This document shows positions 1-64,000 of a stretch of 64,000 nucleotides of DNA, piece by piece. Under the pieces are notes generated by a model. That model ran no database searches. It was not told the origin of the DNA and saw nothing but the letters and a program-made list of their open reading frames with translations. This DNA is from Eledone cirrhosa (taxonomy: Eukaryota): the NCBI GenBank assembly GCA_964016885.1, contig OZ024743.1, positions 48,236,001 to 48,300,000 of the forward strand. Reading direction: 5' to 3'. Each line of letters opens with the position of its first letter. Within the stretch, counting starts at the first letter, position 1. The translations under genes were made by a program, and so were the position numbers.

Positions 1-357
1 TTAAGTGGTGTAGATGTAAACACAGACATGGACAGAAATACACATATACAGGTACATATATAGATATATGTTCAAGACTGATAATTAGCTAAGGCATGAT
101 TGCATATATATCTTCTGATAATGGAGAATACATACCTGATAGTTTCTTGAATGTGAAACTAATACCCTGTATTAAAATACACATATATATATATTGTAAT
201 TGCATTTAAAACATCATTCTACTTAAAACATTAACTGTATAAGCACCAGATGAAGTGACTAAACGGAAACTTCAAAGTCACTGCCACCTTTCTATTCAGA
301 ATATAATATATATATATAAAATTAAAAAAAAATAAAAAAATATATATATATATATAT

Positions 358-1404
358 CATCATCATCATCATCAACGTTTAACGTCCGATGGGGTGGGGC
401 TGGTGGGACGGGGATGTATTTTGTTAGAGATGCCTACTGACTGTAGTAGGTTTTACTATGTATTTAGGTAAGGCGGGTCTTCTCTATTACTGAGTACCGC
501 CAAAGGTCTCGGTCCAGTGACATTGTCTTGGAGAGGTGTAAGTGTGTGAGGTCGGAGTTTATCAGCTCGTCCCAGGTTTTTCTAGGTCTGCCTATTCCGT
601 GGCTACCGTCTATCTTTATTGCCCTGCACTTTGTTATACAGCTATCGACTTTCATGAGCATCACGTGTCCATACCAACGTAGCCTTCTCTCGAGTAAACA
701 ACATCTGATCCCTCTTATTTCTAATTTTTTCCTTAGTTCGTTTATGTTTTGCCGTTCACGTATATTACTATTACACATCCAGCGGAGCATGCAAGCTTCA
801 TTCCTCTCTAGTCTGCGCATATTCTCTGCACACAATGCCCAGGTCTCACTGCCATGCAACATTGCTGTTCGTATGCAGGCATCATACAACCTGCCTTTCA
901 TTTTTAGGGAGAACCCTTTAGCGGCTAATAGTGGTATAAGCTCTCTGAACTTTTTCCATCCAGTTCTGACTCTAGCTACTGTACTTTCAGAGCACCCTCC
1001 CCCACTGCTGATTTTGTCACCCAGGTAACGGAAGCTGTCCCCTATTTCTATAGAGCCCTCTGCGCAGTTGAAAGAGCTAGTATTTGTGGGCACTTGCTGC
1101 TACTTATTGCACCAGAGCACCGGCCACATGTGAAATCTATGTTCTTAGTTAGCTTACCTGTGATCCCACTACATCTTTTATGCACCCATACTTTGCATTT
1201 GGGACACAAAATGGAGTTTCTACCTACGCCTTTCCTACACACTGAGCATGGCCACTTCCCGGAAGGGACCGCCGCCTTATTTTCTTTCCTACAAACTAGA
1301 ACTTTGGTCTTAGCCAGGTTAATTTTAAGGCCTTTTGATTCTAGGCCATGCTTCCATGTTTGGAATTTCTTCTCTAGCTCGGCCATTGATTCAGCTATGA
1401 GTGT
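358..1404 (-). mobile_element. 5'-truncated RTE-clade LINE (family A) with an internal 3'UTR deletion
   Basis: ORFs 1048-1386 and 464-1093 encode RT thumb/C-terminus ([22 protein letters not shown]). (ATG)n tail at 358-372 abuts (TA)n. Near-identical to 2116-3050. Confidence 0.92.
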
Positions 1405-1417
1405 TATATATATATAT

Positions 1418-1740
1418 CATCATCATCATCATCATTTCATTTTACGTCCGCTTTTCTTTGCTTGCACGGGTGGGACGGGAACTGATTCTGGCTTGATTTC
1501 TACAGCTGGATGCCCTTCCTAACACCAACCTCATTTACAGTGAGTGCTGGGTGCTTTTTTGCCGTGGCACCTCCACAACCACTTTGCAATGGAATGATAT
1601 GGACCCCAGTCCCTATCATCTCATTTCTACAGCTGAGTAAACTGGAGCAATGTGAGATAAAGTGTCTTGCTCAAGGAAACAACACATCACCCGGTCTGAG
1701 AATTGAACTCACAACCTTTCGATTGCAAGACCATGCTCTA
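1418..1740 (-). mobile_element. tRNA-derived SINE with CORE-like centre and RTE-derived tail
   Basis: Reverse complement matches the full copy at 53986-54320: B-box GAGTTCAATTC, CCTTGAGCAAGACACTTTA, tail AAAAGCGGACGTAAAATG(ATG)n. Confidence 0.8.
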
Positions 1741-1764
1741 TCTATGTATGTATGTATGTATGTA

Positions 1765-3570
1765 TCATCATCATCATCATCAACGTTTAACGTCCGTGTT
1801 CCACGCTTGCATGGGTTTGGACGGGGGTAGTCCCACTTGAGGCAAGAGTGATTGTCTTGCTCGCATAGGACTGTCTGGCAGCTTTTCTACAGTTGGATGC
1901 CCTTCCTAACACCAACCACATTTACAGTGTGGGTCTGGGAGGTTTTTACCGTGTTGCCTACACGGCCACATTACAGCGTGGACTGTGTGTTTTTTTGTCG
2001 TGACACCTACACGATCTCATTTGTTTCGGCCTGGATGGCGCGGCACCAACATAACTTTACATAGGATGGGGTGGTGTGGATGGGTGGGGGTGGTGGCGGG
2101 ACGGGGTGTATTTTGTTAGAGATGCCTACTGGCAAGGCGGGTCTTCTCTGTTACTGAGTACCGCCAAAGGTCTCGGTCCAGTGACATTGTCTTGGAGAGG
2201 TGTAAGTGTGTGAGGTCGGAGTTTATCAGCTCGTCCCAGGTTTTTCTAGGTCTGCCTATTCCGTGGCTACCGTCTATCTTTATTGCCCTGCACTTTGTTA
2301 TACAGCTATCGACTTTCATGCGCATCACGTGTCCATACCAACGTAGCCTTCTCTCGAGTAAACAACATCTGATCCCTCTTATCTCTAATTTTTTCCTTAG
2401 TTCGTTTATGCTTTGCCGTTCACATATATTACTGTTACACATCCAGCGGAGCATGCAAGCTTCGTTCCTCTCTAGTCTGCGTATATCCTCTGCACACAAT
2501 GCCCAGGTCTCACTGCCATGCAACATTGCTGTTCGTATGCAGGCATCGTACAACCTGCTTTCATTTTTAGGGAGAACCCTTTAGCAGTTAATAGTGGTAT
2601 AAGCTCTCTGAACTTTTTCCAACCAGTTCTGACTCTAGCTACTGTACTTTCAGAGCACCCTCCTCCACTGCTGATTTTATCGCCCAGGTAACGGAAGCTG
2701 TCCACTATTTCTATAGAACCCTCTGCGCAATTGAAAGAGCTAGTATTTTGTGGGCACTTGCTGCTACTTATTGCACCAGAGCACCGGCCACATGTAAAAT
2801 CTATGTTCTTAGTTAGCTTACCTGTGATCCCACTACATCTTTTATGCACCCATACTTTGCATTTAGGACATAAAATGGAGTTTCTACTTACGCCTTTCCT
2901 ACACACCGAGCACGACCATTTCCCAGAAGGGACCGCCGCCTTATTTTCTTTCCTACAAACTAGAACTTTAGTCTTAGCCAGGTTAATTTTAAGTCCTTTT
3001 GATTCTAGGCCGTGCTTCCATGTTTGGAATTTCTTCTCTAGCTCGGCCATTGATTCCGCTATGAGTGTCAGGTCGTCTGCGTATAGGAGTTCCCATGGGC
3101 AGCCGGTCTTGAACTCCTCTGTTATAGCCTGAAGGGCAATAATAAATAGTAGGGGGCTGAGAACAGAGCCCTGATGGACGCCAACTTTTACGCTAAACTC
3201 TTCACTATATTCGTTGTTAATTCTAACCTTGCTGACTGTTTCTTTATACATGGCTTGTATAGCCCTCACAAGCCATTCGTCAACGCCTAGTTTTCTAAGA
3301 GCCCACCAGATAATGGAGCGGGGGACTCTGTCGAAGGCTTTCTCCAAGTCGACAAAAGCTAAGTAGAGGGGTTTACCTTTAGCTAGGTACTTCTCCTGTA
3401 GTTGTCGCACAATGAAAAGAGTGTCTGTGGTACTTTTGCCTGACACAAACCCGAACTGCATTTCATCTAGGTCAATTGTCTCTCTGATTAGTTGCGCTAT
3501 TACTTTTTCCGTGACCTTCATGACCTGGTCGATTAATTTAATGCCTCTATAGTTACTCCTATCTAGGGCG
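1765..3570 (-). mobile_element. 5'-truncated RTE LINE (family A) with full 3'UTR
   Basis: Begins at [11 protein letters not shown] directly against (TA)n. 3'UTR carries GGTGTTAGGAAGGGCATCC and ends GGACGTTAAACGT(TGA)n. Confidence 0.93.
2116..3570 (-). pseudogene. RTE ORF2 reverse transcriptase, PHD-like finger and C-terminus (one frameshift near 2560)
   Basis: Motifs [34 protein letters not shown]. Continues into ORF 2116-2553. Confidence 0.92.
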
Positions 3571-4088
<518 letters not shown>

Positions 4089-4106
4089 GTATGTGTGTGT
4101 ATATAA

Positions 4107-4305
4107 ATGCCAGTTGAAGGAAGACGTGGTAGAGGTAGACCACGAAAAACATGGGCGGAGGTGGTGAGAACAGACTTCAGTACGCTGAAGCTCACGGTGG
4201 AGATGACGAAGGACCGTGACAAGTGGAGAGATGCTGCGCTGAATAAGACCCATCCCACCCTTGCAAGCAGGGAAGAGCGGACGTAAAATGATGATGATGA
4301 TGATG
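4107..4305 (+). mobile_element. 3' end of RTE LINE family C, almost no 3'UTR
   Basis: Reads PVEGRRGRGRPRKTWAEVVRTD...DRDKWR...THPTLASREERT* followed at once by (ATG)n. Confidence 0.85.
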
Positions 4306-4777
4306 ATATATATATATATATATGTATGTGTGTGTATGTATATATCATCCAGGTCTGAGTAAAGTTAATTTCATCCAGAGAAAGTGTATGTGTCTGTGTG
4401 GGTGTGTGTGTGTGAGAGAGAGAATGGAGGAATCAATCACAATATTGGACTGGTATTTTTCTTTATTGACCTTGAAAGGATGAAGGACAAAGATAACCTT
4501 GTCAATATTTGAACTCATAACAGAAAACTACAACAAATACTATGAAACATTCTATCCAATCTTCTAATAATTCAAAATTTTTTCATTAGAATTCTTGTGT
4601 CTAATAAAACAATTTCAGAGTAAGGATATTATAGTCATTATTGTTACTTTTTTTTACTGATTCTTTTTTCACCTACATTCTATAAATCAGAGCTACTTTT
4701 ACCAGATTTCGTACACCACAAACTAGGATCTATTTATCTATCTGTCTGTCCGTCTCAGTCCAGCTAACATTATTATT

Positions 4778-5342
4778 ACAGTATCGGTAGAGGGTCGGAC
4801 GCCATGCTTTCCAGCATAGTTACGTCCCTTTACGATCTGAGTTCAAATCCCGTTGAGGTTAACTTTACCTTTCATCCTTACGGGTCGATAAAACAAAGTA
4901 CCAGTAATGAACTGGGTAATTGCTGGCCTTGTGCCAAAAGTAGAAACAATTATTATTAGCAGTGGATTATCAGTATCAGTAGAGGGTCAGATGCCATGTT
5001 TTGATGCATAGAGTTACGGCCCTTGCCATTCTGAGGTTAACTTTGCCTTTCATCCTTACAGGGTCGATAAAATAGAATACCAGTAATGTACTGGGTAATT
5101 GCTAGCCTTGTGCCAAAAGTAGAAACAATTATTATTAGAATAGGTTCTTTATTTTATCGACCCCATAAGGATGAAAGGCAAAGTTAACCTTGGCGGGATT
5201 TGAACTTTACGTTCTGAGTTCAAATCCCGCCAAGATTAACTTTGCCTTTCATCCTTACGGGGTCGATAAAATAAAGTACCAGTAATACACTGGGATAATT
5301 GCTGGCCTTGTGCCAAAAGTAGAAACAATTATTATTAGAATA
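4778..5342 (+). mobile_element. Array of Deu/Nin-like SINE copies (three direct, one inverted partial)
   Basis: Repeated GAGTTCAAATCCCG..GCCTTTCATCCTTACGGGGTCGATAAAATAAAGTACCAG and tail CCTTGTGCCAAAAGTAGAAACA(ATT)n. Confidence 0.8.
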
Positions 5343-5362
5343 CTTATCTCTAAATAGTGAAA

Positions 5363-5490
5363 GTGTGTGGCTGAGTGGTTAGAGAAGTGGATTCACAATC
5401 TTGAGGTTGTGAGTTCGATTCCTGGACCGGGCGATGGGTTATGTCCTTGAGCAAGACACTTTATTCCATGTTGCTCCTTCTACCTGGAGC
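5363..5490 (+). mobile_element. tRNA-derived SINE head with CORE-like segment
   Basis: TGGCTGAGTGG ... GAGTTCGATTCC ... GTCCTTGAGCAAGACACTTTA. Confidence 0.75.
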
Positions 5491-6194
5491 TGCGACTGAT
5501 AGTTAGCATTAGCAATTGGAAAGACCAATGGAAACATTGTTTCTTCGGTCCGATTTGACGAAAGTCGATCGATCCTTTATGTCTAAATAAAAATAAAATT
5601 CAAAATGAGAATATTATGTTTATCTATTTATTATTAATTATTGTTTCACCTGCATCCTTTAAATCTGAGCTCAAATCTTGTTGAATATACTCAGTGAGAT
5701 CGTTTGGCCAGGTTTCATACAAGATAAACTTGGAACTATCTATCTCTATCTGTCTGTCTGTAGGTCTGTCTGTCTCTCTATCTGTGTGTCTGCCTGTCTG
5801 CCTGTCTGTCTCTCTGTCCAGCTATCAAACACTATTGAAACCAGATCACTAAACAATTGTTTCCTATTAGTTTCATAACTGTTGGCCAAATCTACAAGAT
5901 ATTGGCACCAGTGGTTTCCAATATGTCTCCAATAATTGTTTTTTTCATTGACAATGACACTATCTGGCATCACGACAAGACAACATATTCTGGATTACTC
6001 AATTTCTCTTTTTCAGATGAGATTTATTTTTTAGTAATTCTATTTCTGTTTGTTTTCTTTTTTTTTTTTACATATAAGGGATATTATTTCTATATTCAAG
6101 TAGTTACTACTACTACTACTGCTACTACTTCTACTACTACCACCACCACCTCCACCACCAAACCACCACCACCACCACCATCACCACCACCACT

Positions 6195-7445
6195 ATGACC
6201 TCTTTACAGTGTGGACTGGGCACGTTTAGTCATGTCCCCAACACGACTACTTTACAGTATGGACTGGGCAATTTTAATCATGTCACCAACATGACCACTT
6301 TACTGTGTAGACTGGGTATTTATTGTTGCGTCCCTAATACAATCACTCTACAGGGTAGACTGGGTGCTCTTTGTTATGTCACCAACCCAACCACTCCACA
6401 GGGACTGAGAGCTTTTAGCCATTTCAGCAACATTGTGGGAGAGTTTTTCAGCTTTCCATGCTTGTATATATGGGTTGGTCAAGAGCGGTGCATCAGATGT
6501 GGGAAGTGGGGGTGGGGTGAGGGTGTATGTAGAGTGGGGTATTTAGCTGGTGAAGGGCAGAGTGTTAAGACGTGGCATGTATATGGAAAGGGGAAGGGAG
6601 AAGTGATGCATACTAGAGACCACTAGATGCTGCTTCATCCCATGTACATGGGAAGGTGGGTCTTCTGCAGTACTGTATAACACCAGAGAACTCGATCTTT
6701 TGTCATCACCTTTGAGAGGTGCAATTATGCGTGATAGGCTTTTATCACCTCATTCCAAGCTTTCCTAGATCTTTCTCTTCCATAGCTTCCATCAACTTTG
6801 AGCGCCCTGCACTTTTTTGCACAGCTGTCATCCTTTATACACATCACATGTCCATACCACTGCAATCTCTTCTCCTACACACTATATCTGATCCCTCTTA
6901 GGCTAAGTTTCTCTCTCAGTTCATTTACACTTTGTCATTTATGTATATTACTATTACACATCTATCAGAGCATGCAAGCTTCATTTCTTTCCAATTTGCA
7001 TAGGTTCTCTGCACACCCTGCTCAGGTCTCACTTCCATGCAGCATTGCTGTTCGTATACATGCATCATACAATCTACTCTTCATTTTGAAGGAAAAAACC
7101 TTCTGTATCTAACAGTGGTAGTAACTCCCTAAACTTTCTCCATCCCGTTCTCACTCTGACTACAGTACTTTTGGAACACCAACTACTACTGCTAATTTGG
7201 TCATCTAGGTAACAGAAGCTGTTAACTGCTTCTACGGGACCCTCTACGAATCTGTTAGAGTTTCTTTCCCGTGAATGCTTGCTGCTTACTGTTCTTGTGT
7301 ATCGATCACATGTAAAGCCTGTGTTCTTTGCTAGCCTGCCTAAGATCCCACTACATCTCTTATGTACTCATAGTTTGCATTTGGGACAAAGGATAGAATT
7401 TCAGCCCTGCCCTTTTCTACATACTGGGCAGAGCCATTTCTCTAA
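6195..7445 (-). mobile_element. Degenerate RTE LINE 3' part (PHD region to repeat-rich 3'UTR)
   Basis: Colinear similarity to 464-1260 and 54640-55440. 3'UTR has tandem CCACTTTACAGTGTGGACTGGG-type units. Confidence 0.8.
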
Positions 7446-7499
7446 AAGGGTGGGTGTGGGGGAAATAAAATTTGTGAATATTTCTAGAAAAAAAAGGTA

Positions 7500-7750
7500 A
7501 AAAGTAAAATACTTACTCTCTCAGGCACTTGGTCCCCACCTGTGACATAGAATATCAACAATCTTCCTCCATTCATCCCTGTTTTGGGCTTTCTTTCCAG
7601 TTGCACCCAGCTCTCTCCAGATTTTCTCACTTCACTCTCCAGTTCACATCCCCAGGAATTCCCTGACCTTCCTCTCTTCCATTTTCCCAGCGGTTCCACC
7701 AAAGAGACTGCCTGATAATATTGCATCTGTGTCCAACTCAGTACCACTTT
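7500..7750 (-). mobile_element. Old RTE-like LINE C-terminal fragment
   Basis: GKWKRGRSGNSWGCELESEVRKSGESWVQLERK resembles the RTE GxRxRGRPxxTW...W end. Confidence 0.5.
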
Positions 7751-8674
7751 CTATGCTAGATTTCCAAGTTGTCTTTGTATTCAGTGTAAAGCCCTAATTC
7801 ACCTGTTTTCACTCTACCTGAAGATGGTCATGAACCAGTGCTGGTTTTGGTCCTAGGTGTCAGAAAGAGTATCATCTGTGCAGGGTCCTTCAACTTGGCT
7901 GCAATGCTTCATTCTTCCTTGGCAGGCTCCTTCTGGTCCCTGAACTTATAAGATGTACTTTGGTTTCTTTGTTGACGTTTCTGTATGGGAAAAAATATTA
8001 CTTTAACCTTTTACATACTAACTCACCCCAAATCGACTGCTTCTGTAAAAGAAAACCACCTATTTTAAAGGATTGTTATTTAAATTAAAATCTTCCAACA
8101 TAATTTTGTATGAGAATCTTTTTTTAAGCTATGTTACAAATATTATCTTAATAATGATTTCTAATTTAGGCACAAGGCCAGAAATTTGTGGGGAGGGTAA
8201 AGTCAATTATATCCACCTCAGTACTTTACTGGACCTTTATTTTATCAACTCTAGAAGAATGAAAGGCAATTTTGACCTTAGAATTGAAATCAGAATGTAA
8301 AGGGTCATAACTAAATACCAGAAAGCATTTTAGTAAATCACTCCAAATTCCTTATTAGTTAATTAAAATACAAAGTATTTCTTTAGAAATATGGTCATAA
8401 AAAGAATAATTATTCTGTTCGGGTACTTTGTTTGAATATATTTTGAAAACCCCCACCCCAAAATGCAGAAAAAATTGAGTTGACAATTTTACATAATCAA
8501 TTACTATATATAGTCATGAATAAGTCGCGCTAGTGGATAAGTCACACCTCATTTTACATACAACATTCTTAATTCATTGCTTGACTCACATATAAGGTTT
8601 TGTAGATCCAGTAGATAAGACTTCTTACATAATTTTTTTGTTTCATGGAAAGAGGCACAACTTCTACATAAATA

Positions 8675-9156
8675 TCTAAACTAATAAAGTAAGGAGTGCG
8701 GGCTGCGTACCGTTTATAATTTTTTTTATCCCATTAGTAAAATAAGTTGGATTACTTTGAATAAATAATGAATGAATATTACATAATTTATCTACTAAAT
8801 TTCGTGGTTGTTGATTAAATATATTTCATTATTTATTTAAAGATTCACTTCTTTAAAATTTTCAAATGTCAACACTTCTGGTTAGCGATCGCTTAAATAA
8901 ACATTCATATATTTCCGTCACTAATTTTCTCCTAATGCAGTTTATATATAATATCGTCTTTTTTTAATATACCATGGATTACTTTACTGATTACATAAGA
9001 CAGTGTAACAACGTCTTCGTTCAATTTCTGTGTATATTGTAAATTACGATTTTATTTGATGTATCATATCTACATGTATATATACTTGCATATAATATCA
9101 ATATACACACTACACATGCTAGCAGAAAACCACCTGAAGGGTGGTATTTCTGCTAG
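8675..9156 (+). mobile_element. Non-autonomous Helitron (~480 bp)
   Basis: 5' A|TCTAAACTAATAAAG. 3' hairpin ACCACC-TGAAG-GGTGGT then TTTCTGCTAG|T, fitting an A|T insertion site. Confidence 0.6.
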
Positions 9157-9207
9157 TATACAATAAATGAATTAGTTTTGTCTGATGATATTTTTGTTCC
9201 TCTGCAG

Positions 9208-9374
9208 GTATCGAGATCAAAAGCCACCATCTGTTATTGTTGTACATAATAGGTCTATTACAGTGGACTTTACTGGAGTATATCATACATCGCTGGCTCT
9301 TTCACTTACGTCCTCTTATTACTTCACCATTCTTCATTCGAATGCACTTCATCTTACATGGACAACATCACAAG
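9208..9374 (+). CDS. FA2H: Internal coding exon of fatty acid 2-hydroxylase
   Basis: Acceptor TTTTTGTTCCTCTGCAG| and donor AAG|GTAAAC. Encodes IEIKSHHLLLLYIIGLLQWTLLEYIIHRWLFHLRPLITSPFFIRMHFILHGQHHK with the FA2H His motifs EYxxHRxLFH and HxxxHGQHHK. Confidence 0.9.
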
Positions 9375-9424
9375 GTAAACATACTCTGCTCTTTCAACAA
9401 ACCTTTCATCTTTTTATAAAAGAA

Positions 9425-9580
9425 GATATGTGTGTTGTTAAAAGTTTACATTGCGACCATGTGGTTTGGAGCTTCATCCTACTGTGTGTTACTTTGGGTG
9501 TCTTCTACCATAGCCTTGAGTCAATGCTTTGTGAGTGAAATTTGGAAGACTGAAACTGTGAAGAAGCCCATTGTGTGTGT
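9425..9580 (+). mobile_element. Degenerate SINE (related copy at ~13425-13585)
   Basis: Shared GTGAGTGAAATT..G.AGAC.GA.A...GAAGCCCAT 3' segment. Confidence 0.5.
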
Positions 9581-9680
9581 ATCTTTTTCTACTATATCAA
9601 GCATTAAACTATTATATTTCTTCATTGTACTGTGTTGTTTGCTTTGTTATTTATTTGTTTACTTTTTGCATATATATATA

Positions 9681-10166
9681 TCATCATCATCATCATCATC
9701 ATCACCGTTTTACGTCCGTTCTTCCACGCTAGTATGGGTTAGACAGGTTGTCTTGTTGTGGGCAGTGTCTGGTCGGCTGACCATGCCTTGCTCATACAGG
9801 AATTGATTTGGCTTGATTTCTATGCTGGATGCCCTTCCTAACACCAACCTCATTTACAGTGAGTGCTGGGTGCTTTTTCGTGGCGCCTACACGTCCACTT
9901 TACAGTGTGGGCTGGGTGCTTTTTTGCCGTGGCACCTCCACGACCAACTTGCAGTAGGTGGTGTGGGGGCATATTGTCTATATGCTTCAGCTTGTACCCA
10001 TGGGAGGTCGGGTACTCTGTATTACTGCGTGACGCCAGAGGTCACGGTCGTGTGTCATCGCCTTTGAGAGGTGTAATTGGGTAAGGTCGGCTTTTATCAC
10101 CTCATCCCAGGTCATCTTGGGTCTCCCCACTCCGCGGTTTCCATCGACTTCTAGTGCTCTGCACCT
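9681..10166 (-). mobile_element. 3' end of RTE LINE family B
   Basis: RCRALEVDGNRGVGRPKMTWDEVIK...RPPMGTS*, 3'UTR and (ATG)n tail. Near-identical to 54361-54825. Confidence 0.88.
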
Positions 10167-10837
10167 TATATATGTATATATATACATATATCATCCTGCA
10201 GGGTATCCAAAATCCTCTTCCCCACCAAGCAAGCTTGGTGGGTTTGCTGGTTTAGTCACCAACAACCTGACCATGCACAGGTTGTACTGAGTTATATGCT
10301 ACCAGTAGTGCTGAAGAGTGACCTGACATATATACATGCATGTGTGTATGTGAGTGTGCATATCTGTTTCTAAAGACCATTTTAAAATAATAATAATGAA
10401 ATTATTGTGTACAGTGCTCAGGTGCACTACAACTCATCAAAGGTGCATGTATAGTACATAGAACAATGTACAAATGTCAGGAAAATGAACAGCGTATGAG
10501 TCGGCTGTTTATGTTCCACATAAATAAATGACCTGCAGCTAACTGGTTTTGATAAATATGACAAATATATATCATACTTAAAAATAGAGTATGGGTTTGC
10601 ATCAGGAAGAGTGTCCTTCCATAGAAAAACTACCTCAAAATGTCTCATTCAATCTTTAGCAGATATTTCTTTATTTGATAGTTTCATTTGTGGTGAGGTG
10701 TATGACAACACCATATATCCAATATATAACACAACCAGAAGATGAGTTGTTAGATGTTCACAGATAAAGGCATTTTGTTGTGATATTTTAGAAATTTGTG
10801 AGTGAATGTGTGAATATAGAGATGTTGGTTGAGATAA

Positions 10838-12335
10838 GATATTGCCTTGTGCACGACAGATTTACTGATCTGAGGACTCTGGCCCAGCTGCAGCTGTGCT
10901 TTAATGACAAGTGACTGCTTTAGTTAGGTATCAACTGTCAACTGTGTCAAAGACCTACAGAGAGGAAGTGTCAAGGCAAGACATTAAAATTAAATTTTAG
11001 CTGTGCTTAAATAGCCATATGTTTCGTGATACCTATTTCTGGTTATGACATTGTAGCTGTTTTAACCTGCAGTTCAGTATTTAGTTCAGATTGCTGAGAA
11101 AATAAGCAATCATAAAAATAAGAGGTAGCAAAAGAACGTATATGGTTTTAAATATGTGGGATCAAGATCTTTTCTGACTGAAAACAGAGTGTGGTGTTTG
11201 CTCCATGTAGTTTTGATAGCTGATGTATGTCCCAAGGGATTTGGAAAGTTGAAACTAGTTTGAAATTAAGCTGCAGAATATAATGTGCAACTGCATTAGC
11301 AAGTGTATCTGTGATGTGTAGTTTTCCAAGTTCACACAAGTCCAGACTGTTATGTGGGCCAACAGCTACTCCATACTTCAAAAGCTAATTGAAGATCAAG
11401 AGATGAAAGAAAAATATCTTGTGAAATCCTAGATAAATCAATCACATATGATAGCTATGGACTGGTGTTTGTATGGAAATGTATGTAAGATGTTGAATTG
11501 AATGTTATGTTTGCATGTGTGTGTAAACATTTAAAGCAATATATTCAATAAAAGTGTAATAATAGAACAGTGAGACAGAAATTGATATTAGCAAACAGGA
11601 TTATGAAAAGTACCTAAAAAAGAAAAAAGCGAAGAAAAGATTTACAAAAAAATTGTGTAAAATTATTGAATGGACATGCAAATGAAGAAACATTAAAAAT
11701 AATGATTAATTATCCATGCAGATAATATTTTTTGTCAAAATTATGTTCCTTTTCTTCTTGTATGTTATTTGTTTTCATGCTGTTGAACTTGGTACTGTTG
11801 GAAGTTGTCATGTTGAAACAGGAACAACCATAAATTTAGTTGTCTGTAAAACGATTTCTGTTCATCTAGGAAATTGTTGTTGACTGTAGAAAGAACTGTA
11901 TAGTAAAGCAAAATTGTTGGTGGACATGTGATGCTGAGTGTACGATGTGTTTGAAGAAATGTTTGTTTGTTCACACATGAAAAAATGAAAGAAGGTTGTG
12001 TTCAAAAATTCTTTTGAATAAAAGTTATTTGCAGATATTTTGCATGATGTTTTGAATCATGAGGCTGCATGTTTGAAACATCAAGGTGTCACCATTTTAG
12101 CAGATATTGCCTTGTGCATGGTAGATTTACTGGCCAGATTGAGGCAGTGCCTTAATAATGGGTGATTGCTACAGCTGGGCCTTGGCTGTCAACTGTGCCA
12201 GAAGCCAGCAGAGTGAGAAGAAAAGGCAAAGCAAGAGAGTAAAACAGAATTTTAGCTGGGCTTAAATACCCATATGTTTCATGATAGCTATTTCCAGTTA
12301 TGATATAATAGCTATTTTAACCTGCAGTTCAATAT
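10838..12335. repeat. Diverged ~240-bp direct repeats (10838-11080 and 12102-12335)
   Basis: Both read GATATTGCCTTGTGCA..AGATTTACTG..TGTCAACTGTG..AATTTTAGCTG.GCTTAAATA.CCATATGTTTC..TTTTAACCTGCAGTTCA. Confidence 0.75.
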
Positions 12336-12409
12336 CTACAGATTTACCAATAATAATTTTGCTATGAATAAAACATGGGAAAAAAGGAACATTAAAACAA
12401 TAGCAATGA

Positions 12410-13262
12410 TGATAATAATAAAATTATTGTGTACAGTGCTCAGGTGCACTACAACTCATCAAAGGTGCATGTATAGTACATAGAGTAATATACAAATGTC
12501 AGGGAAGTGAATAGTGTATGAGTCATGATATACATGTGTGTATGTGTATGGAAGGGGGAATATTAGGTGTAGTGTTGGCGAATCTCGGGAAGCATGGAGG
12601 TTTTAAAGGATGCAGGAGGTTTTAAAGGATGCAGTGTCTCGACAGCTAACAACTGATGCAGATAATTTGTTCCATGCTTCAGCAACTCTGAGTGTGAAAA
12701 AATGTTTCCGAAAGTCATGGGAATTGTGCTGCTTTCTGACTTTGTGGGCATGCCCACGTGTGTTAGATACATGGAAATCAAAAAGGTACTCAGGGTTGTT
12801 GTTGGCAAGATGGTTAACAATTTTGTGGGTGTTTACCAAGTTAGTTGCCAGGCGTCGGAGCTGCAATGTATCCATGTCCAGGTAAGAGTATGGTAGATGC
12901 CTGATGAGGGGTATTCGCTTGGTTGCACATCTCTGAACAGTTTCCAGGCAGTCAATGTTCTGAACAAGTTATGGGTTCCAGACTGGTGATGCAAATTCTA
13001 AGTGTGGCCGCACCATAGCTATATATAGCTTTAAATAGATAGCTGGAGAGGGGCTGACAAAAGTCTTGCTGAGTGATGCTAAGACACTCTCGGCCTTCTT
13101 GACAATTTTAGAGATGTGCTTCGTCCAACACAAATTGCTGCTGACAGTAATGCCCAGGTCACGTTCACAAGAAGACTTCTTGATATTTGTGTTGTCGAGG
13201 GAGTATGTGGACGCTGGGTTTTTACTCCCAAAGTGCATGGTGGTACATTTGTCCACAGCCAG
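12410..13262 (-). mobile_element. 5'-truncated CR1/L2-group LINE (second 3' tail at ~10385-10510)
   Basis: KCTTMHFG, ERDLGITV, LYIAMVRPHLEFASPVWNP, NTRGH, RKHFFTLRVAEAWNKL. (ATT)n tail. Confidence 0.88.
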
Positions 13263-13847
13263 CTTATATGATGATGGTCTTTTAGTTATGACTTATTTAT
13301 AAACTTTGGGTTATTTATGACCATGTTTTATGACAATAAGGTTACTTATGACCATTATGTAGGACTTTTATCTGATCAGTATGAAAAATGCTCCATGCTG
13401 TTTTTATTGATGGTTAGCCCTATGATCATGGCCAAATGGTTAAGAAACTTTCTTCACAATCATGAGGTCTTGGGTTTGAACCCATAGAATGGTATCTTAG
13501 GCAAATGTCTTTTACCATAGCTTTGGGTTTACTCAAATCTCGTGAGTGAAATTAGGTAGACAGATATTATATGGAAGCCCATCTGTAATTCAAATGGTCA
13601 GCCTTCTTCCACACAGTGTTGTGTTGGTTCTGTCTGAAGATTAGGTAAAGGTATAGATACACATATCTGTGGAATACTTAACTGCTTATATGTTAATATA
13701 GAAGTTTTCAAAGAGGGTGCTACTGCACCCCGAGGGGGTGGGGGTGAGAAGGTCCAGTGGGCGCTGGGGCCTAGGGGGGCGGGGGGTAGAGATGATTTGA
13801 TAGTATATTAAATATCAAATGATACATATTATATTTCATTATTGCGG

Positions 13848-14012
13848 TGGATTGGCAGTAGAGGGTTGGACGTCATGCTTTTACGCATAGAGTTACGGCC
13901 CTTTCCATTCTGAGTTCAAATCCCGCCGAGGTCAACTTTGCCTTTCATCCTTACGGGGTCGATAAAATAAAGTACCAGTAATGTTGTGTCAAAAGTAGAA
14001 ACAATTATTATT
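13848..14012 (+). mobile_element. Deu/Nin-like SINE
   Basis: Same family as 4778-5342 and 57419-57595. Confidence 0.8.
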
Positions 14013-14013
14013 A

Positions 14014-14585
14014 TCTATAATATTATAAAGCTGAGCGTCGTGTGTATGTATTATGTATGTATGTATCCTACACACCTCCCTATAGTTTCTTAGCTTTACT
14101 CTCTCCATCGCTCTTCCCTCTCTCTATAATAGATCAATCCCCCTCTCTATAATTTAACTGCTTTGCTCTCTCTGTCGCTCTTCACTCTCTAATATTAAAA
14201 AGCTGAGCGTCTTCTCTTTCTCTCTCTCCCCCTCTTTCACCCTCTCTATAATTTAACTGCTTTACTCTCTGTCTCTCTTCACTCTCTATATAACAACACT
14301 CTTTTATTTTCCGGAGCGCCGTATGTATGTTTATTTCAAAAGGATAACCTCCTTCAAATTCAGTCAACACACAGCAGGTAATACATACATCAAAAGGCAA
14401 CCCTCTTAGAGAGGCAGAGAGTGAAAGAGACAGATTAGGAAAACCTCACACACACACATCTAAAGAGAGAGAGAGAGGAGTGAGGAGAGAGAGAGAGACA
14501 GGGAAAGAGAAACAGAGGGACGGGCAAGCAGGTAATACATACATCTAAAATCATTTGGATACAAATATCATAATATAATGGTTGC
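14014..14585 (+). mobile_element. Helitron-like 5' end with CT-rich subrepeats, running into the gap
   Basis: A|TCTATAATATTATAAAGCTG resembles the 5' end TCTATATATATAAAGCTG of 57900-58535. Confidence 0.5.
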
Positions 14586-14785
14586 NNNNNNNNNNNNNNN
14601 NNNNNNNNNNNNNNNNNNNNNNNNNNNNNNNNNNNNNNNNNNNNNNNNNNNNNNNNNNNNNNNNNNNNNNNNNNNNNNNNNNNNNNNNNNNNNNNNNNNN
14701 NNNNNNNNNNNNNNNNNNNNNNNNNNNNNNNNNNNNNNNNNNNNNNNNNNNNNNNNNNNNNNNNNNNNNNNNNNNNNNNNNNNNN
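14586..14785. other. Assembly gap (200 N)
   Basis: Run of N. Confidence 1.
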
Positions 14786-17378
14786 TTTCTATTTATCTAT
14801 TTATATTTTTCTATTTGTTTGTTTATTTATTTATTTATTGTTGGTTGGTTGTTTGTTCTATGTGTGTGTGTGTTTTCATTTTGTCTTGTGTGTGTTTTCA
14901 TTTTGTGTGTGTTTTCGATTGTAAGTTGTTTGTTCTATGTGTGTGTGTGTTTTCATTTTGTCCTTAATTGTAAGTTGTGATGTTGCTGTTTCCACTCATA
15001 TTTTCTATTTAATTTTGGTTTTAATTCTTTTATGCTTACTGCCTCTGTAATTTGCCTAAACATTGCGTCTTTCTTGTGTGTGGATTCTATTTTTATTTCT
15101 ATGCTCTCTAATTTACCCCTGTGTTCTATCTTAGCATGTTGGTAGAGCACAGATGATTCTTTACTATCTTGGAGGTCTCGCCAGTGTTCATTTATTCGTT
15201 CCCCTATACTACGAGCTGTCTCACCTATGTACACTACATTTTTGTTTCTACATTGTCCTTCAGTACATCTTATGCTATATACTACATTTCTAGTTTTACA
15301 GTTAATATGGGGGGCTTATTTTACAGGTTATACATTTCTTATCTATACATGAGGGTCTTTGGAACGGGTATGTCTTGCTAATAAGTGTTTTTACGGAGGT
15401 ACCAGGTCTTTCTACTATCTTAATATTGAGATTATGTTTCTTTAGGGCCCTTCTAAATTTGTAGGCTAGTTCGCCTCTAGGGGTTGTATTGATGAACATT
15501 ACACTCTGGTATTTATTGCTATCATACCATGAGTTTATTCTATTGGCCTTGTTCTTAGTTCTTTCTATTCTATTCCAAAATTTGCTCCTATACAAGGGGC
15601 AGGTCCATTTATGTCATTATTTACCATTTTTTCCCATTTGGTTCTGGCTCCTTTATACACTCTGATTCTATCTCTCTGATTGTAGCCAGAGAACTGCATA
15701 CGGTGGATGAAGTGTTGTATGTGTCTCTCTAGTTCTTCGGGGTTGCACATGCGGGACACATTTCTCATCACCCGTACCAAATCCGCAATCAGTATGTTGA
15801 TTTTGGTATGGTCCGAAATGGCCGAGTTTCGGTGGATCAGATGTTTGGAAGTCATGGGTTTGGCATAATGGGAATGGAGGATTTGTTTTTGGTTGTTAAT
15901 AGTATCTAACCAGAGCTCTGTGTCTAGTACAGGTAATCGATGGTTGGGGTGTCTACTTGTGTAGTCTATAGTAACTCTAATGCTCTGGTGGATGGAGTTT
16001 GCTATTTGCTGGATGCTTTCCATTGTGTTTTTTCTCTAGTTCCTGACTGTTCTTTAGTGGGGGTGTCTTAACTACGATGTTTATATCATCTACGTAGCGG
16101 GAGTACATTATCAGGGTTAAGCTGTCTTCTAATTGTTCATTAAGTTTTTGTTTAAGTCTACTGTCCCACCATACCATGAATAAGTTAGCTATGTCGCCTG
16201 CAATGCTAAACACCAATGGCTGCTCCTTCCTCTTGGGCATATGTTTTACCATTAAATTTGAACATATGTTCCTTAAGGGTTAGTTTTATGCTGGCCCCTA
16301 CCGCATGTGCAATCATTTTCTTCAGTTCATCGTGGTTTTCGGGTGTCCGTATGGCTCTGGTCCACCCGTTCCATCTATCTGTGTGGGTGTTTCTTGGCCA
16401 TTGAGGTAATGGTAGGTGGTCTGCCTCTTGACTGGTCTTGTAGGGCACAGGGTTGCTAAGGTCATAAGTGTCTAGGTAACTATTACTATGGGTAAGCTTA
16501 AGTAGAAGTCCCAGCTCACTGGTATCAATCCCACGGAACACAACCTTGCTCTCGCTGATCATTTCGACGCATTTCTCTACAGCAAAATCCACGTCAATAG
16601 ATGGATACAGGGACACAACATCCATACTGCCTATTATGCAGTTTGTTAGGTCCCCAGATCGGTTACCCGCGCCGATTCTGCTGAGGAGGTCCTCCGTGCT
16701 GTCACACACATCTGGGGGACATCTCAATGATGGGCGCGTATGATCAGGGAGAGGAAGTAGGACAGTCTGTAGTTACTAGCAATGTTAGCCCCACAGACTG
16801 GCCGTGTTGGTGGTCCCGCGACAGGGTCCCAGCCCGTTTTATGGTCTTTACGAAGCCCATACAACGCCGGCACGTCATTGTTCCAGGCCTGGAAGTTGTT
16901 GGCAGTCCTTTTGTTGGGCTGCATTATATTTGTCCACATCACCATATGGGCATTGAGGGTTTTTTCTCTATCCTCATGCTCCTGTGGTGTTACCTCTCTT
17001 GTGTTAGTGATGTGGGGTTGCATTGCCTGGATGTAGTTTGGCAGGCTGTCAACCGACATTCTGCCAGACTTGTCTGTTGGAAAGCATGCTATCTCTCCAT
17101 TACGCGAGCGCTGCATGAGCTTACGCAAGCCATTTGCAGATTCTTCTCCCAGTTGCTGGGCCTCTATTCTATTATGCTTCTTGCTATACTGTTCTATAAT
17201 ATTTCTAAGTTCGGATTTAGCTATACTAAATTGTGCCTCTGTTTGTTCATCGACCTGCGACGGCAACTGCGTGCGTTTGTTAAATGGCAAAGTCGTGGCG
17301 TGGACTCGTCGTAGGTCGAATGATTTATCGGAGGGGTTATAAAACGGAGAGTTCCAGGCTGCTGCTTTATGTGTACTA
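14786..17378 (-). mobile_element. Penelope-like element 1: RT plus C-terminal GIY-YIG, 5'-truncated, frameshifted (Neptune/Nematis-like linker)
   Basis: Consecutive ORF pieces give DKSG, LRKDHK, SMDVVSLYPS, GAAIG, RYVDD, LPVLD, HYAKP, linker CIDKKCITC, YIGETARSIGERINEH, HAKIEH, RQITEA, LNRK. Confidence 0.9.
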
Positions 17379-18078
17379 GTGCTCTACCAACATGCTAAGA
17401 TAGAACACAGGGGTAAATTAGAGAGCATAGAAATAAAAATAGAATCCACACACAAGAAAGACGCAATGTTTAGGCAAATTACAGAGGCAGTAAGCATAAA
17501 AGAATTAAAACCAAAATTAAATAGAAAATATGAGTGGAACAGCAACATCACAACTTACAATTAAGGACAAAATGAAAACACACACACACATAGAACAAAC
17601 AACTTACAATCGAAAAACACACACAAAATGAAAACACACACAAGACAAAATGAAAACACACACACACATAGAACAAACAACCAACCAACAATAAATAAAT
17701 AAATAAACAAACAAATAGAAAAATATAAATAGATAAATAGAAAAATGAACACAAACACACACAGACACCCGGAATGTGGCGCATGCGCAAACTGAGCACG
17801 CAACCCACACACAAACAAAATGGCGTAGGATAGAAGAAAGGAAAGACACAGAAACGAAGAACGAAATCCCCAGTCACTGAAGAGGTCACAGAGTGTGTGA
17901 CGAAAGAACTATGACTATATATATATATAAACAACTATCTGGTTGTGGAACCAACCAACCAACCAGAAATTTATAAATTTGTAAATTTATAAATATTTAA
18001 TAAATTAAATTGAAGTGAAAGCAACTGGGTGCGTGTGTTTCTTATTGGCAACATGACCCTCCCAAAGTATAACAACAA
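17379..18078 (+). repeat. Inverted pseudo-LTR of PLE 1
   Basis: 17379-17743 is the reverse complement of 14786-15150 (ORF end and 3'UTR). It continues through a hammerhead motif into (TA)n. Confidence 0.9.
17872..17916 (+). ncRNA. Minimal type I hammerhead ribozyme
   Basis: AGTCA-CTGAAGA-G-GTCACA(GAGTG)TGTGAC-GAAA-GAAC-TA-TGACT, on the PLE sense strand. Confidence 0.82.
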
Positions 18079-20439
<2,361 letters not shown>

Positions 20440-20955
20440 ATATCAAGATAAGCAGCACAAGTAAAATTCAACCAATTTTTCAAAATAAATCAAAATTAAT
20501 TTACAATTAAAATTAATCAAAATTAAAAAATATAATATAAATATTTACCTATTCAAGTGGCCCTTACTGTACAGTTTCAATTTGCAAAACATTAGATATC
20601 ACATGGATATTAATGGAAAAACAAAGATCATCAGAGAAGCATTTTTCTTTCTTCTCTGATGATCTTTGTTTTTCCATTAATATCCATGTGATATCTAATG
20701 TTTTGCAAATTGAAACTGTACAGTAAGGGCCACTTGAATAGGTAAATATTTATATTATATTTTTTAATTTTGATTAATTTTAATTGTAAATTAATTTTGA
20801 TTTATTTTGAAAAATTGGTTGAATTTTACTTGTTCTGCTTATCTTGATATTAAGTTCTGGTATATCAAATTATTACCATAGAACCACCTTGAATCATAGA
20901 CAACCTATGTATTTCTAGGGGTACATTGTACCCTCAGATATATTAACTTTATTTA
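20440..20955 (+). mobile_element. Solo PLE-type pseudo-LTR with fold-back duplication (200-bp arms)
   Basis: 20440-20639 and 20651-20850 are reverse complements with one mismatch seen and an 11-nt loop. Contains a hammerhead and is flanked by (TA)n. Confidence 0.8.
20651..20730 (+). ncRNA. Type I hammerhead ribozyme (mirror copy on - strand at 20560-20639)
   Basis: TTCT-CTGATGA-[49-nt hairpin]-GAAA-CTGTACAG-TA-AGGG. Palindromic stem III ACTGTACAGT. Confidence 0.75.
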
Positions 20956-21063
20956 TATATATACATATACATATATATATACATATATATGTATATATAT
21001 ATACATATATATGTATATATATATACATATATATGTATATATATATACATATATATATATATA

Positions 21064-22860
21064 CTAGCAGAAGTGCCCGGCATTGCTCGGGGCTGAATTG
21101 CTTGAAAGTACTGTTAATGATTGCACTGAATTATGATTATTCAGGCAAAGATTGATATAAGTTTACGCCGAATGAATATATTTGTAAGTGTATAGAAAGG
21201 CCTGTAAAGGGGTTCCTACCCCCTCGTAAAATGGTGTAAAAATTGAATATGAGGTTGCCTTGAAAAGGGCCATGTTATTGTTCTGATAATTGTAAGAATT
21301 TGATAGTTGTGGAAGGGGGTGTAAAACGTTCGCAGGTGAATAGGGCCTTGAAGCATGTTTTGCAGACTAAGCAGCACGTCCCTGTCAAAATTGTCAGTGT
21401 CAGTGTTTGCAGGTGGTGGAATAACGCCAAAATGCACATCAATTTGCATATTGTAGCTTGAAATGAAGTAAATTTGAAGGAACGAAGGTTTGGAATTTTG
21501 TGTCTGGAGTGACCCAATAAGGTGGTACACCTGGCCCTGGACCTTGAAAGTAGGCATCCAACCAGTTTCTCTGACAACGTTAGCCTCGAAAGAAGTCATC
21601 TGAAATGCACAATTGTACTTCCTGATGAGTTGAAGGAATTTTGATGACCTTCAGGTCGAACTAGTAGGTAATTCCTTGAAAGGGTCTGGCAGCTCCCGAA
21701 GAGGGGGCAAGCTGACCTTACCGTTTAAGCAGCACATTGCAGGTGGTTCCCCAGCCCACTTTTTAGCATTGCAGAATTTGCAATTGAAGCACATTTCCCC
21801 AATATTTATGTCGGCGCGCATTGATTAATTGAAGTTGGGCTCATACTTGAAAGCCCATAGATGCCAGTAAGGGCTGTGTGGACTCGTCAGACCGTGGGTA
21901 GCCTTGCTCCGTAGACTGTTCCGCAGGAATGTAGAACGTTGCTGGTCTGAGTCGTGGGAAGGTGTCGCATCAGTAGCAGAAGCGACGTTTGCAATGGTAA
22001 TGGACCGGCCGTCTGCATCTTGAGAAGGCATGGAAGCAGTGAAAGCCGCCTCATTCCTATGAAGGTGAGTGGTCGGTAGTTCGAAACGTTCCGAAAATCT
22101 TGAAGCAGCAGTAACCGTAGCGATTTTAGCCAGTCGAGTGGCTCTTTGTTGTGGGCCCTCTGAAGCCCTTGAATCAGCTAGTAGCAGCAGCCTTTCTAGC
22201 CATGCGATTCGACTTTGTTTCCGGACGCTCTGAAGCCCTGTAAGCAGCATCGTATGAAGCCTTTTGTGCTCGGCGTGCGTTGCCCTGTTGGAAAGTTTCA
22301 GCAGCTCGTGATTCCGCTGAACGTAAGGCGCTCTGTGAAAGTCTGAAATTCTTTTTTTCGGAGGACTCGTTTGCGGTATTCGCCTTTTGCGCGGCTGCTG
22401 CTGCCGTATGGCGGCCGAGGCGACTTCTCTTTTTCGGTGGCATTTTATGTGAAAAATAAGGGGTGAAAGTTACTTAAAGATAGAAATTGTAATGTGAATG
22501 AAATGTGGAAAAATTTTGACCGTGGAAGGAAAAGAAACAAATATTTGGAGTTGAAAGAAATTGTTTAGGTAAGTATAGCGACAGAGTGTGTAAAGTGTAT
22601 TGAAACGCGAGTTAAAAGAAAGAAAATGAAGTGAGATTTGTAAGAAAGGAAGTTGTTTACGTACATGTGAAAATATTTGTGTAAAGTGTATAGAAACGTA
22701 AATTGAAACAAATAAAATGAACTGACATTTTTAAGAAAGGAATTTTTTTACGTACATGTTGCAAATGGCAAATGTTTGTGGTTATAAATCCCGCACGTTG
22801 TTTAATTGAAGTGAGTGTGTGTTTGTATGTGTTTGGAAATAAATCAACATATCAACACAT
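21064..22860 (-). mobile_element. Internally deleted Helitron keeping the N-terminal RepHel coding region
   Basis: 3' end CCCGAGCAATGCCGGG hairpin and CTAG|T. Coding remnants MPPKKRS, CFNCKFCNAKKWAGEPPAMCCLNGKV, IRKYNCAFQMTSF, FKVQGQVYHLIGSL, FLQIYF. 5' boundary approximate. Confidence 0.85.
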
Positions 22861-22909
22861 TAAAACTGCACTATCCACGAGTGTTTTTTACCTTCATATC
22901 ATGTCTTCC

Positions 22910-22980
22910 TATTTTATCTGATGAAAACACAAATATTATTGCATGATGATATTTGTTTTTGAAATGCGCATAATAAAATA
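22910..22980 (+). ncRNA. Type I hammerhead ribozyme in a solo pLTR-like fragment (~22880-23105)
   Basis: TATTTTAT-CTGATGA-[AAACACAAATATTATT GCAT GATGATATTTGTTTTT]-GAAA-TGCGCA-TA-ATAAAATA. 8-bp stem I, palindrome ATGCGCAT. Confidence 0.88.
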
Positions 22981-23103
22981 CATGGAACTCTTTTAACCAT
23001 CTTTTGTTCTTATATATAATGTATACTCCAGTCCTACAAACTGTAGAGTGCTTCTTATCCGATATCTGCATTGCTTTATTGTACTACAATAAAACTCACC
23101 TCC

Positions 23104-23171
<68 letters not shown>

Positions 23172-23179
23172 CATATACA

Positions 23180-23239
<60 letters not shown>

Positions 23240-23240
23240 C

Positions 23241-23287
<47 letters not shown>

Positions 23288-23289
23288 CA

Positions 23290-23373
<84 letters not shown>

Positions 23374-23408
23374 CATATATATGTATATATATATATATAT
23401 ATACATAC

Positions 23409-23454
<46 letters not shown>

Positions 23455-23579
23455 GTATATATATATATGTATATATATATATGTATATATATATATGTAT
23501 ATATATATGTGTATATATATATGTATATATATATATGTATATATATATATGTATATATATATATGTATATATATATATG

Positions 23580-23654
<75 letters not shown>

Positions 23655-23657
<3 letters not shown>

Positions 23658-23811
23658 AAGATAGACATAGAATATTCGAAAATATTCTGTATGTTTATAA
23701 TAAACATTTTGAAGACCTAATCGCTATAGAATAGAATACGTCACGTATTACAATTAGATTCTCGATAAAAGCAAGGGAAGTAACCTACGCGTTTCATTCT
23801 TATATGTATCA
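23655..23811 (+). repeat. ~150-bp direct repeat (also 27636-27782): terminal pLTR segment of PLE 2
   Basis: GTGAAGATAGACATAG...CGCGTTTCATTCTTA, one substitution between copies, each bounded by (TA)n. Confidence 0.85.
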
Positions 23812-23821
23812 TTCTTATATA

Positions 23822-23868
<47 letters not shown>

Positions 23869-23872
23869 TATA

Positions 23873-24012
<140 letters not shown>

Positions 24013-24021
24013 GTATATATA

Positions 24022-24101
<80 letters not shown>

Positions 24102-24208
24102 CATATATATATGCATATATACATATATATATATATATATGTATACATATATATATATATATGTATGCATATATACATATATATATATATATATGTATAC
24201 ATATATAT

Positions 24209-25900
24209 ATGCCCAGGAAACCGAAGATCAATATGAAGGACCACAAGAGGAATTTTGAGATTGACCTGCCAGTTAGATTAATCGCACCTTCAAAATCGGA
24301 CCTGGGCAAATTAAGCAAAAACATTCTTGACAGGGTGATACTGCAAATTAAGAACTTGGACTATGTATCTAACCTGAGCTTGTGGAAGGGAACCGGAGAG
24401 GTTGTTGAGTGGTTTAGGCAAATTAAATATGACAATAATAATAGGTTTATTCAACTTGATATAGCTAACTATTATTCTTCTATTACCCCTAGTCTACTAA
24501 ATAAGGCACTAAATTACGCATTCAAACATACGGACCTAACTAGCAAAGAAATGCATATTATATTATCGGCTAGGAAAACTTTGATAGAATTTGATGACAA
24601 ATTATGGACCAGAGCAGATAGAGATAGCAATTTTGACATAACTATGGGATCTTCCGACTCAGCTCAAGTAACTGACCTTGTGGGCTTATTTTTAATCAAT
24701 TCGCTACATAGGAAAATACCTGGTACTACCGGAGGTTTATATAGGGATGACATGCTTTTACTCATTAATAATAATAACCCTGAACTAAATAGAAAATGTA
24801 AACAAATTACAAAATTTTTTAATTACTTTAACCTTAAAATAGAAATTGAGAACAACCATAGAATAGTCAATTTCCTAGATATAACATTAAATCTCAACAC
24901 ATGTCTCCACTATCCTTTTCACAAGTTGAATGAAAACTTAAACTATGTCAACTTTAACTCTAACCACCCCAGATCTGTCAAAAACACTATAGTAAACTCA
25001 GTCCAAAAGCGTATCTCTAGGATCTCGTCGAATAGAAAGATTTTTGACGAAAAGGCCCAATACTATAATGATGCACTAGCTAGGGCAGGGTATGCTGATA
25101 AGATTGTGTACATAGATAATGATAAACAAACTAAACAAAGTAACAACTTTTTTAATTATGGCAACAACATTAACAACTATAATAGAAAGCATTACAATAA
25201 TTCCAAAGGACAAAAAAGAAATAGAACTAGGAACATAATTTGGTTTGCCCCCCCTTTCTCACTAAACATTAAAACCCACATCGCTAAATTATTTTTCAAA
25301 GCTCTTGATAATCGCTTCCCTAGAACACATAGGTACCACTCAATCTTCAATAGGCATACAATTAAATTAACCTATTCATCCACCAAAAATTTAGCACAAA
25401 ATATTAATAGAATAAATAATAGGAACTTAAAAACTACTGATAATAGCATAAATAATATACAAGTTAACAAATGCAACTGTAGAGATAGATCTAAATGTCC
25501 GTTAAATAACAACTGCTTAGTTAAAAATATAGTATACAATTGTAATGTTAATACTGACTCTAATTCTTTTAACTACGTCGGTTCCACATCGACGGAATTT
25601 AAACTTCGCTATAATAACCACAAGAATTCTTTCACAGATCCAAATAAAAAATCTTCAACGGCACTATCAGGTGTACTCTGGCAACTTAAGCTAGATAACG
25701 TTAGATATTCGACGGCTTGGAATATAGTCTCAAGTGGGATTCCTTTTAATTCATCCTCTGAGACATGTGACCTCTGCGCAGAGGAGATATTCTTTATACT
25801 AAAATCTAAAAATTCCCTTAACCTACGGACAAATTTATTCAGTTGTTGCAAACATAGATTAAACTCAACGTTTAAATATAAATTTAAATTTAAAATGTAG
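24209..25900 (+). CDS. PLE 2 RT/GIY-YIG ORF (563 aa, 5'-truncated, Hydra-clade-like)
   Basis: [42 protein letters not shown], linker CNCx5CPx4C, IVY...[15 protein letters not shown]...CKH. No internal stops. Confidence 0.9.
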
Positions 25901-27006
25901 TATATTTAGTTTGATTTATATTTATATGAGAACTAGCCGATAAATCTTTTGATTCCTAAATCTTTGATTCCCTCTTTTTACTGTTTATTTTATTGTATTT
26001 ATTTTTATTTTTATTTTTTATTTTTTATTTTTATTTTTATCTAAACATTCCTCATGAAAAATTAAGCTACCCTAAAAGCCGATGCTCCAAATTTTATGAA
26101 TTAACCTTACACTTGATAAACTTATATATTAAATATAGGAACATATGTAGACATTATTGGACATCATAACCTTTTTTTTTGCGATATTCCTTGCTAGATG
26201 TGATTTGATAGATAATTTTTGGCTTTGTCTTGTAGTGAACTTGGCAATATATTGTCAATTAACCTTGAAGGGTTGTTCTTTGTGGTTTATATTTTTTATT
26301 TTTATTTTTATTTTTATTTTTATTTTTATTTTTATTTTTATTTTTATTCTTTTAGTATTGTAGTATTCTATAATATTTTTATATTTTTATTTTTTATTTT
26401 TTATTTTATTTTATTTTTATTTTTAATATTTTTATATGTAAAGTTTTAATACGTAATAATTTTAAAACATAGTATTTTTAATATGCAATATTTTTATTAT
26501 GTAATATTCTTTCGTAATATTCTTTTTTAGTTTTCTATTCTATATTTTTATATTTTTATATATTTTTACTTATTATCATTATTATTGTTATCTCTGCTTA
26601 TAATATAATATATATTTTCGATTAGTATATTGAAATCTGCTCTCTATTTCTGCTTGATAGATAATCTTGTAGAGTAATCGCAAGAATAATAATACGCTCA
26701 AATGTTTATACCACATTGAGAATGTTTTCCGGTAACTTTGAATTTGCGGAGTGAATCAGTTGGATTCACATAGACATATGAATTTTTTTAAAAAACTAAA
26801 CATAAGATAATGAATTTTCACGCATTGTGAATACTTGTTTCATTCAGGAATACTGATATTTACAATATAGTGTAAGTTTTATAAATACTAATACATTAAA
26901 ACATAGGGTTTTCTACGCCTCGAATATGTCTGGCTATTTTTAAATTTTTCTCTCTCTCTATATCTCTCTATATCTCTCTATATCTCCCTTACATTAATAC
27001 TTGAGC

Positions 27007-27041
<35 letters not shown>

Positions 27042-27518
27042 ATGCATCATTGATACACTTACTCAAAATGACCTCCCACTACCTAATTTTTCTATATCTA
27101 TATTTATATATGTATCTATCTCTATTTCCTCTCTCTATATATATATATATATCTCTTTCGGTCTCTTTACATGAAGCTCTTCGCTTTATCTATTTTTCCA
27201 TCTCTCTATTTTGTCCCATGCATTTCTTCTTTTTCTTCTTTTTCTTTTTCTTCCTTTTCTTCGTTTCGTCTTTCTTTCTTTCTTATTTCCCTCTTTTCTC
27301 TCTCTCTTTCTTTCTCTCTGTATTTTCACTGCTAGAGTGAACCTCTTCAAATGAAGTTGATGTTTATTACGGTATGTCGAATATATTTATCTATAAAACT
27401 GTTTATATTGTATTTTGTCTGATGAAGGCATAGCATATTGTTAATATGATATCCCCGAAATATATATAATGAAATAAATATGGTTTTATAAATATAGTTT
27501 TCCATTTATTTAATATTG

Positions 27519-27559
<41 letters not shown>

Positions 27560-27577
27560 GTATATATATGTATATGT

Positions 27578-27638
<61 letters not shown>

Positions 27639-27782
27639 AAGATAGACATAGAATATTCGAAAATATTCTGTATGTTTATAATAAACATTGTGAAGACCTA
27701 ATCGCTATAGAATAGAATACGTCACGTATTACAATTAGATTCTCGATAAAAGCAAGGGAAGTAACCTACGCGTTTCATTCTT
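24211..27782 (+). mobile_element. Penelope-like element 2 (ORF, ~1.9-kb 3'UTR, pLTR)
   Basis: ORF above, AT-rich 3'UTR with (TTTTTA)n and (TAAA)n, hammerhead, terminal repeat. Both ends lie in (TA)n. Confidence 0.88.
27411..27476 (+). ncRNA. Type I hammerhead ribozyme of PLE 2
   Basis: TATTTTGT-CTGATGA-[AGGCATAGCATATT GTT AATATGATATCCCC]-GAAA-TATATA-TA-ATGAAATA. Palindrome ATATATAT. Confidence 0.85.
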
Positions 27783-27809
27783 ATATGTATATATATATAT
27801 ATATGTATG

Positions 27810-27858
<49 letters not shown>

Positions 27859-27867
27859 ATATATATA

Positions 27868-28160
<293 letters not shown>

Positions 28161-28165
28161 ATATA

Positions 28166-28197
<32 letters not shown>

Positions 28198-28248
28198 AAA
28201 TATTAAACAAATAATGAACAAACAATTCCTTATATTAAACAAAAAAAG

Positions 28249-28403
28249 TTCATTATTTAACGATCGTTTCTAGGATATATATGTGTTATAATTGGTATGC
28301 ATATTCAACAGATCTATGTACAAAATTATACAAAATTATACAAATTATCAAGATTAAATATACATACCAAACACATATATACGCCGTCTTCAGAAATAAT
28401 GAA
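28249..28403 (-). ncRNA. Hammerhead ribozyme with long stem II (PLE 3 sense strand)
   Basis: Reverse complement of 37558-37712. Confidence 0.78.
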
Positions 28404-29217
28404 GTATATTTATTGATAATAACAACAATTCAAAATTTCAGTTCAAAATTGACCAATGAAAACATAAAGGGTTAAATGCAGTTCGGTGTGTGTATATACA
28501 TGTAAAACCCTTACACATATTTTACAAAAATGTATGTATAATTTGTATACGCATACTAAAATGATGGATGCAAATACGAAATTTCAAGGTTAATGTCTCT
28601 GTGAGCTTACCATATGCAGATAAGATACTTATGAAATCAAGTATATAAATATATTTTTTTTCATACTCACACATATCAGTACAATCACACATACACGCGC
28701 GTATATGCATAAATATACACATAACCAAGAACATACAAACACACACACACCCCCACTCACATTTATATATGTGGATATAAAATCATAAGCAAATGGATAT
28801 TAATACACTCACATAAAACACTGGCACACACATTTCTAGATCAAGATACAGAAATTAGGTGGGAGGGGGGGGGGGAGGGGTCAGTATTCAACTGTCTGAG
28901 CAAACTGTCTAATATAAATGTATCTATAAATTAAGAAAAATAAAAAAATAAAACAATAAAATATAATAAATATAATATAATATACATACACATACAGATA
29001 TATACACATACATACATGTATGCACACATAGAAATATTTACGCATACACACATACACACATACATATACAGTCATACACACACATACACTTACACAAACA
29101 TACACATACACATATATAAAGATATATATATACACACACACACACACACGCAACACATACACACATACACATATATATAAAAATAAATAATAAAGATATA
29201 TATCTATATATATATAT

Positions 29218-29276
<59 letters not shown>

Positions 29277-29361
29277 CACACACATACATCTAAATATACA
29301 TACACATACATACCCACATACATGTACATACATGTACATACATATACGCACATCGATATAC

Positions 29362-29392
<31 letters not shown>

Positions 29393-29859
29393 CACACACA
29401 TAGACATGTAGATACATACACACACAACTTACATACACACATATATATATACATGTATATTCATACATAGAATTAGATATATAATCATACATACTTATGC
29501 ACTTACTTATACTCATATATACAAATACATACGCATCTATATATGCATATATACATAAGAGAAACTACAACCTCATCTAACTCAGACATACAAATAAAAA
29601 TAATAATAAAAAGGCATATGTATATACATACACACACGCATTAATAGAGATATATATATAGAGACACATACATACACATATATATATACCTATATATATA
29701 TATACACTTATATATATATATATATATATACATATATATACACACACATACATTCATACATATATATATATATATATATACACATAGATATCCACACACT
29801 CATACCACCATAAATACACATACAAACACCCACATATACATACATATATATATACACAC

Positions 29860-29904
<45 letters not shown>

Positions 29905-30167
29905 TAAAAAACAGACATGCACATATATATATACATTAATTACACTTATATATACACATATTATAAACACGTACACAACCTCCCTTATACATACATACAC
30001 ATAAGTTATATTATAATAATAAAGAATAATATATATATATATATATATATAAATATATATATATATACATATATATACATACATACATACACACATATAC
30101 ATACATACAAACATATACATACATAAATACACACATACTAATAAAGACATATATTCACACATAGACA

Positions 30168-30225
<58 letters not shown>

Positions 30226-31335
30226 TACACACACATATACACAGACACATATACACACTCACATATATATATATATGTGTGTGTGCGCACACACACATAT
30301 GTACACCCACACACACAAATACACATAAACACATACATATGCATACAAGCACACACACACATACATATATCACATAGATACGAAGATAAACATATAAATA
30401 GAGAGACATACATATATATACACAACACACATACATACACATACATACACACGCACATACATATACATATATATATACATATATATATTCCTATATATAC
30501 ATGCATACACATACACACACATATATACACATACATACACATATACGTATACACATTCACATACACATACATATATAATGCATATATACACATATATACA
30601 TACATATACAACCTCATATATACACACGCAATCTTACATTCATATTTGCATGCGCATATATGTATTTTTATATTTAGATATAAATACCCAAACCTATATA
30701 GACACCTACCTACATATATATTCATACATAGACGCTTACAAATACAGATGATAATAGTATGGGGGAAAGGGGGGGTTTGGAGAAGGGGATCAAAGTAAAT
30801 ATATGTTTCAAGAAACATAGAAAATTTTCCGTATTTTTATCCAATGTATGTTCTTACATATTTTCAGTGTTAGGAAATACTATGCATCTCAAAATAAATA
30901 AGTATATCATTAATCATATGTTAACTAAACCAAAGATAGTCAACATATTGATTTCTAAGGTGTAAATTAGTTAGGTTTATAATATTTGAAGCAGAATTTT
31001 GAAGTCAAACAGTAGTAGATTATTAATTACAGTATAACTAAATTAAAGTTAATAACGTTATGGTATCAATATTAGGAAATGAATTTAGTAATAGGGAAAA
31101 AAATAAAATAAAGTATTACATCGGTAGTAGAATATAAATTATATGTTAACTAAATTAAAAATTATATATTTATTTCAATAGTATATGTTAATTAGGTATA
31201 CAATACATAAAGCAGATACTGTATTTCATCAATAGCATAATATAATTATATGCAAATAGAAATCAAAATTAATACGCATACATATACATATACATACACT
31301 TACACATATACATACATATACACACACACATATAT

Positions 31336-31388
<53 letters not shown>

Positions 31389-31941
31389 TACATACACATG
31401 CACATACACACACACACATACACGTATACATATACATATCTTTTTCAAAAAAAAAAAAAAAAAAAAAAAAAATAATAATTGCATAGAATATATTAACTAG
31501 GTATAAATCCAAAACGCATCCCATTCTATGATTACATGACATTCTGCAATTCGTCTGTATGAGGATACTAATTTTAAGCAAATTAAAATTAAAATTTAAA
31601 ATTTTTAGGTTGATTAAAACTAAAACCAAATAATAAATATATTTCTAAAATGTATATTAATTAGGTCTATAATACTAAAAATTATTTCTCTGTCATTGGA
31701 TACACGATATTATTTTGTTATATTTTATCTGTAAAAGAGTTATAATAAAAGGTTTAAATAAATTAAAATTAATCTATAAATTAAATTACTAAGTATATAT
31801 TAGTAATATTTAAAGGTTTTTCACAATTTATGATTACATAATATTTTATATTCTCATCTGTAATAAAATATTAATTAAATTAAATTTATAGGTTAACTAA
31901 CATTTAAATTAAATTATATATTAATTTCTAAAATAATGTTA

Positions 31942-34374
31942 TTAATTAGGTTTATAATATTTAAATGTTTTTTTTAGTTTATGATTACACGATATAATTA
32001 ATTCCTGTCGTTTATTTAATAAGATATCCTTAGACTTCATTATTTCAAATAGTTCTTGGGAACATAATCTACATTCATTTCTATTATTTTGATAAGGGGT
32101 GGCTCTTTTGAGCACACTCCAGGTCAAATCATATTTTATATTCTTATTTTTATAACTATTGATTTTTTCTGCTAGAGATGTTGTATTAGCCAGTGCGGCA
32201 TTTTTAAAACTATGCTTGTGGGTATTAAACCTTGTCTTAAAATTGTTAGAGGTAGCTCCTATATATGAGCAAATAGAATCTTTAGTTTTAACATTACATT
32301 TATAGACTATGTTGTTAACAAGACAATTCCCTTTTAATGGGCAGTTTGCTTTGTTTCTACAGTTACATCCTTTCGTTAATTCTGTATTTGAGGAGATATT
32401 ATGGTTAATTTGATGTACTGGTGGTATACTTATGGTTTTCTTACATTTATATGTATTATATGCACTTATATTTTGTTTTATGTTATTTGTTGTAGAGTAT
32501 GAGAATTTAACTGTAGACCTATTTAAGATTTGATGGTATTTGTGGTTTGGCGGGAAGTTTTTCTCAAGGATATAAAAAAATTTTTTAGCAATATTATCCT
32601 TAACTTGTAAATTAAAAGGAGCATTATACCAAGTAACCCGTCTATTACGGTTTCTATGTTGTTTATTATTTTTATAGGTTGTATCCTGATTTTTACTAGG
32701 AGGATTAATGTTAATGATCACACCACAACTATTTTTAGTTATATTTGTAGATTTAGGTGTTTTATCTTTTTTATTAGGAGTTTTATTATTAATATTTATT
32801 ATAGTTGTATGATGAGTAGTTTTTTGAGAGTTACTATACTTTATATTAGAAGATTTAGTATTTTGGGGTATAGTGTGGGTGGCATTTAGGTGTGTACTTT
32901 TCATTTGGTGTTTGTTGGTAATATTATGTTGTATGCTTTCAGTATTTTTAGTAGAAGGTATATACTCTAATCTATTTTTGTGGCCACTTCTATCTAGAGC
33001 TTCGTTATAGAAGGTCGCATTTTTATCAAATACATCTTGGTTAGAAGAAAGGTTAGAAATTCTAAGTGATATATTATATGCAAGGTTTTTAAGGATAGAT
33101 TTAGGGTGATTAGATTGTGAGTGTATGTAATGTAAGTTTTGGTTAGGTTTATGGTAAGGTTGGTAGATACCCGTAGCTAAATCTAAAGTTATATCTAGGA
33201 AATTTACTACTTTACTTGTTTTTTCAAAAGTAATATTAAGATTATAATAGTCTTTAAGGAAAGTTCTAATATGTTTTTTGTTTTTTTCGATTTCTGAAAG
33301 GCTAAGGTTGTTAGAAAGAAGAAGACAGTCATCACGATATAAACCACCTTTGAGGTGGGGAAAAGAGGCATTTATGTTGAAAAGGAGAAAGAGGCCCACA
33401 AGATCAGTAATTTGGGCGGAATCGCTTGAACCCATAGTAATATCAAAAAGATTACTGTATGTGTTTCTGGTCCAGTATTCATTCTGAAATTCAATAAGTG
33501 TTAGTCTAGCATGTGTAATAATGTTAATGTCATCCAAAGTTAAATTAGATCTATTTTTAGCAAATATCAATGCTTTGTTCAGGAGTATAGGTGATATAGA
33601 AGAATAGTAATTATCTATATCAAATTGTAGGAAAGAAGCAGAAGATTTACACCTAATATTTTTAAACCAGTTAATTACCTGGGAGGTGTTTTCCCAGAGT
33701 GGTAAAATAACGTGTTTTCTTATTTGTGGGATGACTCTATCTAAAATTTTTTTGCTAATTATTCCAATATCTGATTTGGAGGGACATATAAGTCTAATAG
33801 AAGGATTTGAGTTAAAGTTAGATTTGTGATCTTTCAGGTTGAAGTGTGGTCTTTTCAATGCCAAAGGTTCAGTTCTATCTTCAATGTTTAGTTTTTTTAC
33901 TATGTTGTGTGTTTTGTTGTTGATGTTGGTGAGTGACACATTATTAGATTTTTTATAATTTTTTCTGAGTTCTTTATATATGAACTCGTTATAATGTTCA
34001 ATATCCATATGATACAAATTACCAGTTTTGTCCGAGTGGACATGGATTTTTTTAGACTTTTTTAGGTCCAATAGGGTAGAATCAAGGTCCTTTTGAAAGA
34101 CGGATTTATACTTTTTAAATTTGAGGTGTTTAATTAAATTAAAAAGGTCTTTCTCGAAGTCTTCAAGTAAAAAGTTATGTGGTGGATTCTTGTAAGTATT
34201 GAAATCATACATATATTTCCGATCTGCTTGTTTAGATTTTCTATCGAAGTGGTAGGCTCTCCATCTAACCCTTCTGATAAAATTATTAGTTTTCTGAATC
34301 ATAAGGAGTAAGAAGTCGTCCTTAGAAGGTATTGGTATGTTTTTCAAGGAGGTTCCTAAATATTGTTTTTCCAT
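31942..34374 (-). CDS. Apparently full-length PLE RT/GIY-YIG protein (810 aa from ATG, Hydra-clade-like)
   Basis: MEKQYLGTSLKNIPIPS, RVRWRA, SDKTGN, LKDHK, RLICPSKS, QFDIDNYYSSI, FDITMGS, GLYRDD, CNCRNKANCPLKGNC, IVYKC...YIG..FKTRFNTH, CRLC...KRQE...CNH. Uninterrupted. Confidence 0.93.
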   Translation of the reverse strand: MEKQYLGTSLKNIPIPSKDDFLLLMIQKTNNFIRRVRWRAYHFDRKSKQADRKYMYDFNTYKNPPHNFLLEDFEKDLFNLIKHLKFKKYKSVFQKDLDSTLLDLKKSKKIHVHSDKTGNLYHMDIEHYNEFIYKELRKNYKKSNNVSLTNINNKTHNIVKKLNIEDRTEPLALKRPHFNLKDHKSNFNSNPSIRLICPSKSDIGIISKKILDRVIPQIRKHVILPLWENTSQVINWFKNIRCKSSASFLQFDIDNYYSSISPILLNKALIFAKNRSNLTLDDINIITHARLTLIEFQNEYWTRNTYSNLFDITMGSSDSAQITDLVGLFLLFNINASFPHLKGGLYRDDCLLLSNNLSLSEIEKNKKHIRTFLKDYYNLNITFEKTSKVVNFLDITLDLATGIYQPYHKPNQNLHYIHSQSNHPKSILKNLAYNISLRISNLSSNQDVFDKNATFYNEALDRSGHKNRLEYIPSTKNTESIQHNITNKHQMKSTHLNATHTIPQNTKSSNIKYSNSQKTTHHTTIININNKTPNKKDKTPKSTNITKNSCGVIININPPSKNQDTTYKNNKQHRNRNRRVTWYNAPFNLQVKDNIAKKFFYILEKNFPPNHKYHQILNRSTVKFSYSTTNNIKQNISAYNTYKCKKTISIPPVHQINHNISSNTELTKGCNCRNKANCPLKGNCLVNNIVYKCNVKTKDSICSYIGATSNNFKTRFNTHKHSFKNAALANTTSLAEKINSYKNKNIKYDLTWSVLKRATPYQNNRNECRLCSQELFEIMKSKDILLNKRQELIISCNHKLKKTFKYYKPN

Positions 34375-34438
34375 TGTGATATGGATGATGGACAATTGAA
34401 AGAGCTCAACTAAATGTATATGGGTTTACAAAATCATA

Positions 34439-34563
34439 TATACCTAGTTAATATATTCTATGCAATTATTATTTTTTTTTTTTTTTTTTTTTTGAAAAAG
34501 ATATGTATATGTATACGTGTATGTGTATGTGTGTGTGTGTGTGTGTATGTGCATGTGTATGTA

Positions 34564-34614
<51 letters not shown>

Positions 34615-35740
34615 ATATATGTGTGTGTGTATATGTATGTATATGTGTAAGTGTATGTATATGTATATGTATGCGTATTAATTTTGATTTCTATTTGCAT
34701 ATAATTATATTATGCTATTGATGAAATACAGTATCTGCTTTATGTATTGTATACCTAATTAACATATACTATTGAAATAAATATATAATTTTTAATTTAG
34801 TTAACATATAATTTATATTCTACTACCGATGTAATACTTTATTTTATTTTTTTCCCTATTACTAAATTCATTTCCTAATATTGATACCATAACGTTATTA
34901 ACTTTAATTTAGTTATACTGTAATTAATAATCTACTACTGTTTGACTTCAAAATTCTGCTTCAAATATTATAAACCTAACTAATTTACACCTTAGAAATC
35001 AATATGTTGACTATCTTTGGTTTAGTTAACATATGATTAATGATATACTTATTTATTTTGAGATGCATAGTATTTCCTAACACTGAAAATATGTAAGAAC
35101 ATACATTGGATAAAAATACGGAAAATTTTCTATGTTTCTTGAAACATATATTTACTTTGATCCCCTTCTCCAAACCCCCCCTTTCCCCCATACTATTATC
35201 ATCTGTATTTGTAAGCGTCTATGTATGAATATATATGTAGGTAGGTGTCTATATAGGTTTGGGTATTTATATCTAAATATAAAAATACATATATGCGCAT
35301 GCAAATATGAATGTAAGATTGCGTGTGTATATATGAGGTTGTATATGTATGTATATATGTGTATATATGCATTATATATGTATGTGTATGTGAATGTGTA
35401 TACGTATATGTGTATGTATGTGTATATATGTGTGTGTATGTGTATGCATGTATATATAGGAATATATATATGTATATATATATGTATATGTATGTGCGTG
35501 TGTATGTATGTGTATGTATGTGTGTTGTGTATATATATGTATGTCTCTCTATTTATATGTTTATCTTCGTATCTATGTGATATATGTATGTGTGTGTGTG
35601 TGCTTGTATGCATATGTATGTGTTTATGTGTATTTGTGTGTGTGGGTGTACATATGTGTGTGTGCGCACACACACATATATATATATATGTGAGTGTGTA
35701 TATGTGTCTGTGTATATGTGTGTGTATATATGTGTATATA

Positions 35741-35790
<50 letters not shown>

Positions 35791-35902
35791 TGTCTATGTG
35801 TGAATATATGTCTTTATTAGTATGTGTGTATTTATGTATGTATATGTTTGTATGTATGTATATGTGTGTATGTATGTATGTATATATATGTATATATATA
35901 TA

Positions 35903-35939
<37 letters not shown>

Positions 35940-36059
35940 CTTTATTATTATAATATAACTTATGTGTATGTATGTATAAGGGAGGTTGTGTACGTGTTTA
36001 TAATATGTGTATATATAAGTGTAATTAATGTATATATATATGTGCATGTCTGTTTTTTA

Positions 36060-36102
<43 letters not shown>

Positions 36103-36571
36103 GTGTGTATATATATATGTATGTATATGTGGGTGTTTGTATGTGTATTTATGGTGGTATGAGTGTGTGGATATCTATGTGTATATATATATATATATAT
36201 ATATGTATGAATGTATGTGTGTGTATATATATGTATATATATATATATATATATAAGTGTATATATATATATAGGTATATATATATGTGTATGTATGTGT
36301 CTCTATATATATATCTCTATTAATGCGTGTGTGTATGTATATACATATGCCTTTTTATTATTATTTTTATTTGTATGTCTGAGTTAGATGAGGTTGTAGT
36401 TTCTCTTATGTATATATGCATATATAGATGCGTATGTATTTGTATATATGAGTATAAGTAAGTGCATAAGTATGTATGATTATATATCTAATTCTATGTA
36501 TGAATATACATGTATATATATATGTGTGTATGTAAGTTGTGTGTGTATGTATCTACATGTCTATGTGTGTG

Positions 36572-36602
<31 letters not shown>

Positions 36603-36687
36603 GTATATCGATGTGCGTATATGTATGTACATGTATGTACATGTATGTGGGTATGTATGTGTATGTATATTTAGATGTATGTGTGTG

Positions 36688-36750
<63 letters not shown>

Positions 36751-37900
36751 ATATATATATATAGATATATATCTTTATTATTTATTTTTATATATATGTG
36801 TATGTGTGTATGTGTTGCGTGTGTGTGTGTGTGTATATATATATCTTTATATATGTGTATGTGTATGTTTGTGTAAGTGTATGTGTGTGTATGACTGTAT
36901 ATGTATGTGTGTATGTGTGTATGCGTAAATATTTCTATGTGTGCATACATGTATGTATGTGTATATATCTGTATGTGTATGTATATTATATTATATTTAT
37001 TATATTTTATTGTTTTATTTTTTTATTTTTCTTAATTTATAGATACATTTATATTAGACAGTTTGCTCAGACAGTTGAATACTGACCCCTCCCCCCCCTC
37101 CCACCTAATTTCTGTATCTTGATCTAGAAATGTGTGTGCCAGTGTTTTATGTGAGTGTATTAATATCCATTTGCTTATGATTTTATATCCACATATATAA
37201 ATGTGAGTGGGGGTGTGTGTGTGTTTGTATGTTCTTGGTTATGTGTATATTTATGCATATACGCGCGTGTATGTGTGATTGTACTGATATGTGTGAGTAT
37301 GAAAAAATATATTTATATACTTGATTTCATAAGTATCTTATCTGCATATGGTAAGCTCACAGAGACATTAACCTTGAAATTTCGTATTTGCATCCATCAT
37401 TTTAGTATGCGTATACAAATTATACATACATTTTTGTAAAATATGTGTAAGGGTTTTACATGTATATACACACACCGAACTGCATTTAACCCTTTATGTT
37501 TTCATTGGTCAATTTTGAACTGAAATTTTGAATTGTTGTTATTATCAATAAATATACTTCATTATTTCTGAAGACGGCGTATATATGTGTTTGGTATGTA
37601 TATTTAATCTTGATAATTTGTATAATTTTGTATAATTTTGTACATAGATCTGTTGAATATGCATACCAATTATAACACATATATATCCTAGAAACGATCG
37701 TTAAATAATGAACTTTTTTTGTTTAATATAAGGAATTGTTTGTTCATTATTTGTTTAATATTTTATCTTGACTCTGTATACCGTTTATCTTTCACCGAAA
37801 GTCGTTTTTCATTGCATCTCTTCTTTCCATGATATCCGGAATACATTGAGTTCTTCATACGGATTGGACACTACCGTAAACTCTTGGTAGATTTATCTAC
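34439..37900 (+). repeat. Inverted copy of the PLE 3 3'UTR/pLTR plus a 134-bp extension
   Basis: 34439-37766 mirrors 28195-31505, differing mainly in microsatellite and homopolymer lengths. 37767-37900 is unique. Confidence 0.93.
37558..37712 (+). ncRNA. Type I hammerhead ribozyme with a 116-nt stem II
   Basis: TTCATTATTT-CTGAAGA-[37575-37690]-GAAA-CGATCG-TT-AAATAATGAA. 10-bp stem I, palindrome ACGATCGT. Confidence 0.8.
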
Positions 37901-37980
37901 ATATATATATATATATGTATATATATAAAATATTAAACAAATAATGAATAAACAATTCCTTATATTAAACAAAAAAAGTT

Positions 37981-38129
37981 CATTATTTAACGATCGTTTC
38001 TAGGATATATATGTGTTAGAATTGGTATGCATATTCAACAGATCTATGTACAAAATTATACAAAATTATACAAATTATCAAGATTAAATATACATACCAA
38101 CACATATATACGCCGTCTTCAGAAATAAT
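37981..38129 (-). ncRNA. Third copy of the long-stem-II hammerhead
   Basis: Same sequence, truncated within the 5' strand of stem I. Confidence 0.75.
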
Positions 38130-40172
<2,043 letters not shown>

Positions 40173-41128
40173 AAAATCAGTAGTGGGGGAGGGTGCTCTG
40201 CAAGTACTGTAGGTAGAGTCAGAACTGGTTGGAAAAAGTTCAGAGAGCTTATACCACTATTAGCTGCTAAAGGGTTCTCCCTACAAATGAAAGGCAGGTT
40301 GTACGATGCCTGCATACGAACAGCAATGCTGCATGGCAGTGAGACCTGGGCATTGTGTGCAGAGGATATACGCAGACTAGAGAGGAACGAAGCTTGCATG
40401 CTCCGCTGGATGTGTAACAGTAATATACGTGAACGGCAAAGCATAAACGAACTAAGGAAAAAATTAGAGATAAGAGGGATCAGATGTTGTTTACTCGAGA
40501 GAAGGCTACGTTGGTATGGACACGTGATGCGCATGAAAGTCGATAGCTGTATAACAAAGTGCAGGGCAATAAAGATAGACGGTAGCCACGGAATAGGCAG
40601 ACCTAGAAAAACCTGGGACGAGCTGATAAACTCCGACATCACACACTTACACCTCTCCAAGACAATGTCACTGGACCGAGACCTTTGGCGGTACTCAGTA
40701 ACAGAGAAGACCCGCCTTACCTAAATATATAGTAAAACCTACTCCAACCAGTAGGCATCTCTAACAAAATACACCCCGTCCCACCACCACCACCCCCACC
40801 CCATCCACACCACCCCGTTCTATGTAAAGTTATGTTGGTGCCGCGCCATAGGCCGAAACAAATGAGATCGTGTAGGTGTCACGACAAAAAAAACACACAG
40901 TCCACGCTGTAATGTGGCCGTGTAGGCAACACGGTAAAAACCTCCCAGACCCACACTGTAAATGTGGTTGGTGTTAGGAAGGGCATCCAACTGTAGAAAA
41001 CCTGCCAGACAGTCCTATGCGAGCAAGACAATCACTCTTGCCTCAAGTGGGACTACCCCCGTCCAAACCCATGCAAGCGTGGAACACGGACGTTAAACGT
41101 TGATGATGATGATGATGATGATGATGAT
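40173..41128 (+). mobile_element. 5'-truncated RTE LINE (family A)
   Basis: KISSGGGC...KTRLT* (stop at 40724), full 3'UTR and (TGA)n tail. Both ends in (TA)n. Confidence 0.93.
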
Positions 41129-43115
<1,987 letters not shown>

Positions 43116-44167
43116 ATGAGGGACGTATTTTATTACATGTTACCATGTGCTACCTGCAGTATTTTTCTCTATATTTTAATACATATATTTACCACTGCGA
43201 TTCTGTGTTTTTTTCTCTCTCTCTTACTGTTCCCCCATTCTCTCTGTTTCTCCCCCTCTGTCTTGTCCGTTAACTCTTCCTCACACTTTCACTCACTCAC
43301 TGTTTTTCTCCCTCTTCTCTTCATTTCATCCTGCACTCACGGACGCTATTTTTTCTCTCTCTGCTCAATGGCTTTCGTTCGTGCTGGACTATTCTTTCCC
43401 TAACGCTCATATATTCACCTAGCTTACGCTAACAGAATAATTTTTGAAGCTTGTTTCTCTCCCACGGTATGCTATCTTTTCTGTTGTTCTCCCGTCTCAC
43501 TCGCTTTACGCGTTTTAATTGTCCTAATAACTTATTTTGGTTATTATTGCACCGAAGTGAGATATATGATTTTTAATGCAATGAAATATCTATGATCTTC
43601 GGCAAATCACTGATGAGGGACGTATTTTATTACATGTTACCATGTGCTACCTGCAGTATTTTTCTCTATATTTTAATACATCTATTTACCACTGCGATTC
43701 TGTGTTTTTTTCTCTCTCTCTTACTGTTCCCCCATTCTCTCTGTTTCTCCCCCTCTGTCTTGTCCGTTAACTCTTCCTCACACTTTCACTCACTCACTGT
43801 TTTTCTCCCTCTTCTCTTCATTTCATCCTGCACTCACGGACGCTATTTTTTCTCTCTCTGCTCAATGGCTTTCGTTCGTGCTGGACTATTCTTTCCCTAA
43901 CGCTCATATATTCACCTAGCTTACGCTAACAGAATAATTTTTGAAGCTTGTTTCTCTCCCACGGTATGCTATCTTTTCTGTTGTTCTCCCGTCTCACTCG
44001 CTTTACGCGTTTTAATTGTCCTAATAACTTATTTTGGTTATTATTGCACCGAAGTGAGATATATGATTTTTAATGCAATGAAATATCTATGATCTTCGGC
44101 AAATCACTGATGAGGGACGTATTTTATTACATGTTACCATGTGCTACCTGCAGTATTTTTCTCTATA

Positions 44168-44175
<8 letters not shown>
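43116..44175. repeat. 497-bp tandem repeat, ~2.1 copies, embedded in (TA)n
   Basis: TGAGGGACGTATTTT recurs at 43117, 43614 and 44111. Copies are nearly identical. Confidence 0.95.
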
Positions 44176-44212
<37 letters not shown>

Positions 44213-44249
44213 GTATGTAAATATATATGTATATGTGTGTGTGTGTGTG

Positions 44250-44480
44250 AAATGGTATTTACAGCTCACACTTATGCAAATTTAACTGACCCCCTATAAA
44301 GTTGTATCTCATAGGTTGGACAGAGGGAGTGGGGTAATAATAGCAGCCCTAGTCAGTCCTATCTTGCAAAGCTACATGAAATGAAGGGTTTTGCTCAAGA
44401 ACACAATGCATCGCTTGACCAGGACTGAAAGCAGCAACCTTATGATGCTGAATTCAATATCCTAACTATTAGGCCATGCA
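44250..44480 (-). mobile_element. Degenerate tRNA/CORE-like SINE (relatives at 56829-57105, ~60055-60255, ~62180-62395)
   Basis: Shared CTTGAGCAA...CTTCATTTCA and TATGAGAT.CAAC...GTGTGAGCTGTAAAT. Confidence 0.6.
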
Positions 44481-46105
44481 CCATCACACACACACATATA
44501 TATTAGACTGTGATTGAGTGACCTTCATACCCCACAAAAAATGAAGAACTGATGAGATTTAGAGTACTCATTTTGATGAAACATCATAGTTATGTTATGT
44601 GAAAATAAATAATAGAAATTTTCAAAGTAGTGTTTCATGGCCTGATGTCATTCCTGACACCAAAACCTTTAGTTGCCTCTTATATAAAGATATTCTATAG
44701 TGTAAAAAGTGGGATACTCAATTACATACCTGTTTATACTATGTACATATTATTGAAGATATCATCATTACCACCATTTAACGTCCATTTTTCCATGCTA
44801 GCATGGGTTAGACAAGTTGTCCCAATCTGAGAAAAACCAAATCAGATGGCAGTATCTTGCTTATACAGAACTGATTTGGGCTTGGTTTCCAAGACTGGGT
44901 GCCCTTCCTAATACCAACCACATGGACACTGGAGTGGGTGCTTTTTATTGTGACACATACACGACCACTTTATAGTGTAGACTGGATGCTTTTTGTCGTG
45001 TCACCAGCATGCCCACTTTACAGTGTGGGCTGGGCGCTGGGGTGAGGGTGCATGGTGATTGGAGTGGTAGATCTAGGGTGGAGGACTTATCTGGTGGAAG
45101 GTGTGAATGAAGGATGGGGTGTTAGGATGTGGGAAGTGTACGAAGGGGGAAGGGAAAGTAGTGCATACTAGATGTATGCTTGAACTTGTACACATGGATC
45201 ATAATTCAAAGTGCTCAATAATTGTGGATTTTTGAGACCTGATGGATATTTGACAGGTCAGAGCTGGTCTTAAAGATAAGATAATGTAGTGCATCTATAA
45301 CAGCAAGACATGGCATTTGAGAGGAGTAGATTTGTGCAAAGAGGATGAATTTTTCTTACAACTTTTACCTTTGCCTAATCCTCAATGTATTCAATTTTGT
45401 GCCAAACTCTGAAATTCCTCATCACTGTCAGACTGATCCCCTCAAACAGCTCCAGAACAGATATGTCATATCCAGAGAAAAAGGGATATATGAATTGTAT
45501 CAAGATACAAGCTCACCATTTGTGAACAAAGGAGGCACTATTTGATCACAGATCAGTCTGCTTAGCTAACTACTGAAAATTTCATTTTCATTGATATCAT
45601 CGAGAAAAATCACTGGAACACATATTTTCAAAGACTGAACTCGTTATTACAAACAAACCAATACTTATTATCCTTACACTGCTCCCACTACTTACATATA
45701 TCAAGGAGGTGATAGCAGTAATAATGATGGTAATGATTTCCCTGGGTTATTTATTCTTAAATATGAATGCCAAGTGTCTGATTTACTCTTTCTAACAGTC
45801 TATACTCATGTTTATCCTCTGATATGCTAAGTCAATAATATTAAAAATAGGTTCGAAGCTTTTACATTAATCAACAAGATTTGTATAAATTGGTGTTTCC
45901 ATTTCCTCTTTCAATCACTGCCACATTGCTTTGTCAGCTTTTGTACCCCTACAAACAATAAACTGTAACCAATTAACTCCAAAGAAAAGAATGAAGATTT
46001 TTTTTTATGTGTAACAAATTATTTTCTGAATGAATGTCATAAATTGGTGAAAACATACAGGTAAATGTTCAGAGTTGGAATTCTCTAGTGGAAAGTTATG
46101 CTACA

Positions 46106-46143
<38 letters not shown>

Positions 46144-47676
46144 AGTCTGATTTTTCTATTAATTTATATATATATATATAATTAAAGAGAGTAGAATACA
46201 AGTAGCCAATTGCTTGGATCAAGAACCACAGTGAGTATGGTTAGGATAAGAAGAGAACATGAAGAGTTTAAGTTTTCACATAATATTGAAAGAAGGGAGG
46301 TATTCCTCTGAAATCAGAGCAGTTATTTTCAAACCAATGTAGATGGATGGTATTCATTAAGTGGTTTAGCAAGATACTCATAATGGTTTTAGAATCTTAT
46401 GAGTATCTGAATAATGTTTTGCTTTGTATAGAATATTCAACATTTTTGGATAAAACTATAATCTAGATTTTGCTAGGAGGCAACTAAAAAAATTATTGTT
46501 ACAACAATCAGTGCCAGTAAAGTACTGATAATGGAAATGGAGTTGAAAGTAAATACAATACATCATAACACATTATAAATATGAAGAATATTGTGACATA
46601 ATCCTATTGAAAGTAAGTTAATGAGGATTAGCTCAGTAAATCCTATAGGCTAGTAACCATTAGTAACAAAAGTAGAAATAAGCTAGTGAATGTAATGGAC
46701 ACTAACTTGAGAGCTGGAACTGACAAGATGAAATTATTATATAGATCACTGTGGGCTATATCAAAATAGGAAAATGAGGTGTGTGTGTGCACGCACATGT
46801 GAATGCATGCAGCTTTAGGAGCAGTGGATTGACAAATAGAATAAAAATGTCTTTTCAGTTTACTTTCATCTCTCTAGATTCAGAGCTGAAATTTGGTTGA
46901 CACTGGCTTTCATTCCTGTAGCAAAAATATTTGTAATCCATTGAAGTTTGTTAACTAAATTATACCACTGTGTCCTAAAAGGCAATTGAAAAGATTGGAA
47001 TCAAGAAAGGATTGCTACCAGGGCATCTGGCCATAAAACATTGCTTTAAAAAAGATTCCATGATAAGTGTGAAGCCTGACATAGGACACACAAGGGTAAC
47101 TCCTACTTTTGTAGAGAAAATGATTTTAAAACACTTGTTATCAGTTGTTGGTTCAATTAACAATACACTTTTCTTACACACAGACAAACTTTATTATAAT
47201 TCATTATTTACCACAATGGAGGTAGTGCATTAATACAGAGAAAGGTAGACTAGATGCTTCACAAAATATGATTGGTGTTTTATGTTTTGAGCTGAAATCA
47301 CATCAGTGTAAGATTTCACTTTTAAGTTGATGAAATAAATACCAGTTATATCAATAAAATTTAGACTCCTTATTCTAAAAAAGTGTCTCTGTATCTTATC
47401 AAATAGATTATTTGGCCTATTTGGCTATAAGGTTAATGTACTAGACTATTGATCACGTTAACCTAAGTTCAAATCTTACAGCAGAAATTGTGCTGGTAAG
47501 ATAACTAACTCTGTCCCAGTTTGCTTCACTGACAAAAAAACAAATTACACTCCTATTTATAGCTTGTAGTGGAAAGCTTAACTAACTATATATTATTCTT
47601 CAATAAAATAATCATCCTATTCATCCTTGCTTAGTAAAATCAATGCGAAGTGTGTGTGTGTGTATCAATTTGTTAA

Positions 47677-47884
47677 CCCTTTACCATTTACATTACTCTA
47701 TATACACTATTGTATTTTCAAGGTAAAGGCTTTACCTCATGTAATATCGAATCTATGAGATTTTGATATTATTTATTTTGAGAACAATACCTTGACATAA
47801 ATATGGGAGGCCTGTTATGGCTGGTTTGAACGGAAAGAGGTGAGAGAATTCTGGCCGGATATGGCTGGTTTGAATACTAAAGGG
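47677..47884. mobile_element. piggyBac-like MITE
   Basis: TTAA|CCCTTTACCATTTA ... TGAATACTAAAGGG|TTAA: TTAA target duplication and imperfect CCCTTTA TIRs. Confidence 0.75.
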
Positions 47885-48259
47885 TTAATTCAGTGGAAAT
47901 ATTTTTAGCATTCCATGGGTGGGTGTGCCTGCATGCATGCGTATCTATGATACCTTTATGTCCATTTTTCCATGTTTGAATATACAAGAAGGTTACTAAG
48001 CATGTTTAAAGTGCGTATAGAAGAGTCCATCTTCCAGTTAGGGCAGTGGTTCTCATCTGGAGCTCATTATACGAATTTTGGGAGCCCACAAAAAAAGTAT
48101 AGTAGATTGGGGGTCCATGAAAAAATGTTGCTTTCAAACAAAATATCTTAAGTTATGGGAAAGAAAATTATTTTAAAAAGTGAAAAATTAACCGAAGTAG
48201 TAGGTCAAAAAAATTTCCTGGGGATTAGAAATGATATTTGACAAAAGCAATAACCACCG

Positions 48260-49020
48260 CAACTAGATGCAGTGGTGATGGAGTGTAAATAGATCTTAGG
48301 TACACAAGAGATGTAGTGGGATAGCAGGCAAACTAACAGGTAGGGAAAACTATGTATGTAGTAGATGCACAGGGAAATTTGACAGTAGAAGTCGCAGTGA
48401 TAGACACATTTTTCAAATGCAGGTGGGTTCTATGGAAGTGGTTGATAAGCTCCAGTACCTAGGTGATCAGATTAGCATTGGGGAAGGGGGGTTCCGAGGC
48501 CATAGTATCTAGAATAAGGATGGGTTGGAAGAAGTTTAGGGAGCTGCTTCCTCTGTTGACAAAGAAGGGTTTCTCCTTACGAACGAAAGGCCGGTTATAT
48601 GATGCCTGGTAGCGAGACATGGGCAGCAACTGCAGAGGATATGCGACGGCTGGAGAGAAATGAAGCAAGTATGCTCTGTTGAATGTGCAATGTCAATGTG
48701 CGTGAACGACCAATCATGGATGAGTTGAGAGAGAAACTGTGTATAAGAGGGATAAGTTGTAGCATGCGGGAGAGAAAAATGTGATGGTATGGACATGTGA
48801 TGCGCATGGAAGATGACCGTTGGTAAAGAAGTGCCAAGAAATCCCAGTAGAAGGAAGACGCAGTAGAGGAAGAGCACGAAAAACATGGGCGGAGGTGGTG
48901 AGAGCAGACATCAGATCGCTGAAGCTCACGGGGGAGATGACGAAGGACTGTGACAAGTGCAGATATGCTGTGTTGAATAGGACCCATCCCACCCTTGCAA
49001 GGAGGGAAAAGCAGACGGAG
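48260..49020 (+). mobile_element. Degenerate RTE LINE family C 3' part
   Basis: [46 protein letters not shown]...THPTLAR. Matches 4107-4290. Confidence 0.85.
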
Positions 49021-49054
49021 AGGCTCGGCAGCGGCAACACACACACACAAATAT

Positions 49055-49660
49055 TCTTAACTCTTAGTCCAGCTTGTTCTGTTGGAAACATGAGTCAACC
49101 AATCGTCTCCAATGCTGTTGGTTGGCAGCAGCTCGTTGACATCCATGCCAGGTGATGTTGGTTGCTTGTAGGTCGCTTTGGAATGTCTGCCGCTCGGTCA
49201 TCTTCAGATGACCTATTTCCCACTCGCCTTCGGGAAGGGCGATGTTCTGGGAAGCGCAGAATGTGACCCACAAAACAGAACCCGTGCTTCATGATGATCT
49301 CCTGTAGTGTACGCGACCCTGCTCTCAGCAAGTATCTCTTCGTTCCTACCCGATTGTGAGAGAGATTACTGAGACAGATTGTAATCCAGTTATGCCAATG
49401 AAATATATAAGTGGCAAGACTGATGACAGCAGACAAACAAGACCAGAAATGAGTAGAACACTTCCAGGAGAGAGAGCTCCAACTACCCTGCATGCCTTTG
49501 ACTCAGAGCCAACAGCAACCGATGTATCACTCCCTATCTGGGAGGACCAAATTACCAAACAGGAAACAAGAGATGTGATCAAGGCTCTGAAGAACAACAA
49601 GGCCGGAGGACTCAATAAGATGTTAACAGAGATACTGAAATCAGGCAAGGGCAACACAAG
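49055..49660. mobile_element. Old RTE-like LINE in two opposed segments
   Basis: Minus: GHILRFPEHRP...QTFQSDL...HWRRLV. Plus: [29 protein letters not shown]. Confidence 0.6.
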
Positions 49661-49727
49661 AATATTGCCTCCAGTGTATTTTCTGGAGGAGGGGTCTTTT
49701 GGTTGGCATTGGGTACACACACAACCA

Positions 49728-49915
<188 letters not shown>

Positions 49916-49949
49916 ACTGAACATTCTTTTTCCATAGAATTTTCATTAG

Positions 49950-52900
49950 CTGTTTAAGTTTATGTGCAAAGAGAAAAGCTAGGTGACAAGTGTACTTTAC
50001 AAAAAGGGAAGTAGAGGATAGAAAGTTCAAACATGTTCTACAACACGAGGACCAAAAACATGAGGTTGTCAGGATTGCAAGACAATGCGTCAACGAAAAC
50101 TGTGATATTATCGGAGAGAAGTGTGTCCATAATGATGGTGGTGTACTTGCCATCACTGATACTGATAAGAAAGTAGCTTAGAAGTGTCACTACAAGACAC
50201 TACTAAATGAGGAGAATCAATGGGATAAAGATAGTCCGCCCCAAATCAATCCAACAGAGTGACCAACCGTGCTAGTTAATAAGTAAGGCAAACAAATATA
50301 TGATGACAGGCAAGGCAGCTGGGCCTTCGGGAATAGTTGCTGAGATGTTGAAAGCATAGTGGGACATACTATGGTCACCCAGATAGTAAACCAAGTAATA
50401 CAAAATGGGGTCATACCAAATGACTGGCGTAGCAGCATCATTAACTGCTACAAGAGTAAAGGAGATAGGAGAAACTATAGAGGCATTAAGTTAGTTGACC
50501 AGGTCATGAAGGTCACAAATAGTTATTGCACAACTGATTAGAGACCGAATTGGTCTAGATGAAATGCAGTTTAGATTTGTGCCAGGTAAAAGTATCACGG
50601 ATGCTCTCTTCCTTGTACGGCAACTACAGGAGAAGTACCTAGCTAACAGTAAACCCCTCTACTTAACTTTTGTTGACTTGGAGAAAGCCTTTGACAGACT
50701 TCCTTGCTTCATTATCTGGTGGGCTCTTAGAAAACTAGGAGTAGATGAGTGGCTTGTGAGAGCTATACAAGCCATGTGTAGAGGAACAGTCAGCAAGGTT
50801 AGAATTAACAATGAATATAGTGAAGAGTCATCCTGTTGAGGGTTTTTGCCACAAGTGACGTCAGTGAGATCCCTACCTTTTTATCATCGTAGTGGACTAT
50901 TGTATGCGCCTTGCACTGGAGAAACACCAGGACTCTGGCTTTACTGTGGCACCGGCTCAGAGCAGGAGAGTTGGGGCGAAAAAGGTATCGGATGCTGAAT
51001 TTGCCGACGACATAGTTTTGGTGACAAATACAGTGAAGGAGGCAGAGGATTTGATGCGGAAGGTTGAGACTGTGTCGATGAGTGTGGGGCTGAGAATGAA
51101 TGAGACTAAAACAAAATATCTGGTAGAGAATGTTGAGAAGCCAGAGGGGATCACTAATGTAAGTGGGAAGCCGCTAGAATTGGTTGAGGGCTTCTTGTAT
51201 TTGGGAGCAAAGATTGGGAATACAGAAGATGATGTGGTTGAGAGGAAGAGCAAGGCCTGGGCGGCGTGCCACAGCTTGAGATCGGTGTGGAAGTCGGACC
51301 TTTGTAGAGACCTGAAAGTCTGCCTTTTCATTGCTGTAGTGGAGTCTGTGCTGCTGTATGGGTCTGAGACTTGGACACTGACCAAGAAACTCACTCAGAT
51401 GGTGGATGGGTGCTACACGAGAATGTTGAGGATGGCTCTGAACATTAATCAGTATACACTGAGAGTGAAAAACTCAGAGCTGTATGGGAGCATCCCAAAA
51501 GTCAGCTCAAAAGTGACTGAGGTTAGCTGGACATGCTCACCGACATCCAGAGTTGACATTGCACTCAGTGCTCCTTTCGGAGCCCCTACATGGACACACT
51601 AGAAGAGGAAGACCAAGGTTAACGTATGTTGATGCCCTAAGGACAGACACTGGTCTATTGGAGACGCAGGACATGGCAGCGATAATGAGGGACAGAGACC
51701 GCTGGAGAGAACTCGTCCATGGATCTCGGGAATTTTACCCGCCTTAGAATAGTGAAGAGTTTAGCATAAAAGTAGGTGTTCATCAAGGCTCTGTCCTTAG
51801 CCCTCTCCTATCTATTAATGCCCTACAGGATATAACAGAAGAGTTTAAGACTGGCTGTCCAAGGGAACTTCTATATGCAGATGATCTAACCCTCATAGCT
51901 TACTATGGTTGAACTAGAGAAGAAATTCCAGACATGGAAGCATGACCTAGAATCAAAAGGCCTTAAAATTAACTTGTCTAAGACTAAAATTTTAGTATGT
52001 AGAAAGGAAAATAGGGCACAGGTGCCCTTTGGGAAATGGCCATGCCCAGTGTGTAGGAAAGGAGTAGATAGAAATTCTATTCTATGCCCCAATGCAAACT
52101 ATGAGTACATAAAAGATGTAGTGGGACCACAGGCAAGCCATCTAAGAATGTATATTTTATCTGTGGCAGATGCTCAGGTGCAAGTGCCCACTGGATACTA
52201 GCTCCTTCAACTGCCCAGATGGTTCTATAGAAATAGTAAACACTTTCTGCTAACTGGGTGACAAAATCAGCAGTGGAGAAGGGTGCTCTGAAAGAACAAT
52301 AGCCAGAGTTAGAACGCAATAGAAAAAGTTCAGAGAGCTAATATCACTGTTGGTCACAAAAGGTTTCTCTCTAAAAAAAAAAAAAAAAAAAAAAAAGAGG
52401 CAGATTATATGATGCTTGTATACAAACAGCAATGTTACATGGCAGTAAGACCTGGGCATTGTGTGAAGAGGACCTGCACAGATTGGAAAGGATCGAAGCA
52501 TGCATGCTCCATTGGATGTATAATAATAATAAGCACAAACAGCAAAACATAAACGAACTAAGTGAGATCAGATGTAGTTTACTTGAGAGGGGATTACGTT
52601 GGTATGACCATGAGATGCGCATGAAAGACAACAGCTGTATAAAAAAAGTGCAGGGCGATCAAAATTGATGGAAGCTATGGAGTAGGTAGACCCAGAAAAA
52701 CCTGGGACGACATGATAAAACCTGACCTTGCACACTTACAATTCTCTAAGAGAATGTCACTGGATCGAGACCTTTGGTGCTACGCAGTAATACAGAAGAC
52801 CCGCCTTCCCTTACATACAAAGTTAAACCTACAGTCAGTAAGCACCCCGTAATCAAATATACACCCCACCCCACTACCACATCTTTCCCCTTCCAGCCAC

Positions 52901-53118
52901 ACTACCCTTTCTCTGTAAAGTTATGTTGGTATCACAGAATATCCAGTCCACACTGTAAATATGGTTAGTGTTAGAAAGGGCATCCAGCCATAGAAAACCT
53001 GCCAGTTACAGTTCTATACAAGCAAGACGGTCACCCAACCAATCTTGCCTCAAGTGGGACAATTCCGTCTAACCCATGCTAGCATGGAAGATGGATGTTA
53101 ACCGATGATTATGATGAT
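49950..53118 (+). mobile_element. Longer, degenerate RTE LINE (family A-like), interrupted at 50829-51748
   Basis: [34 protein letters not shown], degenerate PHD region, 3'UTR and ATG-rich tail. Many stops and frameshifts. Confidence 0.9.
50829..51748 (+). mobile_element. Nested, unrelated RTE-like LINE with 5' inversion and 12-bp TSD
   Basis: TSD ATAGTGAAGAGT at 50817-50828 and 51749-51760. PYLFIIVVDY, EFADDI, FLYLG, VLLYGSETW, GRPRLTY...EFYPP*. Confidence 0.92.
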
Positions 53119-53119
53119 T

Positions 53120-53520
53120 ATCATCATCATCATCGTTTAACGTCCATCTTCCATGCTTGCATGGGTTTGGACGGGAGTTTTCCCACTTGAGGCAAGATTT
53201 GTTGTCCTGCTCGTATAGGACTGTCTGGCGGGTTTTCTACGGCTGGATACTCTTCCTAACACCAACCACGTTTACAGTGTGGACTGGGAGGTTTTTACCG
53301 TGTTACCTACACGGCCACATTACAGCGTGGACTGTGTGTTTTTTTGTTGTGACACCTACACGTCTGGCGGGTTTTCTACGGCTGGGTGCCCTTCCCAACA
53401 CCAACCACGTTTACAGTGTGTTCTGGGAGGTTTTTACCGTGTTACCTACACGGCCACATTACAGCATGGACTGTGTGTTTTTTTTTTTTTTTGTTGTGAC
53501 AGACCTCATTTGTTTCGGAC
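53120..53520 (-). mobile_element. RTE family A 3'UTR fragment with ~140-bp internal duplication
   Basis: Matches 1765-2030. GTCTGGCGGGTTTTCTACGGCTGG...GGACTGTGTGTTTTT occurs twice. Confidence 0.8.
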
Positions 53521-53666
53521 TATTATATATATATATATATAATTATATATATATATATATATATATGTTTATATATATGTTTATATATATATATATGTTT
53601 ATATATATATATATATGTTTATATATATATATATATGTTTATATATATATATATATATATATATAT

Positions 53667-53711
<45 letters not shown>

Positions 53712-53736
53712 TATATATATATATATATATATATAT

Positions 53737-53821
<85 letters not shown>

Positions 53822-53914
53822 TATATATATATATATATATGTTTATATATATATATATATATGTTTATATATATATATATGTATATATGTTTATATATAT
53901 ATATATGTATATAT

Positions 53915-53985
<71 letters not shown>

Positions 53986-53987
<2 letters not shown>

Positions 53988-54317
53988 GAGGCACATGGCT
54001 TAGTGGTTAGAGCATTGGGCTTGCAATTGAAAGGTTGTGAGTTCAATTCTCAGACCGGGTGATGTGTTGTTTCCTTGAGCAAGACACTTTATTTCACATT
54101 GCTCCAGTTTACTCAGCTGTAGAAATGAGATGATAGGATTGGGGTCCCTATCATTCCACTGCAAAGTGGTCGTGAAGGTACATGGAAAAAGCACCCAGCA
54201 CTCACTGTAAATGAGGTTGGTGTTAGGAAGAGCATCCAGCTGTATAAATCAAGCCAGAATCAGCTCCCGTCCCACCCTTGCAAGCAGGGAAAAGCGGACG
54301 TAAAATGATGATGATGA

Positions 54318-54320
<3 letters not shown>
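53986..54320 (+). mobile_element. Full-length tRNA-derived SINE with CORE-like centre and RTE-derived tail
   Basis: GGAGGCACATGGCTTAGTGG, GAGTTCAATTC, CCTTGAGCAAGACACTTTA, tail CCCACCCTTGCAAGCAGGGAAAAGCGGACGTAAA(ATG)n. Confidence 0.88.
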
Positions 54321-54360
<40 letters not shown>

Positions 54361-54362
<2 letters not shown>

Positions 54363-55570
54363 CATCATCATCATCGTTTTACGTCCGTTCTTCCATGCTA
54401 GCATGAGTTGTCCTGTTGTGGGCAGTGTCTGGTCGGCTGACCATGCCTTGCTCATACAGGAACTGATTTTGGCTTGATTTCTACAGCTGGATGCCCTTCC
54501 TAACACCAACCTCATTTACAGTGAGTGCTGGGTGCTTTTTCCGTGGCGCCTACAGATCCACTTTACAGTGTGGGCTGGGTGCTTTTTTGCCTGGCACCTC
54601 CACGACCACCTTGCAGTGGGAGGGTGTGGGGGCATATTGTCTATATGCTTCGGCTTGTACCCATGGGAGGTCGGGTACTCTGTATTACTGCGTGACGCCA
54701 GAAGTCACGGTCGTGTGTCATCGCCTTTGAGAGGTGTAATTGGGTAAGGTCGACTTTTATCATCTCAGGTCTTCTTGGGTCTCCCCACTCCGCGGTTTCC
54801 ATTGACTTCTAGTGCTCTGCACCTTTTTATGCAGCTGTCATCCTTCATACGCATCACATGTCCATACCAAAACAACCACCTCTCCTGCACACAGCATTTG
54901 ATTCCTCTTATGCTCAGTCTCTCTCTCAATTCATTTATGCTTTGTCGTTTGCGTATATTACTATTACACATCCATCGGAGCATGCAGGCTTCGTTTCTTT
55001 CTAATCTACGAAAGTCTTCCACCTTCAGCACCCAGGTCTCACTACCATGTAACATTGCTGTTCGGATACACGCATCATACAGTCTGCCTTTCATTTTGAG
55101 GGAGAAGCCTTTTGCAGCTAGCAGTGGCACTAGTTCCCTGAACTTCTTCCATCCCGTTCTTACCCTAGTTATTGTACTTTCTGAACACCCACCTCCACTG
55201 CTAATTCGGTCACCTAGGTAGCAGAAGCTGTCTACTGTTTCTACAGAGCCCTCTCAGAGATTGGTGGTACTTGTTTTCTCTGTCTGTTTGCTGTCCCAGC
55301 ACAGCTGCTACATGTGAAGCCTACATTCTTAATTAAGCTTCCTGAGATCCTGCTACATCTCTTGTGTACCCATTGTTTGCATTTGGGGCAGAGAATGGAG
55401 TTCCTACCTACACCTTTCCTACATACTGAGCAAGGCCATTTCCCTGAGGGGATCTGGGTTCTGTTTTCTCGTCTACTTACAAGGACCTTAGTCTTTGTCG
55501 TGTTGACTTTGAGACCCTTTCTTTCTAGTCCCTGCTTCCAAGTTTGGAATTTCTTCTCTAGTTCTACCAT
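54361..55570 (-). mobile_element. 5'-truncated RTE LINE family B
   Basis: ORFs 55241-55570 (PHD-like) and 54765-55130, 3'UTR and (ATG)n tail. Both ends at (TA)n. Confidence 0.92.
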
Positions 55571-55577
55571 ATATATG

Positions 55578-55608
<31 letters not shown>

Positions 55609-56438
55609 GCACATCCATGTGTGTATGTGTAGGAACAATGTGTTTCCAGTTAAAATTATCAACTGTGAACCAACCATTATTTCTGTGAATAAAAAAAATA
55701 CTTAACTGTGAAACTGAAATAAGATAGCAGAATTAAACGAATTAGTAACTTAAGTAATAAGCTTTCCAAATAAAAATAAATAATCTAAAAATCTAAGTGT
55801 TACTCTGTAAGGCAGCACTTCCCTTGTTGTCCCAATACTGTTTCCCTCCCCCACCATTCCAAGGAAATGGTACGACAAGAATTTTCAAAAAATATAATTC
55901 AACCAGAATCTATAAGGATAGCACATCATGCTCAGATATACAAATGTAGATTGTGTCTTTTTTTTTTTAACCTCCTCTAAAATAATTGACTAGCAGGAAG
56001 TTGGAATAGTGGATAACAGGCTAGCAGATAGAGAAGAGAGGAGATGAGCCAAGAAACAAGGAGGAAAAAAAGAAGTCTTAGGTCTTGTTTATCACATGAG
56101 CAGGTTATTATTAACTATGTATACTATCTGTCAGTCTGGCAATCTTAGCAGTATTTCAGTACTGGCAGAAAAGCTAAAGTAATAGAGAAGACACTGACAA
56201 GAATGTGAAGATACCAACCATGCTGCTTACCCGAACATGCAGGCTATCTTTGGAAGAGATAGATCATTTTGCTTTTAGATTCTTCAGTTGAAAATGTAGA
56301 AATCTTAAGTAAACACTTAACATTTTAATTGTTTGTAATAATATGAATACATATAATTTTACTTTTTAAAAAGACCTTTGCCAAACCAATAAACTATACT
56401 GGTTCAACATTAACAATATCCGCCTCTTTTCTTTCTTT

Positions 56439-56469
<31 letters not shown>

Positions 56470-56828
56470 GCACACAAATTTTCAAATTAGAAAAGTCATG
56501 GTGGGAAGGGAATTCAAATAAGAGAGAGAGTAAGAGAGAACATTTTCTCAAAAAGGAAATTGAGATGTTATTTCTAACAGCAAAGATTCTGGCAGAGATG
56601 GTGGTGGTGAATATATTGCGACCTATCCACAAAGGATATTGAAACATTACATAATTTATTACAATCTAAAAGCAATGGCTACACAAGATTGATATAGCTA
56701 TAGTAAATATGTGCAGGGACATAGCTTTGTCTTAGATGTACACAAGTAAAAATGTGTACAGGGACATTGTTTTGTATTAAATATACACACGAGTAAGCTT
56801 TGTCTTGTACACACACAAGTAAAAAATT

Positions 56829-57105
56829 AAATGAAATGAAATTTACAGCTCACACTTATGGAGGTTTAGCTGGCCTCCTATGAGATGCAACATAGTATGA
56901 GGCCAGCTAAACCTCCATAGGTGTGAGCTGTAAATTTCATTTCATTTTTACTCGGGTGTTTTAATGATAGGGGCCTCAGTCTTATCAAAAACCTTGTGAA
57001 ATGAAGCACCTTGCTCAAGAAAACATACCACCCAGACCAGGAATCAAACCCACAGCCTTATGATCATGAATCCAACACTAACCAGTTGGCCATATGCCTT
57101 TACCA
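56829..57105 (-). mobile_element. SINE with fold-back duplicated tail
   Basis: 49-bp inverted arms at 56829-56877 and 56899-56947. tRNA-like head at ~57040-57105. Confidence 0.7.
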
Positions 57106-57418
57106 CATATCTCTCGTGTGTGTGCGAGTGTGAGTGTGTGTGAGTGTGTGTGTATGTGTTCTGTTTTTTTTTTTTAATAACCAATGGAAATTAAGAATGG
57201 ATTAACTTGTAAGAACTAAAACACAATTCCAGGCAGTTGACTATTATCATCTCTGTATGGTTTGACTGATTTACAACTTTAGCACAGTTATGTTTAAAGA
57301 ATTGAATTTAAAGACCAATCTGCTTGAAACCAACTCAAAAGGTTCAGATGTATATTCAAACCTTAGACTGAAATTTCAATATATACTAGATGATATTAGA
57401 TTTCAGTAGATAAATAAT

Positions 57419-57595
57419 TGTTTCTACTTTAGGCACAAGGCCAGCAATTACCCAGTGCATTACTGGTACTTTATTTTATCAACCCCGTAAGTATGAAAGG
57501 CAAAGTCAACCTCGGCGGGATTTGAACTCAGATCGTAAAGGGACGTAACTATGCTGGAAAGCATGGCGTCCGACCCTCTACCGATACTGCCAATC
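57419..57595 (-). mobile_element. Full-length Deu/Nin-like SINE with 15-bp TSD
   Basis: TSD CAGTAGATAAATAAT at 57404-57418 and 57596-57610. Head TGGCAGTATCGG, B-box GAGTTCAAATCC. Confidence 0.88.
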
Positions 57596-57899
57596 CAGTA
57601 GATAAATAATAGTCTCTAATCATTAAACTGAAAGTTACTTCACTAAACCTCTTATAGTTATTGATTACTCTGATATGTGAAACACAAAGGCAGTATATTA
57701 TTTTAAGAAATATGGTGACAAATGTTTTAAACTGCTAGTATTATACTTCCTATGCGATTATTGCAACGCATTCAACAAGCAACCAACATATTTTAAATAT
57801 TTTAAATATATACAGAATCCTATGAAACAAGTGATACCCCATACGTTTATTGTACATGGACAACTTTAAAGTATCAGCTCAGTATTCTTTTAATGTGAA

Positions 57900-58535
57900 C
57901 TAGCAGTAAAGCCCGGCGTTGCTCGGGGTCGCTCAGTAGCTGTGTTAAAGTTACAATGTTAAGTTTCTTTTTTGGCTTAAAGTCTGTCTGCACGACTGTC
58001 TGTCTGCACGCCTAACGAAATTTACAGATACATATATTTTAAATAAACTTATATAATTTTTGCTTTTTTTTACGAAATATTTGCTTGTTTTACGTAGTCT
58101 TTAAATAGACTTGTTTTCAAGTAAAAATATTGTTTTTAAAAGGCTTTTAAATGGAAATGAAGCAAAACGGAAGCTTAGTGTTTGAACTGATGAATTTTGC
58201 AGGTCAAAATTTTGCTGGCTCGACAACTGTTCGTGTATTGTGTTAATGTCCTTTTAAACGCTGAGAAAGCCAGCGTAATTTTTTTAATTTTTGCACGCAG
58301 AAAATGTAAACAGAACAAAGGGAAATAACTCGTCACTTACGCTCAAAAATCGATACATTAGATTCGATTTCGTCACATAGGGTGGGTCAATTTGAAATAT
58401 TTTTTTTCCGATGTCTTCGCTAGGGCTCAATGTACAAGTATAGCAATTTCGGTGCAATTCCATCAGAGATTCTAAGAGGAGATGTGTGCCAAAAATCGAT
58501 AGACAGACAGACAACCACAGCTTTATATATATAGA
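57900..58535 (-). mobile_element. Complete non-autonomous Helitron (636 bp)
   Basis: A|TCTATATATATAAAGCTG ... CCCGAGCAACGCCGGG hairpin ... CTAG|T. Confidence 0.9.
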
Positions 58536-59361
58536 TAATCATAACTGTTACTTTAAAATCTGATTTTTTAGGTCACCATGGGTTAGATAGTTCTATAAAA
58601 TAAAATTCATTAACCATTTGTGCCATAATTTTTATGACAATAAATTAGTATACAGATCAACACCATATTTGAAACAAATTGAAAGCAATAACTATACAAA
58701 AAAAGCAATAAGACTGCTCTAATGGTAGAAACACCAACGCACAACTCACATACAACAGAAACAATTAAAAGCCCACAGAACCATACAAAAAGCAGTACAA
58801 AACGTTAAAAAATGCTGCCATTATATTCCTATTCAAGTCCTCATCTTCCTACATTACGACATCATAATCAGCATTATTTTATGTCTGCTTTCCACACTGA
58901 CAAGGATTGGACAGGCTGTTACGGTCCAAGACCAAACAGGTCAAAGCAACCTCACATTGCTCATACATTCTATATTTGGCACACTTTCTATGGTTGGATG
59001 CCCTTCCTAACACCAATCACTTTCCAGAAAATGCTGGGTACTTTTTTTTGTGGCACCAGCCCTACCAGTTTATAGAATGTACTGGGTGTGGTTCTTTATG
59101 CACCAGCACAACCACTTTACAGGGGGTCACAGGGTGCATTTTATCACGGCACCAAGTACTACAGAAGTTGCAACATGCTCACCCATACTGAAGTGTCCTC
59201 TGAAACCTTATATTGTCTGTTTGATCACTAACACTATAGCATTCAGTCTCTCACAATGTTTACTTTTAATACTACAGTGTTTGTACTGGTGAACAGGTCT
59301 TTTGTATTATGGCATATAGCCAGACAACACTACATACAAAATACATATTGTTGTTTGTTTG

Positions 59362-59398
<37 letters not shown>

Positions 59399-60349
59399 TA
59401 AAGTCATTGTTTTTACATCTATTCTTCAATGCTTGCATGAATTCAATGAAGACCAGTGCTTATCCTTGTTTGATGAGCCGTTAAGCAACTGAGAGTACAT
59501 GACTCACCTTCAACAGGATGCCATTGTATTGCAGAACTAACCCCCAGCCACTGCTGGTACTTGTTTTCAGTTAAGTGAACTTGAGCAATGTGAAATGAAG
59601 TGCTTTATTCAAGGACACAATATGCCATCTAGTCTGAGAATCGGAACCCCGACCTTATGATCATGAGCACAACACTAACCACTAGGCCACACACTTTCAC
59701 ATATCTGAAAATACACACCACTGAAGGTAGAGGCTCTATAGCGTATAACCATAACACATGGGAAAGCTAAATATACTGCATGCAACACTAACAGTTTAAA
59801 AAAACATCTTCATTGAACAGTACTTCAACTCACACAACATATTGTAATGGAAAAAAAAATACTACAATCCCCTACAAAAGATCTCTCAAATTCCTGAGTA
59901 CACCTCCATCAAGGAAGACAGATAGAGCAACTGAGAGACACCATAACATTTTTTTTAATCACCCATCTAGTACATAGTTATCAACAACAACATACAAACA
60001 TTAGAGCATAGTAAAAGTCTAAAAAGGCAAACATTCAAGATAAAAGCATGAAAAAGAAATTTACATTTACAAATCACATCCATGGAGATTTAGCTGGTCT
60101 CCATATGGGGTTACATCTCATAAGCTTTCTTGGGAGTTTTGATGATAGGGGCCTCACTCTTACCATGAAAAGCAACATGAAATGAAGCATCTAGCTTCAG
60201 AACACAATACGCCACCTGGTCTACAAATCTTATTCTAAGTCAAACGTTCTAATCACTTTTTCTGCAACATGAAACACATTAGTAAAATAAATGTCTACAT
60301 ATCACCATCAACCATCACCTCAATGTTAAATTGATAGCTAATCCTTGAC

Positions 60350-60900
60350 ATCGCTAACCCACATATTCCCTTCTCAAAATCACACTATGGATTCAGACAA
60401 CTACACTCAATCACTAAACTACTCACGAATGAAACACAGAAGATAGATGTTGACTTCAGCAGAAAATGTTTTTTAATCTCTTACACATGTACCATTGTAA
60501 CTACCATTGACATCAGTAAAGCTTTTGATTCCATTCTGCACTATTTGCTCATACAAAACCTATTCAACATCTTAAGAAATAATACAAAATGGTGACTAGC
60601 AAACTACTTGTCAGGCTGCCAATATATTTAACAACACTTCCAGAACTTGCAATTTCACAAATGGAGTAACATGTGGATCAGTCCAATCACTAACACTTTC
60701 CAACCTACACCTACACATCCTTACCACATCCCTACAAAACATATATACAGATAGTTTCATACACAGATGACATCACACTCACATCCTACCACTATTCTCC
60801 AGACACTGCTGCACAACTACTCTAACTCTATTTAATCACCTAAAACCTGGATTCACAACAAGAGACTTCATGTAGTGCCTGCCAAATCCACTATCTTTCT
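60350..60900 (+). mobile_element. Highly degenerate LINE RT remnant
   Basis: IDISKAFDSI (~60506), GVTCGSV (~60663), TDDITL (~60763). Boundaries approximate. Confidence 0.6.
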
Positions 60901-62439
60901 TACAAAATAATTGTAGTTCAAAGCTTACACCTCACCAAGGTGATGACACAGGACCGTGACCTCTGGCACAATACAGTACTACAGAAGACCTGCCCTCCCA
61001 AATGCTTGATCTGAGGCATATATCTATATCTAATAGACAACAACTTCCTCTGCCATCTCCCCTCCCATACACCTCCCTTTGCTGTAACCATCCCTCTCCT
61101 ATTACCTATATCCTCAACATCGCCAAGCTTCTTCCCCCACCCTCCTTAGTTCCCATACCACACCATGAATTGGCACTCCCTGGAGCTACGACTAAAGTGC
61201 CCAGCACTCTCTGTATAATGGTCTTGTAGGAGTCATGACAAAAAGCGCCCAGTCCACACTGTAAAGTGGTGGTGTTGGCGACACGACAAAAAGTGGCCAG
61301 TTCACACTGTAAAATGGTGGTGTAGGTGACATGACAAAAAGCATGAAGCACACAGTTAGGAGAGGCGTCTCACTGCAGAAACCAAGCTAAAATTAGCCCC
61401 GGATGAAGGAAATATGGTCCTCTGACCTGATTCTCTCCCAAAGAGTCAACCCGTCCTACCCTAGTGTGGAAAATGGACATTAGATGATTATATATATATA
61501 TATAAATTATAAACTCCTAGTTACACAACCAAAATATGCAGTCGGATAAAAACCAGAGAGAAATTTAAGCATAATACGGCAACACCATACACAACAGAAA
61601 TAAAACACATCAAACAATTAAATATGAAAATCCTACACTACATCAAATGTCACAATAGTAATTTCAATGACAAACTTACAAACAAACCTCCTTATCAAAC
61701 ACTTTCTTAAAATCAGTCACCAGAGATAAACACTAAATACAACATAAACTATGACAGACAGTGCATTTAATCAGATATCAGAAAAGCAATCAGAGAAATG
61801 CAAAAGTTCAAAAGCATCAGGGTTTGGCAGAATTACAAACATGCACCTAGAGCCTAGATGAATTATTGCACTCACCAACATCTTCAACTACCTGTACCAA
61901 GACACCAGATTTTGGCAAAATAACATTTAAATCCTTACAAAAACAACTGAAGTAGCATTACACAGATTCATCATCTTATACACACTAAAAAAGTCCTCCA
62001 CACATTCTCCATTGCAACCTGTAAAATGAATTTGGATTACTATATTCAATCACAATGTTACTCAAGAGCCAACAAGAAAGCCTCTAAACTGTCACTTGAT
62101 CTGCCAAATCAACCTCAAACCCCAACCCACAATCTTAGAAAAGGACCCATTGGATAGTGTGGTCCTGGAATTGTGAAGGTCTTAGTGGTTAGGGTGCTGG
62201 ACTCAAAATCATAATGTTATACATTTGATTCCTGGCATGTTTGTTATGTTCTTGAGCAAGACACTTCATTTCATATTGCTTTTCATGAAGGGACTGAGAC
62301 TCCTATAAATAAAACAACTAAGAAACCTCCTATGAGATGCAACCTTGTAGGGATCCAGCTAAACTTACATAGGTGTCAGCTGTGTATTTCATTTTTTTCT
62401 GTACAGGAAAAAGATTGGATGGCTGTTTCTAGAAAATTA

Positions 62440-63200
62440 TTGATCATAAATATGCTTATGTTATTCACAGATCTTTCATGGAGAACCTGAACAACAAAAA
62501 TACTTTACATACACTATCCTAACTACCATCAATATCAACAAAGCCTTTGACTCCATTCTTTGCTGCACACTTATATAAGAGAATACCAATCAACTCCTTA
62601 AGAAACAACACAAGATGCTGGTTATCAAACCATTTAGGTCTATAAGCATCTGTGATATACAATAACACTACATCTGGAAACTTTAATTTCCAAAATATGT
62701 ACCAAAATATGCTGTCTTTGCACTCTTTTCAAACTATACATAGACAACCAGCCTACATTTTCACAAAACATACACTACAGTATATGTAAATGACATGACA
62801 CACATCCTTGTACCATTCCTCTCAGCGAAAATGTGCACCTACTCCAATCATACACCACCCACCTAAATATCTGGCTTCAAACAAACACTAAATGAAGCAC
62901 TTACCAAATGCCCCACCTAACTTTTCACCAATGAATGCCAAAGGACACCAAATAAATCAATCATCAAAACATTCAACAACATAGAAGGGGAAAAACAAGT
63001 ACTAAGAATTACAATACATCTTCAACATAGATAATACATATAGAAGCCATAATAATAAAGTAAACCAAATGACATATTTATATCACCGAGACACCACATT
63101 TGTTGAACATGCAGAAACCATAATAGTGTACAAACAATACATTGGATGCATGGTAGACTATGTCAGTCCACAAACTACACAGACCAACAAAGAACCTTCA
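62440..63200 (+). mobile_element. Second degenerate copy of the same old LINE
   Basis: INKAFDSI (~62534), YVNDMT (~62783). Colinear similarity with 60440-60900. Confidence 0.55.
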
Positions 63201-63414
63201 GTGTGTCCACTCCCTTTTCATATTTGTATGCACTATGTCTGAATAAAAAATGGGATGGTTATGTTGGAATACTTTTGACATTAGATCTGACCCGATCATA
63301 AAACAGTGCACATGGGCTACATACAAACTATCTACATAAGCAGAAGCATAATTTGTTTCTACACTGTATTCCAACTTTAAAGTCCCCTCACCCCAACAAA
63401 ATACAATCAATCTT

Positions 63415-63470
<56 letters not shown>

Positions 63471-64000
63471 CTATAAAACCTCAAAACAACCCTTTCAATA
63501 GGAATCTACATGAAACTGCCCCTTGCTCTCTGATAAGTGCTCATATTTGTATTAAAACCTACCATTGTAAATTTATAAAAGAACCTTTTATTAGTTATGT
63601 TTTGAACTTTAGATTAATAATGACAAAACTGGTTATTTTACTAATACCCCCTAAATTCCAGATTATCTTAAAAATTAATTAAAATACATTGGTAATATAT
63701 TTAATAAAAATACAGTAACAAAAGGATTAAAACATTATCCTTCCCACTCAATCCAGAAAGAAAACATAAAAGACATACACACAAATACAAACAGCTTCAA
63801 TTACTCCATTAAGTCCACTGTGTTGGAATGCACACCACACAACATGTATACATGAAGGTAAAGCAACTGTTATAATTCAACTAAATTTACCTTGGCTGTC
63901 TCTGCTATGGTTACTACCTGAACCTACAAGAGACTGGACACCATAGATAGTAACATACACAAGCTTTCATAATATACACTATATGATAATTCACATGAAT

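What the first reader, a model, noticed from the sequence alone, without database searches (positions are those of the whole stretch)
28195..37900. Intact 810-aa PLE inside a ~3.3-kb inverted repeat: candidate active element
Seen: an uninterrupted ORF with RT, a CxCx5Cx5C linker, GIY-YIG and CxxC..CxH end. The arms 28195-31505 and 34439-37766 differ almost only in repeat lengths. Known: these motifs and (TA)n bias fit my recollection of the Hydra clade of C-terminal EN+ PLEs, and inverted 5' pLTRs are typical of PLEs but usually much shorter. Inference: a recent insertion of a possibly active family with an unusually long duplicated 3'UTR.
Basis: partly seen in the sequence, partly recalled or inferred. 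Interest (0 to 1): 0.75.

Follow-up and report, generated by a model that had tools for sequence, protein, structure and literature searches.

The report
Young oversized Hydra-type Penelope retroelement copy
This is one recent copy of a young, abundant jumping-gene family (a Hydra-type Penelope-like retroelement, more than twice the usual length), inserted in the known two-armed shape; its protein gene is intact, but it has lost its front end and is likely a dead-end copy rather than a source.

Summary
Observation confirmed: an uninterrupted 810-aa ORF with telomerase-like RT fold, CxCx5Cx5C linker and GIY-YIG end, between arms 28195-31505 and 34439-37766 that differ only in repeat lengths. 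It carries the Hydra-clade protein motifs. It belongs to a young family: 31 of 40 scored full-ORF hits are 99% identical, 28 of 33 ORFs read are intact, and dN/dS is 0.15. The family unit is 6.48 kb with a 3.75-kb microsatellite-rich 3' UTR, whereas published Hydra elements are about 2-3 kb.

The long arm is ordinary here: 15 of 22 sister arms are longer. The right arm runs on into a 137-nt 'tail' that the left end lacks; 21 of 22 two-armed loci have exactly one tail, which argues against a fold-back artefact. This copy lacks about 229 nt of leader and the upstream pLTR, and its private markers occur nowhere else in the assembly, so it is likely a dead-end product. Tandem copies are better source candidates.

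Long reads, RNA and a labelled RT tree were not available. The scan has noted Hydra PLEs and the one-tail rule before on other DNA of this genome.

The parts
28195..34438 (-). Main copy of the PLE unit, 5'-truncated inside the leader (starts at about unit position 230 of 6477)
34375..34438 (-). Remaining 64 nt of the 5' leader (about 290 nt in complete copies)
31942..34374 (-). Single ORF, 810 aa (813 aa in its closest sisters; one 9-nt repeat unit, KNN, is absent)
32965..34047 (-). Reverse transcriptase core and thumb (about residues 110-470; DKT, FD, MG, YRDD); borders approximate
32668..32937 (-). N/T/K-rich insert (residues 480-569), low pLDDT, absent from most homologs; holds the 9-nt indel
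32323..32367 (-). CxCx5Cx5C linker (residues 670-684)
31981..32310 (-). GIY-YIG endonuclease with CxxC-E and N-CxH end, no conserved CCHH (residues 689-798)
   Evidence: (Pfam GIY-YIG E=0.008, below the curated cut-off)
28195..31941 (-). 3' UTR, 3747 nt, about 45% in TA/TG-type repeats and T runs; part of the family unit
28249..28403 (-). Type I hammerhead-like motif: 10-bp stem I, CUGAAGA and GAAA cores, very long stem II hairpin, palindromic stem III; cleavage untested
   Evidence: no Rfam match
28195..31505 (-). Arm A (distal 3.3 kb of the 3' UTR); ends without tail and joins (TA)n
34439..37766 (+). Arm B: inverted, 5'-truncated copy of the distal 3' UTR (hammerhead-like motif at 37558-37712)
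37767..37903 (+). Tail: first 137 nt of the leader, present on arm B only; holds one TTTCAC(C/G)GAAA motif at 37790-37800
27782..28194 (.). (TA)n target, left flank
37904..37924 (.). Short (TA)n, right flank
37925..38130 (-). Separate 206-bp 3'-end fragment of the same family with other alleles (98.5% to the arms); likely an independent insertion

Best explanation
This is a recent, two-armed insertion into a (TA)n run of a young Hydra-type Penelope-like retroelement family with a 6.5-kb unit, likely written in one event from one template, and likely unable to act as a source itself. Shown: intact RT-linker-GIY-YIG ORF; hundreds of leader-bearing and thousands of truncated sister ends; two fixed end points 137 nt apart, one per arm; arms identical outside repeats and sharing alleles that other copies lack. 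Inferred, by analogy with Poseidon_Ac (PMC11167929): the protein binds an RNA that reads through one unit into the next leader, nicks both strands of (TA)n and starts reverse transcription at two internal sites, the tail being the stretch between them. The two cDNAs stop at different points (here after 6.24 kb and after 3.45 kb) and are joined head to head. Arm length is then simply where the second cDNA stopped, and the arm is all non-coding because the UTR is 3.75 kb. Inferred: the UTR is long because it is full of the element's own (TA)n target and collects repeat expansions and nested insertions that are copied along. Inferred: this copy lacks the pLTR/leader that holds the promoter in studied PLEs, and the downstream leader needed as a start signal; tandem copies are the likelier sources.
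For: Fold: AlphaFold2 mean pLDDT 85.7; the top 8 PDB matches are telomerase RTs. Hydra motifs as listed in PMC8557442 section 11 and suppl. Fig. S7. Family: 40 scored full-ORF hits, 31 at 99% and 9 at 96-97%; 28 of 33 ORFs read uninterrupted (best-scoring hits, so biased to intact); mean pairwise distance 0.42% among 30 young copies and dN/dS 0.14-0.15 between subfamilies. Exact-pattern counts: 6259 tail ends, 1957 tail-less ends, 305 read-through leaders, 262 ATG-proximal leaders. Architecture: 23 of 31 loci have an anchored inverted arm; of 22 with both outer ends read, 21 have exactly one tail. On the first 70 Mb of C1, 16 of 20 tail-less ends have a back-to-back tail end within 15 kb (random mean 0.19, maximum 3 in 2000 draws). 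One template: a 2-nt allele occurs twice in the genome, once in each arm here; the C7 locus carries one nested insertion in all three UTR copies. Dead end.
Against: No RT tree with labelled clade references was built; Hydra membership rests on motif comparison by eye. No long read or contig spans the inversion junction in the six runs laid (uninformative for a private insertion). The promoter and start signals of this family are not mapped; their loss is an analogy. Exceptions to the one-tail rule exist: L029 has no tail on either arm, one tail-tail pair lies among 100 listed tail ends, and by eye two tail-less pairs lie among the 100 ends listed. Shared private alleles could also come from gene conversion or from copying the first cDNA. 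Absence of offspring is shown for one assembly only.
Confidence: 0.85

Rival explanations
1. This very copy is an active source element, transcribed from a promoter in the retained 64 nt, in the inverted arm or in the host flank.
For: All catalytic residues are intact; the 3-aa loss lies in a disordered insert and gives the length of the older subfamily; 6 of 31 loci start inside the leader, one (L039) at nearly the same position.
Against: No upstream pLTR; no read-through into a next leader at its 3' end; its ORF marker occurs once and its UTR marker only in its two arms. A read-through RNA would fold into a 3.3-kb duplex (inference).
Confidence: 0.12
2. The inverted arm is a fold-back read or assembly artefact.
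For: Arms differ only at repeat lengths, as consensus errors would; no independent read spans the junction.
Against: A 2.9-kb unique spacer separates the arms; only one arm has the 137-nt tail, which has no mirror image on the other side; the flanks differ; the same asymmetric design with other break points occurs in 21 of 22 loci; the nearest assembly gap is 13 kb away.
Confidence: 0.03
3. The second arm was made at the DNA level (self-priming or template switch on the first cDNA), or the arms were homogenised afterwards by gene conversion, rather than both being copied from the RNA.
For: Arms share alleles absent from the rest of the assembly. Over 18 two-armed loci, 51 alleles are shared by both arms and absent from the other sampled loci, against 30 arm-specific differences in 40.6 kb (three loci dropped because the minus-strand piece was a separate insertion). 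Self-priming was proposed in PMC3846280.
Against: Copying a tail-less first cDNA cannot produce the tail found on arm B, so it needs the tailed strand to be made first and longest, whereas either arm can carry the tail. 'Private' is relative to 28 sampled loci only, and source copies may be missing from this assembly.
Confidence: 0.2

Closest known systems
Hydra clade of C-terminal EN+ Penelope-like elements, e.g. Hydra-1_Obim, Hydra-1_Ajap, Penelope-13_HM (Craig et al. 2021, PMC8557442; read: abstract, sections 11 and 12, passages, supplement parts 2 and 58 and search hits)
   Same: Single ORF RT-linker-GIY-YIG; RW(K/R), DKT, FD-x-x-MG-x-x-D-x-A, YRDD, CxCx5C, CxxC and CxH around E and N; no CCHH; hammerhead core near the 3' end; (TA)n targets; an inverted 5'-truncated copy is listed for Penelope-13_HM (966 nt).
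   Different: Unit 6.48 kb against 1.1-3.0 kb for the 27 listed families; 3.75-kb microsatellite-rich 3' UTR; about 90-aa N/T/K-rich insert; hammerhead stem II of about 118 nt; its hammerhead sequence differs from that listed for Hydra-1_Obim, so it is another family.
Poseidon_Ac in vitro mechanism (Frangieh et al. 2024, PMC11167929; read: parts 1-2 of 4)
   Same: AT-rich targets, two fixed ends with the tail between them, tandem units.
   Different: Other clade; tail 137 nt here against 30-40 bp; here the tail lies wholly in the non-coding leader; no biochemistry for this family.
Adineta vaga Penelope elements (Arkhipova et al. 2013, PMC3846280; read: passages)
   Same: Inverted pLTR with a one-sided tail; N-rich inserts inside the ORF; long spacers between ORF and 3' pLTR.
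   Different: There the spacers (0.9-1.5 kb) differ between copies and are ascribed to host capture; here one 3.75-kb UTR is shared by the family and arms reach several kb.

Membership tests
EN+ Penelope-like elements | Telomerase-related RT in a single ORF | tested here: met
   Top 8 fold matches are TERTs; RT aspartates invariant. Pfam alone found no RT.
EN+ Penelope-like elements | GIY-YIG endonuclease | tested here: met
   Weak Pfam hit E=0.008, below cut-off; Y, Y-G, R, H invariant in 74 of 74 rows, E in 73 and N in 72.
EN+ Penelope-like elements | Partial tandem and inverted pLTR structures with a one-sided tail | tested here: met
   tail is 137 nt, not 30-40 bp.
Hydra clade | C-terminal EN, RWK and DKT motifs | tested here: met
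   RWR at 37-39 (K in 39, R in 26 of 74 rows), DKT at 115-117.
Hydra clade | CxCx5C linker; CxxC and CxH flanking E and N | tested here: met
   compared by eye with suppl. Fig. S7.
Hydra clade | CCHH motif absent | tested here: met
   C693 and C702 are not conserved in homologs and the second His is missing.
Hydra clade | Canonical hammerhead ribozyme | tested here: inconclusive
   Cores and stem I present, but stem II is about 118 nt, Rfam gives no match, the MFE fold does not show the junction, and cleavage is untested.
Hydra clade | Insertion into (TA)n | tested here: met
   Both flanks here; thousands of ends followed by TA (the patterns required TA).
Hydra clade | Generally short (<3 kb); descriptive rather than diagnostic | tested here: not met
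   Unit 6477 bp against at most 3045 bp in the published list.
Hydra clade | RT groups with Hydra in a phylogeny | not tested
   Labelled reference proteins were seen only as supplement text; homologs carry no clade names.
Naiad/Chlamys | N-terminal EN | tested here: not met
   EN is C-terminal.
Active source element | Complete leader/pLTR, transcript and offspring | tested here: not met
   Leader truncated and no offspring in this assembly; transcription not testable.

The most novel reading that the evidence does not exclude
A currently active Hydra-clade family whose 3' UTR has more than doubled the element by filling with its own (TA)n target, so that it ferries nested insertions and seeds new target arrays, and whose two arms are written from one RNA at two start sites 137 nt apart, each marked by a TTTCAC(C/G)GAAA motif. 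Its many intact, near-identical copies would make it a ready substrate for the first in vitro test of a Hydra PLE and of how two-armed PLE insertions form.
Probability: 0.4. Interest if true: 0.55.

Novelty: new member of a known kind. Interest (0 to 1): 0.35.

Why it matters
How PLEs make inverted arms and one-sided tails is still open. This family offers dozens of intact, near-identical ORFs and a long, easily scored tail, so it is good material for a biochemical test in the most divergent PLE clade. It also shows that Hydra elements need not be short, which matters for repeat annotation, since nearly half of the UTR looks like simple repeat. The single locus itself is an ordinary product of the family.

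Tried and rejected
Pfam on the whole ORF found nothing useful; the PDB sequence search gave only weak RT hits. Rfam over 22-42 kb returned microsatellite-driven miRNA matches below threshold and no hammerhead on 28200-28460. No RNA holder was listed, which is no evidence on expression. Contigs and RAD reads of six runs showed family members but nothing spanning this junction, which is uninformative for a single insertion. The idea that 37767-37903 is foreign or LINE DNA was rejected: it is the leader. The idea that this copy belongs to the older 810-aa subfamily was rejected: it is sister to the 813-aa C14 copy and 81-85 substitutions from the older ones. The idea that arm B is a later insertion into the leader of a full copy was rejected: no sense-strand leader lies beyond it and both arms share private alleles. 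The broken CCHH-type PLE at 15-17.4 kb shows no BLASTP similarity in the piece compared. The twin motif after the two ends did not fold alike in a quick MFE test. The bioRxiv retrozyme paper (part 1 of 5) was not used. No complex prediction was run. Four literature searches showed no description of a Hydra element of this length; subscription papers and Repbase are not covered.
Full report
Observation. The minus strand holds an 810-aa ORF at 31942-34374 without stops. Self-comparison finds arms 28195-31508 and 34436-37766 at 98.6% with 1 mismatch and 12 gap openings. A global alignment resolves this to 0 substitutions and 12 indels, all in homopolymer or dinucleotide runs. The inversion junction is blunt at 34438|34439. 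The only assembly gap in the window (200 N) lies 13 kb away.

Protein. Pfam found nothing on the whole ORF and a weak GIY-YIG hit on the C-terminal 152 aa (E=0.008, below cut-off). A search returned 118 homologs, nearly all unnamed; 73 were aligned with the query. The model is confident (mean pLDDT 85.7) except residues 480-569 and 653-665, and its top 8 PDB matches are telomerase RTs. The RT aspartates, three of the four linker cysteines (the fourth in 71 rows) and the GIY-YIG Y, Y-G, R, H are present in all 74 rows. The features that Craig et al. 2021 list for Hydra (section 11) are present: RWR for RWK, DKT, CxCx5C, CxxC and CxH around E and N, no conserved CCHH. By eye the ORF is colinear with Hydra-1_Obim and unlike the Penelope, Nematis and Neptune rows of suppl. 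Fig. S7. A tree with labelled references was not built. Residues 480-569 are an N/T/K-rich insert absent from most homologs; such inserts are described in rotifer Penelopes.

Family. The genome holds at least 40 full-ORF matches, 31 at 99% and 9 at 96-97% (only 40 candidates scored). I fetched 30 loci covering 33 of the 39 other hits; the six left out are from the older group. Of 33 ORFs read from the ATG motif, 28 are uninterrupted (24 of 813 aa, 4 of 810 aa) and 5 are broken; one copy (L023) was missed because its motif differs. The 30 young copies differ by 0.42% on average, and dN/dS against the older group is 0.14-0.15. The window copy is sister to the C14 copy, 5-6 substitutions from its nearest relatives, and has lost one unit of a 9-nt repeat inside the disordered insert. 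The unit is 6477 bp: about 290 nt leader, ORF, 3.74 kb 3' UTR. The published Hydra list ranges up to 2729 bp for complete families and 3045 bp with an inverted piece. So the long UTR is part of the element. About 45% of it is TA/TG-type repeat. It collects nested insertions: in C7 one is carried by all three UTR copies, in C3_215045000 and L034 by one only. I infer that self-targeting explains its length.

Ends and arms. The 137 nt beyond arm B (37767-37903) are the start of the leader, the 'tail' of the PLE literature, which is 30-40 bp in described elements. Exact patterns count 6259 tail ends, 1957 tail-less ends, 305 read-through leaders and 262 ATG-proximal leaders (exact matches miss variants and may include the older group). 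Of 31 loci, 23 have an anchored inverted arm (L038 is probably a 24th). Both outer ends were read in 22, and 21 have exactly one tail, on either arm. The exception, L029, has no tail and near-identical flanks on both sides, as a DNA-level or artefactual fold-back would. Independently, 16 of the 20 tail-less ends listed in the first 70 Mb of C1 have a back-to-back tail end within 15 kb (random mean 0.19); a few same-type pairs exist. Of 22 sister arms, measured from the inner break to the unit end, 15 are longer than this one (median 4.3 kb); these loci were chosen for a full ORF, and truncated insertions often have arms of a few hundred bases. The arm is therefore ordinary for the family and hard to explain as a read artefact, although no read spans the junction in the runs laid.

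Mechanism. Frangieh et al. 2024 showed for Poseidon_Ac that both target strands are cut and extended, that reverse transcription starts at two internal RNA sites, and that the tail is the stretch between them. The data here fit one event with two starts. Both arms share three alleles absent from the other sampled loci, and the marker covering two of them occurs genome-wide only in these two arms. Over 18 two-armed loci there are 30 arm-specific differences in 40.6 kb (0.07%, three loci dropped as separate insertions), so these insertions are very young unless gene conversion has levelled them. A motif TTTCAC(C/G)GAAA follows each of the two end points. Earlier notes of this scan proposed twin signals of this kind; I saw the motif but did not test its role, and the two copies did not fold alike. 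A hammerhead-like motif lies 64 nt before the tail-less end, with a long stem II; Rfam does not recognise it and cleavage is untested.

Is this copy active? Twenty-five of 31 loci have the whole leader preceded by a direct 3'-end piece; this one keeps 64 nt. In Penelope and Chlamys-3_cRei the start site lies in the pLTR (passage). Its main copy also ends in (TA)n without the next leader, which by analogy carries the start signals. Its ORF marker occurs once in the genome. I read it as a coding-intact dead end; tandem arrays such as L023, L035, C2_47000000 and C3_215045000 have the structure expected of sources. No RNA run was listed, so expression is unknown.

Verdict. Real, recent and well explained: a new, unusually large family of a known clade in a known insertion shape. 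Recently active Penelope-like insertions are already reported for an octopus genome (passage); the host here is called octopus in earlier notes, which I did not test. The scan has described Hydra PLEs, long-stem hammerheads and the two fixed ends before on other pieces of this genome; a search by sequence and by place found no note on this stretch. Interest 0.35.

Noticed in passing
window 24210-about 27520 (+): A second Hydra-like PLE family, 5'-truncated, with 565 open codons (49% and 41% identical to the focal ORF in two blocks) and a 1.6-kb 3' UTR with hammerhead-core-like letters near 27418 (by eye; my stem-I scan did not flag it). It lies tail to tail with the focal element.
   Followed up: partly
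window 23655 and 27636 (+): The same 150-bp piece occurs twice, each time between (TA)n runs; it may be the 3' end of a third TA-targeting element on the minus strand.
   Followed up: no
window 14956-17383 (-): A frame-broken PLE with a CCHH-type GIY-YIG end, i.e. a canonical clade; no BLASTP similarity to the focal ORF in the piece compared.
   Followed up: partly
window 22906-22985 (+): Another CTGATGA...GAAA core with a possible stem I just before a (TA)n run.
   Followed up: no
L029 with L049 and L069 (G000:C6:36.84 Mb): Two-armed copy without a tail, whose flanks on both sides are near-identical mirror images: a DNA-level palindrome or assembly fold-back.
   Followed up: partly
L011-L012, L013-L014, L034, L028: Nested insertions in the UTR's TA runs. 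Three end in a shared GGCAGCCA-type motif with an ACTC...GAG hairpin; the C7 and C3 insertions are the same repeat in what looks like the same TA run, with different 5' truncation.
   Followed up: partly
L033, L034, L037: Main copies start at unit positions 111-118, just inside the tail, two of them with short tandem duplications at the junction; this may mark an RNA 5' end or an RT pause.
   Followed up: no
window 32661 (runs X1, X4, X6, X17): The 9-nt duplication typical of the young subfamily is listed in X4, X6 and X17 but not in X1; subfamily make-up may differ between samples, but contigs cannot show absence.
   Followed up: no
window 40100-40724 (+), 467-1416, 2119-3821 and 54768-55597 (-): Fragments that look like an RTE-type LINE reverse transcriptase end (label recalled, not tested).
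   Followed up: no
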